A stretch of 64,000 nt of DNA from Octopus vulgaris. Its lineage: Eukaryota. The DNA lies in NCBI GenBank assembly GCA_951406725.2, contig OX597819.1, positions 48,856,001-48,920,000 of the forward strand, given 5' to 3'. The notes below the pieces were generated by a model. It was not told the origin of the DNA and ran no database searches. It was given only the letters and a program-made list of their open reading frames with translations. The position numbers and the translations under genes were made by a program. The first letter of the stretch is position 1, and the number at the start of each line of letters is the position of its first letter. Shown here one piece after another: positions 1-64,000 of the stretch.

Positions 1-1644
1 TTAAACTCTACTACAGTGTATTCAATATACATACCGTGACAATATAATTACTCGTTTCTGTAGCATTAAGACAAGACACATCTTTTCTGTTTAGATGTTA
101 TTTTCAGTGTGATTCTCATGAGAGATTCACATCTTTCTTTACATTCATGCAAGTTAGCTTTCAATTAATGTTATAAAAATTGTTATTTAGTCTCATTATG
201 TCTCTCCTCTCCAAACCTCTCTCTTGTGTCTCACTATCAAAGCCTGTGCTGAACATTTTGCTTAATACTTTTATATCAGAACTACAACACTTTACAAATC
301 CTCTACTTTTCTGTAATTCTTCTCCAGACATTAAATTGTCAGAGTTCAAGGTGAACTCTGTTGTGCAGCATTATTCCAGGTTGAATCTTATGTACATAAT
401 ATAGTGAGCTGAAATACCACGATCAACTGATTATCCAGACAATTAATTGAAAAGAAAACTTCCTTTAGAGTGTTAAGTATCTCAAAATGTAATAAGCAAG
501 AGATGCTACTCTCATAATATCAGTTGACCAAAAGTGTGGGGTAATATAGACAAAGTAGACTTGAGTTAATCTCTCTTGCTTGTTTTTGAATTTTAAAAAC
601 CTCTTGAGGGAGATTTTGCTTACCACTGCTTGCATAATTTGATCAATTTTTTTTTTTTAAATTGTTTTTACATCTGTGAGCATACTGTATTTGTAGTATG
701 TAGAATGCTTCCTTGATATATTTCCTATCATTCACATCATTGAACATTCAACTATTTTGACCTCAACAGTTGGAAAGACCTACTATGAATACTGCTGCTG
801 TCTACCTTTGATCAACTGAATATAAAATAAGCCTTAGGAAGAGACAATGCCTAAAGCTTTTGCAGACCACTTCAAACTGATCAGGGTGAACCTATTGATA
901 TTTAGTTTGAATTTCTGAAGATTGATGTTTATAGGGAAAATGTGGAATGAAAAAGATTTCCATAAATTTTAGAGATAAAAGGGTTAAGCAAAGAACTAAG
1001 TACAATTTCTTGTGGGGAGACATTGTAGGGTTGATAAATTAAGTATCAGTTGCATACTGGGGTCAATCTAATTGACTGGCAATTCCTCCAAAATTTCAGG
1101 CCTTGTGCCTAGAGTAGAAAAGAATATTGGTGCTATAGAGAGGAGAGATTTGTTGCATGGACAACTGTTAGTCTTCCATAAAAATATAACCTGGAGAGTG
1201 AGTTTCCAGTTAAAGACATCTAGTCAACTCTCACAAATGTTGTTGTCTCTCACAGGAAAATGATTGTATTGTGTACAAAAATTTAAGAAGTGAATTAATG
1301 AATGTATAAAATTAAAAGTAACAAGGAGCAGGTCGTGAGATCAGTATTGAGTTCTTTATTAAATTTGCCCCTTAATGAATTTATTTTAAAATCTTTTTCA
1401 TTACCATGAACATTTTAAGACCTGTTAAATCATTAAATCAGTGATTTTTTTTTTTAGTGAGAAAACACATTAGAACAAATATGATGTTTTGTATAGGATT
1501 ATGGAAATACTGATTGATATTTCAACATTGTTATACACTGATCTATTTCAATTAATGCTTTTAACTTGGTTGTTATAGTTATGCTTTGGTTGCTGTATCC
1601 TCCAGTCTTTTCCAGTTCAAATACATTTGTGCATATTTCTTTTT

Positions 1645-1850
1645 AGCACAAGATCTGCAATTTTGAGGGCAAATGGCTAATTAGTTACATCAATCTGTTG
1701 AGCACTGGGCGTCAACAGATACTTATTTTATCAACCTCAAAAGGATGAAAGACAGTGTCAACCTTGGTGGCATATGAACTCAGGACATAAAGCTGGTAGA
1801 AATGTCACTAAGCATTTTGTCCATATGCCAACAATTCTGCTAGATTACCA
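1645..1850 (-). mobile_element. Degenerate tRNA-derived SINE, family B
   Basis: Reverse complement matches the family B body (GAGTTCA B-box, CTTTCATCCTTT motif) seen at 2646 and 31348. Confidence 0.7.
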
Positions 1851-1946
1851 TCTCATATCTGTGTATAATAGAGATAATTCCTCAGCTCAGAAATTCAAAT
1901 AAAAGAATTGTCTTTCAATATCAATTCAATAAAAATAGTTCTCATA

Positions 1947-2117
1947 GGCGCAGGAGTGGCTGTGTGGTAAGTAGCTTGCTAACCAACCACATGGTTCCGG
2001 GTTCAGTCCCACTGCGTGGCATCTTGGGCAAGTGTCTTCTGCTATAGCCCCAGGCCGACCAATGCCTTGTGAGTGGATTTGGTAGACGGAAACTGAAAGG
2101 AGCCTGTCGTATATATG

Positions 2118-2150
<33 letters not shown>

Positions 2151-2372
2151 ATGTGTTTGTGTGTCTGTGTTTGTCCCCCTAGCATTGCTTGACAACCAAT
2201 GCTGGTGTGCTTACGTCCCCGTCACTTAGCGGTTTGGCAAAAGAGACCGATAGAATAAGTACTGGGCTTACAAAGAATAAGTCCTGGGGTCGATTTGCTC
2301 GACTAAAGGCGGTGCTCCAGCATGGCTGCAGTCAAATGACTGAAACAAGTAAAAGAAAAAAGAAAGAAAAGA
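1947..2372 (+). mobile_element. Full-length tRNA-derived SINE, family A (CORE-like central motif, internal TA/TG microsatellite)
   Basis: Head GGCGCAGGAGTGGCTGTGTGG (A-box-like), GGTTCAGTCCC (B-box-like), CTTGGGCAAGTG CORE-like motif, A-rich tail; near-identical copies at 58862 and 60637. Confidence 0.9.
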
Positions 2373-2499
2373 ATTAACATACATAATTTCCCTGGTTTCT
2401 TTCTGTCTTTGTTTTGTGTATCAGAGCAGCCTGATGTTGGAAAACATATATCAAGAATGTTTAAGCACATATCAGTTAAAAAACAAAGTTCTGATTTCT

Positions 2500-3190
2500 A
2501 ACACAGTGGTTTAGAAGCTCACTTCACAATCATGTAGGATTGAGTTCAGTCCCACTATGAGGCTGGCACCTTGGGCAAGTATCATCTATTATGGCCCTGG
2601 GCTCACCAGTGCCTTATGAGTGAATTTGGTAGATGGAAACTGTGCGGCAAGCTGGCAGGAACGTTAGCATGCTGGGCGAAATGCTTAGTGGTATTTCGTC
2701 TGCTGCTACGTTCTGAGTTCAAATTCCGCCGAGGTTGACTTTGCCTTTCATCCTTTCGAAGTTGATTAAATAAGTACCAGTTATACACTGGGGTCGATGT
2801 AATCGGCTTAATCCATTTGTCTATCCTTGTTTGTCCCCTCTGTGTGTAGCCCCTTGTGGGCAGTAAAGAAATAATAGAAAACTGTGTGAAAGTTCATTAT
2901 ATATATATATATATGTATATAATATATAGCGAGAGAGAGAGAGAGAGATGTATATACACACACACAAATATATATATGAGTATGTATGTGTTTATTTCCC
3001 CTTCCTACTCGACAACTAGAGTTGGTTTGTTTACATCCCCATAATTTACTGGTTCAGCAAAAAGAGGCCAATAGAATGATTACTAGATTTAAAAAATGAA
3101 GTACAGGGATCATTTTATTCAACTATAAAAAAAGGCAATGCCCCAGTATGGCTGCAGTCCAACGAGTGAAATGAGTGAAAGATAAAAGTT
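2500..3190 (+). mobile_element. Older family A SINE interrupted by a family B SINE
   Basis: Head 2500-2644 (GTTCAGTCCCACT, CCTTGGGCAAGT) resumes at 2887 with the internal microsatellite and 3' half. Confidence 0.8.
2645..2878 (+). mobile_element. Full-length tRNA-derived SINE, family B, nested with TSD AAACTGTG
   Basis: GGCAAGCTGGCAG head, GAGTTCAAATTCC B-box, GCCTTTCATCCTTTC central motif; AAACTGTG at 2637-2644 and 2879-2886. Confidence 0.88.
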
Positions 3191-4099
3191 CACGTTTAGG
3201 GGAGGGGTACATAGGTTTATATAGATCCCCCAAGAACTCAACTGTTACATTATTCTTTTGACTCTTGAAAGGTGAAAGGCAATGCTGACCAAAGCTGAGA
3301 ATTGAACTCAGAGGAAATTAAAAAGATAAAATAAATAAAATGTTTTGATATGATAAATTGAGTTGCTCTGGAACTAGTTAGAACATACAGGAATGTCTGT
3401 CTGTAAACTATTTAGATTACTTTTGTGCATTAACTGCATTAAATAAAGATCTGAATTCCTCTAGTCTAGAACCAAATTATAATTGTATGGAAAATTAAAG
3501 AAAAATATATTCAAAATATTTTGGCAAAAAATTTGGAGAAAAAAAAAGATAAGAAGACCTACAAAAATCCAATCTTTCATTATACATGTGGTTGGGAAAT
3601 GAAACACTTCTGGAATTCAGCCAAAAGGCAGTCAGCTTGACAAATCTGTTGCACTATAAGAAAATTAATGAATTAATGAGAATTAACGAAAATTAATAAA
3701 AATAGAAAGATGCCTTAGAGTGGTGGTAAGCTTTTGATAAACCAAGACATGGTTTTAGAAACATTTCACATAAATCATTGTATATATAACATATATGTAT
3801 GTGTGCATGTGTTATTAGTAATTTTTGTTATGCATTCGTGTTGATGTATTAATATGAAGTCACACCACCTGCGCAAATGCATTATCAAAGCTTTGTTCGG
3901 TCATTGACAGATTTAAGCATGCAATATATTTCATCTACTTTCCTTTATGTGTTCCGGCCCAACGACTGTGGCCATGCTGGTGCACCACCATTTAATATAT
4001 ATATGTTTGCATGTATTTATGTTTGATATTGTGATAATACGGGAATGTTATAAAGTTACTTTGACCAATTAGAGCATTTATTCATTATACTCCTCAATT

Positions 4100-4130
<31 letters not shown>

Positions 4131-4137
4131 TATATAC

Positions 4138-4397
4138 CATCATCATCATCATTGTTTAACGTCTGCTTTCCATGCTGGCATGGGCTGGACGGTTTGATTG
4201 AGGACTGGTGAACCAGAGGCCACACCAGGCTCAATCTGGTTTGGCAAAGTTTCTACAGCTGGATGCCCTTCCTAACATTAACCACTCTGAGAGTGTAGTG
4301 GGTGCTTTTTACATCCCACTAGCATGAGGGCCAATCTGTGGCCCTGGCAAAAATCACGCTCGGATGTGCTTTTAACGTTCTACTGGCATGAGTGCCA

Positions 4398-4400
<3 letters not shown>
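4138..4400 (-). mobile_element. RTE LINE 3' tail fragment ending in (GAT)n
   Basis: Reverse complement has TTAGGAAGGGCATCCAGCTGTAGAAAC...CATGGAAAGCAGACGTTAAAC(GAT)n, the same tail that follows the RTE ORF at 8300-8469. Confidence 0.85.
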
Positions 4401-4440
<40 letters not shown>

Positions 4441-4449
4441 GTATATATG

Positions 4450-5590
4450 TTGGGTCATCCCATAAAGAATGTGGCTTTTTCAATTGCATGAGCTAAAAGT
4501 CAGAGGGGGACAGGATAAACTACTTGCATCAACTTGCAATAAAAGTAGGTAGTAGTTTTACCTTGTCCTTATTTCTAGTGATAGTTTTGAAGAGTGCAGT
4601 TCGATTTTAACAGTTATTTCTTCAAAGCTGTAAAAGAAGTGACAAAGGAGCATATTTGGCATATTTTTCTTTATGAGTTCAGTGGAGGCAACAACACAAT
4701 GGAAAGTGTGAGGAATATTGATACAGTATATAGGGATCAGACAATAAGCATAAGCCAGTGTCAACGGCGATTCCACAATTTCTGAGCTGGAAACTACAGC
4801 TTAGAAGACGAACCTCATCTTGGAAGATATGTAGAGCTTAACAAGAACATCTTGCAAACCCTGGCGGAACAAAATCCCATTGTAACAGTTGAAGAACTAG
4901 CAGAGAAGCTTGGATTTGGTCTCTGACTTTTTAGCTCATCAACACTTGTGTGCCATCAGAAAAGTCAGCAAATTGGATCAATGGGCTCCTCACAAACTTT
5001 CTGAGTCTAATCACATGCAGAAAGTGAATGTGTTCTCTTTGCTGTCACATCTCACAAATGAATCTTTTTTGGACTGAATAGTGACTGGTGACAAGAAATG
5101 GGTTCTCTATAAAAAAAAATGTCAAGCACTGAAGACAGTGGGTAGGAAAAGGAGAAATGCTGGCACCCTAGGCAGTCTTCACCCATGTAAGGTATTGTTA
5201 TCTGTTTGGTGGGATATGAAAGGTTTAGTCTACTTTGAACTTTTAAACCCAAACCAAATGACGACAAAGGAGATCTCCTGTGAGCAGCTCAAGTGGCTTA
5301 AATTAGCACTAGAAAAAAAACCCCGACCATCTTTGGTTTCAAGATGAAAGGTGTTCCTCCATCAGGATAATGCCCAGCTACATACAGTGAGGATGACATT
5401 TCAAAGGCTGGAGCAGTTTGAATGGGAAATGATACCCCACCCACCATATTCACCGGATATTGTCCCATCTGGTTATCATTTATTCAGCAGTCTTGAAAAT
5501 CGTTTGGATGGAAAAAATATGAATTCTGTAGACATGGTCAGAACAGTACTGGAGTAGTATTTTCTGTCATGGACAAATGAATTTTGGAAG
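4450..5590 (+). mobile_element. Decayed mariner (DD34D-type) transposon with 5' TIR; transposase pseudogene; 3' end lost
   Basis: TIR TTGGGTCATCCCATAAA after a TA tract; translated motifs WAPHKL, VTGDKKWVLY, HQDNAQLH, HPPYSPDIVPSGYHLF with frameshifts and stops. Confidence 0.92.
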
Positions 5591-6398
5591 GAGGGGCGGG
5601 GGAAGCTTTTTAAGTGGCACCTTTACTGACGGGGTCAACAAGTACTTGCAAGACAAAAACCATTTGCGAAAAAAGGGGGCATATGAGGAGGTGACCTTGT
5701 GTAAGATGATGAAAGGTTATAGTGAGACAGAGAGACAAACAGGTGTTTTGCTGTAGAGGAGATACAAGGTTACCCAGCCAGAGAGAGAGAGAGAGAGAGA
5801 GATATCAAGAATGAAGACAAGCAGGTGTGCTGCTGCCTGCAAGGAGATACATGGTTACCCAACCTGAGGGAAGTGCAGAGAGAGAGTGGGAGATAGCATG
5901 ATTTAGATGGTGGGGAAAGTGCTGGATATACTCACAACAGCCGGTGGATCAGAATATAAATGGGATGGTTGAGTAAAGGAAGAGAGAGATATAGATGGTG
6001 GAAAATGCCAGGACATACCTTTGAGATTTGAAGGTCATACTATAAGTGGCAGGATATTGCAAAAAGAATAGGATTAGAGAGTGCAGAGGGATGAGGAAGT
6101 GAGTGGTGAAGACCTGGGTATATATAGAAGGAATGGGGGGTTGGATAGCAATAATACACAGAATCAGGGTTGTGAGGACAGGATTGGGGAGTGAGAGATG
6201 GGCATAGTGTATGAAGGAGGAAATATGAGGAAAAGAAATATAGAGATGTAGATTTTTTTTGTTGGGATAGGGTGTGTGAAAGTTTTCTTGTCAGAGGCTA
6301 GTGGATAGCAATGAAATGATACAGTGAAACAGAGCCAAGAGGACATGATTGGGGAGTGGGAGGTAAGTATAGTGCATGAAGTGGAAATGCGAGGAAGA

Positions 6399-6431
<33 letters not shown>

Positions 6432-6435
<4 letters not shown>

Positions 6436-6785
6436 TCATCATTATCAGCGTTTGACATCTGCTTTCCATGCTGGCATGGTTAGCCGATTTGACTGAGAAC
6501 TGGCGAACCAGATGGCTGCACCAGGCCCCAGTCTGATCTGGCAGAGATTCTACAGCTGGATTCCCTTCCTAATGACAACCACTCCGAGAGTGTAGTGGGT
6601 GCTTTTACGTGCCACCAGCATGAGGGCCAGTCAGGCGGTACTGGTAACGACCACATTCAGATGGTGTTTTTTATGTGCCACCTGCACAGGATCCAGTCCA
6701 GTGGCACTGGCAACGACCTTGCTTGAATATTTTTTCATGTGCCAGGAAGGCGACTCTGGTAACAATCACGCTTGAATGGTGCTTT
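6432..6785 (-). mobile_element. RTE LINE 3' tail with degenerate ~60-bp repeats
   Basis: Same tail family as 4138 and 27165; GGCACGTAAAAGCACC-type motifs repeated on the minus strand. Confidence 0.85.
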
Positions 6786-7302
6786 ATATATATATATATA
6801 TATACACACACACATACATATATATATAGAGAGAGAGAGTTTAAAAGAGATAAATTATCCTGGTGGATACCATATTATCTCACAAATTGGTATAGATGCT
6901 GGCTATGCACAATGATCCAATTACATAGTACTCAAGCTTAAAAGAGATACTGGTTCTTGAAAGCTTCACTTGTCGGGTAGTTCCATGTTTCTATTCAGAA
7001 CCGCAAATATTTCGTAGAGTATATAATTGATAATCAAGAGGAGAGTGGAGATTTATTCACATCCCAAACTTTTTAAATAAAACATTATCTGCAGCATATA
7101 TAACACTGACCAACATGCTTCTACTGCAGCAACTGCACATTGCTCTGTGTGCAATTATGCATCCTAGTCACTACAATTTTATCAACAGTCCATCACTCAC
7201 AATGTTTTCAAAGTGAATTAGTTCAAACAAGCATCCAGCATTGGTATTCATTTGAAGGTGATAGTGTTACTTTTTAAATCCAATCGAACTCTGGTCAGAT
7301 AG

Positions 7303-8469
7303 TCACCCTTGTTCACCATAGTCCTCCAGGCAATAACGGAGGAATTTAAGACAGGCTGCCCTTGGGAGTTCCTCTATGCTGATGACCTTGTTCTTATATC
7401 TGAATCACTACCAGAACTAGGGAAGAAATTTCTGTTGTGGAAGCAAAGTCTGGAATTGAAGGGCCTTAGTGTCAATTTAGCAAAGCTCAAAGTCTTAGTA
7501 AGTAGGAAAATAAATAAATCTCAAATCCCTCCAGGGTGATGGCCTTGCTTGATATGAAGAGAAAGCATAGGTAGAAATACATAAGAGGTGCAGCAATATT
7601 AGAGGAAGGTTAGCAGAGAAAGGAGTCTTTGTGTGTGGTCAATGTATTGGTACAATAAACACTAGAAATGTACAGGAAACAGACTTCATCAAATACCAGG
7701 GGAGGATACTTAGAAGAACTTGATAGCTTCCATTATCTGGGTGGATGCTCCAAGAGTGGAGGTGGATGCTCTGAGAGTGTAGCTACTAGAATAAAAATAA
7801 GCTGGGCAAATTTCAGAGAGCTTCTATCCTTGTTGGTAACAAAAGGCCTCTCCCTCAGAGTGAAAGGCAGATTGTATGATGCCTGCGTGCGAACAACCAT
7901 GCTACATGGCAGTAAGACATGGGCTGTGACTGAAGAAGATGTGTGAAGGCTTGAAATAAATGAAGCTAGTGTGTTTGCAATGTCAGTGTACATGTGCAAC
8001 AGTATAAACATCTTGAGAGAAAAATTGGCCATAAGAGGCATCATATGTGATGTGCAAGAGAGGCAACCTCACTGGTATGGTCATGTGATGTATAGGGATG
8101 AGGACAGCTGTGTAAAGAAGTGCTGATCTCTAACTGTGGTAGATATAGACCCAGGAAGACATGAAACAAAGTGGTAAAGTAAAGTATGATCTTTGGATGT
8201 TGGGTCTCACATAGATAAGTGACTGAGACCTTTGATGATTTGCTGTACTTGAGAAGACTCATCAAGCCAAGTGAAATTGTAGTCATGGCTAGTGCTGGTG
8301 AAACATAAAAAGCACCAAATATACTCTTGGAGTGGTTGGCATTAGAAAGAGCATCCAGCCATAGAAACCAAGCCAAATCATACTGGAACCTGATACAGCT
8401 CTCACGCTTACCAATCCCAGTCAAACTAACTGTTGCCAGCATGGAAAATGGATGCTGAATGATGATGAT
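7303..8469 (+). mobile_element. 5'-truncated RTE-clade LINE (RT C-terminal part, 3' UTR, (GAT)n tail)
   Basis: LFTIVLQAITEEFKTGCPWEFLYADDLVLI (YADD motif), FHYLG, KGRLYDACVRTTMLHGSKTW; broken by stops and frameshifts; tail ends GATGATGAT. Confidence 0.92.
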
Positions 8470-8496
8470 ATACATACATATGTAATAGAGAGGTGA

Positions 8497-8848
8497 TTAA
8501 TAAACTATTATTTATTAATTTAAAAAATTGACAAACATCCCTTACAGCTGTTTCAATTTCAGGCCTTCAGAAAATTAATTAATTAAGTTAAAAATTATTT
8601 GAAAGTTAAATTTCTTCAGAGGTAGTTTAAGATATACAAAATAGGTGTTGAATTCCTGCATGCTGAGCAAACTTTAACATCAACATGCAGGAATTGAACA
8701 CCTATTTTGTATATCTTAAACTACCTCTGAAAAAATTTGACTTTCAAATAATTTTGATTTAATTAATTAATTTTTTGAAGGTCTGGAATTGAAACAGCTG
8801 TAAGGGATGTTTGTCAATTTTTTAAATTAATAAATAACAATTTATTAA
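8497..8848. repeat. Long inverted repeat (~170-bp arms), Penelope-like terminal palindrome with a degenerate hammerhead motif
   Basis: Left arm ~8497-8665 is the reverse complement of the right arm ~8683-8848; contains CTGAAGG...GAAACAGCTGTA on the minus strand. Confidence 0.75.
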
Positions 8849-8882
8849 ATACTATTCTATTTTCTCATATTTTTATAATAAA

Positions 8883-9277
8883 CTAGCAGTATCGCCCGGC
8901 GTTGCTCGGGTTTGTAAGGGAAATAATTATAGAAGCATTTTTAGAGATGTAAAGTATAATAGCCATCTCAATATGGCTAACCACAAAGGGGGAGGGGGTG
9001 TTACTGTAGCTTTTTACGTTCTGAGATTTAATAATAAATTTTAGAGAGTTACTTCCCTTATATATGTCAAAAATGGATTAAAAATGGGAAAAATTGATGG
9101 TAAATTTTTTTAAAATTGTAGACTCATCGTAGACGCGCGCTAATACTCAGACAGTCTCGATATGAATCACGACTATAAGATACCCGGTTTTGGTTAAACT
9201 GCACCGCAAAATGTGGGAGTAGTTAGGAATCTAAATCGTAGGAGACAGACACACAACCTCACTTTTATATATAAAGA
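8883..9277 (-). mobile_element. Non-autonomous Helitron (inner element, 395 bp)
   Basis: Minus strand begins A|TCTTTATATATAAAAG and ends with hairpin CCCGAGCAACGCCGGG...CTAG|T; no TSD; second copy 10826-11220. Confidence 0.88.
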
Positions 9278-9441
9278 TTTCCTCTATTTACATAATATTG
9301 AGGTCTCTTTCTTTCTTTTGTTATCTTACTGTTTTTACCAATATACATATATATATATATATATAAATATATATATAGTTACAGAGATGTACTTGCATAG
9401 CAAGTGACTTGATCTGAGATCGTGTGCTGGAACGAAAACAG

Positions 9442-9700
9442 TTGCAGCGTTGAAGGTGTTTATAAGCCATTTAAGAAACACACAAAAACCGTTAGATTCA
9501 CTTCAACATTTAAATTTAATTTGTCAAAACATTTTCATCGCTTTGAGACCGCGACCTGTTAGCACGATATTTTTGTCAGTGAACAGGTCGCGGTCTCAAA
9601 GCGACGAAAATATTTTGGCAAATTAAATTTAAATGTTGAAGTGAATGTAACGGTTTTTGTGTGTTTCTTAAATGGCTTACAAACACCTTCCACGCTGCAA
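9442..9700. repeat. Inverted repeat (~119-bp arms), Penelope-like palindrome; duplicated at 11385-11643
   Basis: 9442-9560 is the reverse complement of 9582-9700, separated by a short spacer. Confidence 0.85.
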
Positions 9701-10067
9701 TATATATATACACACATATATATATATGTATGTATGTATGTATGTGTGTATATGTGTATGCATGTATATGTGTGTGTGTGTGCGTGTCTGTGCTTGTGAT
9801 TGTCCTCCACCACTGCTTGACAACGAATGTTGGTTTGTTTACATCCCTGTCACCTAGTGGTTTGACAAAGGAAACAGATAGAATAAGTACAATGCTTAAA
9901 AAAATAAAAGTGGAGTTGATTCATTAAACTACAATTCTTTAAGGCATTGCCCCAGCATGGCCACAGACCAATGGCTGGAAAAAGCAGAAGAATAAAAGAA
10001 TACATGCTCTGCTTTGGTCTTATGTTCAAGGCATGAGAAAGCTTGAGTTTACATGAGAAGGCCTAAC

Positions 10068-10333
10068 AGACCTGGTAGAAACAGCAGCCAAATCTCCCTC
10101 AAATCACACCTTACTGTCTTATGTATGTATATATATATGAGCCAATGAGGGGGACCTCTACATGGTAGCTAGACCTGGTAGAAATAGCAGCCAAATTTCC
10201 CCCAAATCACACCTTACTGTCTTATCTATGTATATATGTATGTATGAGCCTATGAGGGAGACCCCTACATGGCAGCTAGACATGGTAGAAATAGCAGCCA
10301 AATCTCCCTCAAATCACACCTTACTGTCTTATC
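10068..10333 (+). repeat. ~105-bp tandem repeat (about 2.5 units; about 3.5 units in the duplicate at 12001-12373)
   Basis: Repeated AGACCTGGTAGAAATAGCAGCCAAATCTCCCTCAAATCACACCTTACTGTCTTAT. Confidence 0.9.
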
Positions 10334-13300
10334 TTTCTGCTACTTGGATATAGGTGTTATATTCGTCGTAAAAAACTTTCCTGTCACACACTCACGCACA
10401 CGCACACACACACACACACGCACCCTCACACACGCGCACACCCACACACACCCACTCACGTTAGCTTACAATTTTATTTATATATTTGCGTGTGTATGTG
10501 TGGAAAGAGGAAGTGGGAGGCAGAGTGAAAGAATCACTCACTACAGTAAGTCAATTACTTTCATTTTATTCGTTGCCCACTGTGTGTGTGCGTTTGCGTG
10601 TGGTGTAAACCAGACTAAGAAAAGCATTTGACACACACACCAGAATGTGAGTTTTCTGTAAATTTTGCTTAATTGGAGTTTAAATTTTAAAAACTGGACC
10701 TGGCATGACGCGATGCATTGTACTGTTAAAAATGCTAGGTAAATTGTAATTGAAGAAATCCTATATTGTAGATTTGTACAACTCCCAAAGGGAGGCAGAT
10801 AAAATCTGCCTTTTATAATAAGAGACTAGCAGTATCGCCCGGCGTTGCTCGGGTTTGTAAGGGAAATAATTATATAAGCATTTTTAGAGATGTAAAGTAT
10901 AATAGCCATCTCAATATGGCTAACCACAAAGGGGGAGGGGTGTTACTGTAGCTTTTTACGTTCTGAGATTTAATAATAAATTTTAGAGAGTTACTTCCCT
11001 TATATATGTCAAAAATGGATTAAAAATGGGAAAAATTGATGGTAAATTTTTTTTTAAATCGTAGACTCATCGTAGACGCACGCTAATACCCAGACGGTCT
11101 CGATATGAATCACGACTATAAGATACCCGGTTTTGGTTAAACTGCACCGCAAAATGTGGGAGTAGTTAGGAATCTAAATCGTAGGAGACAGACACACAAC
11201 CTCACTTTTATATATAAAGATTTCCTCTATTTACATAATATTGAGGTCTCTTTCTTTCTTTTGTTATCTTACTGTTTTTACCAATATACATATATATATA
11301 TATATATAAATATATATATAGTTACAGAGATGTACTTGCATAGCAAGTGACTTGATCTGAGATCGTGTGCTGGAACGAAAACAGTTGCAGCGTTGAAGGT
11401 GTTTATAAGCCATTTAAGAAACACACAAAAACCGTTAGATTCACTTCAACATTTAAATTTAATTTGTCAAAATATTTTCATCGCTTTGAGACCGCGACCT
11501 GTTAGCACGATATTTTTGTCAGTGAACAGGTCGCGGTCTCAAAGCGACGAAAATATTTTGGCAAATTAAATTTAAATGTTGAAGTGAATGTAACGGTTTT
11601 TGTGTGTTTCTTAAATGGCTTACAAACACCTTCCACGCTGCAATATATATATACACACATATATATATATGTATGTATGTATGTATGTGTGTATATGTGT
11701 ATGCATGTATGTGTGTGTGTGTGCGTGTCTGTGCTTGTGATTGTCCTCCACCACTGCTTGACAACGAATGTTGGTTTGTTTACATCCCTGTCACCTAGTG
11801 GTTTGACAAAGGAAACAGATAGAATAAGTACAATGCTTACAAAAATAAAAGTGGAGTTGATTCATTAAACTACAATTCTTTAAGGCATTGCCCCAGCATG
11901 GCTACAGACCAATGGCTGGAAAAAGCAGAAGAATAAAAGAATACATTCTCTGCTTTGGTCAAGGCATGAGAAAGCTTGAGTTTACATGAGAAGGCCTAAC
12001 AGACCTGGTAGAAACAGCAGCCAAATCTCCCTCAAATCACACCTTACTGTCTTATGTATGTATATATATATGAGCCAATGAGGGGGACCTCTACATGGTA
12101 GCTAGACCTGGTAGAAATAGCAGCCAAATTTCCCCCAAATCACACCTTACTGTCTTATCTATGTATATATGTATGTATGAGCCTATGAGGGAGACCCCTA
12201 CATGGCAGCTAGACCTGGTAGTAATAGCAGCCAAATTTCCCCCAAATCACACCTTACTGTCTTATCTATGTATATATGTATGTATGAGCCTATGAGGGAG
12301 ACCCCTACATGGCAGCTAGACATGGTAGAAATAGCAGCCAAATCTCCCTCAAATCACACCTTACTGTCTTATCTTTCTGCTACTTGGATATAGGTGTTAT
12401 ATTCGTCGTAAAAAACTTTCCTATCACACACTCACGCACACGCACACACACACACACACGCACCCTCACACACACACACACGCGCACACCCACACACACG
12501 TTAGCTTACAATTTTATTTATATATTTGCGTGTGTATGTGTGGAAAGAGGAAGTGGGAAGCAGAGTGAAAGAATCACTCACTACAGTAAGTCAATTACTT
12601 TCATTTTATTCGTTGCCCACTGTGTGTGTGCGTTTGCGTGTGGTGTAAACCAGACTAAGAAAAGCATTTGACACACACACCAGAATGTGAGTTTTCTGTA
12701 AATTTTGCTTAATTGGAGTTTAAATTTTAAAAACTGGACCTGGCATGACGCGATGCATTGTACTCTTAAAACTGCTAGGTAAATTGTAATTGAAGAAATC
12801 CTATATTGTAGATTTGTATAACTCCCAAAGGGAGGCAGATAAAATCTGCCTTTTATAATAAGAGATAAAGATATATAAACCACAGTTTATATAGTTACCT
12901 TGCAGTTGAGTATTAATTGTAATGTTCAATATTCTTTGTATAGGTAACTAACCAGTACTTTCATAGGATTTTGTTATCCCTGAATGAGGTTTGTAACATT
13001 TATTTGTGCTTATATATATATATATATATATGTGTGTATATATACATACATACATAAATATGTATGTATATATATATATATATTTCTGTTTGTGTTAGAG
13101 GTTGGGAAACCAACCAACTAAGGGATAATAACTATCCAATATACTGCTGGTTGTGTACCCAATTATTCATACCCAAGTGCTAGTTATTGCATGACAATCT
13201 CGCAATTGAGTGTTATATATGGGCGGGGGTAAAAAGTGGTTTACCCTTAATTTATATGACAAATAAGAAAATGGAGAGGATACAAAAACGACATACATCA

Positions 13301-13359
13301 GTCAGTAAACATTCTAGTATGCCTATTTATTCCAATGTATTAGAATGTATTAGAAGAAT

Positions 13360-14256
13360 TGAACAGGACGTCCAGCTGAGTTTGATAAGCTCCTTGAGGC
13401 ATTACTTGAAGGAAATCCTGCATTATCAGTTGAAGAATTGGCAATAAAGCTTACTTCAAACCATACAACTGTTCATCGTCATCTTCAACAACTTGGAAAA
13501 TGGGTGCCTCATGAATTGTCCGAAAGCAACTGCAAATCCTGAGTTGACATCTGCTCTTCCCTCCATTCTCGCGAACTCATTTCACCCTTTTTGGATAGAC
13601 TTGTGACTGGTGATGAAAAATGGATCTTCTATTGAAATGTTAAATGTCGTAAACAGTGGCTTGGTAAAAGTGAAAAAGCTCAACCACAACTGAGAAGGGA
13701 ACTTCATGGGAAAAAGGTTCTTCTCTCTGTCTAGTGGGATTGCAAAGGAGTAATTCACTTTGAATTGTTATCACCTAATGCAACAATCAATGCTCAAGTC
13801 CACTGTCAGTAATTAGAGTGTTTGAACCAAGCTTTGAAAAAAAAAAAGACCCGCTTTAGTGAATCGAAAAGGAGTGATGTTTCATCAGGACAATGTGTGG
13901 CCCCACTCTGCAAAGATCACATCACAGAAGATCGAAGAGCTTGGTTGGGAAAAAGTTCCTCATCCACCTTATTCTCCTGACCTCGCTCTTTCAGACTACC
14001 ATTTGTTTCATAGTCTACAGAATCATTTGAGGGACATAACTTTCACAAGCCAGGAGGAGGTTGAAACTGACATTTCAGAGTTCTTCGCTTTGAAACCAAA
14101 AGAGTTTTACATTGATGGGATTAAAAAGCTTGTAAATAGATGGAAGGAAGTCATACATAATCAAGGAAAGTACATTGATGATGAAATTTCAATTAAATAT
14201 AATATTTGATCACTTATTTTCTTTATTCAAAATTTGGACAGAATTTATGGGATGAC

Positions 14257-14260
<4 letters not shown>
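13360..14260 (+). mobile_element. 5'-truncated mariner transposon with 3' TIR; transposase pseudogene
   Basis: WVPHEL, LVTGDEKWIF, FHQDNVWPH, HPPYSPDLALSDYHLF (ORF 13859-14209); 3' TIR TTTATGGGATGACCTGA followed by TA, matching the TIR core of the element at 4450. Confidence 0.93.
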
Positions 14261-14296
<36 letters not shown>

Positions 14297-14298
<2 letters not shown>

Positions 14299-14747
14299 TG
14301 CCAGTGGAGCGTTAAAAGCACCATGCAAGCATGATTGTTGCCAGGGCTGCTGACTGGCTCCTGTGCGGTGGCACGTAAAAAGCACCATTCGAGCATGATC
14401 GTTGCCAGCGTCACGTCACTGTCACATGTGCTGGTAGCACATGAAAAACAACATTTGAGTGTGGTCGTTGCCAGTGCTGCTGGACTGGCTCCCGTGCAGG
14501 TGGCACGTAAAAAACACCTTTGAGCATGGTCGTTGCCTGTACCACCTGACTGGCCCTCGTGCTCATGGCATGTAAAAGCACCCACTACACTCTCGGAGTG
14601 GTTGGCGTTAGGAAGGGCATCCAGCTGTAGAAACTTTGCTAGATCAGATTGGAGCCTGGTGCAGCCTTCTGGCTCGCCAGTCCTCAGTCAAAAACGTCCA
14701 ACCTATGCCAGCATATAGAGCGGACGTTAAACGACGATGATGATGAT
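14297..14747 (+). mobile_element. RTE LINE 3' tail with degenerate ~60-bp repeats
   Basis: Several GGCACGTAAAAAGCACC motifs, GGCGTTAGGAAGGGCATCCAGC, (GAT)n end. Confidence 0.88.
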
Positions 14748-14748
14748 T

Positions 14749-15001
14749 ATGTAATAACCATGTATTACATACACATGTACTAATATTACAGAAAAGAGCA
14801 AAAGATCAGATTGTTAGTAGGTACTAGTTCCTACTGACAATCTGATCTTTTGCTCTTTTCTGTAATATTAGTACATGTGTATGTAATACATAGTTATTAC
14901 ATGTGTATGTATTCTTCTAATACATTGGAATAAATAGACATACTAGAATGTCTACCGGCTGATGTATGTCGTTTCTGTACCCTCTCCATTTTCTTATTTG
15001 C
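14749..15001. repeat. Palindrome centred at ~14826 whose left arm continues at 13258-13359
   Basis: Near-perfect hairpin at 14749-14901; ~14909-15001 is the reverse complement of ~13258-13345. Confidence 0.85.
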
Positions 15002-15979
15002 CGTGTGTGTGTGTGTATATATATACACATGTATATATGTATGTGTGTGAGAGTGAGAGTGAGAGAGAGAGTGATAGAGCAGGTGATTTGAATAACCAAT
15101 GAAATGAGTTTGTACGACAGGCAAATTTGGTTATATGATATTCCATATTTGATTTATGTAGAATCTTTTGAATTTGATATATCTATTTATTGATTTCACT
15201 CAGATTTTATGTCATAGCCTGTTTATATTTCTTTTAATCATTACTCGAGCACTTTCGTGAATAATAAACCTGAATAATAATAAACCCAGTAAAATTGTTT
15301 ATGTATTTCACTGATATAAGCGTATTTTATAATTTTTATTTTACATTTGTATACATCTACAGGGTTGTTCAGAAACTCATATATTTTATTGTTATGAATG
15401 CGATTCGATGAATGGGGGGTTAACGTGCAACAAAACCGTAAGGCACTATGAATTGAACAATCTGGATCATCTTAAAGAACTGAGAGTAAAACAAAAATTC
15501 AAACGAATATGCCATCTACTTTGAATAGCAATCACTTTTTATGTTCAGTCAATGGACTTCTCTTTAAGTCAATAACTTAACCCATAAAGCGCTGGGATTT
15601 GCACTTACATAGCATGGACTGCTGAGTACATTTTATGAAAATGAGACTACCATGCACACATAAAAAAAAAGCAAAAAAATTGTTAAAATATTTTAGTATA
15701 TAATGGTGGTAAGCTTTACATAATCTGAAAAGTCATTAGTTGAACTATTAATCCTTTTGCATTCTGGGGGTATCGGAGCGTTTAAGTGACATTAGACCCC
15801 CAACAAACGCCCATAAACTAAATGCATCTATCTGGGCCACGATCGTGGCCTGACGGCCATGAGCGTGGCCCGTCGCGTTTTATGTGTTAAAATCTCATTA
15901 AAGACGTACACATACACATATATGTATGTATATCATTATCATCATTTAGCATCTATTTTCCAGGATGGCATTTGTTAGA

Positions 15980-16394
15980 GAATCTTTTCGGTTTGAACGG
16001 CAGTTTTTTAAAATAATTTCCACGTAACTAAACACTTTTAAACTTCATATACTGGTAGTATGTGTTTATAAAACATCTTTTTCTCTTGGCTTTATTGAGA
16101 AAATTCAATAGTTTGTAAGGTATTTGTTGTTTTTTCCTTCAATTTCTGCAATTTCAACCAATCAATGACGTCTTTTGAGGTGAAAACATTCTGTGCCGTA
16201 TGAATATGTCCCTCGTTTAAGAAATAGATTGGGTTTATTTAGATTTCTGAAGAAAAAAAGATACCCTTTCCCCCACCCCTAACCTTAACCCCAAAACAGA
16301 TTGAAATGCAATGGATTGATACTAGGGTCATAATTATGGGTGATAATTTCATATGACACCGCTAGAAAAACTGCCGTTCAAACCGAAAAGATTC
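15980..16394. mobile_element. MITE with 29-bp TIRs and 9-bp TSD (Mutator/MULE-like), inserted in an RTE tail
   Basis: TIR GAATCTTTTCGGTTTGAACGGCAGTTTTT and its exact reverse complement; TSD TTTGTTAGA at 15971-15979 and 16395-16403. Confidence 0.9.
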
Positions 16395-16819
16395 TTTGTT
16401 AGACAGTTTGATTGGGGCTGGAGAGCTGTACTATAAGCTCCAGTCTGATTTGGCTTGATTTCTATGGCTAGATGCTGTTTCTAACTCCAACCATCAGAAC
16501 TAACACAAAAGGAAAAACCAAAAGGTTAGACCCTCATACGTCGAAATTGAGGAAAAAGTCTATTATTGTTATTTTATTACACACACACGTTTGAAACGTC
16601 AGAACTATTTCGTTTCATTCTAAACGTTAAACTCATACAACAGTTGTTAAAATTTGTCTCGTATTGTCTTGTTTTTGCACTTATTGTCTAACACATATAT
16701 ATGTATGTGTTGTGTGTGTGCGCTCCAGCAAGTAAAAGAATAAAATGTGTGTGTATGAATAATTTCCTAATATATAACATTATTATCAACCTTCCCCCAT
16801 CACACAAATACAATATATG

Positions 16820-18100
16820 TGCGTGCGTGTCTGCAATGTGAGGCACAATGCTAAATCGTTTTTGTTTATCAATTACATAAGACGCCATTTTGAGTTAAAC
16901 ATGGCGAAGTCATACAATCACCGCTAAATACACATGCAATGAAAGACGCCATGTCAAACGTATTCTCGTTTGTGAGCACTTCAAACGCTTCAGACTGTTG
17001 TTGCATTCATTTCCCAGCGGTGATATTGAATTTAGCAGTAGACAAAAGGCGACATGTGAAGTGAACAATGAGGTGAGTTGGCTATCTGAATCAGCTATTT
17101 AAATAAATTTACGTTTCATTATAACTCTAATAGAAAAATTGTGCAAAAAAAAACAACAAAAAAACTAACAAAAACATCGGAAAAAAGATATGCACCTACC
17201 CTTCGTTTTTTAATATCAAAATAATACAAATATCTGAAAACACGTATCATTATTATTTAACTAATATGTTTTTTATTGTTGTTGGTTTCATATGTCTGTG
17301 GCGATTTTATTTAGTTATACATAGTATATTTAGTTGTTTCGTTATTTCTGCCTCACCCAACTGAAAAAGTGTTATCGGGTAGATTGATGTTAACAATTGT
17401 ATATAATTACCGAAGAATATCATAAAGCCGCATTGTGCCATATTGATTTTCTAAAAAAATTATTGATTTCAGAATGATTGGTTCAAGATGATGACTTCCA
17501 TATTAAGTTGTAACTGTTGTTTCATCCCATATCAGCAATTATCTTTCTTTCTTCTATTATAATTCATTTTGCATGTTTGATACCTTAACGGAAGACATTG
17601 TGGTTTTTTTCGCTTGGAACCTCTTGACGATTTTAAAAATGCCAACGTCAACCATTTTTTAAAGATATCTTCAATAAGAATTACTGCAGGGCTTAACATA
17701 CAACAGGTGCAAGCCATCGTCTTCTGACTAGATGACAAGCCGAATCCGAAAATAGTTTTTCATTAATAGATCGTGTAAAGCTCCTTGTCAACAATTGCAA
17801 CTGCAGAAGGGTTGACCTGGCAGCTTTTGAATCTAATTTAGTGCACGACGTGTTCACTTCCTGGATGCTGTCGCGCGCTGTTTGAAAATCACTTGTTATT
17901 GCCAATGTGAATTTTTACGAGGTCGTCTGTCAGGTCAGGGTGATAGAAACTAGTCAAGTCCATCACTTCGTGACGAAGAAAAATGCACAACAAAGATGTT
18001 AATTTTGTGGTTATGCTGAGTTACAATAGCAAATCAAAAGTGTCAAGCACAAAAAAACTATTTTTTGGTATTGGAACTCATCGTTGGCAAACTTATGTTC
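16820..18100. promoter_or_regulatory. CpG-retaining unique region; candidate promoter and first exon
   Basis: Three YY1-like (CGCCAT) motifs at 16881, 16898 and 16945; consensus donor AG|GTGAGT at 17072/17073; ETS-like CACTTCCTGG at 17855; more CpG than the flanks. Confidence 0.4.
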
Positions 18101-18144
18101 AGTTGGCCTCTCAAACGTGGCATATCAGTACGAAAGGTTTTCAG

Positions 18145-18312
18145 CAGTAGCATAGCTAGTGGAGCAAGAGTAGGGCGCAGTCCGCCTCGTGTGACGCTTT
18201 TATGGGGGGCGGCACTTATTGGTTTGCTGGATAAGCGTGTATAGGTGTAGGAACCCGGGAGGGCGGAAACTCAAAGGTTGCCCTGGTGACACACACTCTA
18301 GCTACCCCACTG
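18145..18312. mobile_element. hAT-like MITE (CAGTGGCGTAGCTAG-type TIR); relatives at 42524-42684 and ~30170-30321
   Basis: TIR CAGTAGCATAGCTAG / CTAGCTACCCCACTG; degenerate 8-bp TSD GTTTTCAG/GTCTTCTG. Confidence 0.7.
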
Positions 18313-18428
18313 GTCTTCTGGATATAAATTGTAAAGAGCTACATTGCTCTACATGATTAATTCGCAAAGCGAAATGTGACATAGCGTGGGATGTACAGTC
18401 CACTTAGGGCACCCACTTTGGGTAAGAC

Positions 18429-18598
18429 CAATGCTCCGCAACCTTTTTGCCCTTGTGGTACACTTATATACTTTTCAAAATTTGGCGGCATACCTGAACT
18501 AAAAATATAGTGGAAAAATTGTATTCAGGTTACACTGTGGCACACCTAATGCCATCTCGTGGCACACCAGTGTGGAGCGGCACGGGTGGGTAAGGCTA
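18429..18598. mobile_element. Degenerate hAT-Charlie-like MITE
   Basis: Begins CAATGCTCCGCAACCTTTTT, has internal GGCACACC repeats typical of such MITEs; termini decayed. Confidence 0.45.
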
Positions 18599-20429
18599 AC
18601 ATGTTGAATGTATGTTACATTTAAGGAAGGGGTGGTCAATTTGTCTCTTGTACAGGGAGGCTAGAATCTACACTACGCTACTGAAAGTGAAACAATATTA
18701 TTATTATTATAAAATCACTCTTAGAAGTCGTGTCTGCTGAAAAATCGCGCATCACTGCTCATGAGCAAACAAACAAAATTTTGTTATGACACGCCTCTGA
18801 AACTTTGTAACAATATATTTTTATCTTGTCTTCAAATATGAGAAGAGTGATGAGATTTGGGCATTTCAAGTAGTGATGGCGACAGATTTTACAAAGCAAG
18901 TATCAAAAATTAATAATCTAAAACCTTAAACATTTAATCCTTGCCTTGTTTCATTGAAATTTATTGTTGCATGGACCTAGATTTACTATGAGCCGTCCTT
19001 TTAAAGGATTTGGTGGAACATTCAGAATAAAATGAAAGTAAAAGAATGTTAGCCAATGACATAGATGATATAATCGAATAGAGAATCTCTCTAGGAGACC
19101 TTGAGGCCACATATTATGAGTTATAACGAGGCCACATATTACGAGGTGTAAGATGTTGCATTGTTTAGGCTTAAATAATCGGTTCATCCTGCATGTCCCT
19201 AACTATTGGTCACTTGAACCGGCCATGTGATGGTGTAGTAATTTCTTGGATTGATCTAGTTTTATACAGAATATATTTTTGTATCCAATTGCGTTGTGCA
19301 ACAGACCAACCAGTGCAGCAAAATCAAATGCCTGTTGAATCTTTTTCTATCAATAAATAGGAGAATTTTGCCTGCTTTCAGCAGTGAGGTGAGAATTTTC
19401 TGAGAGAGGGGAGAGACTGCCAGGAAGTTATGTCATGTAATTTTGTTCCTGTTTGAAAAGCACTTATAACCAAGTTTCAACTGAGCTGAGAACAGACGTA
19501 TGTTTTCTATGGACTGTTATTTTCATGATGTATCCAACTGGTTTGCTGTACAAGTTCATTTAGCGAATGAATGAAGTGTTGCAATTCATTGAAAACTCAT
19601 TTTCTTGTATTTCTTTCCACTCATGGAACCAAGAACTTGTAATAATACAAGAGTCAGAGACACGCTTCATTCCAGTTAAAATGGTAATCGGAGTGCAACA
19701 TCCTGTAACAGATTATGTGTCCTATCAATATATATAGTATATTTTAAGTACATTATAACCTACTTGAATTATCTAAATTTATCATTGATCCATTTGAATT
19801 ATTTCTCTAAGCTCACTCAACTTATGTTGGCTAAAAGTCCACTTTAGTCTTTTTCTGATTGCAAAGAATGTATAGGGTGATTGAAGCAAGATTAAGAAGG
19901 CTATATTTCGCTCTTGAGATCTAATATAAACAAAACATGTTTGTGAAGCTGTCATTTTGCTTACTAAAAGAAATTATTTCCTCTTATTGTAAGCTTGAAT
20001 ATCCAATTTCATCCGAATTCAAATTCCATCTCATTTGAAAAGTTGCTAACTGGTGCTGTGAGGTTTTCATTTTCCTTCACCAACCAAGAAAGAAATTTCA
20101 GTTCATTCATAGTTTGCATACAACATTCAATGCATTGCAACTTATCTAAAATTACGAATGGATGATATACCTTACTCGATGCTTTACTACTCACCTGTAT
20201 GAGCGATGTGGCAAATAAACTGGAAAGGTTGACTATGCTATATTTCTTGGCTAATAAGACATTACAACTCGCATCCTATAATTTGTAAAGCATACACTTG
20301 CGATAAAAGATTTTGGATGATTTATGAACATATACTATCAAAGGTTTATTTTATAAAAGTATTTAATTTAAAACAAAAAAACTAAGGTTGAAGGCAATGC
20401 AAAGTGGGCATAACTCTTTTTATAACTGA

Positions 20430-20870
20430 CATAGGTCATTCAAACTGCGCATGTAAGTTGAGTAAACCTTCCTTTATATGAGTCTCTTTCACAAGTGATG
20501 CATTTGCACCATTGTTGAAGTTAACTTTCATATCCTCTTTGAAAAAATTTAAATGTGCACTGTTGTACTGTCTTTGAAACAGCTACTTTCATCTTGTCTC
20601 TGTTTTCAAATTGTTGATTCTGAAGATTGTCCATCATTGGAACCACACAAGTAGAAGTCGGAGGACACCAAATCCAGGCTATACGGTGGATGGGGTACAC
20701 TGACCAATTTGTCAAACAACTGATTTATTGCCAAAGATTTGTGTCGCCCACATTGTCATGATAAATATGGATAATTTTCAAATTTTTGTTTGATCTCTTC
20801 CTCTTAATGGCTTCTCAAAGGTTGGATCTTTGTGTCATCTGTGTTTCAGGTCAGAGTAACACGATTGAGG
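20430..20870 (-). mobile_element. Mariner transposase remnant (C-terminal catalytic region)
   Basis: Minus-strand translation gives HDNVGRH and HPPYSLDLVSSDFYLCG. Confidence 0.8.
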
Positions 20871-20890
20871 ACTTTTCATGCCCAGTTATT

Positions 20891-21066
20891 CAGTGGCATA
20901 TGGTGGCTGTTGTATTGGGTGTGCTACCACACCTAATGCCACCAAATTTCAAGCAGGAGTATAGCAAAAGTTTTCCATTAAGATTTGCAATTAAATTAAA
21001 ATTGAATTTGCCATTTTTGATGTGTGTGCAGCACACACCTATCACACCAAAGAATATATGCCCCTA
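20891..21066. mobile_element. hAT MITE with a perfect 8-bp TSD; second copy 36030-36208
   Basis: TIR CAGTGGCATAT / ATATGCCCCTA; TSD CAGTTATT at 20883-20890 and 21067-21074. Confidence 0.85.
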
Positions 21067-22829
21067 CAGTTATTATATTCACAGTCTTTGCCTTGTTATT
21101 TTTGATGGTTTTATTGGACACCCATAGGAGGTATCATCATTGTCAGTTCACAACAAACCAATCAAAAATGGCATTCTACTAATGGTGATGGTAAAACTGT
21201 AAACTTCTTACTAATTACCAGCAATGGATTGCAAAATTAATAAATTTGGTAATCATCGAACTGAGATGTATGTATTACATGTGAATTGTAATTGTAGGCT
21301 TATATTACCAGGTCGAGGTTCTAGTGGGGCCTGGACTTAGATGGGGATCTGGAAAAGTATGTCTTATGAGCTGGGAGAAATATTTGTGGAGTGTCTGTGT
21401 TCCAGTGAGTCTGTGATGAAATTGCAGAGTACAAAAAATAATTTTAAATGTTCTTTTGCATATGTAGACAGAACCACTCTATGAAGACAAATAATTCATT
21501 AGGATGAGAACTCAGACATAGCAATGAATAATTCACAAGTTTATTCATAGCAACTGTTTTGTTTCCTACTATAAAATACCATTATTTTCATATCTTCTTG
21601 AATCGTAATGCACTTAATATTCCAGGAAGATTGAATATCATAGTTTTTCTAAGGACCTTTCACTGCACATTTTAATCTATTGTCACATGTTACTATCAAT
21701 ACAAATGCTTTTCAAATTAGGAAAGGCACTATTTTCATCATCCTCACTGGTTTCAAGTTGTTCATGTTTAAGTTTGATCTGACCTACATGAGCCAAAATC
21801 TCCATCACGTTCCTGGTAATGATAGAAGTGCTGTTTACCACTTGCATCACAAAGTTTCTAATTTTCATTGTTAAACCATTGTTTGTTTGTTTTTTTTTAA
21901 ATATTATATTTGCTCATCTATGGAATAAGGAAGGATGTATCTGATGTCCCTTTGTTACAGAATAATTTTTTAGTCTGGTACAATGAGGGATAGTATAATA
22001 GCTTAGCATTAGTCAAGGTAAAAATAGTTTAGTATTTTCTGTATGTGGGAAGGATGCCTTTAACTGTAATTTCAACTGATTGAACCATTCATTCTGTAAT
22101 TCCTTGTGAGTGTAAGTAATATGAGGATGTTTTTTTAAAGAAATGTAGCTAAGAACAGTGATCCTCATGAAATTTGGGGACATAGTCCTACACCAATATT
22201 TTTGTTTCACCACTCCAAGAGAAAATTATATGTAATACCTGTTTTATGGCTGAACTATTCCTATCAGGAACATAATGTTTGACCACCCCAAAAAGGAATC
22301 TGCCATGATAAGCAGTAATCCAGTACCCTTAATGTTGTTGTAATATTTGTGTACGCAAGTTCAGGGATCTAAAAAAATGGAACCTGTTCTTTTCAAAAAA
22401 TTTTATCTCCGCATATTTAAGGTTTATATATATTCCTTGTTGTGTGAATAGCCAAAGCCGTCATGCCTCAAGCTTCAGGTGATTGCCTTTAACAGTAATG
22501 CTGCAATGGACATTGTTATGAACAGTTAATCACTAATGATTTGCCTCTTAAGTACTTCAATCAAAACAATAAAATCTCAATTGCAAAGAATGTTGCTTCC
22601 CAAAGTTAGTACAGATTTGACCTGCTTATGGGATCACTTAACATTGCAGTAGTTATTCTGAATATTCTGTTTTTTACTTTTATTCTGGAATGATTTTGCT
22701 TGACAATTTTTCAATCACAAAATGTTTCTGAAACTAGGTTAACTAGATTTAACCCTTCAACTCCTATTCACTATGTAAACATTATCTGCATCATTTTCCA
22801 AACTGCTATCCTGCAGTTCTGGTCTAAAA

Positions 22830-23570
22830 TGTAGTTAAGAAAGAGAAAGAGCAGGAACATGGAGAATGGAGCTAAAAATGGTGGATGTGAAGTCTAAGGC
22901 AGGGTGGAAAGAATTGATAATAGTGATGAATGAATTGAGTTGTTCATGGGTAAAAGGGATAGTCATATAGCTTGTGGAGAGGGGTGAATTGTGTGAGAAA
23001 TTAGGCCTCTATGTGATCAGCAAACAAGCTGGCAAAACTGGAGCATATCCCGGTTCCTATGGCCACTCAAGTGACCTGTTGCCAGGTCTTATTGGAAAAG
23101 GAGAACCGGTTTTTGGTGAGGTGGATGAGAGTAGTGCAGTGATCAAGAAACTTGTAAGAAATGACAGATTTTGTTTCCATGATGTAATGGAGTCGAGAGG
23201 GAAGGAGAGCAAGCTGAAAAGGTGGAAGATGTGGTTGGTGTTGGGGACGTGTGAAAGAAAGGCTGTCATCAAGGGTGGAAAGAATTAGTAGAGATACCTG
23301 GAGTGTTGTTGCAAATGGAAATGATGGGCTCATGGATTCTGGATAAGAAATAGATGCTGGGGGTATCAGCTGTACAGGCCATGAAGTTGGTGAGGGGAAG
23401 AGGTGTAAGCATATGGTAGTGGAGATCATTAGTAGTAGCATATAGGGTTGGAAGGTAATTTTGCAATTGACTAGGGAACTGAGGAGTTGCTGAAATATTT
23501 GATTGAAACTACCATGTGACCACAGTGCCACTGTTGTTTGCTGAAAGTTCAGCTTAGGAAGTGTTAAAGT
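22830..23570 (-). mobile_element. Penelope-like element reverse transcriptase remnant
   Basis: Minus-strand fragments YFLSRIHEP (like PLE FYLLPKIHKP) and KNRFSFSNKTWQQVT*VAIGTGICSSFASLFADHIEA (like PLE GxAMG...ANLF motif). Confidence 0.75.
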
Positions 23571-23949
23571 AAATTAAATGCTTTCAAAAAAAATAAAAAA
23601 TTAGAAAGAAAAAATCAAAATAACTCAGTGTGGTAGCCACAGTTCACAATCACTGAATAAAGTATTAAACTGACTCAGATGTTGTTCAAGGTCAGAACTC
23701 TGTTAGGTTACAACAAGATCAACTACGAATGTTTTAAACCAGATCTCACTGACAAAGTTGTATGTTCTTGGAAAGATATCAGAACTTAAATATACTAGTG
23801 CTTTATTTGCTTATTGCTTGATATGAATTGAAATGTATTTAGATAAGATTAAAATATTAACTCATGTCAGTAAGTTTCCTTTTCCTGAATGTGAATTAAA
23901 TGTTTTTAATTCATTGCAAAATTCACTTGTTCACTTGCACCTGCTGTGT

Positions 23950-24330
23950 CTGTTGACAAACATTTGTTGCTGAAGCTGATGTTTCTAATGTTATTTTAGT
24001 GCTATTTTTATCATAAGATGAGATATCTGTTGGTTAATTTTTAAAAAAAATTTTGTTTTCACCTTAACAAAATTTGAAAAGAAACATCTTGCAATTGAAA
24101 AAGAGGCTTTGACCATAGTTGAAGCTATGAGATGGTTTCATTATTTGATTAGTAAACATTTAAATTGGTTACTGATCAAAAAATCTGTTTCTTTCATGTT
24201 TGATTATAAATAATGCAGGATTATGTTGAAGAATGGAAAACAAACTAATGGGGATTGAAATTACCTTCACAATCTTGCAACATTTCTTACAAACTGAAAA
24301 CTTTATGTAGCTGTCAGTGCACTTTATAGA
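23950..24330 (+). mobile_element. Gypsy/Ty3 LTR retrotransposon RNase H remnant
   Basis: FVAEADVSN (like TDAS), LTKFEKKHLAIEKEALTIVEAMR, ...VTDQK.SVSFMFD, with frameshifts. Confidence 0.75.
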
Positions 24331-24904
24331 ATTGCAAATATTGAACCGAGAAATAACTTTGAAATTAAATGTTTTTTTGCTTTAATTATAGATGACTGAA
24401 ATGAAAATGATTATAACATTTTTACAGCTGGGACAGGAATTATTATAGCAAATCTTCGTTCTTTGCTCTTGTGATAAATGAAAAGAGTTTATGATGTATG
24501 TACTCAACTTAGACCTCAGTTCAGTCATAACATCTGCCCATCTATTATTCAATAACCTAACAACAGAGAAAAACCTCTGTGGGAGTGTGTCATCTAACAC
24601 TTTAATTGAAAACTTTTAAACATAATGTGATATTTATAATGATAATGAGTTAAACACCACAGTTATAATTCATGGGGCTTATGTCTGTGAGGGTGTGGGT
24701 TGGCGAATGTGACAGTGGTGACGTCATCAACTCATTAATACTCCCACTGATTTGGATTAAAATCCGATAGTATCTCCGTCTTCTCCGAAGATTAAATGCT
24801 CAGGATGAGAAAGATGCTCACTATAGAGACTCAGTTTTTAACTATACATAAAATTAAATCAAGGAGTGATTGATACCATAATGTGTTCACATGCATGTAC
24901 ACAA

Positions 24905-24915
24905 ACACACACACA

Positions 24916-24956
<41 letters not shown>

Positions 24957-24976
24957 TCTGTCTCTCTCTCTCTCTG

Positions 24977-25008
<32 letters not shown>

Positions 25009-25016
25009 TCTCTCTC
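24905..25016. repeat. (CA)n-(CT)n microsatellite
   Basis: Read directly from the sequence. Confidence 0.95.
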
Positions 25017-26159
25017 ATCTGGGAACTCCAGTGAGTTGTTAATGCTTCACTGCTTCATTCTGATGAGATACCGAGTTTGTGGTAAAGATGGAAGAAGCTA
25101 CACAAAAATTAATGTTTTAGAATAAAATTGCTAAAACATTTAAAATCTCCAGTCTAACAATACAATTATTTCTTTCATCATTTAGATAAAAAGCAAAAAG
25201 AGAAGAAGAAAAGCACACCAGTTGAGATAATGCTCAAGTTAAAAATATACATTGGTAGTGATTATGCTGCTGAGATATTTAAATTGGTTAACTCTGTTTA
25301 AGTACATATCAATTTCAATTCAGTTAATTTATTTCAACCACAAAAATAAATGACATTAAATTTCAATGGATAAACAGATAAAACAGAGAATAAACTATTT
25401 ATGATTTGAAGGTCTGTGACAAAGATCAAAACTGGCAACAGGGCATCGAGGACATTTTATGGTACTTCTGACTGAAACAACAGACCAACAATAACATTTT
25501 TTTTTTAAATTTAAAAGCAAATAATAGAAAAGTTATAAAAATAGTGATTTTTATGAAACAGGAGGCTTCTATTGCAAAATTTCAGTAACACAATGAAAGC
25601 AATGTGCACTCAATAACAAAAGCACATAGTACTCTTTCACTTTCTATAAATGAAAATAATGTCAGTGGAAGTTTAAATATTGTACTCTGTCACCTTCTCA
25701 CAATGTTTTCAAATTTGTTTTGCATTTGTAATTATATTTTTGTCGTTAAAAAACTGAAACAACACCCTTTCATTTTTTACAGAAAATAAAATGACACAAT
25801 AACAGTGCTTTCACCATTGACACCTATTGCCTTCATTATTTTGCTAGGGTGTTCTGCTTCAGAGTTAACAGGATCTGTAATCTGTTTGTGAATGCCACAT
25901 AAATGATTAACACAAACATATTATTGAACTGATATGGGTAGTCACGTTCTAGGAAGCCAATTGTCACTACTATACATGTTATTAACATCCAGTGGTTCCT
26001 GATATATTTTAGCAGCACTATGTTCAGCCCATGTTAGAAATGATTGATGTATTCAATATTGGTTAAGGATCTGATGTAGTCTTTTTGTGAAAAGGTATGA
26101 CATTGGATTGACGTCAGTCAGAAGAAATAGTTTTTGTATCTTGTTAATATTCTGCCTTA

Positions 26160-26220
<61 letters not shown>

Positions 26221-26225
26221 TATAC

Positions 26226-26382
26226 ACACACAATGTTTCTGTCTTCCAAATCCACTCACAAGGCTTTGGTTGGTCTGAGGCTACAGTAAAAGACACTTGT
26301 CCAAGGTGGCATGCAGTGGGACTGAACTTGGAACCATGTGGTTTGGAAGCAAGCTTCTTACTTCCCTGCTACAACTGCACCT
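26226..26382 (-). mobile_element. Family A SINE 5' half
   Basis: Reverse complement of the family A head (GGTTCCAAGTTCAGTCCCACTGC, CCTTGGACAAGTG). Confidence 0.8.
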
Positions 26383-26407
26383 ATGTATATATATACTTAT
26401 ATATGTA

Positions 26408-26443
<36 letters not shown>

Positions 26444-26813
26444 TGTATGTGTGTGTGTATGTATGTATATGTATGTATGTATATATGTATGTATGTATGT
26501 ATATATATATGTATGTATGTATGTATATATATATGTATGTATGTATATATATATATGTATGTATATATATATATATGTATGTATATATATATATTTATAT
26601 GTATGTATATATATATATATGTATGTATATATATATATTTATATGTATGTATATATATATATGTATGTATGTATATATATATATATTTATATGTATGTAT
26701 ATATATATATGTATGTATGTATATATATATATATATGTATGTATGTATATATATATATATGTATGTATGTATGTATATATATGTATGTATGTATGTATAT
26801 ATATGTATGTATG

Positions 26814-26845
<32 letters not shown>

Positions 26846-26927
26846 TATGTATGTATGTATGTATATATATGTATGTGTATATGTATATATATGTATGTAT
26901 GTATATGTATGTATATATATATGTATG

Positions 26928-27015
<88 letters not shown>

Positions 27016-27163
27016 TATATGTATGTATATATATATATATATGTCTGTATGTATATATATATGTCTGTATGTATGTATATATATATATATATGTATGTAT
27101 ATATATATATATATATGTCTGTATGTATGTATATATATATATATATGTATGTATATATATATG
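26383..27163. repeat. Compound (TA)n/(TATG)n microsatellite, ~780 bp
   Basis: Read directly; source of spurious YI/CM ORFs. Confidence 0.95.
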
Positions 27164-27164
27164 T

Positions 27165-27906
27165 CTGGCCCCGTGTCGGTGGCACGTAAAAGCACCATCC
27201 GTCCGTGTCCGTTGCCAGCCTCGGCTGGCCCCCGTGCCGGTGACACGTAAAAACACCGTCCGCTCGTGGCCGTTTGCCAGCTCTGTCTGGCAACCGTGTC
27301 GGTGGCACGTAAAAGCACCATCTGTTCGCGTCCGTTGCCAGCCTCGGCTGGCCCCGTGCCGGTGGCACGTAAAAGCACCATCCGTTCGTGGCCGTTTGTC
27401 AGATCTATCTGGCCCCGTGTCGGTGGCACGTAAAAGCACCATCCGTCCGTGTCCGTTGCCAGCCTCGGCTGGCCCCCGTGCCGGTGACACGTAAAAGCAC
27501 CGTCCGTTCGTGGCCGGTTGCCAGCTCTGTCTGGCCCCGTGTCGGTGACACGTAAAAGCACCGTCCGTTCGTGGCCGTTTGCCAGCTCTGTCTGGCCCCG
27601 TGTCGGTGGCACGTAAAAGCACCATCCGTTCGTGTCCGCTGCCAGCATCGCCTGGCCCCGTGCCGGTGACACGTAAAAGCACCATCCGTTCGTGGCCGTT
27701 CGCCAGCTCTGTCTGGCACCTGTGCAGGTGGCACGTAAAAAACACCCACTACACTCGCGGAGTGGTTGGCGTTAGGAAGGGCATCCAGCCGTAGAAACAC
27801 TGCCAGATCTGACTGGGCCTGACGAAGCCTTCCAGCTTCACAGACCCCAGTTGACCCGTCCAACCCATGCTAGCATGGAAAACGGACGCTAAACGATGAT
27901 GATGAT
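27165..27906 (+). mobile_element. Young RTE 3' end with a GC-rich 60-62-bp tandem array (10 core motifs) and (GAT)n tail
   Basis: Units start at 27165, 27225, 27287, 27348, 27409, 27469, 27531, 27592, 27652 and 27713, then GGCGTTAGGAAGGGCATCCAGCCGTAGAAAC and (GAT)n; CpGs intact. Confidence 0.9.
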
Positions 27907-28077
27907 ATATATGTATATGTATATGTATGTATGTATATATATATGCATGCTTATATATATATATGTGTATGTATGTATATATATATGCATGCTTATATAT
28001 ATATGTATATGTATGTATGTATATATATGCATGCTTATATATATATGTATATGTATGTGTATATATATGCATGCTTA

Positions 28078-28110
<33 letters not shown>

Positions 28111-28177
28111 ATATATATATATATATGCATGCTTATATATATGTATATATATATATATGCATGCTTATATATATGTA

Positions 28178-28247
<70 letters not shown>

Positions 28248-28497
28248 TGTATGTATGTATATATGTATGTATGTATGTATGTATATATGTATGTATGTAT
28301 ATATGTATGTATGTATATATGTATGTATGTATGTATGTATATATATATATATATATGCATGCTTATATATATATATATGTATGTATGTATATATATATGT
28401 ATGTATGTATGTATATGTATATATATATATATATATATATGCATGCTTATATATATATGTGTATGTATGTATATATATATATATATATGCATGCTTA

Positions 28498-28575
<78 letters not shown>

Positions 28576-28735
28576 CATGCTTATATATATATTTGCATGC
28601 TTATATATATATTTGCATGCTTATATATATATTTGCATGCTTATATATATATTTGCATGCTTATATATATATTTGCATGCTTATATATATATATATGCAT
28701 GCATATATATATATATATGCATGCTTATATATACA
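27907..28735. repeat. Compound microsatellite with a GCATGCTT-containing higher-order unit (20-bp unit at ~28572-28690)
   Basis: Read directly from the sequence. Confidence 0.95.
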
Positions 28736-28849
28736 CACCAATACACCATATAAAGTGGTACTAGGAAGAGTATGCACTTGTTCAAACCAACTGAAAACAG
28801 CAAAACAGCTTATGAGTGAGATGTACTCCTCTAACTCACGAAAGAGGAC

Positions 28850-29390
28850 AATGACAACCCATCCAACCTATGCCAGCATGGAAAAGCAGACATGATATTA
28901 TGATGAAGATGATGGTTGATGTGTATTTACTGAATATTTCTATAAGCATAATCATGCTGGTGCCATATAACCTATAATTGTAATCATGCCAGTGCCACAT
29001 AAAAAGCACCCAATACACTCTGTAAAGTGATTGGTGTTAGGAAGGGCATCCATCTGTAGAAACCATGCCAAAACAGACTATTGGAGCCTGGTGCAGCTCT
29101 CTGGCTAGTAAGCTTCTGTCAAACCATCCAACCCATGCCAGTATGATAAATGGACATTAAATGACGATGATGTTATCTTCTAGAATTAGTTCTAATTATT
29201 TTATTGGAATCCACTAAAAGAATCATCTTCATCATTTAACATTTGTTTCCCATGCTGTCATGGGTTGGATGGTTTAACAAGATCTGGTGGGCTGTAGCCC
29301 TGTTTTGAGCTCCAGTGTCAGCTTTAGTATGGTTCTTATGGCTGAATGCTTTTTCCTAATGCCAAGGATGCTCTTCCTAATGCCACTGGC
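28850..29390. mobile_element. Cluster of RTE 3' tail fragments in both orientations
   Basis: Plus-strand tails ending ~28912 and ~29172; minus-strand tail ~29225-29390. Confidence 0.75.
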
Positions 29391-29759
29391 ATTTCTAACA
29401 GCAAGAATGGCTGTTTATATCTTACAATGGTAAGCTCTTTAAAAAACTTATCCATATAATACCAACATGCTTTGATGGTTAAGAAAGTGGTCAAGTTTTG
29501 TGAAAATTTGAAGGCCAATAATCAAATCAGACAGCTTTTATCTAATGTTAATTTCTTAAACAGACAAATTAAAACTCTTTATCAAGTCTACAAGAGGAAA
29601 AGAAAATGTAATCCAAAGAATGTTTTCCAGTGGGTGGGTGGGTGTAATCTTTAACCGTCACTCGATCTAATATCATCACTTGGCTTATGATTACATTTAG
29701 AAGTGTCCACCCTGTTGTAAGCATTTGAACCAGACTTATAGTCAGAGGACAATCTAAGC

Positions 29760-29943
29760 CTTTGTTTCTCAACCGTTTTTGACCTATGGGCTCCTTTGAT
29801 TCCTATTTTACTTGGATGGACCCTCCCAGCCATTCACTGCTTAGAATATCATATTATATTTTTATAATTAAATATTATTAGGAATTGTATAAAACAAATT
29901 GTTAAAATCAGTTGGCCATATGGACTTCGGTTGAGAACTACTG
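29760..29943. mobile_element. hAT-Charlie-like MITE
   Basis: TIR ...TTCTCAACC / GGTTGAGAACTACTG; 8-bp TSD ATCTAAGC/ATCTAGGC. Confidence 0.8.
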
Positions 29944-31224
29944 ATCTAGGCCATGGTGTCTGCCTCCCTTTTCTCTATTAATCTCAGCAGTAAAAGGGAT
30001 TGGGTGCTGCCATTCCTTATTTGACTAAGCCATAAATATAAATAAACAAAAACTGATATGTTTAGTTTGTAGTAGTAGTTGTAGTAGTAGTAGTTGTTGT
30101 TGTTGTAGTGGTACTTATGGCCTTCATGTTAATGATAGCAGGAATTTGGCTGCTACACAGAGCAGTAGTATAGTTAAGAAGGAGAGTGAGATGGGAGCTG
30201 TCTACCATGGGCAATGCTTTTTGTAGTCTGCTGTACAAGCCTGTATAGGCTTGGGAACCCCGGGATTGGAAGCAAACTCCAGGGCTACCCTGGGTAGTAC
30301 ACACTCTAGTCACACCCCTTGACACTGAGTGAGAATACTGATATTTTTCAATGTTCTTTACTGGCTTTAGAAATAGACTTATAAAACAGACTGAGGTAAT
30401 GTTAAAAAAACCCAAACAAACCAAAAAGGGTCTAGTTAGAAATATACAATAATCAGAACTATCATAAAGCAGTTGTTTCATTTATATTACATTTACATAT
30501 TTCAACACCTTTTTTCTTTCTGTTTTTGTTTTGCATATAAGCATTACTTTTCCGGAATTCTACATGGTTGCTCTTCTGTGACCATTTCTTAGTATATTAT
30601 TGTAAATGCTAAATTCTATTTTTGTTATACTTTCTATTTGTTTATTTATCTTTAGAGTATATATATATATATATGGGTGTAAGACTAAACATGACTAAAT
30701 ATAAAGTGAGTATTTATTTAGTTAGCAAAATGCAGGCCAAATGAAGCCATAGAACTTTTACAAAATATTAAATGGAACTGGAAGAGAATGTGAACTAGCA
30801 CATATAGAGAAAATTTAGCAGCAGTTGGATAGTAATATTATTTAGTCAAATATAAAAATTGTTGGGATTTTTCAAACAATTTTCATTTTATTTATTTACT
30901 TTAAACAGGTTATCAATGTGTTGCAATGTAGATATAATATTTCAAGGAATCACAGCTGCCAGACATCAGCATCATCATCGTTTAACATCTACCTTCCATG
31001 CTGGCATGGGTTGGCTGGTTTGACAGGAACTGGTCAGAGCAGAAGACTGCACCAGACTTTTGTGCCTGTTTTGGCATGGTTTTATGACTATGTGCCCTTC
31101 CTTACACCAACCACCCTGCAGTTGTAAATGGACTTAAGTTTGTTATAGATTATCTTAAGTGCAATTTATTTAAGTTATTTAACCACTTTCAATATTTAAT
31201 AATCTCCATCCTGCCCAACCGTGA

Positions 31225-31655
31225 CTTGGCAGAATTGTTAGTATGCCAGGTGAAATGCTTTGCAGCATTTTGTTTGTTTCCATGTTCTGAGTTCAAATTC
31301 TGCCAAGGTCAGCTTTGCCTTTCATCCTTTTGGGGTTGGTAAAAAAAGGCGGCGAGCTGGCAGAATTGTTAGCAGGCCAGGCGAAATGCATAGCTGTATT
31401 TCATCTGACGTTACGTTCTGATTTCAAATTCCGCCGAGGTCGACTTTGCCTTTCATCCTTTCGGAGTCGATAAATTAAGTACCAGTTACGCACTGGGGTC
31501 GATATAATCGACTTCATCTGTTTGTCCTTGTTTGTCCTCTCTGTGTTTAGCCCCTTGTGGGTAGTAAAGAAATAGGTAAAATAAGTGCCAGCTGAACACT
31601 GAGGTCGATGTAATCAACTTATCCCCCTTGTGCCAAAGTTTGAAATCAGTATTCA
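31225..31655 (+). mobile_element. Family B SINE with a younger family B SINE (31348-31574) nested in it
   Basis: TSD GGTAAAA at 31338-31344 and 31575-31581; the host SINE resumes TAAGTGCCAG. Confidence 0.85.
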
Positions 31656-32196
31656 ATAATCCCTGCCCCCACCCCACTGAGGTGGCAAGTTAGCAGAATC
31701 ATTAATACTAGCTGGACCCAGGAAAAATTCATGGAAAATATAAAAAAATGTAAGCATTTGTAAATTGTGTGCTGGTGCCATGAGAAACGTTTCTATATTT
31801 TGACAGTTACTGAATAAAGAAAGATGTGTAAAACTGATAACTATATAACCCAACCAAGATATCTCAGTTACGCAAACGTAAACAGAATTACTACTTAGTC
31901 TTAAAATACATCATACATGTTCAAGGAACCTTCTTGGTTTAGTGGTATGGAATGTTCTTCTGGTATTCTTTTACTTGTTTCAGTCATTTGACGGTGACCA
32001 TGCTGAAGCACCACCTTTTAGTCGAAGAAATCAACCCCTGGAGTTATTCCCTGTAATCCTGGTGCTTATTCTATCATTTTCTTCTGCTGAACAGCTAAGT
32101 TATGGGGACACAAACACACCAACATCAGTTGTCAAACAATGGTAAGTGGCGGGACAGACACAAACACACACATAAAAATATTATATATATATGTAT

Positions 32197-33287
32197 ATAT
32201 ATTATATTAAATTAGAGATAAAACCACTATTAGGCAAATCAAACAATGAAAAACATAAGCCAATACATAAAATTAATTAATTTATATTATTTAAATATAT
32301 ATCAAAAGTATTAAAAGTTTAATAAAAGATAAAGAGTATAACACTACGATCGTTTCATGGCTGTACAATTCGTAATAATTCGAGTTATGGTTACAGTCAA
32401 TCTTCAGGTTAATTGAAATATCTAAAATATAATCAGAAATATTTAAACAATATTTTTAAGATATAAATAATATAATAATTTTACTTATAATAAACTCTTT
32501 TATCAAACTAGAAACATAAAACTTAACAATTATGATTATATCAAAATCGACTATAATGTTAAATATTAATTTTAATTTATAAGATGGAAACCCACCAATA
32601 ATCTAATATCAGTATTAATCTATATCTAATTACATAAATATTTAAAAATGACTATTATATATAAATTATCAATGAAAATATATAAATGTATATAAATATT
32701 ATAATTAAGATCTAAAATAATCTCTATAAATAAATATATATGCACATATATATTTATTTATAGAGATTATTTTAGATCTTAATTATAATATTTATATACA
32801 TTTATATATTTTCATTGATAATTTATATATAATAGTCATTTTTAAATATTTATGTAATTAGATATAGATAATACTGATATTAGATTATTGGTGGGTTTCT
32901 ACCTTATAAATTAAAATTAATATTTAACATTATAGTCGATTTTGATATAATCATAATTGTTAAGTTTTATGTTTCTAGTTTGATAATAGAGTTTATTATA
33001 AGTAAAATTATTATATTATTTATATCTTAAAAATATTGTTTAAATATTTCTGATTATATTTTAGATATTTCAATTAACCTGAAGATTGACTGTAACCATA
33101 ACTCGAATTATTACAAATTGTACAGCCATGAAACGATCGTAGTGTTATACTCTTTATCTTTTATTAAACTTTAATACTTTTGATATATATTTAGATAATA
33201 TAAATTAATTAATTTTATGTATTGGCTTATGTTTTTCATTGTTTGATTTGCCTAATAGTGGTTTTATCTCTAATTTAATATAATATA
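32197..33287. repeat. ~1.09-kb near-perfect palindrome (~545-bp arms), Penelope-like inverted terminal structure
   Basis: Arms are reverse complements around a centre at ~32743 with few mismatches; an unpaired extension continues to ~33375. Confidence 0.9.
33074..33148 (+). ncRNA. Minimal type I hammerhead ribozyme motif (mirror copy on the minus strand at ~32337-32412)
   Basis: CTGAAGA (33079-33085), stem II TGACTGTA/TACAGCCA, GAAA, palindromic stem III CGATCG, GTA cleavage triplet, short stem I TAAC/GTTA. Confidence 0.65.
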
Positions 33288-33373
33288 ATATAATATATTT
33301 ATACTATAAAATTGGATTTAATCCTAAATCTGATTTTTCCCTGTAAGTTTGGATTTATTCCCTAATATTTTAT

Positions 33374-33406
<33 letters not shown>

Positions 33407-33447
33407 GACTGGCTTCTTCAGTTTCTGTCTACCAAATTCATTCATAA

Positions 33448-33643
33448 ACATAGCAGGGACAGACAAACAGATTAAGTTGATTACATTGACCCCAGTGCAT
33501 AACTGGTACTTAATTTATTGACCCCCAAAAGGATGAAAAGCAAAGTCGACCTTGGCGGAATTTGAACTCAGAATGCACCAGCGGACAAAATACCACAAAG
33601 CATTTCACCTGGCGTGCTAACGTTTCTTCCAGCTTGCCACCTT
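33448..33643 (-). mobile_element. Family B SINE
   Basis: Reverse complement of GGTGGCAAGCTGG...GAGTTCAAATTCCGCCAAGGTCGACTTTGC. Confidence 0.85.
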
Positions 33644-34689
33644 GTCACATTCTGTGTGAGGTTGACTCTCCCTAAGAACTACTTTATGGTATACATGTCT
33701 ATGCAGGACTCAGCCACTTGCACGTTAATTTTATGAGCAGACTGTTCGTTGATCAGATAAACAGAAACCTCATTGTCATAACTGACAGAATGCCAGTTTT
33801 TAAAAAGAGTGAAAGAAAAGGAAGTGTTCCATATCATAAGGCAAAAATGTCATGTGTTTAGTACAAGCAGTGTAAGCTAAGACGAAATAATTGCTATTCT
33901 GTCGTGTATTTGCCCTCGACTCATAGCAACTCTATAGCAACAGCCTGCATATCGGTGTTTATTTGGGGACCTGGCCTCCAGATCTGTGAGACCCACAAAT
34001 GTTACGACCGGATTAACACCCATAGTGACCCTAATGACTAAAAAGATTTTCCTGCCCCTGCATAGGATCATTTTCTTCCAACCACTTGAAGGTTTATCTT
34101 GCTCCAGTTCACTCAAGCTGGCCATAATGTATTGTAGCGGTAATTCAAAGGGGCCAGCCTTGTCATATTTTGTGTGGGGCTGATTCTTCCCGAGAACTAC
34201 GTTAATGATATGCATGTCTTTGGAGTACTCAGCCACTTGCGAGTTAATTTTATCCTGGTGTGTTAATGAAAAGTGAAAGTGACATTCAATTATTTGCTGT
34301 GTAGATGTATCAACTTTTCTTTGAATCTATGTACTTACTGTCTCTCTCACTTTCTCTTTCCTCTCTCCTGCTTTTAATTTAACAATGTGTATATGTATTT
34401 ACTTTTCTTGTGATGTGATAAACATTTAAAAACACGAAACGAACGCCATCACCACTCACTGTCTCTTTCTCTCTCACCCTCTCTCTCTTTCTCTCTTCCT
34501 CTCTGAAACATTTAAAAACACAAAATGAATACTGTCATCACTCACTGTCTCTTGCACTCTCTCTCTTTCTCTCTCACTCTCTTTCTCACTCTCTGTCTTC
34601 CTCTCTGTCCTCCTCTCTCTCGTTTTGCCACTTACTTTGAAGTGTGACACACACGATAGGTATGTACAAATTGGCATATTAATATTATT

Positions 34690-34885
34690 GATGCTGGGCG
34701 AAATGCTTTGTAGCATTTCATCTGTCTTCATGTTCTGAGTTCAAATTCCACCAAGTTCAACTTTGCCTTTCATCCTTTCTGTGTCAATAAAATAGATACC
34801 AGATGAGTACTGGGGGTCAATGCAATCAACTTTTCCTCTTCCTCTGAAATTGCTGGCCTTGTGCCAAAGTTTGAAATCAATATTT
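34690..34885 (+). mobile_element. Family B SINE (5' slightly truncated)
   Basis: GAGTTCAAATTCC, GCCTTTCATCCTTTC, GGCCTTGTGCC tail. Confidence 0.8.
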
Positions 34886-35951
34886 AATAATCTCATTATC
34901 AGGACAAGAATAAATTTACGAGAAAATGCTCTTTGTAATGATTACATTTTTGCACCATCCACCCACTCGAAAAAAATAACCAAAAGACAAAACAAATACA
35001 AACAATTATTAATTTTAGACTGTGTTTCCTTGTCATGGTACATCTACTTAAGTTGTAGAACCTATTCATCAATGATATCAAAGACAAAAATATGACTCAA
35101 TCAGAAATGAAACATAGATTTCATTGTCATTGATATTACCTTGTCATACAAAAGCTGTTTTTGTGTGTTCCTGTCATTGAAATTGGTTAAATATTTATCA
35201 TACGGGGCCATTATTAGCAGATTTATACATTCAACGTCCTTCTTTGTGTAACAATGGTGTTTTTGGTTTACACATTTCCAATGAACCAATCACTGATTCA
35301 ACGATTTTGTTGCCGTTGACTGTGCAAGTGACAAGGGAGTATCACCCGTATCTTCGTTCCTTGCTGATGTTTGTATTCTTCGATATACATCAATGAAAGA
35401 TATGCATACACACATACATGCATGCATGCACGTGCACACATGCACATGTGGGTGCTTATGTGCATGCATGTATGTATAAGTGTGTATGTGTGTGTGTTTG
35501 TGTATATATATTTTTATTTTTTTAATTTTATTTCATCTAGTTTCAGCTCACAAGCTGTGGCCATGCTGGGGCACCGCCATTATATATATATATATATATA
35601 TACATATATAAATAAAATCTTTTATGTTTTACTTGTTTCAGTAATGCTTGGGCCCCTTTTGAAGGATTTAATCAAACAAATTGAACCCAGTATTATTATT
35701 TTTTTTGATATTTGGTATTTATTCTATTGATCTCTTTTACCACATTGCTAAGTTACAGAGACATAAACTAATCAACACTGGTTGATTTGTTTATGTCTGT
35801 ATAACTTATCATATATGTATATATATGACAGGCTTCCATACAGTTTCCATTTACCAAATTTACTCACAAAGCATTGGTTGGCCTGAGATAGAGTAGAAGG
35901 CACCTGAAATTATATGGTTTCAAGACAAGCTTCTTAACTACACATTCATGT

Positions 35952-36030
<79 letters not shown>

Positions 36031-36224
36031 AGTGGCTTATGATGGTTGTTGTATTGGGTGTGCATAAAATTTCAAGTGGTGAGTATAACAAAAGTTTTCC
36101 ATTAAGATTTCTGATTAAATTAATGAGTAAGGTTAATATTTATAATGAATTTACCATTTTTGATGAGTGTGCAGTGCACACTTAGCACACCTGGAATATA
36201 CACCCCTGATACATGCACACACAC

Positions 36225-36930
36225 ATCATCATCATCATCATCATCATCATTTAACATTTGCTTTCCATGCTGGTATGAGTTGGATGGTTTGATTGAGGAC
36301 TGGGAAGCCAGGAGACAGCACCAGGCTCGAATCTGATCTGGCAAGGTTTCTGCAACTGGAATTCCTTCCTAATGCCAACCACTCTGAAAGTGTAGTGGGT
36401 GCTCTTTACATGCCACCAGTAGTGGTGCCAGTCAAGTGGCTCTGGCATCGACCATGTTCAAATAGTGCTTTTTACATGCCACTGGCATGAGTGCCAGTCA
36501 GGCTGCCCTGGCATCGGTCAAGACAATGATTTCACTGGACTCAGCAGGTCTTCCATATATGAATAATATATATATATATCTTGTTTCAGTCATTTGACTG
36601 TGGCCATGCTGGGGTACCAATTTTAGTTGAATGAATTGACCCCAGTACTTATAATTTTTTAAAGCCTGGTATTTATTCTATTGGTCCCTTGGTCTCTTTT
36701 GCCGAACTGCTAAGTTATGGAGATGTAAACACACCAACTCCAGTTGTCAAGTGGTGATGGGGACAAGCAAACACACACATATATATGATGAGCTTCTTTC
36801 AGTGTTTCTTTCTATCAATCTCTCTCAAAGGCTTTGGCTTACCTGAGGCTTTGTAGAAGACACTTGCCCAAGGTCCATGCAGTAGAACTGAACCCTGGGA
36901 ACCAAACTTCTGACCATGCAGCTATGCCAT
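36225..36930 (-). mobile_element. RTE 3' tail (36225-36555) followed by a family A SINE (36580-36930)
   Basis: (CAT)n-led RTE tail and the reverse complement of a full family A SINE. Confidence 0.8.
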
Positions 36931-37004
36931 TTATATATATATATATAAATATTATTATTTCTAAGTCTCTCTAAAGGAGACTATGGCAGTGGTACTGGAT
37001 ATTA

Positions 37005-37491
37005 ATAGCTATCGCCAAGCTAATATGGCAGTTTATAAATATAGGATGAAAGCTGCCATTGATTAGCTCCAAGAGGCCATTGCCTCAAGCTAGCTATATG
37101 ACACATGAACCTCTGTCCATTATAGCCTTCGAACAGGGGAGGTCAGCTGCTTCCCCTTGTTGGTCAGACATCTGCAGACATGTTTCAGGGTATTTGCCCT
37201 TTATCAATGTAGAGTAGAGTAATGGGTTGGAGGAAGTCCTTCCTCATCAACGCGATATCTCTGTCAACTCTGCTGGGTTCGGCTATTTCTGCATTGATAA
37301 AGGGCAAATACCCTGAAACATGTCTGCAGATGCCTGACCAGCAAGGGGAAGCAGCTGACCTCGCCTGTTCAAAGGTTATAATGGACACAGGTTCGTGCGT
37401 TATATAGCTAGCTAGAGTGATGGCCTCTTGGAGCTAATCAACGGCAGCTTTCAACCTATGTTTGTGGACTTCCATATTAGCTTGGTGATAA

Positions 37492-37495
<4 letters not shown>
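37005..37495. repeat. Inverted repeat (~208-bp arms), Penelope-like palindrome
   Basis: 37005-37213 is the reverse complement of 37288-37495, with a 74-bp spacer. Confidence 0.88.
37288..37330 (+). ncRNA. Minimal hammerhead ribozyme-like motif with variant core TTGATAA (mirror copy 37171-37213, minus strand)
   Basis: Stem I TCTGCA/TGCAGA, TTGATAA, stem II AGGG-caaata-CCCT, GAAA, stem III CATG, GTC triplet. Confidence 0.65.
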
Positions 37496-37550
<55 letters not shown>

Positions 37551-37589
37551 GCAAGATTTTTTATGTGAAGTCGTGTGTTGAAACAGATA

Positions 37590-37831
37590 TTGTTATATTT
37601 CGGAATGGTCATTTTGCCAGTTTAGCCAATAAAAACACATGCACTATATATTTGGTGTTATTTTGCTTCAGTGTTATTTATAAGATTAAGATTAATGTAA
37701 AAAATAGAACTCTGGCCGAAATAAGATTAAGATTAATGTAAAAAATAAATAACACTGAAGCAAAATAACACCAAATATATAGTGCGTATGTTTTTATTGG
37801 CTAAACTGGCAAAATGACCATTCCAAAATAT

Positions 37832-37837
<6 letters not shown>
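37590..37837. repeat. Inverted repeat (~90-bp arms) with a direct repeat in the spacer
   Basis: 37590-37680 is the reverse complement of ~37746-37837; ATAAGATTAAGATTAATGTAAAAAATA occurs twice. Confidence 0.8.
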
Positions 37838-37862
<25 letters not shown>

Positions 37863-40800
37863 TAATAAATAAAACATATGCATATATATATACATATATG
37901 TACGTACCAACCTCTACATGTATATATACACGCATATATGAGTACAGGACACCAAAAAAAATGTCGAACACAATGAGAAACGAAAACATAGACACAAACC
38001 CAGGGAACTGGAGAGAAGAAAGGGGAATGGTTGTGAGGAAACCATGAAGAATGAGAGAGGGGGAGAGAGAGAGAGTGAAGAATGAGAGAGAGGGAGAGAC
38101 AAGTTAAGTAGAGGAAAGGAAATCAAAGAATGAAGGCTGAGAAAGGGATGGGACAGAAAGGTTAAGAGTGCACATCAAAGTTAATATCAAGAACAAACTT
38201 AATATCAAGAACAATCTTACTTAAAAGGGATGCGTGCGTTTCGTCATATAATATATTAATAAATAAAACATATGCATATATATAATATACATATATGTAC
38301 GTACCAACCTCTACATGTATATATACACGCATATATGAGTACAGGACACCAAAAATAACGTGGAACACAATGAGAAACGAAAACATAGACACAAACCCAG
38401 GGAACTGGACATTTTTTTAATAACAAAAAAAATATAGAGTACAGGACAATTAACACAAAGAAAAAAACCCTTCTTCAGTGGCCATGGTTTCATCTAGTCT
38501 ACGTTTCGAAGGTGAAGGCGAAACGTATCTTCGATAAGAAACTTTCCTTCCTGCAAAAAGCAAATCAATTAAAATTTGAGATCTTTTCGCAGAGGGATAA
38601 AAATGGTAACAAAAACAGGACAGTAACGACAGTACAAAATATAAGCAGTAAAAGACAGGACAAGGAAAAACAAGATAAGAAGGGCTGTTAACGCCGAACG
38701 AAAAAAAAAAAAAAAAATATATATATATATGTATAAATGTGTGTATGAGGGGCTTCTACACTGTTTCGTTATTCAAATTTCACTCACAAAGAATTGAATT
38801 AGAAACAATAGCTGAAGGTACATGCCAAATGTGCTGTACAGTGGAATTGAAGTAATACTCATGTGTTTATCACGTGACCTTCTTAACTACATACCGATGC
38901 CTTTGCCCATTGATTTTGATTTTGTTTTGTTTTGTTGTTTTACCTCTCAACACTTGCATTAACCTTTGCACTGCAGCTAATTTGCTAATCTCCCATCTTG
39001 AAGCTTGCACCAACAGATATATCTAAGCTTTCTTGATAATATTCATTCAGTTATGTGATCAACATGTTTGTCTGAAATCTGACAGCACTCGAATGGGTAA
39101 AGTTAGTGCATTCAGTATTGCTTGTTGCTGTGAATTGTGCACACTTAGTAATGGGGGAAACATGTATGCAGGAAGAAAATTCCAAAAGTTTGGAAGGAAA
39201 TGTTTTTTTTTTTGTTTTTAGTTACTTTTTTCATTTACAAAATTATTCTCAGTGCCTATTTGAACTTATTAACTTCCCTAGTCATATATCATCTTGATTA
39301 TGCACTATTTTATTACTGACTGCTCCTAAATTTGTCTTTGTTCTTTATTCTTTATTTGTCTGTTCTTTTGATATTATTCCAAAGTATTCTTGGTCTTGTG
39401 TGGAAGGACATGATGCCTAAAACCAAAATCCTCCTGACTGGACATTCAGTTTGTTTTGGCACTGGAAGCAAACACACACACGCATCTGCAGAAATATACA
39501 CACATAGTGAGAGAGAGGGAGGGAGAGAGAGAGACATTACATATATATAAGAACGTAAGTAGATGGTCACATACACAAACAGAGAGAGAGAGAGAAAACA
39601 AAACATTAAAATGATAGTAGCATTAAAAAATGTCTGAAATCTAGGATCTTCATCATTGATACCTGCATTCTTTGTTGTCTTCTCCACTAGGTTGGCCATG
39701 TGATTCAGTTGTCCCAAAAATGGCCATCTTCAGTGGGATCACCTCATGGATGACTGTAACTTTGTTTTTGTGATCATCTCAAGTGGTGTTTCATTTTATG
39801 TGATGTCCTTCCCAATTGGTCAGAGCACCTGGCTGTTAATCAGAAAGCATAACGGTCCATGGGTGGTGCTGGAGGAGTGCGCTTTGAAACCAAATGCAGG
39901 AGACTGCATGAAGAGAGGAAGAGATGTCATCACCAACCCCCTGCGGTTGTTTGGGGTCACTTACTTTCAGTGCTCTCAGTGCCACAGGATCCACCTATTC
40001 CATATTGGTCTTGTCTGCCATGTTTGCTTTCATGAGAAACAATGTGCTAGAGGCAGAATAGGATGAATGTCTTGGGTTGATGCTATCATCACCTTTTAAT
40101 GGGTTGTCATAAGCAAAGAGCAGTGAAGACGTAGGTATTTCTAAATTTTGATTGACACAATAATAACAATCCGGATCCTCACTGGGTTAGAATGAGATGA
40201 CCGAGTATAGTTGTTTGGATGCTGACGATTTTGGCATGGCTGACTGGACATTCAGTCTGTTTTGGCAGAAATATACACACATAGTGAGAGGGAGGGAGAG
40301 AGAGAGAGAGAGAGACATGTATATAAGAACGTAAGTAGATGGTCACATACACAAACAGCGAGAGAGAGAGAGAGAGAGAGAAAACAAAACATTAAAATGA
40401 TAGTAACAGTAAAAAATGTCTGAAATCTAATAAGTCAGCATCAAATCAGTAATACTAAATAGGTGGTGTCAAAAGAGCTTTCCTAAAACATCTCATACTT
40501 CACTTAGTCCATGGCTTAATCTCTCAATGGCTACTACACTTGGAGGTCCTGTTTAGCCTTCAGCATCAATTGGATGCAGAAAGTTATCAATGAGCAAAAA
40601 TCATATGACACTCTGAATTAGTTGATCAACAAGCAAGTTGGAAGATGGCTACAGCTTGCCAGATGGTGTCTGAAAGACAGAGAGTTGTGCATCAATCAAG
40701 TCATCATTTGGGAACCATCCTGAGGGAGGACTTACAATAGGAATTCTTCCAAAACCATTATTGAGACCCTAGTAGGGAAACCAATGTTGCTGTGACTGTT

Positions 40801-41899
40801 GGTAATGTTAAGACAATGATGACAGAATGGGATATTTGACATGCACATCAGTATTCCCAACACAAGTGCTAGTTGTACTTAATAAATGATGACGATGGTG
40901 ATGACAAGCATTAAATACATTATAACTAAAACAATGCATGGATACATGGTTTGACATAATGTATCCAAACTAGATTATAAAAGAGTACATCTAGTTTGGA
41001 TATGTTGTGACATTATAGATGATTTTGTGAATGGCAATGAGAGGAAAAAAAAAATGAAGCCCATAGTCAAAAAATGTGCATTTAAGTTAGGCTTATAACA
41101 GTTGCAGGATTTAACTTTTAGGAATTTTGTTGGGAAAAATTTGACAAGACAGTCAGTCACCGGCTGACACTCGCTGACGATACATCGAAGAGGCCAGGGA
41201 ACAGAAGAAAGAAGAAGAAAGAAGACATGCACCCAACACCAAAGCTGAAGACATCTCTGAAAGGGGGGGCCCCGCCACGTCAAAACGGTAGAGGAGTAGG
41301 GGCCGAAACCGGACGTGGTTCCTCCTGATGATGTCTTGAGCTAACTGGATCCGATAAAGGAGCTGTTGTAGTAGCAGACCACAAAACACAGTTGTAATTC
41401 CTCCTGAATGAAATGATTGACATTTTTCAATGTTCTTTACTGGTTTTAGAAAGAGGCTGATAAAAATGGATTGAGATAATATAAAGAAATTAGATCCAGC
41501 CATAAGTGTGGATCGCCTGGATTATCATCATAAAATATCTATAAAACTTGTTATGAATATAACATGACAGTTTTAATGAATATATTTTTGTAATTTCTTA
41601 CAATTATCAGATTTGTCATAGATAATTGTTTTATTTATATTTCATTTCCATATTTTGACATCTTTTTTTTTATTTCTGTTTCTTTTTTATTTTCTGAAAT
41701 TCTGCATGGTTGCTCTTATGTGACAATTTCTTACTATATTTTTGTAAATGCTAAATTGTATTATAGTTTTTGTTGTTTAGTTTTAGAGTTTATTAATTAG
41801 TATATGCTTAAATATATATTTATCTAGTTTTAGACTGATCAAACAATTAATCTTGCAATTAATTAAGTTATTTGGCTAACTAGTTTAAACGTAGAGAGG

Positions 41900-42520
41900 A
41901 TAGAGCAATGAATATGTTGTGCTAGAAAAGAAGCTGGACATCAAGCATATTGAGTACAGCAAGAATCTGAAAATAAGAGGTTTGCTAATGTTTTGCAATG
42001 AAGATCAGAAGCCTGAAATGTTCTGGATTGCAAAGTTGCGTGTCTGTGAAGCAAGAGATTGTTTGCAAAGAGTGTGTAGGCAATGGTAGTGAGGTACTCA
42101 TCTCTTATTGATCTCAAAGAGATAGAGACTTGGAAATGTCACTACAAGTAGTTTCTGAATAAAGAGAATTCCTGAAAAAGAGAGAGAGAGAGAGACCAGG
42201 GGTTGCTAAAACAAATAGAGATAACAAAAGAATTAGCTACAGAAGTTGACAGGCATATCAACAAATGTGCATTTAAGGATAGAAAGCAGAGAGATCCGAT
42301 GGACCAACAAGAATAAGTACTAAGATGCTCGAAATACTTGGCATGGTAGGGAACACATTAATCACTCTTGTAGATAATCAGGTAGTACAAGGAGGACTCA
42401 TGTCCAAGGATTGCCTTAATCATCTGCTACAATGGCAAAAAAGCAAATTGAGAGACATCAATATGATGGACAACATTATAGTACAGCAGATTAAAAAGGG
42501 AATTAACTTAGATGAAATAG
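41900..42520 (+). mobile_element. Highly decayed RTE LINE remnant
   Basis: WKCHYK and LITLVDNQVVQGGLMSKD segments resemble the RTE pre-RT region seen at 50770. Confidence 0.5.
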
Positions 42521-45500
42521 AGTCACTAGTGTAGCTGGGGTGGGTGGGGTGTTCCGCTCTGGGCAGCACTTTTAAAGGGGCACCAATTTTTGGCTCTTCT
42601 GTAAGCAATATGTGTTTTTTGTGGGGTCTGGGGGCAGCAAACTAAAGGGCCACCCAGGCAGCACATACTCTAGCTATGCTAGTGAATACAATCCATGTTT
42701 CTGCCAAGATGAGGCATCATCAATGTCTTCTTCCTCATGAGACACCGAGAAGAGAATTCTTTGCCAAAAACCAACCATTTTACCTAGCAATTGCCAACCT
42801 GAAGAAGGCCATACTGTATAGTTTGGTGGTTGCTATACAAACTAGATGAAGCTATGAAAATGCAAGCCATGAACAGAGATTTTGTCAGCAAGGTGAGGGG
42901 AAACATCATCATTAATATCATCAAGTTTACGATCATTTTCCATGTTATCATTGTTTATGGAGATTGTCATAGTCTGAATAAGTTCTTATTTGGAGCTACA
43001 GTTCTTCTGGAGAAGCTCTTGTTCCCTTCACAACTAAGAAGTTCTCTATGTTGTCTCCATTCATTCAAGACAAACATGGCCCTGAGCATATATGTGTGTA
43101 TGTATTAATATAGTCACACAGAATATATATGTGTGTATCCATGTATATGTGTATATATACAACATTTATGTATGTCTGAAACCATTTAGTTTCTAGGGTT
43201 GTGTTTTTCCTTTGCATTGTATTGTTATATTGTGTTATATCAATACACCTTAGCATGCTCAGCTCCCTTTATTCTTGTGCAAAATATATAATACAATAGG
43301 CAGCTATTCTCCCTCATATTGATTTTTCTGTATTTTCATCAACAACAAATATCCTTACCAGCCTATATTGGTCAGTATCTTCTTTCTAACTGACTGTAGA
43401 ATTCATACTCACTAAAATAAATCTATAACGATAAATATTAATAGAATTGTTTTTATTTATTTTTTTGTTTGGATGTTATTTTTGTTGTGAAGTATTGAAA
43501 AGACTTGTAATAATCTCAAGGATATTTTTTATATCTTTTTTTTTTTTACTTCCTAATGTTTTTTAATACAAAGACATCAGAGATATAATGAAAATGATGA
43601 TTAAGATGAAGGAATTGAAAGTGAGTAAACAAGATAATTTAGAGAAAGAGAAAGTGTATGGAAGTAATGAACAGAAGAAGAGGAAATCCAATAACGTTAA
43701 ATATTGTATAGAGACTATTGCGTTTGTTTGCCTGCATTTGTGTTCATCTATGTCTGTGTGTGTTGTTTCTTTATCTGCCTGTTTTCTAACTCTAGAGTTA
43801 TATGTTATGTCTGTTTGACTCTCCTTTTTTTTTTTTGTTTTCAGTGGGTTTATGGTTCTGTCTGCCTGGTGTGTGTGTGTCCTACAAATTTGATTTATGA
43901 CTCATTCCTTTAGATCATTATTCAGTTACAAAGGAAAAATGTAGAAGGACTTTACAACAAAGAAAATCTTTTTGTGAAACTCAAATTATTTCAGTTTTTA
44001 TTATCTTAGTTAATTAGCATCGAAATGTTTCAGGAGACATACGTACCAGATGAGAGCACTTACAGAATTTTAATCATATTCTTTCCCAGCAAGTATTTTC
44101 TCTGGAGCTTCCACAAGTCCTTGGATGGGTCTGGCAGCATTTCATCACTCGTCCACAATTCTCCATCATCTGGTACATGCAGCAACAGAGGAAATCCTAG
44201 CTAAAGTTTTTTTGTATGATTTATATAAATGGATGACCTTCCTTTCACCAATTGGTTATAGAGCAGACTGAGTGCATTTTATTGTGCCATTGGCTTTTGT
44301 TCAGCACTCTATGTAATTAAAAATACTCTTGTCTGTCCATTTCACACTGTACTTTTGGCCCACATTTTTTAGAGTGTGTATTTTTGTTTGTTGCTGTAGG
44401 TTATGGAATTCTTAGATTCTACAGTGCTGTACTAGCTTCTTGATGGATCACTCAAGAAACCCTGTACTAGTCCCAGTACTATTTGAAATGAAAAGTATAT
44501 TAGAACAAATCAGGGAATATCATATTTTTGTTTTAAATAAAGGAATCTAAATTTTAGAGTTCTTTCCCTTGCCATTCTTGACAAGAATATTCATTGATAG
44601 TCGTGAGTCAGTCTTCATGACAGATGAAAATTCCTCTTCCTCACCACCACAACCATTGACTGCTGTCATCATCATCACTACCACCACCACAACCGTGACT
44701 GCTGCCATCATCATCATCACCACTCATTATTATCATCTTTTTTTACAACCATTTCTTCATATTGGCATGGATTGACCAGATCATCATGGACCAGATCAGT
44801 TCTTATTTGGAGTTACTGCTCTCCAAGATGGGTTGGGATCACCATCTCACTTATTTGTTCTGTTTATGGCATTTTTCTATGCTTGACTACCTTTATTATT
44901 GTCACTCTTTTAGAATGTCCTAGATGCATTTTACCTGGGCACAGGACTCTACAAGACTGAAATGTTTTCTCAGCCCTATATTAACTCCATTCATTCACCT
45001 ACATTACACAATATTAAGGGGAAAAGTGTTTTATGGTGGCAGCAACACAAGAGAGGTTATCATGTCTTTGACAAGACTAAAGTGTCTTCTCTAACCTACT
45101 TTGGTTCATTAGCATTTGTGGGTTGTCTTGTGTCTGGCAGATGAAAGAGGAGAAGAGTGAAAGGATGATAAAGAGAACAGTAAAAGAAGAGAGAGACTCT
45201 GTGTGTGTGTGTGTGTGTGTGTGATTAACAACTTTGTGGAGGATTGTTGGTAAGCAGATTGAATAGGAGCAACATGAGTGACATGATATTGGGAGAAAAA
45301 GCATGAGAACAAGGAGATAGTTTTACAGAAGGAGAAATATTGGAAAGGAAAACATGGCAAGCGAGAGAGAGAGAGAAAGAGCATTGTAAGAAAGAGTTGC
45401 AAAAAGATAATTTTACTGAGGTACAATTGTTGTCAGTTGTGATGGTGGTCTTCATCATTTAATCACACCCAGTATACTCTGTAATCTGGTTGTTGAGCAG

Positions 45501-47212
45501 AGACCATATAGGACAGAAAGGACACTTCAATCTTGCTGGGCATGTGCCATGATAAAATACATCAAACATACACTGTAATATGGCTGGTGGTGAATGAATG
45601 AATGAAGATAATACAGACAGGTAAGAGAGTAGGAGTTATGGACTGAGGGGATGAAGTAATGTGAGAATGATGGTTAGCAGTAAGGAAGGGTGGTGGTAAG
45701 GGGATGGTAAATTCAGTTGGTTAAAAATTCTCTTTTGATGCATTAAATATATTAGCCCACACATAACTCTCGTTCTAATATAAAGCATTTAGCTAATATT
45801 TTACTCTCTGCTCTAACTTCATTTCTCTGCTGTAATATGTTGATGTAATTTGATCGATGGCTAAGTTGTTGTTCTGAAGGAAAATATTGATTACATTTTG
45901 TCATTAAATTAAAAAAAAAAACCAAAGCAAAAAAAAAAACACAAAAAAAAACTGAAGAACAAGATAGACGGAAAAGTGAGTAGATTGGTAAATAGATATT
46001 TCGAGTGTTTACTATATGTTGGTACAAGAGCAAATATATATGAGTGTGTGTGTGTAGTTACATATAGATACAGATATATGTATAATAATAAATTTGTACT
46101 CCACAAAAAAGTATTGAGTAATCCTACAGTTTAACGTAAAATTGTTTTATTATAACTTAACATAAAATAAACATTGATATTGATACATAGATACATACAT
46201 ATATATATATTTATATATATATACATACATACATATATACGTACGTACATACATACATATATTTGCATATATGTATGTATCCATACAGACATGCACACAC
46301 ATGTTGATATGGATGTTTTTAGTTGTATCTAAAAATCTAAGACAACTGAATAATGACTTGAATATGTTAAGTAGAATAAAACTTATTTTTTGAAGATTGA
46401 CAGTGACTTTCAAACAGTTTGATAAACCTCATTAAGAGAAACTTTGAAGTCATTCCCAATCTTCATATATATATACTAGCAGAGAGACTGCTCTCCACAT
46501 ACTTTTCTGCTAGCCCCTTGATAATATTTTCATATTTAATTCCCAATTCTAATAATTTTTATAGTTTATGTCTAATTATTTCTTTGTATAATAGTGATCA
46601 CTTGCTTTGTAAATATTGCTTTCATTATCTTATCACAGTCATAATCTCTCTCTTTTAAACAAACATCACTGTAGTCCAACAACAGAGGGAGAAGTAGTTT
46701 GTCAAGTTTTACCTTCCCCTCAAAGCAACATAGAGATTTCAGTTCAGCAGCCCATCAGTAAGCTTTGCAGTGAGTGTGTGAAAGAAAGAGTACATTGCAA
46801 ACAATGAATGAAATAAACTTGAAATGAAAAAAATTGTGTAAATAAAAGGACATTACTACAGATGTATATGCTCCCAGATTTGTTGCCTCATAACATCTAG
46901 ATAAATGGATATTTTTTTTAACAGAATTTTTTACAAATACCACTCAGATGTTGTGGCTTCAGAGTATATAGGGATTTATGGGAAAGAGTTTTTGTGAGGA
47001 GGTGGAGAGAGGAGTTTCGGAAAATTCACACGATCTGACATTTTTCTGTCATGACTCTCAGGAAGATGGGTATCTTATGATGAAAATTTATACAAATCCC
47101 TTTCAAACAGCATAGATTACGATTATAAAGAAATTTGTGGGGAAAATTTTGGGGGGATATTCTCCATTTTTTTAAAACCACAGCCTTTTCGAAATGATGG
47201 GGTATGGTGGCG

Positions 47213-47214
<2 letters not shown>

Positions 47215-47272
<58 letters not shown>

Positions 47273-47273
47273 G

Positions 47274-47308
<35 letters not shown>

Positions 47309-47313
47309 GTATA

Positions 47314-47360
<47 letters not shown>

Positions 47361-47798
47361 GTATGTATATATATGTATATATATATATGTATATATATAT
47401 ATGTATATATATGTATATATATATATGTATATATATATATGTATATATATATATGTATATATATGTATTTAACATTACACCAAAACACATTAAAACAGAA
47501 ACTGACCCTATAGGGTTCAAGAAGTCTTTGGACAGATTCCTTCAAGAAATCCCGGATAAACCCCCTACACCCGGATATGTCTCTGTAAACAATAACTCTC
47601 TACTTGAGTGGGCCATAGTGCCCAAATTCTGACTTGAAAGACTTCACCAGGTGGTGCTATTAAGTTAGACATGGCCTGGGCCAATAATGGCCGAAACCTA
47701 TCAAAGTATCAAAGTATATATATGTATATATATGTATATATGTATATATATATGTATATATATATATGTATATATATATGTATATATATATGTATATA

Positions 47799-47833
<35 letters not shown>

Positions 47834-47974
47834 ATATATGTATATGTATATGTATATGTATATATGTATGTATATATGTATGTATGTATATATGTATGTA
47901 TATATGTATGTATATATGTATATATATATGTATATGTATATATGTATGTATATATGTATGTATATATGTATGTA

Positions 47975-48007
<33 letters not shown>

Positions 48008-48130
48008 ATATGTATGTATGTATATATGTATGTATGTATGTATATATATATGTATGTATATATATATGTATGTATATATATATGTATGTATATATATATG
48101 TATGTATATATATATGTATGTATATATATA

Positions 48131-48166
<36 letters not shown>

Positions 48167-48896
48167 TATATGTATGTATATATGTATGTATATATGTATA
48201 TATGTATGTATATATGTATGTATATATGTATGTATATATGTATGTATATATGTATGTATATATGTATATATATATGTATGTATATTTGTATATATATATA
48301 TGTATGTATATTTGTATATATATATATGTATGTATATTTGTATATATATATATGTATATATATATGTGTGTATGTATATATTTGTATATATATATATGTA
48401 TATATATATGTGTGTATGTATATATGTATATATATATGTGTGTATGTATATATGTATATATATGTGTATATATGTATATATATATGTGTGTATGTATATA
48501 TGTATATATATGTGTATATATATATGTGTATATATATATATGTATATATATGTGTGTATGTATATATGTATATATGTGTATATATATATATGTATATATA
48601 TGTGTATATATATATATGTGTATGTATATATATATGTGTATATATGTGTATATATATATATGTGTATATATATATGTGTATATATGTGTGTATGTATATG
48701 TGTATATATATATGTGTGTATGTATATGTGTATATATATATGTGCATATATATATGTGTATATATATGTGTGTGTGTATATATATATGTGTGTGTGTATG
48801 TATATATATATGTGTGTGTATGTATATATGTGTGTGTGTATGTATATATATATGTGTATATATATATATATATCTATATGTATATATATGTGTGTG

Positions 48897-48927
<31 letters not shown>

Positions 48928-49034
48928 GTGTGTGTATATATATGTAAATATATATGTATATATATGTGTGTGTATATATATGTAAATATATATGTATATG
49001 TGTGTGTATATATATGTAAATATGTATATATATA

Positions 49035-49075
<41 letters not shown>

Positions 49076-49514
49076 ATATATATGTATGCCAGATCAGATT
49101 GGAACTTGGTGCAGTCATCTGGTTTGCCAGTCCTCAGTCAAATCGTCCAACCCATGCTAGCATGGAAAGCGGACGTTAAAAGATGATGATGATGATAATG
49201 TATATATATGTTTATATATATATGTATATATATATATATATGTATATATGTATATATATGCATATATATATATATATATATATGCATATATATATATATA
49301 TATGCATATATATATATATATATGCATATATATATATATATATGCATATATATGTATATGCATATATATGTATATGCATATATATGTATATGCATATATA
49401 TGTATATGCATATATATATATATGTATATGAATATATATGTATATGCATATATATATGTATATGCATATATATGTATATATATATATGTATATGCATATA
49501 TATGTATATGCATA

Positions 49515-49559
<45 letters not shown>

Positions 49560-49580
49560 GCATATATATGTATATGCATA

Positions 49581-49619
<39 letters not shown>

Positions 49620-49759
49620 GCATATATATGTATATGCATATATATGTATATGCATATATATGTATATGTATGTATATATATGTATATGCATATATATGTA
49701 TATGCATATATATGTATATGTATGTATATATATGTATATGCATATATATGTATATGCAT

Positions 49760-49791
<32 letters not shown>

Positions 49792-50292
49792 GTATACATA
49801 TGTATATAGATATATATATATATATATATCTCATCATCATCATCATCATTTAGCGTCCGCTTTCCATGCTAGCATGGGTTGGACGGTTCAACTGGGGTCT
49901 GTGAAGCTGGAAGGTTTCGTCAAGCCCAGTCAGGTCTGGCAGTGTTTCTACGGCTGGATGCCCTTCCTAACGCCAATATGTATATGTATATATATATATA
50001 TATGTATGCATATGTATATAGATATATATATATATATGTATGTATATATATATATATATATAGATATATATACGTACATGTATGTATATATATATATATA
50101 TATAGATATATATACGTACATGTATGTATATATATATGTATATATATATATAGATATATATACGTACATGTATGTATATATATATATATATATATATATA
50201 CATACACACACACGTTTGTATCTCTAGTATCTCTGCTAGTTTATCTATATATCACCATCATCATCGTTTAGCGTCCGCTTAAACGATGATGT

Positions 50293-50358
<66 letters not shown>
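47215..50358. repeat. ~3-kb compound TA/TATG/TGCA microsatellite field with embedded LINE ends
   Basis: Read directly; interrupted at 47467-47718, 49086-49197 (RTE tail, plus) and 49831-49976 (RTE tail, minus). Confidence 0.95.
47467..47718 (+). mobile_element. 5'-truncated CR1-group LINE 3' end (ORF2 C-terminus, short 3' UTR, ATCAAAGT tail repeat)
   Basis: [48 protein letters not shown] is open to the stop at 47632; hairpin GGCC-AATAAT-GGCC; tandem 8-bp tail. Confidence 0.8.
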
Positions 50359-50361
<3 letters not shown>

Positions 50362-50769
50362 GTGCAAATGTACAAGAGTGAGAGATAGTTGAGGTGAATA
50401 GCGAAGAAGCTGTATTAGTTTGACATTCAGGAAAAATGGCAAGATGTTTTGTGCCTATTCTTTTCAACAGAAAGGAATGGAGTAAGAAAATTGGGAGAGC
50501 AAGAAATATGTCTGGTTTAATGGTTTCACATATATAAGGTGTGTGCATATGTGTATCTTTGATTTTATCTTCTCCCTTTGTTACTGCTTGACCACTGATT
50601 TTGATATTAAGTACCAGACTTTAAAACAGTAATCACTGGAGTTTATTTGTTCAGCTAATCCCTGGAAAGTGGTAACCCGACATGGCTGTAGTTGAATGAC
50701 TGTAACCAGTAAAAGGTAATAGAAAATGCATATATACAAACGCAAGGGAATGCAGGAGTGGGAGGGAGG

Positions 50770-51345
50770 GCATTCACCAAGTAGACCCCCAAAAGAGACC
50801 AGCTATTGAAGTTAACAGCTGTTTGGTCACAAGTGCAATTATAGTTGCAGAAAAGACAGGTGGTCCTTCAGAGATATTTCCTGAGATGCTTAAAATATCT
50901 AGCAAAGTAGGTCACATGCTAATCACTTGCATATTCAATGAGGTAGTGTAGGAAGGTGTTGCACCTAATGATTGAAATAGCAGTATCATTGTCAACTACT
51001 TCAAGGGTTAGGGGGGGGATGCTCTTGAGAGAAGTAACTATAAAGGCATAAAAATCAATGAATCAAGTTATGATTAGGAAGAGAATTAGTCAAGACGACA
51101 TGCAATTCAGCTTTGTACCCGGAACTGATGCTTTCTTCCTGCAGGGGAAATGCTAATCTAGAAATAAACCTCTACACCTAGCACCTATTGACCTGGGGAA
51201 GGTCTTTGACAGAGTTTCTTGTTCTGCAGTCTGGTGGTCATTAATAAAACTAGGTGAAAATGAATGGTATGTGAATGTCATGCATGGTTAGAACTAGCAA
51301 GGACTTCAGCGATGGATATAGCATGCATGTAGTGGTTCATTGTCT
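50770..51345 (+). mobile_element. RTE LINE RT N-terminal remnant
   Basis: KTGGPSEIFPEMLK, PND*NSSIIVNYFKG, DALERSNYKGIK, MQFSFVPG, DLGKVFDRV. Confidence 0.85.
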
Positions 51346-52220
51346 CTTGTCCATTATACTATATATTCCTGTCGAGTTTCCATCTACTGATCTCTGTACT
51401 ACCTTATCACTCACCATCACTCCTATTCACTGTATCTCACCAGCTTCGTAAGGAGTATTGGTTCTGTCCATGTTTGATCCCCCCACTCATTCACCCACCC
51501 ATTAACTCTCTTTATCACTCTGCTTCACTTCCATCATGATGCTTGTTTAATGAGGGATATCGTCAGACCTGTACATATTCAGTAACTAATTATCCTTCTT
51601 CACTGCTGCCCATCATCCGTTCTCTGCCTCTCCACCTCTTATTACCCTTCATTGACACCCACCATGTTCTCTTATCATCACCCATCTCTGCTGCTGTCCA
51701 TCACTCACTCACTCTTACCATCATTTACCTTTGTTGCCATCCATCACTCTCTCTTTCTCTCTTGCATTATTCCCTCCTCTTCTATTCTTTGTTGACATTT
51801 GTGACACACAAACTATATATGTGTGTGTTTGTATCTGTGTGAAGTCACATGGCCTAGTTGCTATGGATGTTGCATTCACAGTCTTACAATTGTGGTTTCA
51901 ATTCTCAGACCAACTGTGCATTGTGTTGAGCAAAACACTTCATTTCGCGTTGCTCCAGTTTACTCACTTGTAAATGGGTAACCTTGTGACAGATGAGCTT
52001 CTCGATCAAGGGGAATGTTGGCTCGCTCACCTAGCCAGCAGGGTGGTAGCATTTGAAAGCAAAAATTATGCAAAGTGCATTGTGATCAACATTGTTAAAC
52101 AACATCTGATATTCTGGTGGATTCTGTGATATACACATAGTCTGATCAATAAGTATTTGAACTGTTGCCATATTAACGAAGGTAAAGCATGCAGAGTGAA
52201 GCCGCTTGGCACAGATTGAC

Positions 52221-52510
52221 CTTGTTCCTTCTTGAGCCATGCCTGGCTCATAAGGGCCAGTTTCCTGGTTTCCTTGGCGTATAGGTTCCCCACCTGGATG
52301 GGATGCTGGTCCGTCGCAGGTGAGCTGCAAGATGCAGGAGGAAAGAGTGAGAGAAAGAGTCAGCAGAAGTTCGTCATTACCTTTTGCCAGAGTCGCGTGG
52401 AGCTTAGGTGTTTCGCTCATAAACACACATATCACCCGGTCTGAGATTTGAACTCGCAATCCCTCGACCATGAGTCCACTGCTCTAACCACTAGGCTATG
52501 TGCCTCCACC
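52221..52510 (-). mobile_element. tRNA-derived SINE, family C (related older copy on the plus strand at ~51843-52140)
   Basis: Minus strand: A-box TAGCCTAGTGG, B-box GAGTTCAAATC, body CCTGCGACGGACCAGCATCCCATCCAGG. Confidence 0.8.
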
Positions 52511-52539
52511 AGAATGACCTTAAACTCTGCTGTGCATGC

Positions 52540-52850
52540 GCATTAAGTTTTAATGTTCTAGCTCACAACCACTGTTTACAGCGGTGTTTGAAAGTAACAT
52601 GCATAATGTGTAATTGTCGCATTGACCATTACAGAGAAAGTTGAGCAGAGAATCTGCATCAAATTTTGCCAAAAGTTTGGCAGTACCTACTCAGGCCTAC
52701 ACAAAGTTTTTAATAAGTTTTGATCATTCACGATACAAACAATGAGATCTTGTGTAACTGAAACCTGAGTGTTGTTTTGGTCAGCTGACAACAGTTTTGG
52801 CACTAACTTGGCAGACATGCATCTCTTACCCAAATTTCCAATTTTGTGGG
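52540..52850 (+). mobile_element. Mariner 5' remnant (transposase N-terminus)
   Basis: TEKVEQRICIKFCQKFG at ~52630-52685. Confidence 0.65.
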
Positions 52851-55412
52851 AAACTGTCTATTCATAAGGAAATATTACCTTGCATGGAAACAGTTGAAGG
52901 TTGCTGACAGGAAGGGCATCTAACTAGACAAATTCTGCCTTGATAAATTCTGTCCAACCCATACAGGCATGGAAAAGTAAACATTAAATTCATGATGGTG
53001 ATCCCCAGTACTCAACTGGTACTTATTTTATTGACCCTGAAAGGATGAAGGGCAAAGTTGACCTCTATGGAATGTGAAGACAAGCAAAATGCTGCTAAAC
53101 ATTTTGCCCAGCATGCTAATGATTCTGCCAGCTTGTCGTTTTGATAATTATAATAATACTGGTAGTAAGTATTGTTATGTCTGATTGACAGAATTAAATG
53201 TAACTGAGGATATATTAAGACATTCTCTTCCCCAACTCTTATAAATCTGAATTGTTGTTACGTCAGAAATCATTCATGGCAGCATATTGTATAAGCTAAG
53301 TTACATTTCTCACTAGAACTGCAATAAAATATGCATTTTAACCCTTTCAAATGCACTGCACATTGCAGAACTTCAATAGAATTCATGTATTTAATGGGAC
53401 AAACTGAAGCGAAAGCATTAAAGAAGGTTTTAAAAGTTTGATTCAAGCTATTTGAAACCCTTTGAAGGTTGTAACCTATTTTATGTAACTTTCTGTCTGC
53501 TAAAAGCAAACTTTGAACTTGAAAGGTTTAAATGTTAATAGCATTCACTATTTAACAAAAGGCTGCAATCAGCATTGAAAGATTTACAGGGAAAAGTTTT
53601 ATTAATGGTGCATTGATTTACTCATACAGAAGCAGATAATTAATTTCTCTCTTAAGATGTTTATGGTTTTGTACATTTTCTGCATTTGGTTTGGAAAGCA
53701 AAGATCAGCTTCCCATCAGTTCATTGTTGATTAAACATGCTAATACATTCATTAAACTAAAATATTGCTATTAAAATCACATGAGAACTTATGAGGTTTG
53801 TAATGGATGAGAGAAGAAATACAGAATGGAACTGAAGATGACTCTTGCATGCAAAGATTCTATCTTTGATGGAGATGTCACAAGTGAATTGCCAGACTTA
53901 CAAATCTAATCATTATTTCAACACTAATCCTAAGTCAAAGTCTATGGAGAAATAATAGCAGATTGGCCTGAGTAGCAAGAACAAATCCATATGATTAGCA
54001 GATCAGATACATGAAAGCCATAAGAGCAGGGGTGGCTGTGGAAGGAGACATGAAATGGTTGCAAAAAAATATGATTTGCAAATTACCAATTTCCTGTAAA
54101 AGACGGGACATAGTTGTTACATAAAGAGAATGCAATGTGAATATCATGAAATGAAGTAAAACCACCTTGAAATTAACTTAGGCATTTGAGTCTTTACATT
54201 TTGAGTTCAAATCCTGCTGAGGTCAATTTTGTCTTTCATTCTTTCAAGGGCAATAAAATAAAGTGCCTGTCAAGTACTAGGGGTGGGGGTGGGGGGTCAA
54301 TGGTATCAATTAACCCAACTCACCTTGAAATTATAGGCTTTGTGCCTAAATTAAAAGCAGTGGACGAAATGCCGCTAAGCATTCTGCCTGGTTTGCTAAC
54401 CCTTATAAACTAGTTGCTACTTACCTCAGTCTAATTAAATATTGAAAAGTGTTTATCAATCACTTCTGCATTTCTTATGATGACAGCACAATGGATGTTC
54501 AGAAGAGAAGGAATATTGGATGTTGTCATAAAGGTGTTAGCAGGAATCATTGTATAGTTCAGTTCTCTTTGTAATCACATGATTCTGGATTTAACTCCAT
54601 TGTACAGCAACACTTTGGAGAAGTATTTGCTGTCATTCAACTACAGCAGTAGTTGAATAATATTCTTAAGGCCACAATTTACTTACATGCGGCATCTTTA
54701 GAGCTTTATCACTAATTTAGTTCTTAACTAAATTGGAAACTATTAACATTTTTGAAGAGGACTGGTCCCTAGCTACATTTTGGCATTTAAAAAATTGAGA
54801 TTTGGTCCAGTAGAAGAAAGTTTACACCAAAATTTGTAGCACCATTATAGGAGAGTAATTAATGCCTCCAATCAAATTTAGGTCTAAATAACTTTTTTTA
54901 TTTCAAAAGCAAAATATATTTATCTTAGCTTCAGTGATAGAAGAAAACATAGTTTTGGTCCCATGCAACAAAAATTCATGTTAAAAAAGTTGTGAGATAA
55001 AATATCATGAAAAAAAAGTAAGGCAAAAAATTGGATTTACATATAGTTAACTTTTTTATTTCAAAAACAAACTATATTTTGATTAATTTTAAATGACAGA
55101 GCTCAATTCAAGGAATTTCATGGTATCAATCTCATGCAATGAAGTTTTAAAAGAAAAAAGTTGAGTGTTTGTTTCTCAAATTTGAGGGCGATAATATAGT
55201 TCTATACTTTTTTTATGAATATAGTTCTAAGGGGACTTTTAATGTATGTTACTGGTATCATTGAGGTAAGGGAAAAATTATCAACGACACCGCTAATTTG
55301 CAATTAGTTTAATTACATCATCTATATTAAAAATTAAAATATTGTTTCAAAATTTATTAATTGACACATTATTAATTAGCATAATAGCATAGCCTGGAAA
55401 AAATATGGATTA

Positions 55413-56233
55413 CATGAACAATGTGAGCAAGAGAAATAATATTCTTAAAATTATATACCTGGAAAAGTACAGGACAAGTTATTACATCTGGTAAAGTACA
55501 GAACAAGAAAACTTTTCCTTAAAATATTGCAGCTAAGGATAAAATTTGAATATTAAAAATTATTTGATTTTAATTTAAAAAGTAACATTATAATTAAGAA
55601 AAGGTACCATCAATTTGTTAAAATATTGCCACACTAGAATACTTAAAAAATGAGAGCTAGAAGGACCAATATAGCTAAAGTTTTATGCAAAGTAGAATAG
55701 TATATATGGTAGGCAAATTCATTATGTAAAAAATAGGCATTGGGTCAAAACTAAAAATGTGAAGACTTGGCAATAACTCAAGCAAATTTTACTGTGAATT
55801 TGTTGTTATAGGTAGATTTTACTGTAATATATAACTAACTTTTGTATTCTATTTATTGTACTAATTATGTACTACTATTATTTTTTAAAACCTATTTTCA
55901 AATTTCTAATTATTAATTAGTAATTGAAAAATGAATTTTTTTAAAGTGCAAAAAATATTTTGGACATATTTTCTTATTTTTAATAGAAGTATCATGTAAT
56001 AAATAGAAGTAATAACATTTTTAGTTTTAATAAAAGCTAATATTTTCTAAATCTAAATATTTTATTAGAAATTTTATCCTTAGCTGCAATATTTCAAGTA
56101 AAAAATTTTTTGTTCTCTACTTTACCAAATGTAATAACTTGTCCTGAACTTTTCTAAGTTTAATAACTTGTCCTCTACTTTTCCAGGTTTATAGTCTTAA
56201 GAATATTATTTCTCTTGCTTGCATTTTTCCATG
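55413..56233. mobile_element. Non-autonomous DNA transposon with ~140-170-bp imperfect TIRs and TA TSD (Tc1/mariner-like MITE)
   Basis: GCAAGAGAAATAATATTCTTAA...TGCAGCTAAGGATAAAATTT is mirrored at ~56063-56233; flanks TA|CATG ... CATG|TA. Confidence 0.75.
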
Positions 56234-56544
56234 TATAATAATCTTGGGCTGACCATCACCTTGTAAGTAGAATTTAGTGGACAGACACTATGCTAAATAA
56301 AAGCTGCTATATACTATATCTCTCAGTTCATGTAAAGTATATTTTTTACCTGAAAATATCTCTTGAAATCTTATCACTGAAAGTCCATGTTATAGAGTGA
56401 AGTTTACTCCTAACATTATAAATTCACATCTAACGCAGTACTATGGTAATGGTACTTATTAGTTTTGCAATGTATTGCTGGTAAGTAGTAACTAGTTTAT
56501 AATGGTTTTGTGGCACTGGTAACAGATCATTGTTTGGTTTATTG

Positions 56545-56975
56545 TGCATTGACAATGATGATACCTCACACAGTATTTGGTATGCATCCAACAAAGGTGC
56601 AAAGATGGTTACTACAAAAATGACTGAGTGATGTTCTGGTCTGTAGTGCAGATGGTCCAAAGCTCCAACCCTTATTAAACTTTAAATGAAAAACAAGGCT
56701 CAAGGAGCTAATTTCATACAGTTTTGTTGTTCACGTCCTTCACAAGAAGTGGATGAACAAAAATGGTATGAAACTGAGGCTGAAGAAAGTGTGCCTCTGG
56801 CCTCCAGGTGGTGTTGAAGAAACCAGCATAACTGGTTTAGGATCAATTCAAAGCCCACAAACCATGAGCAACTAAAAAAAAAAAAAAAATTCAAGCTATT
56901 AAAAGCTAAACAAGTAATGGTTTAACATTGCAGTTACAACTACTGGACATTTCAGTCAACATGCCATTCAAATAA
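56545..56975 (+). mobile_element. pogo/Tigger-type DDE transposase remnant
   Basis: CSADGPKLQP, KKWMNKNGMKL, DQFKAH and LQLLDISVNMPFK motifs across frameshifts. Confidence 0.8.
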
Positions 56976-57244
56976 TTGCTTGGAATGTAGTCACCTCAAC
57001 AAGACAGATAAAGCAATCTACTGTTGTGCAGTGTATATCAGTGGGTAAAAATCATTGTAACAGTTATGAGAGTGGAAAATATAGCAAAGTTATTAAATGA
57101 TGCAGAGTAAGTAATCTGATGGCTGGGACCAAAGTAGGATGTTTTATGAAGATAGTGATGACTCAGAAACAGCCAGCAGCAGTGATGACTGTGTGGATGA
57201 CAAAAGTGATTATGATCAATGTAGGAGTTAAACGATATGTTTAG

Positions 57245-57677
57245 CCCTTTAGCATTTAAATTGACCATATCTGGTTCAAATATCCAATGTGTTCTATGTT
57301 CAAATCAACCAGATCTAGCCTCTTACACCTACCCTGTAATGTTACTCTAAAAATGACTAATCACATCATCTAAACCTTAACCCTTTCGTTACTGTATTTA
57401 TAGTGAGATGCTCTGTGTTTCTTTCAATTACTTTAAATAAGACAAAGAATTTATTAAAATAACTTACTTATCGTTCAGCCAGTATTAGGAACATAAATTG
57501 TGACTAAGGTTTAGTGAAAGATTTTGATTCAAAACTTTTGAAAACAAGACATTTGTACTACAGAGCCAGAGCCGGTTTCAGCCGGGTTGGTAACGAAAGG
57601 GTTAAAGCCATGATTAATTCAAAACAATGTGAATAAATAAATATTACATTTGACAGAGTTTTCTGAGCACTAAAGGG
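57245..57677. mobile_element. piggyBac-like MITE containing a nested 221-bp piggyBac MITE (57381-57601)
   Basis: Outer TTAG|CCCTTTAG...CTAAAGGG|TTAA; inner TTAA|CCCTTTCGTTAC...GTAACGAAAGGG|TTAA. Confidence 0.88.
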
Positions 57678-57904
57678 TTAATACAGTAAACTAAACACAT
57701 GGCTTTGGTGAGCTGTGACACTCTTGAGAAACATTTCACTTTAACAATTAATCTTAAATTAGGAAGATGAGGAAATGCTTATATCGTTAGTTTTCTCTTT
57801 CACACACATACATAGTGACTTTCACACATTCTCTCTTGTTGAATATGTGTGTGTTTGTGTGTGTGTGGGTGTGTGTGTATATGCTCTTTTACTTAGTTAC
57901 GCAT

Positions 57905-58562
57905 TTCAGTCATTTGACTGCGGCCATGCTGGAGCACTGCCTTTAGTCAAACTAATCAACCCCGGACTTATTCTTTGTAAGCCTAATACTTATTTTATTG
58001 GTCTCTTTTGCCGAACCACTAAGTTTCGGGGACATAAACACATCAACAGTGGTTGTCAAGTGATGGTGGAGGGGACAAACACAGACACTGACACACACAC
58101 ACACATAAATATATGTCATCATCATCATCGTCATTTAATATCTGCTTTCCATGCAAGCATGGGTTTGACAATTTGACTGAGGATTGGCGAACCAGATGGC
58201 TGCGCCAGACCCCAATCTAATCTGGCAGAGTTTCTACAGCTGGATGCCCTACCTAACGCCAACCACTCTGAGAGTGTAGTGGGTGCTTTTACGTACCACC
58301 GGCATGAGGGCCAGTCAGGCGGTACTGGCGACGGCCACACTCAAATGGTGCTTTTTATGTGCCACCTGCACAGGAGCCAGTCCAGCAGCACTGGCAATGA
58401 CCTCACTCAAATGTTTTTTCACATGTCACTGGCACATATATACACACAATGGACTTCTACTATAGCCTCAGGCTATAATAGAAGACATTTGCCCAAGGTG
58501 CCATGCAGTGGGACTGAACCCATGTGGTTGGGAAGCAAGCTTCTTACCACACAGCCATGCCT
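57905..58562 (-). mobile_element. Family A SINE split by an RTE 3' tail (58117-58435)
   Basis: SINE 3' half at 57905-58105 and head at 58450-58562, with the RTE tail in the internal microsatellite. Confidence 0.8.
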
Positions 58563-58861
58563 GTATGCACCCCCCCACACATACAATCATATGTCCACCT
58601 TCCATGGTGACATGGGTTGGATGGTTTATGGCACCAGCAGCAGTGAGGTCACCATATAACTTACAAGACAAAACTCCTCAACCAAGAGGGAAGTGGCTTT
58701 GTTCTAGTTGATAAGAGGTTACAGTTATGATTGAACACTAGTCCAATGATTTAAACACGTAAAAGATGCCTTGTAATAGTTTAATCTCTCTCTCACACAC
58801 ACACACACACACCAGAGCAGAATCAAAGCACTTTAATTTAGATCACTAAATAAGACGTATT

Positions 58862-59262
58862 GGCGTAGGAGTGGCTGTGTGGTAAGTAGCTTGCTTATGA
58901 ACCACATGGTTCCGGGTTCAGTCCCACTGCATGGCACCTTGGGCAAGTGTCTTCTACTATAGCCTCAGGCCGACCAAAGCCTAGTGAGTGGATTTGGTAG
59001 ATAGAAACTGAAAGAAGCCTGTCGTATATATGTATAAATATATATATGTATGTATGTATGTGTTTGTGTGTATGTTTGTGTGTCTGTGTTTGTCCCCTCA
59101 ACATTGCTTGACGATCAATGCTGGTGTGTTTATGTCCCTGTAACTTAGCAGTTCGGCAAAAGAGACCGATAGAATAAGTATTAGGCTTACAAAGAATAAG
59201 TCCTGGGGTTATTTTGATACATGGCCACAGTCAAATGACTGAAACAAGTAAAAGAGTAAAGA
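58862..59262 (+). mobile_element. Full-length family A SINE
   Basis: Near-identical to 1947-2372; (AAAGAGTA) tail. Confidence 0.9.
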
Positions 59263-59369
59263 GTATCATAGAACTAGGCACAATCTCTGGCGCATTAGTA
59301 TCAAAAGTGTTAATGATTCTAAAATCTACTGCTCTAATCTAAAGTGCTGAAGATTTGCAGAATCATTAA

Positions 59370-60055
59370 CACTTTTGATACTAAAGTGCCAGAGACTGTG
59401 CCTAGTTCTATGATACATACGTCTTGTTTAGTGATCTAAATTAAAGACCTGCATCAAAATTTCATGTTAGTTCCAAACACCAGTTTAATAATTATTTCTA
59501 CTCTAAGCACAAGGCCTTGGAAATTTTGGGTGTTAAGCGAGGTAGTTGATTACATCAACCCCCCACCCTTCCCAGTGTGCAACTGGTACTTATCTCATTG
59601 ACCCCAAAAAGATGAAAGGCAAAGTTGACCTTGGCGGAGTTTGAACTCAGAATGTAGCGGCAAACGAAATACTGCTAAGCATTTTGCTTGGCGTGCTATC
59701 GATTCTGCCATCTCGCCACCTTTAAACCTTTTGTTACTGTATTTCTTTCGAAATGCTCTGTGTTTCTTTCAATTACTTCAAATATTACAAAGAATTTAGT
59801 AAAATAACTTGGTTATCATTAAGCTAGTTTTAGGAACATAAAATGTGAATATGGTTTGGTGGAAGATTTTAATTCAAAACTTATGGAGACAAGACATTTG
59901 TACTCAGAACCAGAGCCGGTTTCAGCCAGGTTGGTAACGAAAGGGTTAAACACCAGTTTAATAATGACAAAGTTTGTTTCTCTAAATTTTTCATTATTTT
60001 CAAAATTAATTCAAACAAAGGCTGTGTTATTCAACAGAGATATGGTGATGAAAGG
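59370..60055. mobile_element. piggyBac-like MITE containing a family B SINE (59493-59720, minus) and a second piggyBac MITE (59726-59945)
   Basis: TTAA-flanked termini; SINE TSD AAACACCAGTTTAATAAT at 59475-59492 and 59948-59965; inner MITE is the same family as 57381-57601. Confidence 0.82.
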
Positions 60056-60237
60056 GTTAAAAGGGTCAAACAACATGCCTTGCAGCATTTAGTTACAACC
60101 TCTTAAGTTCTGAGATCAACCCCCTTAACTTTGCCCCTCGTCCATCTAGGATTGATAAAATGAAATGCCAGTCAAGTACTGAGGTCAACTAACAGTTATG
60201 TAATGTATTCTAGACCTGAATGAAATTATGATAGATA

Positions 60238-60961
60238 GGTATGGCTGTATGATTGGAAGTTTGCTTCCCAGCCACATGGTGCTGGGTTCAGTCCCACTGC
60301 ATGGCACCTTGGATAAGTGCCTTCTACTATAACATCTGGATGACTAAAGCCTTGTGAATGGCTTTGGTAGATAGAAACTGAAAGAAGCCCGTTGTGTGTG
60401 TGTATATATATATATGTGTGTGTGTGTGTGTCTGTTTGTCCTCTGTCACCGCTTGACAACCAATGTTGATATGTTTACATCCCTGTAACTTAGTGGTTCA
60501 GCAATATAGCATGATAAAATAAATACTAGGCTTAGAATAAATCAGTACTGGGGTCAATTCATTTGACTAAAATTCTTCAAGGCAGTGCTCCATCTTGGCT
60601 ACTGTGTAATGACTGTAACAAGTAAAAAAAAAAAAAGGCGCAGGAGTGGCTGTGTGGTAAGTAGCTTGCTTATCAACCACATGGTTCCGGGTTCAGTCCC
60701 ACTGCGTGGCACCTTGGGCAAGTGTCTTCCACTATAGCCTCGGGCCAACCAAAGCCTTGTGAGTGGATTTGGTAGACGGAAACTGAAAGAAGCCTGTCGT
60801 ATATGTGTGTGTGTTTGTCCCTCCGACATCGCTTGACAAAGAGACCGATAGAGTAAGTACTAGGCTTACAAAGAATAAGTCCTGGAGTCGATTTGCTCGA
60901 CTAAAGGCGGTGTTCCAGCATGGCCACAGTCAAATGACTGAAACAAGTAAAAGAGTAAAAA
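60238..60961 (+). mobile_element. Two tandem family A SINEs; the younger (60637-60961) sits in the A-tail of the older
   Basis: Two consecutive heads and tails; the second has an internal deletion relative to the 1947 copy. Confidence 0.88.
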
Positions 60962-61967
60962 GTGTCCATAAAGGTGACAGTGGTAACAAGAGCCTTAATG
61001 TGTTCATTTGCCATCTCATCTTTATTGGTATTTACTTTTGATTGAAAGTAACCCATTTAAGAGGATTAAAAATCTCCGAGACACATTTAGCAATGATAAA
61101 TTCACAAAGCAGTTCACAATGTATTTTGGTTGTCTTTCATTCGTGATACATGTATGTCTTAACCAATGCTAGTCACAGTACATTATCAGATAGCTGAGTC
61201 ATCATAATAAGCAGCACTTGATTCATAGCTGACACTGCTTATACTGTATTTCTCTAGTTCTATTTTATAGCTAGCTTACAAGCCTCCTCCTGGTATATGT
61301 CTAGTCAGTCAGTAAAAGAGTTAAATACGAGCTGTTGACAAGCCAGCATGTGCTTGTGATGAAAGATAAAGCAATTGTTTTCTCTGAGCTGTTTCATTTT
61401 GGGCAACTGTTATTTTCCTTCACCACACACACACACTTCACCTTATTTTTCTCTCCACACGCATTTACATACGTGTAACGTGTGTGTGTGTGTTTCTTTC
61501 TTAATTCCAAGGTGAAGTTTATATTATCAGATCTTTTCCCCTCACTATTGTGTTTTCTCTTCCTCTCCCCTTCCCGTGCACACAGCCATATTCACGTGTG
61601 CAGCCAGTGGAAATCTGTTGCAAGTGAAAAATGAAGACTAGTATGTTTATATTATCATATGGAAAAATAAAAAAAAACTCCAAATAAACAAGAAAAGCAT
61701 TACACAATACGAACAAAAATCACAAAGCCGTAATGATATGTACAGTGTAAATACATATTACAATAATAGAAGAAGAAGATGAGAAAATAGAGAACAACTG
61801 TAAAGCCAACAGGGAGAAGAGTTTATATAAAATTAGTGTTAACTATAGGTAAAACAATATAAATATAGATTCTCACCTCTCTAGGTGTGTGTTTGGAAAA
61901 TACTTCAGATAATAGTTTTCTGTGGATAATGCTATAGCATTGTTAATAATTAAATAGTCAAAAGCAT

Positions 61968-62044
61968 TCTATCTATCTATCTGTCTGTCTGTCTATTTAT
62001 CTACCTACCTACCTACCTACCTACCTACCTATCTATTCATCTAT

Positions 62045-62135
<91 letters not shown>
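61968..62135. repeat. (TATC)n/(TACC)n tetranucleotide microsatellite
   Basis: Read directly from the sequence. Confidence 0.95.
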
Positions 62136-62136
<1 letters not shown>

Positions 62137-62195
62137 ATGTGTGTGTGTATCTGTGGATGCAAGTCCCATAAGTTATCATTTTGTCTAAGGGTTCA

Positions 62196-62249
<54 letters not shown>

Positions 62250-62506
62250 TTTATGTATGTATATGCATGTGTGGATATATATTTATGTTTCTGTTTTTTT
62301 CATTTATTCCCTTACTGGTTCCAGTCATTTGACTGTAGCATATTTGACCACATCCTTCAAAAGCATCCTATTGACCTTGAAAGAATAGAAGGTGAAGTTT
62401 CTAAGTAGCTTTTGAACTGGGAACTTAATAAAGCCATTTTGTTTCATATGGAAGTGATTTCACAATCCACTACCATATGCATGTGTATGTATATGTATCT
62501 ATATAT

Positions 62507-62860
62507 ATGAGGGGGTACCAAAAAGTAACTGGAAATGTTCTCCCTGGGACAAGCCCACTGTAATTCGGGCTTCTGCTGCTAGAAGCACACTTGATGCAAC
62601 CCTCAGGCATCAGTCTGCTGACTGGCATTGTCCAGTCAGGTCATACTGCCTTGTGGTGCATTCTTGTTTTGTAGTGCTTCTAGTGTGTTCATTGTTTTTG
62701 TGATGGCTGAAATGAAAAAACAAGTGTGCTTCTGTGAAATTCTGATTTCTGCTGGGGAAAACGGTAGCTGAAAGAGTTGCCATGCTTCAAACAGCTTACA
62801 AGGATTCTTCCATGAGTAAAACGCAGCTTTATGAGTGGTTTTCATGCTTTAGGAATGGTT
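62507..62860 (+). mobile_element. Mariner 5' end (TIR plus transposase N-terminus), truncated
   Basis: TATGAGGGGGTACCAAAAAGT terminus after a TA tract; FLLGKTVAERVAMLQTAYKD..MSKTQLYEWFSCFRNG. Confidence 0.8.
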
Positions 62861-62961
62861 TTCATGCTCTAAAGGAAGTAGATATATTTAGTGGAAGTGA
62901 AATGTAAGAAGACAGTCAAAGGTCAAATTTTATAGAATGGTAGAAATCACTAACAAGAACT

Positions 62962-63010
<49 letters not shown>

Positions 63011-63019
63011 ATTTCCATA

Positions 63020-63235
63020 ATCATCATCACCACTACCACCATCATTTAATGTTCATTTTCCATGCTGACAAGGACTGGTTGGCTTGACAGGTACTGGCAA
63101 GACCAGGGGCTGCACTAGATTCCATTGTCTGTTCTGACTTTGTTTGATGCCCTTTGTAATGCAATCTACTTTACAGAGTGTCCTGGGTGCTTTATCTGTG
63201 GCACCAGCACCAGTGCTTTTTATGTGGCATGCTCA
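63020..63235 (-). mobile_element. Degenerate RTE 3' tail
   Basis: (CAT)n start, TTTTCCATGCTG and GTGCTTTTTATGTGGCA motifs. Confidence 0.7.
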
Positions 63236-63592
63236 CACACACACACACACACACACACATCTGTTCATAAGCCTTTTATATATTTGAGTGATTTCTACAT
63301 GTTTTGAGGGGAGGGTTATTCATTTGTATTTATGGTGGTTATTTATTTAATGCACCAAGCCAGTAATATGCATGGTTTTATACATGGGCATTGATATTAT
63401 CTCATCTTTTTTTGTTGTTGTTTTTTTAGACATGATTCATGCTGTGTACATTTGTGAAGGTGCAGCTTCAGATTTGACTCCAAGTGCACATACACACTAC
63501 ATATATGCATTTCCACATGCACATACATATGCTGTGCTGTCTCATACAATGCAGCATATGCAGGTTTGCGTATGCACATATACTTTTGGTTG

Positions 63593-63627
<35 letters not shown>

Positions 63628-64000
63628 ACTTTTATACAACTCATCCATTCTGGAAATATAAATATTTCTTTGTAAAGACAACAGTGAATAATGGTGATGA
63701 TAGATTTCCTAAAATGTTATGAATCAATAAAAATAAAAAGGAAAAAAACTAGACATTCTGATACAATAATGTAAAGTGCTTTCTGAAATATAATATTGTC
63801 CTAGAACTTTTCAATATATTGTCTGTCTTTAGGAAATAAAATGGCCATCAGTCTTTTTCTTTGTAATTTTATGTATTTGTAAAATATTATATAGTAGTTT
63901 TATAAAATCCTAGAAAAATAGAGCAGTACATTATATAAATAAAAATGATTTCAGTTATTTTTATTTATGATCATATGTCTCTCTCTCTCTCTCTCTCTCT

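Follow-up and report, generated by a model that had tools for sequence, protein, structure and literature searches.

How did two nearly identical DNA units come to lie head to tail in the genome of Octopus vulgaris, with their ends placed exactly on Helitron termini? The locus lies within 64,000 nucleotides of contig OX597819.1 (assembly GCA_951406725.2, positions 48,856,001 to 48,920,000), and this whole stretch of analyzed DNA is the window to which all coordinates refer. The two units named in the original prediction were confirmed by alignment and are arranged as follows:

8883..10825, minus strand: unit 1, 1943 bp, running from the left end of an outer Helitron (HelA) to the right end of an inner one (HelB) and adjoining the left flank
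10826..12865, minus strand: unit 2, 2040 bp, with one additional 107-bp repeat unit
10825..10826, minus strand: head-to-tail junction CTAG/TC, with no host A between and only 1 bp of ambiguity

In a global alignment, the units differ by 22 substitutions, 7 of which fall inside a CA microsatellite. With this microsatellite set aside, the difference amounts to 15 in 1857 aligned sites (0.81%), and the indels between the units measure 1, 1, 2, 8, and 107 bp. Read on the minus strand, the internal junction is CTAG/TC at 10826/10825, a head-to-tail tandem joint between copies of one unit, while the outer ends are A/TC at 12865 (right) and CTAG/T at 8883 (left), with no TSD at either of them. These ends and the junction are as originally predicted. 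A second, inner A/TC is found on the same strand at 9277 in unit 1 and at 11220 in unit 2. By a crude, post hoc estimate, the chance that a random duplication places both breakpoints on Helitron termini is 1e-6 or lower. The features that define HLE1 and HLE2 elements were taken from the accessible part of PMC11417382. The T/T target site listed there for HLE2 (Helitron2/Helentron) is not found, as the sites here are A/T, and short terminal inverted repeats, a further HLE2 feature, were absent among the 25 longest of the 662 inverted pairs in the window.

The segment 10460-11283 (824 of 3,983 bp) was compared with four runs, namely three contig runs and the raw-read run X20. The contig runs contributed 43,153, 15,649, and 22,014 matched contigs, and the listed entries comprise 24 of 81,167 pieces, 18 of 649 loose-end rows, and 15 of 31 joints. 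Run X20 yielded 7 reads from 1,934 million letters and carries no weight either way. Part of 8300-13500 was contained in 19 of 24 runs with shares of sampled words of 0.28-0.71, which may reflect repeat families alone in a stretch that is nearly all repeats, the runs possibly being from other species. Exact-pattern scans returned 0 loci in metagenome contigs (two scans), viral contigs, and prokaryote genomes.

The right end of each unit is provided by the inner element:

8883..9277, minus strand: first copy of HelB, a 395-bp non-autonomous Helitron beginning with TC, with a hairpin at 8895-8910 and CTAG at 8886-8883
10826..11220, minus strand: second copy of HelB, from a high-copy family with a sharp CTAG end and head-to-tail joints to itself; the family ends were read on this copy

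The right end of HelB is marked by loose ends before 10825 in 337, 342, and 359 contigs of the three runs, with flanks that disagree among each other (agreement 0.43-0.44). The contigs match from 10825/10826 onward and are preceded by unrelated A/T-rich sequence. The left boundary was fixed by joints of HelB to itself, and no loose-end row marks it among the 18 of 649 listed. These joints lead from 11217 back to 10823 in 5, 3, and 2 contigs of the three runs, and because they span 395 bp (with 3 ambiguous letters), they place the left end at 11220 and indicate head-to-tail junctions of HelB with itself at other loci. At the present locus, the insertion site has a minus-strand A at 9278 and T at 8882, and the flanks appear to rejoin as a high-copy repeat, family C. 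Of the HLE1 features, HelB shows the TC left end, the right end with stem-loop and CTRR, the A/T insertion without TSD, and multiple copies that agree up to their ends with discordant flanks (right end, 337-359 contigs per run). Its stem-loop is weak, as the terminal hairpin at 8895-8910, located 8 nt before CTAG, reaches -4.5 kcal/mol with z values of -1.06 and -0.64, within the range of shuffled sequences. The predicted hairpin plus CTAG at the unit end is thus correct in position, but its strength does not go beyond that of shuffles. HelB is a real, independent Helitron, and contig ends and self joints both bear out the earlier claim that the CTAG end belongs to a separate 395-bp element with its 5' end at 9277.

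The match breaks off at 10858 in 174, 208, and 196 contigs of the three runs, all of which go on into one and the same other sequence. Since these contigs diverge into a single sequence, the last 33 bp of HelB are common to a second abundant family. The flank consensus next to the HelB CTAG resembles a Helitron left end (compare 9277 with 10825), in agreement with the A/T-rich 3' target bias described for Helraiser (PMC4778049, in part), and left ends resembling that of HelA probably abut a HelB-type terminus at other loci.

The outer element is a left-end fragment only:

10335..10825, minus strand, with a copy at approximately 12375-12865: left-end portion of HelA, its inner border provisional, with a TC start, a hairpin with an 8-bp stem near the start, and a GT microsatellite

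Its TC is preceded by A at 12865/12866, which is an HLE1 feature, and the segment 10460-10825 is high-copy in the contig runs. At the left boundary, the match of two listed X1 contigs ends at 10823 and 10825, and none of the 18 loose-end rows shown (of 649) marks this boundary, which only weakly bears out the sharp TC boundary that the original prediction calls for. A left end at 12871, lying 6 bp more outward, was considered and set aside because the junction uses the equivalent of 12865 and the two contigs stop at 10823-10825. No hairpin-CTRR right end belonging to HelA was found in the locus. A comparable terminal hairpin accompanies none of the other 15 CTRR words that unit 1 has on its minus strand, and no second copy of the 33-bp HelB terminus turned up within the unit or in the rest of the window, the best local score being 22 of 66. 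Both searches support the prediction of an outer element that lacks its own hairpin-CTAG. A Pfam search of 15 of the 71 ORFs in the window detected no RepHel domain, and its one weak match (DDE_3) lies outside the tandem.

Between the two Helitron parts, each unit carries the following cargo, for which no strand was assigned:

9278..9700, copy at 11221-11643: family C, the high-copy repeat interrupted by HelB, then a 259-bp palindrome with arms at 9442-9560 and 9582-9700
9736..10000: dispersed repeat, matched at 8 further places in the window with 66-76% identity
10068..10334: 107-bp tandem repeat in 2.5 copies, with 3.5 copies at 12001-12374

The dispersed repeat may be SINE-like. The period of the tandem repeat was measured as 103-107 bp, which replaces the single value of 105 bp given before; we counted this array as cargo, though it may instead be part of the outer element. 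The palindrome, named Penelope-like in the original prediction, has no Rfam match at gathering score. Altogether, 51 Rfam matches up to an E of 1 were returned, all of them below gathering scores and all hairpin or microsatellite look-alikes. The cargo of the tandem consists of non-coding repeats, with no gene in the 15 of 71 ORFs scanned.

Whether this cargo is local can be read from the sequences on either side of the tandem, again without strand assignment:

8862..8882: left flank, outside the duplication, A/T-rich like HelB targets and matching what naturally precedes the repeat resumed at 9278
12866..12895: right flank, supplying the A of A/TC and without continuation of family C

The segment 11221-11283, next to the HelB left end, belongs to family C. 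Upstream of 11220, 36 contigs of run X1 carry a non-HelB consensus (agreement 0.77), which is the natural upstream part of this family. Aligned with the left flank ending at 8882, this blurred consensus, taken from the shown rows of one of the three contig runs, reaches a score of 29 (~21 bp, two gaps). The same score was reached by 2 of 39,187 A-followed 30-mers of the window and by 1 of 313 target-like ones, and against the same left flank the generic target consensus scores 16 and the HelA end 11. Because the left flank appears to continue family C and the right flank does not, HelB would have split a family C copy at this very locus, and the cargo would be local. The apparent continuation of the split repeat in the left flank is new evidence of this analysis, and the donor likely lay at the present locus. 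Provided that the new copy entered at the canonical A/T, unit 1 is likely the original copy, a donor/copy assignment that we infer.

Both units carry the rarer letter at 10494, 10870, 11009, 11018, and 11098, where the other letter accounts for 61-98% of the depth in the three runs. As they have the minority letters of the HelB region in common, the units are sister copies, although the rarer letters could mark a subfamily or species difference instead. Two independent family insertions were rejected, since the cargo is duplicated as well and the rarer letters are common to both units. With the family majority as outgroup, private changes are found in each unit, for example at 10725 and 10779 in unit 1 and at 11080 in unit 2. 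If the octopus calibration in the available part of PMC13282606 applies (a distance of 0.09 for 25 million years), the pairwise difference of 0.81% corresponds to roughly 1 million years. The duplication is old rather than fresh, because the units have accumulated this divergence plus five indels. The description of the event as caught in situ therefore stands with regard to its likely local origin but not with regard to its having been caught.

We consider it quite probable that a Helitron transposase acting in trans made this head-to-tail duplication, from the HelA left end to the HelB right end and with the donor at the same locus. In the first step, HelB would have inserted at A/T into the local family C repeat, with HelA, whose own right end is missing from the locus, lying ~1.1 kb upstream in the same orientation. 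The transposase would then nick the HelA left end, copy ~1.1 kb of other repeats by read-through, and terminate at the hairpin-CTAG of HelB as the first compatible one, with the ends joined precisely as in Helraiser circles. In a third step, the copy would come to rest beside the donor, and the units would diverge afterwards. Strand transfer into the A/T at the left end of the donor itself is the favored route for the third step and holds about half of the weight of this explanation, because HelB-type ends are followed by left-end-like sequence. An identical sequence would result if a double-stranded circle recombined with the donor by crossover, or if rolling synthesis went through a second lap.

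According to the accessible parts of PMC4778049 and PMC5876387, Helraiser starts at its left end, stops at a hairpin-CTAG, can read through, and forms precise circles, and its targets are A/T-rich with the strongest bias on the 3' side. However, no local hopping was recorded in 701 re-insertions (PMC4778049, in part), which weighs against plain integration in the third step. Terminator bypass by read-through is itself already published (PMC4224331 and PMC2267711, both in part). Of the mechanism first proposed, the use of the HelB right end was retained, but the notion that HelA borrowed the terminator of a different Helitron needs qualification, as the 33-bp terminus is common to another abundant family, and the borrowing may amount to no more than using whichever compatible terminator came next. 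Likewise, the local donor is likely in view of the family C flank, whereas the claimed re-insertion at the donor site is only one of three routes to an identical sequence. The new composite element of the original prediction is a candidate, with its one known copy next to the donor.

A tandem duplication independent of any transposase, through template switching or unequal repair at a microhomology or via an ectopic junction of HelA-like and HelB-like sequence, is unlikely in our assessment. An 11-bp word is common to 8871 and 12851, no more than 15 bp from both ends, and related junctions appear to be abundant in the contigs. The Helitron parts also show more substitutions per site between the units (11 of 810) than the cargo (4 of 1047; Fisher p 0.033, post hoc), and this excess could stem from ectopic conversion. 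However, repair at the microhomology would leave a junction 3 bp shorter than observed. Because the real junction lies 3 bp off the 11-bp register and shares only 1 bp, a junction driven by microhomology in that register was rejected. In addition, the rarer letters common to both units begin just 44 bp from the junction (10870), leaving little room for an ectopic tract.

We regard it as quite unlikely that the tandem is an assembly artefact, in which a locus with a single unit had its two haplotypes placed one behind the other via a Helitron junction existing at other loci. The divergence of 0.81% with indels is compatible with two haplotypes, the exact junction is spanned by no independent read, and junction-like sequence probably exists elsewhere. 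Regarding the latter, two letters are left out at 10821 in 15, 7, and 2 contigs (13%, 4%, and 1% of the depth). Since such a gap requires a match on either side of it, it most likely represents a left end shorter by 2 bp that is joined to CTAG at other loci. Among the 24 of 81,167 pieces listed, no contig bridges the exact CTAG/TC junction with 31 letters on each side. One listed X1 contig, covering 10800-10883, reaches only 26 letters into HelA and departs from the sequence by 4 letters and 3 gap letters; it was set aside as a variant rather than a bridge of this junction. Against an artefact, the window is free of N and a 2.1-kb microsatellite array at 47715-49829 was resolved, which suggests long reads that span 4 kb. 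Moreover, two haplotypes give no reason for ends that coincide to the base with both Helitron termini.

A composite Helitron family that formed elsewhere and arrived here as a rolling-circle dimer or by two successive insertions would agree with the canonical A/T site formed by the outer ends and with the dimers and consecutive insertions described for bat and maize (PMC2267711, in part), but is very unlikely given that the left flank appears to continue family C across HelB (by chance in 1 of 313 controls) and the right flank lacks the rest of this family.

With the read-through duplication by a Helitron transposase as the preferred reading, the locus can be compared with known systems. The available text of PMC4224331 covers a compound Helitron of vespertilionid bats, HelibatN539, as well as the chimeric end-bypass model proposed by Tempel et al. 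2007. As in HelibatN539, the left end of one Helitron and the right end of another lie in the same orientation at the parental locus, and the host DNA between them was copied as a unit. In octopus, the ends of two co-oriented elements enclose host DNA at the likely parental locus and, if the assembly is right, the second unit with its exact termini is the whole span copied end to end. However, the bat product moved away and carried a gene fragment, whereas the only known copy here adjoins the donor and its cargo consists of other repeats. Perfect head-to-tail Helitron junctions were reported for Myotis lucifugus and maize (PMC2267711 and PMC4778049, in part). They share the joint of CTAG to TC without a host A and allow two readings, either a rolling-circle tandem or an insertion at the A/T of a resident left end. 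While the maize pair consists of two unrelated elements, the octopus pair are sister copies of one composite made of two elements.

Helraiser resembles the present case in its precise joint of right to left end, the stop at a hairpin-CTAG, and the A/T-rich 3' target, but its new insertions are not clustered near donors, whereas this locus needs a copy at distance zero. For FoHeli of Fusarium, with self-insertion and multiple 5' termini, the transposase was proposed to initiate at the left end lying furthest out and to terminate at whichever right end comes first (accessible part of PMC5148889). This would give units with two left ends and one right end, like each unit here. However, FoHeli is of the Helitron2 type with terminal inverted repeats and a nested inner element, while the octopus ends are of the Helitron1 type and HelB is embedded in unrelated repeats of the host. 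The full-text literature searched contained no account of two Helitrons duplicated as a composite next to their donor, which is weak evidence with most subscription papers outside the search, and the available parts of PMC6544945 and PMC13565137 hold no precedent for a donor-adjacent composite.

Judged by its sequence, the locus appears to behave as a chimeric end-bypass Helitron capture, which is a known process, and would be a real feature pending confirmation by reads. For bat captures, the parental locus is rarely recoverable, with both ends in one case (PMC4224331, in part). Here, donor, cargo, both ends, and product would lie within 4 kb, which makes the chimeric end-bypass model readable at one site. 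The biological weight of a single old event with a cargo of non-coding repeats and no gene in the ORFs scanned is small. If such tandems were common, Helitrons would contribute to local segmental duplication.

A structure paper on the Helraiser transposase is said to link target choice to left-end binding. Rather speculatively, helitrons might possess a zero-distance route, in which the preferred target resembles their own left end and a read-through copy is transferred into the A/TC of the donor or recombines with it. With this route, and equally doubtful, any two co-oriented Helitron ends would precisely tandem-duplicate the host DNA between them. If true, genomes dense in non-autonomous families with one common right end would have a regular source of kilobase tandem duplications that went unseen in the Helraiser assays. 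As a minor observation on the contig ends, run X2 contained 71 loose ends at 10818, which we read, conjecturally, as chance extension of the matches into A/T-rich targets.

The last 33 bp of HelB (10826-10858), the 395-bp non-autonomous Helitron that supplies the right (CTAG) end of each unit of the tandem duplication, also occurred in a second abundant family in each of the three contig data sets, which suggests that one right end serves several non-autonomous families. Among the joints listed, those in 10884-11077 comprised skips of 97-132 bp to 10981 and returns from 11077 to 10981, and it can be concluded from these joints that there are HelB subfamilies differing by an internal repeat.

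At the opposite end of the units, the left-end portion of the second Helitron, HelA, contains a hairpin in both copies (12833-12851 and 10793-10811) with a stem of 8 bp (z -3.0), beginning 14 nt within the left end. This hairpin is stronger than the terminal hairpin of HelB. Immediately beyond the HelA left end, the right flank carries a further hairpin at 12872-12893 (9-bp stem, z -3.1).

Comparing the two units across 8883-12865, the Helitron parts differed at 11 of 810 positions, whereas the cargo, i.e., the other repeats between HelA and HelB, differed at 4 of 1047 (p 0.033, post hoc). The denser differences in the Helitron parts may stem from CpG decay or from conversion events involving dispersed copies.

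The tandem's left end lies 21 bp from the end of a MITE-like foldback palindrome of approximately 380 bp (8484-8861; 89% self-complementarity). To the right of the tandem, an 86-bp inverted pair (13260-13345 and 14915-15000; 93%) encloses an ORF (13838-14206) whose match to DDE_3 is weak and falls short of the cut-off (E 0.003); 13260-15000 is likely a decayed Tc1/mariner-type element. Within the same inverted pair lies a near-perfect palindrome (14749-14902) with arms of 77 bp and no spacer.

What the first reader, a model, noticed from the sequence alone, without database searches (positions are those of the whole stretch)
37005..37495. Palindrome with a textbook hammerhead fold but a non-canonical core (UUGAUAA) in both arms
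Seen: TCTGCA-TTGATAA-AGGG(caaata)CCCT-GAAA-CATG-TC-TGCAGA at 37288-37330. All three stems are present and the motif marks the inner edge of the arm. The opposite arm has the same TTGATAA although the arms have many mismatches elsewhere. Established: in the hammerhead core CUGANGA, C3 pairs with G8, and U3-A8 is a compensatory swap known to retain activity. Here both positions are changed together (C to U, G to A). Inference: this is a natural U3-A8 hammerhead variant of a Penelope-like family, not decay.
Basis: partly seen in the sequence, partly recalled or inferred. Interest (0 to 1): 0.72.

Follow-up and report, generated by a model that had tools for sequence, protein, structure and literature searches.

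The report
U3-A8 hammerhead in Penelope-type palindrome
This is a decaying, folded-back copy of a many-copy repeat, likely spread by Penelope-like retrotransposons, whose predicted self-cutting RNA (a hammerhead ribozyme) carries a swapped core base pair throughout the family, a swap already reported in other animals.

Summary
The motif is real. A 500-nt head-to-head palindrome (arms 191/215 identical) carries a type I hammerhead fold on each arm with core UUGAUAA (U3-A8).

The family test supports the conclusion. In 5,240 contigs from 4 public runs, no other base reaches 4% at U3 or A8. Stem III changes AU to UA in 17-27% and stays palindromic. Stem I variants look compensatory. Loop 2 (CAAAUA) and an internal loop match the Schistosoma tertiary contact.

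The context is Penelope-like: inverted arms, a 39-nt one-sided tail, (TA)n flanks. No PLE reading frame was found, so that link is inferred. This copy is probably inert: a read-through RNA is predicted to bury both ribozymes.

Natural U3-A8 hammerheads are published (Perreault 2011), and so is the exact UUGAUAA core in an animal genome, with U3-A8 found via a Schistosoma PLE (Cervera 2014). What is new is modest: a family combining U3-A8 with the canonical tertiary-contact architecture and an A-U pair at 10.1-11.1. Cleavage is untested.

The parts
36929..36959 (.). (TA)n / AT-rich left flank, likely the insertion target
   Evidence: sequence
36960..36998 (-). 39-nt extension present on the left arm only; inferred PLE 'tail'
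   Evidence: a 30-40 bp one-sided tail is described in PMC8557442 and PMC3846280 (passages); one contig table 5c continues past 37494 with letters like the start of this tail
36999..37213 (-). left arm of the head-to-head palindrome
   Evidence: 191 of 215 columns identical to the right arm
37171..37213 (-). left hammerhead copy: U3 at 37207, A8 at 37202, predicted cut after 37177; A.C mismatch in stem I at 37210; no extended stem I
37214..37263 (.). spacer without cover by family contigs; holds a small hairpin (37230-37236 / 37239-37245) that may be the fold-back point
   Evidence: zero depth 37214-37263; inner symmetry weak: 213 of 5000 shuffles score as well
37270..37343 (+). right hammerhead with extended, internally looped stem I (37271-83 pairing with 37332-43; internal loop 37284-87 / 37331)
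   Evidence: pair probabilities 0.51-1.0; family loose ends
37288..37330 (+). minimal type I hammerhead: U3 37294, A8 37299, A10.1 37301 - U11.1 37314, loop 2 37305-37310, palindromic stem III 37318-37323, predicted cut after C37324
37288..37496 (+). right arm; high-copy family sequence with no long reading frame
37497..37545 (.). (TA)n right flank

Best explanation
This is an old head-to-head insertion of a high-copy repeat, likely a Penelope-like (PLE) terminal repeat or a non-autonomous derivative of one, whose RNA is predicted to fold into a type I hammerhead ribozyme and whose family consensus has U3-A8 in place of C3-G8. Shown: the palindrome, the tail and (TA)n flanks, the fold-compatible sequence, and U3 and A8 as family consensus. 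Inferred for the family: in transcripts of source elements two ribozymes would pair through the self-complementary stem III (ACAUGU or ACUAGU), loop 2 would dock on the internal loop of stem I as in the Schistosoma ribozyme, and the RNA would be cut after C17 to trim precursor transcripts. A PLE reverse transcriptase/GIY-YIG endonuclease would insert copies at (TA)n, and fold-back priming would give the inverted second arm. The U3-A8 swap would have arisen once in the founder, been tolerated because the 3-8 pair is kept, and been amplified by descent. Inferred for this locus: both arms have since gathered private mutations, the two ribozymes lie on opposite strands, and a read-through RNA would form a long hairpin that buries them, so this copy is probably inert.
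For:: 5,240 contigs laid (1305+1942+1136+857; 4 of 24 listed runs, 4 organism labels, at least 80% alike). No row for 37294-37300; the per-run tallies of T>C and A>G changes are fully explained by shown rows elsewhere, so the 3 hidden rows cannot be reversions to C3 or G8. 37320 A>T and 37321 T>A occur at matching shares (0.187/0.184, 0.175/0.177, 0.223/0.224, 0.269/0.273), which keeps the stem III palindrome (self-duplex -4.6 vs -4.8 kcal/mol). Stem I 3' variants (37327 C>T 2.5-12.5%, 37330 A>C 4-8.5%, 37333 C>T 40-54%, 37335 T>A 2-14%) each have a complementary letter in the upstream loose-end consensuses (read by eye). Loop 2 CAAAUA equals the Schistosoma loop 2 (PMC2632901, passages); its 3' A (37310) and the first internal-loop U (37331), which form the key tertiary pair there, show no variant at 4% or more although two neighbouring loop 2 bases vary at 13-43%. 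PLE hallmarks as described in PMC8557442 and PMC3846280 (passages): head-to-head repeats of about 200 bp, 30-40 bp tail at one end, (TA)n target, hammerhead in the repeat. Opposite-strand joints at other positions in 2 contigs (table 5). In the full hairpin the hammerhead stems have pair probability 0 (+ strand).
Against: No cleavage data. No PLE reading frame linked: 0 GIY-YIG hits and one weak RVT_1 hit 30 kb away among 150 of 185 filtered frames, and no genome was held. Core invariance alone is weak (P about 0.07 for 0 of 13 core sites variable), and the free position N7 is invariant too, so common descent explains much of it. Table 3 gives marginal shares, so linkage of the compensatory pairs is inferred. 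The conserved G10.1-C11.1 pair is A-U here (G.U in 13-16%), which could lower activity. The architecture is the canonical type I fold that PMC7229834 ties to tandem retrozymes, not the minimal form typical of animal PLEs (PMC4209133). The 80% likeness filter and clipping near 37288 could hide a diverged C3-G8 sister family. Rfam does not recognise the motif.
Confidence: 0.78

Rival explanations
1. The family is a tandem non-LTR retrozyme (small circular RNA with a canonical type I hammerhead) and this palindrome is an atypical PLE-mobilised monomer insertion. This overlaps with the best explanation, because retrozymes are proposed to derive from PLE terminal repeats.
For: Canonical architecture (6-bp helix I, 4-bp helix II, palindromic helix III, loop contacts) and a 230-270 nt unit fit retrozymes (PMC7229834, passages; PMC4209133, parts 1-2 of 4). 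The PLE origin of retrozymes is argued in bioRxiv 10.64898/2026.07.22.740005 (title, passages, part 2 of 5). No long frame in the arm.
Against: This locus is inverted, not tandem. No end-to-start joint is listed, though contigs are short and tables were cut. The tail and (TA)n target point to PLE insertion.
Confidence: 0.12
2. The family once had a working ribozyme but the U3-A8 / A10.1-U11.1 form is catalytically dead or negligible and was amplified passively; the conserved fold serves, at most, as a binding site for the PLE protein.
For: Two departures from the usual core. PLE hammerheads cleave weakly in vitro (PMC4209133), and hammerhead mutants did not affect insertion by an Anolis PLE in vitro (PMC11167929, passages).
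Against: The palindrome-preserving stem III swap and the stem I changes occur among copies that carry U3-A8, so the fold appears to have been maintained after the swap. Covaried 3-8 ribozymes are reported active in vitro (PMC3088659, section 8).
Confidence: 0.07
3. The motif is a chance fold in the terminal inverted repeat of a MITE-like DNA element, or decay of a C3-G8 ribozyme in this copy only.
For: The window holds many palindromes without hammerheads; no Rfam hit.
Against: 0 strict hits in 60 simulated windows; U3 and A8 are family consensus; covariation and tertiary-contact bases are kept.
Confidence: 0.03

Closest known systems
U3-A8 minimal hammerheads of Schistosoma mansoni, found through the Cercyon PLE (Cervera and De la Pena 2014, PMC4209133)
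   Same: Same U3-A8 covariation, about 1,300 genomic hits; the supplement lists an S. mansoni family with the identical UUGAUAA core and a PLE-marked one with UUGAAAA. The paper also notes paired minimal hammerheads 100-700 bp apart on opposite strands.
   Different: Those are minimal motifs (typically long helix II, short helix I, extra base after A9, no helix III, no loop contacts). This one has a 6-bp helix I, 4-bp helix II, palindromic helix III and the loop-contact signature.
Canonical metazoan type I hammerheads: S. mansoni Sm-alpha and the non-LTR retrozymes of coral, mussel and axolotl (PMC2632901, PMC7229834)
   Same: Helix sizes, CAAAUA loop 2, internally looped stem I with a 5' U and a 3' pyrimidine, weak palindromic helix III.
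   Different: The consensus core of these is C3-G8 (PMC7151607, PMC2837043 passages) and G10.1-C11.1 is called typical of canonical motifs (PMC4209133); they occur in head-to-tail tandem repeats. Here U3-A8, A10.1-U11.1 and a head-to-head insertion with tail.
Inverted pseudo-LTR insertions of endonuclease-bearing PLEs (Penelope/Poseidon, Neptune; PMC3846280, PMC8557442)
   Same: Head-to-head repeats of about 200 bp, optional 30-40 bp tail on one arm, small palindrome at the inverted junction, microsatellite target, hammerhead within the repeat.
   Different: No ORF here, and no sequence link to a named PLE family was established. The clade is unknown; Neptune would fit a microsatellite target plus a hammerhead, but that is a lead only.
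Natural U3-A8 hammerheads (Perreault et al. 2011, PMC3088659)
   Same: First report of natural C3-G8 to U3-A8 covariation; states such ribozymes were already shown active in vitro.
   Different: A few examples rather than a high-copy animal repeat family.

Membership tests
Type I hammerhead ribozyme | Core N3-UGA-N-N8-A ... GAAA ... UH with a Watson-Crick 3-8 pair | tested here: met
   U3-A8 in both arms and in the family
Type I hammerhead ribozyme | Helices I and II pair next to the core; helix III closed or self-complementary | tested here: met
   the left copy has one stem I mismatch
Type I hammerhead ribozyme | Covariation of stems across copies | tested here: inconclusive
   matching marginal shares at 37320/37321 in 4 of 4 runs and complementary loose ends; linkage on single copies not shown
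Type I hammerhead ribozyme | Loop 2 / loop 1 tertiary-contact bases (canonical subtype) | tested here: met
   CAAAUA loop 2, invariant 3' A and internal-loop U against PMC2632901; sequence signature only
Type I hammerhead ribozyme | G10.1-C11.1 pair (usual; Perreault's filter asks only for a pair) | tested here: not met
   A-U, or G.U in 13-16%; still paired
Type I hammerhead ribozyme | Match to an Rfam hammerhead model | tested here: not met
   not treated as defining
Type I hammerhead ribozyme | Site-specific self-cleavage | not testable with these tools
   needs an assay; only contigs were available
PLE pseudo-LTR insertion | Head-to-head inverted repeats of about 200 bp holding a hammerhead | tested here: met
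PLE pseudo-LTR insertion | 30-40 bp tail at one end | tested here: met
   39 nt on the left arm only; family status of the tail rests on one contig (table 5c)
PLE pseudo-LTR insertion | Microsatellite (TA)n target or target-site duplication | tested here: met
   (TA)n on both sides; a duplication cannot be read in TA runs
Autonomous PLE | RT plus GIY-YIG reading frame linked to the repeat | tested here: not met
   none at this locus; so not filed as an autonomous PLE. Genome-wide link not testable
PLE minimal hammerhead (min-HHR) | Long helix II, short helix I, extra base after A9, no loop contacts | tested here: not met
   4-bp helix II, 6-bp helix I, loop-contact signature
Non-LTR retrozyme | Head-to-tail tandem repeats of 170-400 nt | tested here: inconclusive
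   not at this locus; no such joint listed, but contigs are short and tables cut
Non-LTR retrozyme | Abundant circular RNA of unit length | not testable with these tools
   no holder on record as RNA

The most novel reading that the evidence does not exclude
A repeat family of thousands of copies, shared by several related species, has fixed two departures next to the hammerhead active site (U3-A8 and A10.1-U11.1) in a fully tertiary-stabilised type I ribozyme that still cleaves efficiently, and it is a PLE-mobilised retrozyme-like element that spreads as palindromes rather than tandem arrays. It would be a natural test of how loop contacts buffer core changes and a structural bridge between PLE terminal repeats and retrozymes.
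Probability: 0.3. Interest if true: 0.5.

Novelty: new member of a known kind. Interest (0 to 1): 0.28.

Why it matters
Modestly. The headline feature, a natural U3-A8 hammerhead in a Penelope-type repeat, has been in print since 2011 and 2014. The family adds a high-copy example in a canonical, loop-docked fold with a second change at 10.1-11.1. Searches that require CUGANGA would miss it, and Rfam did. It gives a ready natural construct for testing whether tertiary contacts buffer core swaps, and a marker for finding the partner PLE.

Tried and rejected
No whole genome was held, so copies could not be collected as loci. Rfam: 0 hits at gathering threshold in the window; 11 weak unrelated hits around the element. 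blastn of the element against the window found no second copy; a relaxed scan gave 2 other poor candidates, rejected. Two metagenome scans, one for the ribozyme and one for a downstream 20-mer, found 0. A viral scan for the core plus stem II found 9 loci, none with a type I stem I of more than 4 bp; treated as chance and unrelated; types II and III were not tested. No RNA holder listed; not used as evidence on expression. The spacer 37214-37263 had no cover; not taken as proof that it is foreign. Pfam on 150 of 185 filtered frames of at least 60 aa: no GIY-YIG. Earlier findings of this scan: 3 look-ups, nothing. Rejected: the two-arm argument (P 0.44-0.47; shared minority alleles at 37353, 37449, 37453). 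The 43-nt ribozyme has 1 of 21 arm differences (P 0.043), too weak to claim selection at this locus. Rejected reading: A37301 as an unpaired extra base with G10.1-C11.1, since it needs a U inserted before G12 and the family variant A>G fits a G.U pair. Literature searches for 'octopus + hammerhead ribozyme', 'hammerhead + retrozyme + cephalopod' and 'Penelope, octopus, palindrom, Neptune' showed no description of this family. The library lacks many subscription papers and Repbase/Dfam were not available, so absence from print is not established. Przybilski and Hammann 2007 was seen only as a reference title; Lunse 2017 on dimeric PLE hammerheads is recalled, not read.

Full report
Observation. 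The motif is at 37288-37330 as quoted, with a mirror at 37171-37213 on the minus strand. The arms 36999-37213 and 37288-37501 agree at 191 of 215 columns. A strict descriptor (paired 3-8, stem I of 6, stem II of 4, palindromic stem III) gives 1 hit in the window and 0 in 60 simulated windows. Only the right copy passes; the left has an A.C mismatch in stem I. Rfam has no match.

The two-arm argument fails. With 21 differences over 209 positions, 7 given bases are identical with P 0.47. Both arms carry alleles that are the minority in the family at 37353, 37449 and 37453, and each has private changes. They are two copies of one template that have decayed separately.

Family test. No genome was held. 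I found 24 public runs, none holding half of the words, and laid 4 of them (X1, X2, X5, X7; four organism labels; X1 read to about 76%) on 37214-37500 at 80% likeness. 5,240 contigs were laid. Table 3 shows 40 of 43 variant rows at 4% or more, none in 37294-37300. I recomputed the tallies: every change from T or A is explained by shown rows; the unexplained ones are C>T and G>A. So neither C3 nor G8 reaches 4% of depth in any of the 4 runs, while a hidden variant at G5, G12, C15.2 or C17 cannot be excluded. Summed depth is some thousand times that of single long contigs, which suggests thousands of copies; the tool warns that this is no copy number. Limits: contigs are clipped near 37288 because this copy has a 1-nt insertion there, the 80% filter hides diverged sister families, and 387 loose-end rows were not shown.

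Signs that the fold mattered. Core invariance alone is weak (about P 0.07; the free position N7 is also invariant). The pattern of change says more. The two inner bases of the stem III palindrome change together, AU to UA, at equal shares in all 4 runs (17-27%), keeping self-complementarity. Four 3' stem I variants each have a complementary partner in upstream loose-end consensuses (by eye; linkage inferred). Stem I extends through an internal loop to about 37270/37343. Loop 2 is CAAAUA, as in the Schistosoma ribozyme, where the loop's 3' A pairs with the first U of internal loop 1 and a pyrimidine ends the other side (PMC2632901, passages). Here both bases are invariant while neighbouring loop bases vary at 13-43%, and the family's other side reads UAC or UGC. 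Against: pair 10.1-11.1 is A-U (G.U in 13-16%), not the usual G-C.

What kind of element. The arms face head to head, the left one carries a 39-nt extension, and both ends run into (TA)n. These are described features of endonuclease-bearing PLE insertions: inverted repeats of about 200 bp, an optional 30-40 bp tail, palindromes at the junction read as self-priming, microsatellite targets (PMC3846280 and PMC8557442, passages). The tail corresponds to two reverse-transcription start sites in an Anolis PLE (PMC11167929, passages). A small hairpin at 37230-37245 may be the fold-back point (weak, 213 of 5000 shuffles). No long frame lies in the arms and no GIY-YIG was found in 150 of 185 frames scanned, so the PLE link is architectural. 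The ribozyme's build is the canonical type that PMC7229834 (passages) assigns to tandem retrozymes, which a 2026 preprint derives from PLE repeats. A non-autonomous PLE derivative fits both.

Mechanism. Inferred: source transcripts dimerise through stem III, dock loop 2 on stem I, and cut after C17. A PLE protein would copy and insert the RNA at (TA)n, with fold-back giving the second arm. U3-A8 keeps the 3-8 pair and was spread by descent from a founder. At this locus the ribozymes are on opposite strands and cannot dimerise in cis. In the folded plus-strand read-through RNA (-377 kcal/mol) the hammerhead stems have probability 0; the minus strand folds into the same kind of long hairpin. This copy is probably inert unless transcription starts in the spacer.

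Prior art. Perreault 2011 (PMC3088659, section 8 and passages) reported natural U3-A8 covariation and notes earlier in vitro activity. Cervera and De la Pena 2014 (PMC4209133, parts 1-2 of 4 and supplement passages) found U3-A8 through a Schistosoma PLE with about 1,300 hits; the supplement lists the identical UUGAUAA core in one S. mansoni family. They measured only low cleavage for a minimal S. mansoni motif, with no rate for a U3-A8 form in what I read. I found no description of this family (one supplementary file of PMC8557442 had no match to an 18-nt piece). Figures, bioRxiv supplements, repeat databases and many subscription papers were out of reach.

Verdict. New member of a known kind, interest 0.28.

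Noticed in passing
window 37590-37836: A second palindrome directly beside the finding (92-nt arms, 97%), also between (TA)n runs, with a 27-nt direct repeat in its centre; no hammerhead by my scans.
   Followed up: partly
window 32178-33307: Very AT-rich, nearly perfect palindrome with about 565-nt arms (98%) and TA-rich flanks; possibly a young inverted PLE-type end (unverified).
   Followed up: no
window 8484-8861, 14749-14902, 59263-59416: Further short palindromes (85-96%); palindromic insertions are common in this window.
   Followed up: no
window 9442-9700 and 11385-11643: The same palindrome twice, about 1.9 kb apart, within a local duplication (near-identical frames at 10248 and 12288).
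   Followed up: no
window 4591-4782, 5078-5344, 13838-14206: Mariner transposase remnants (Pfam HTH_48 and Transposase_1 for the first two; the third by eye, recalled similarity).
   Followed up: partly
window 7303-7536: Weak RVT_1 match (E 5e-5, below the curated cut-off); class of retroelement not determined.
   Followed up: no
window 37301/37314: Pair 10.1-11.1 is A-U, or G.U in 13-16% of family depth; never listed as G-C.
   Followed up: partly
whole window: Repeat content (SINE-like pieces, long TA/TATG arrays) looks like an octopus genome; this is recalled, not shown by a call.
   Followed up: no
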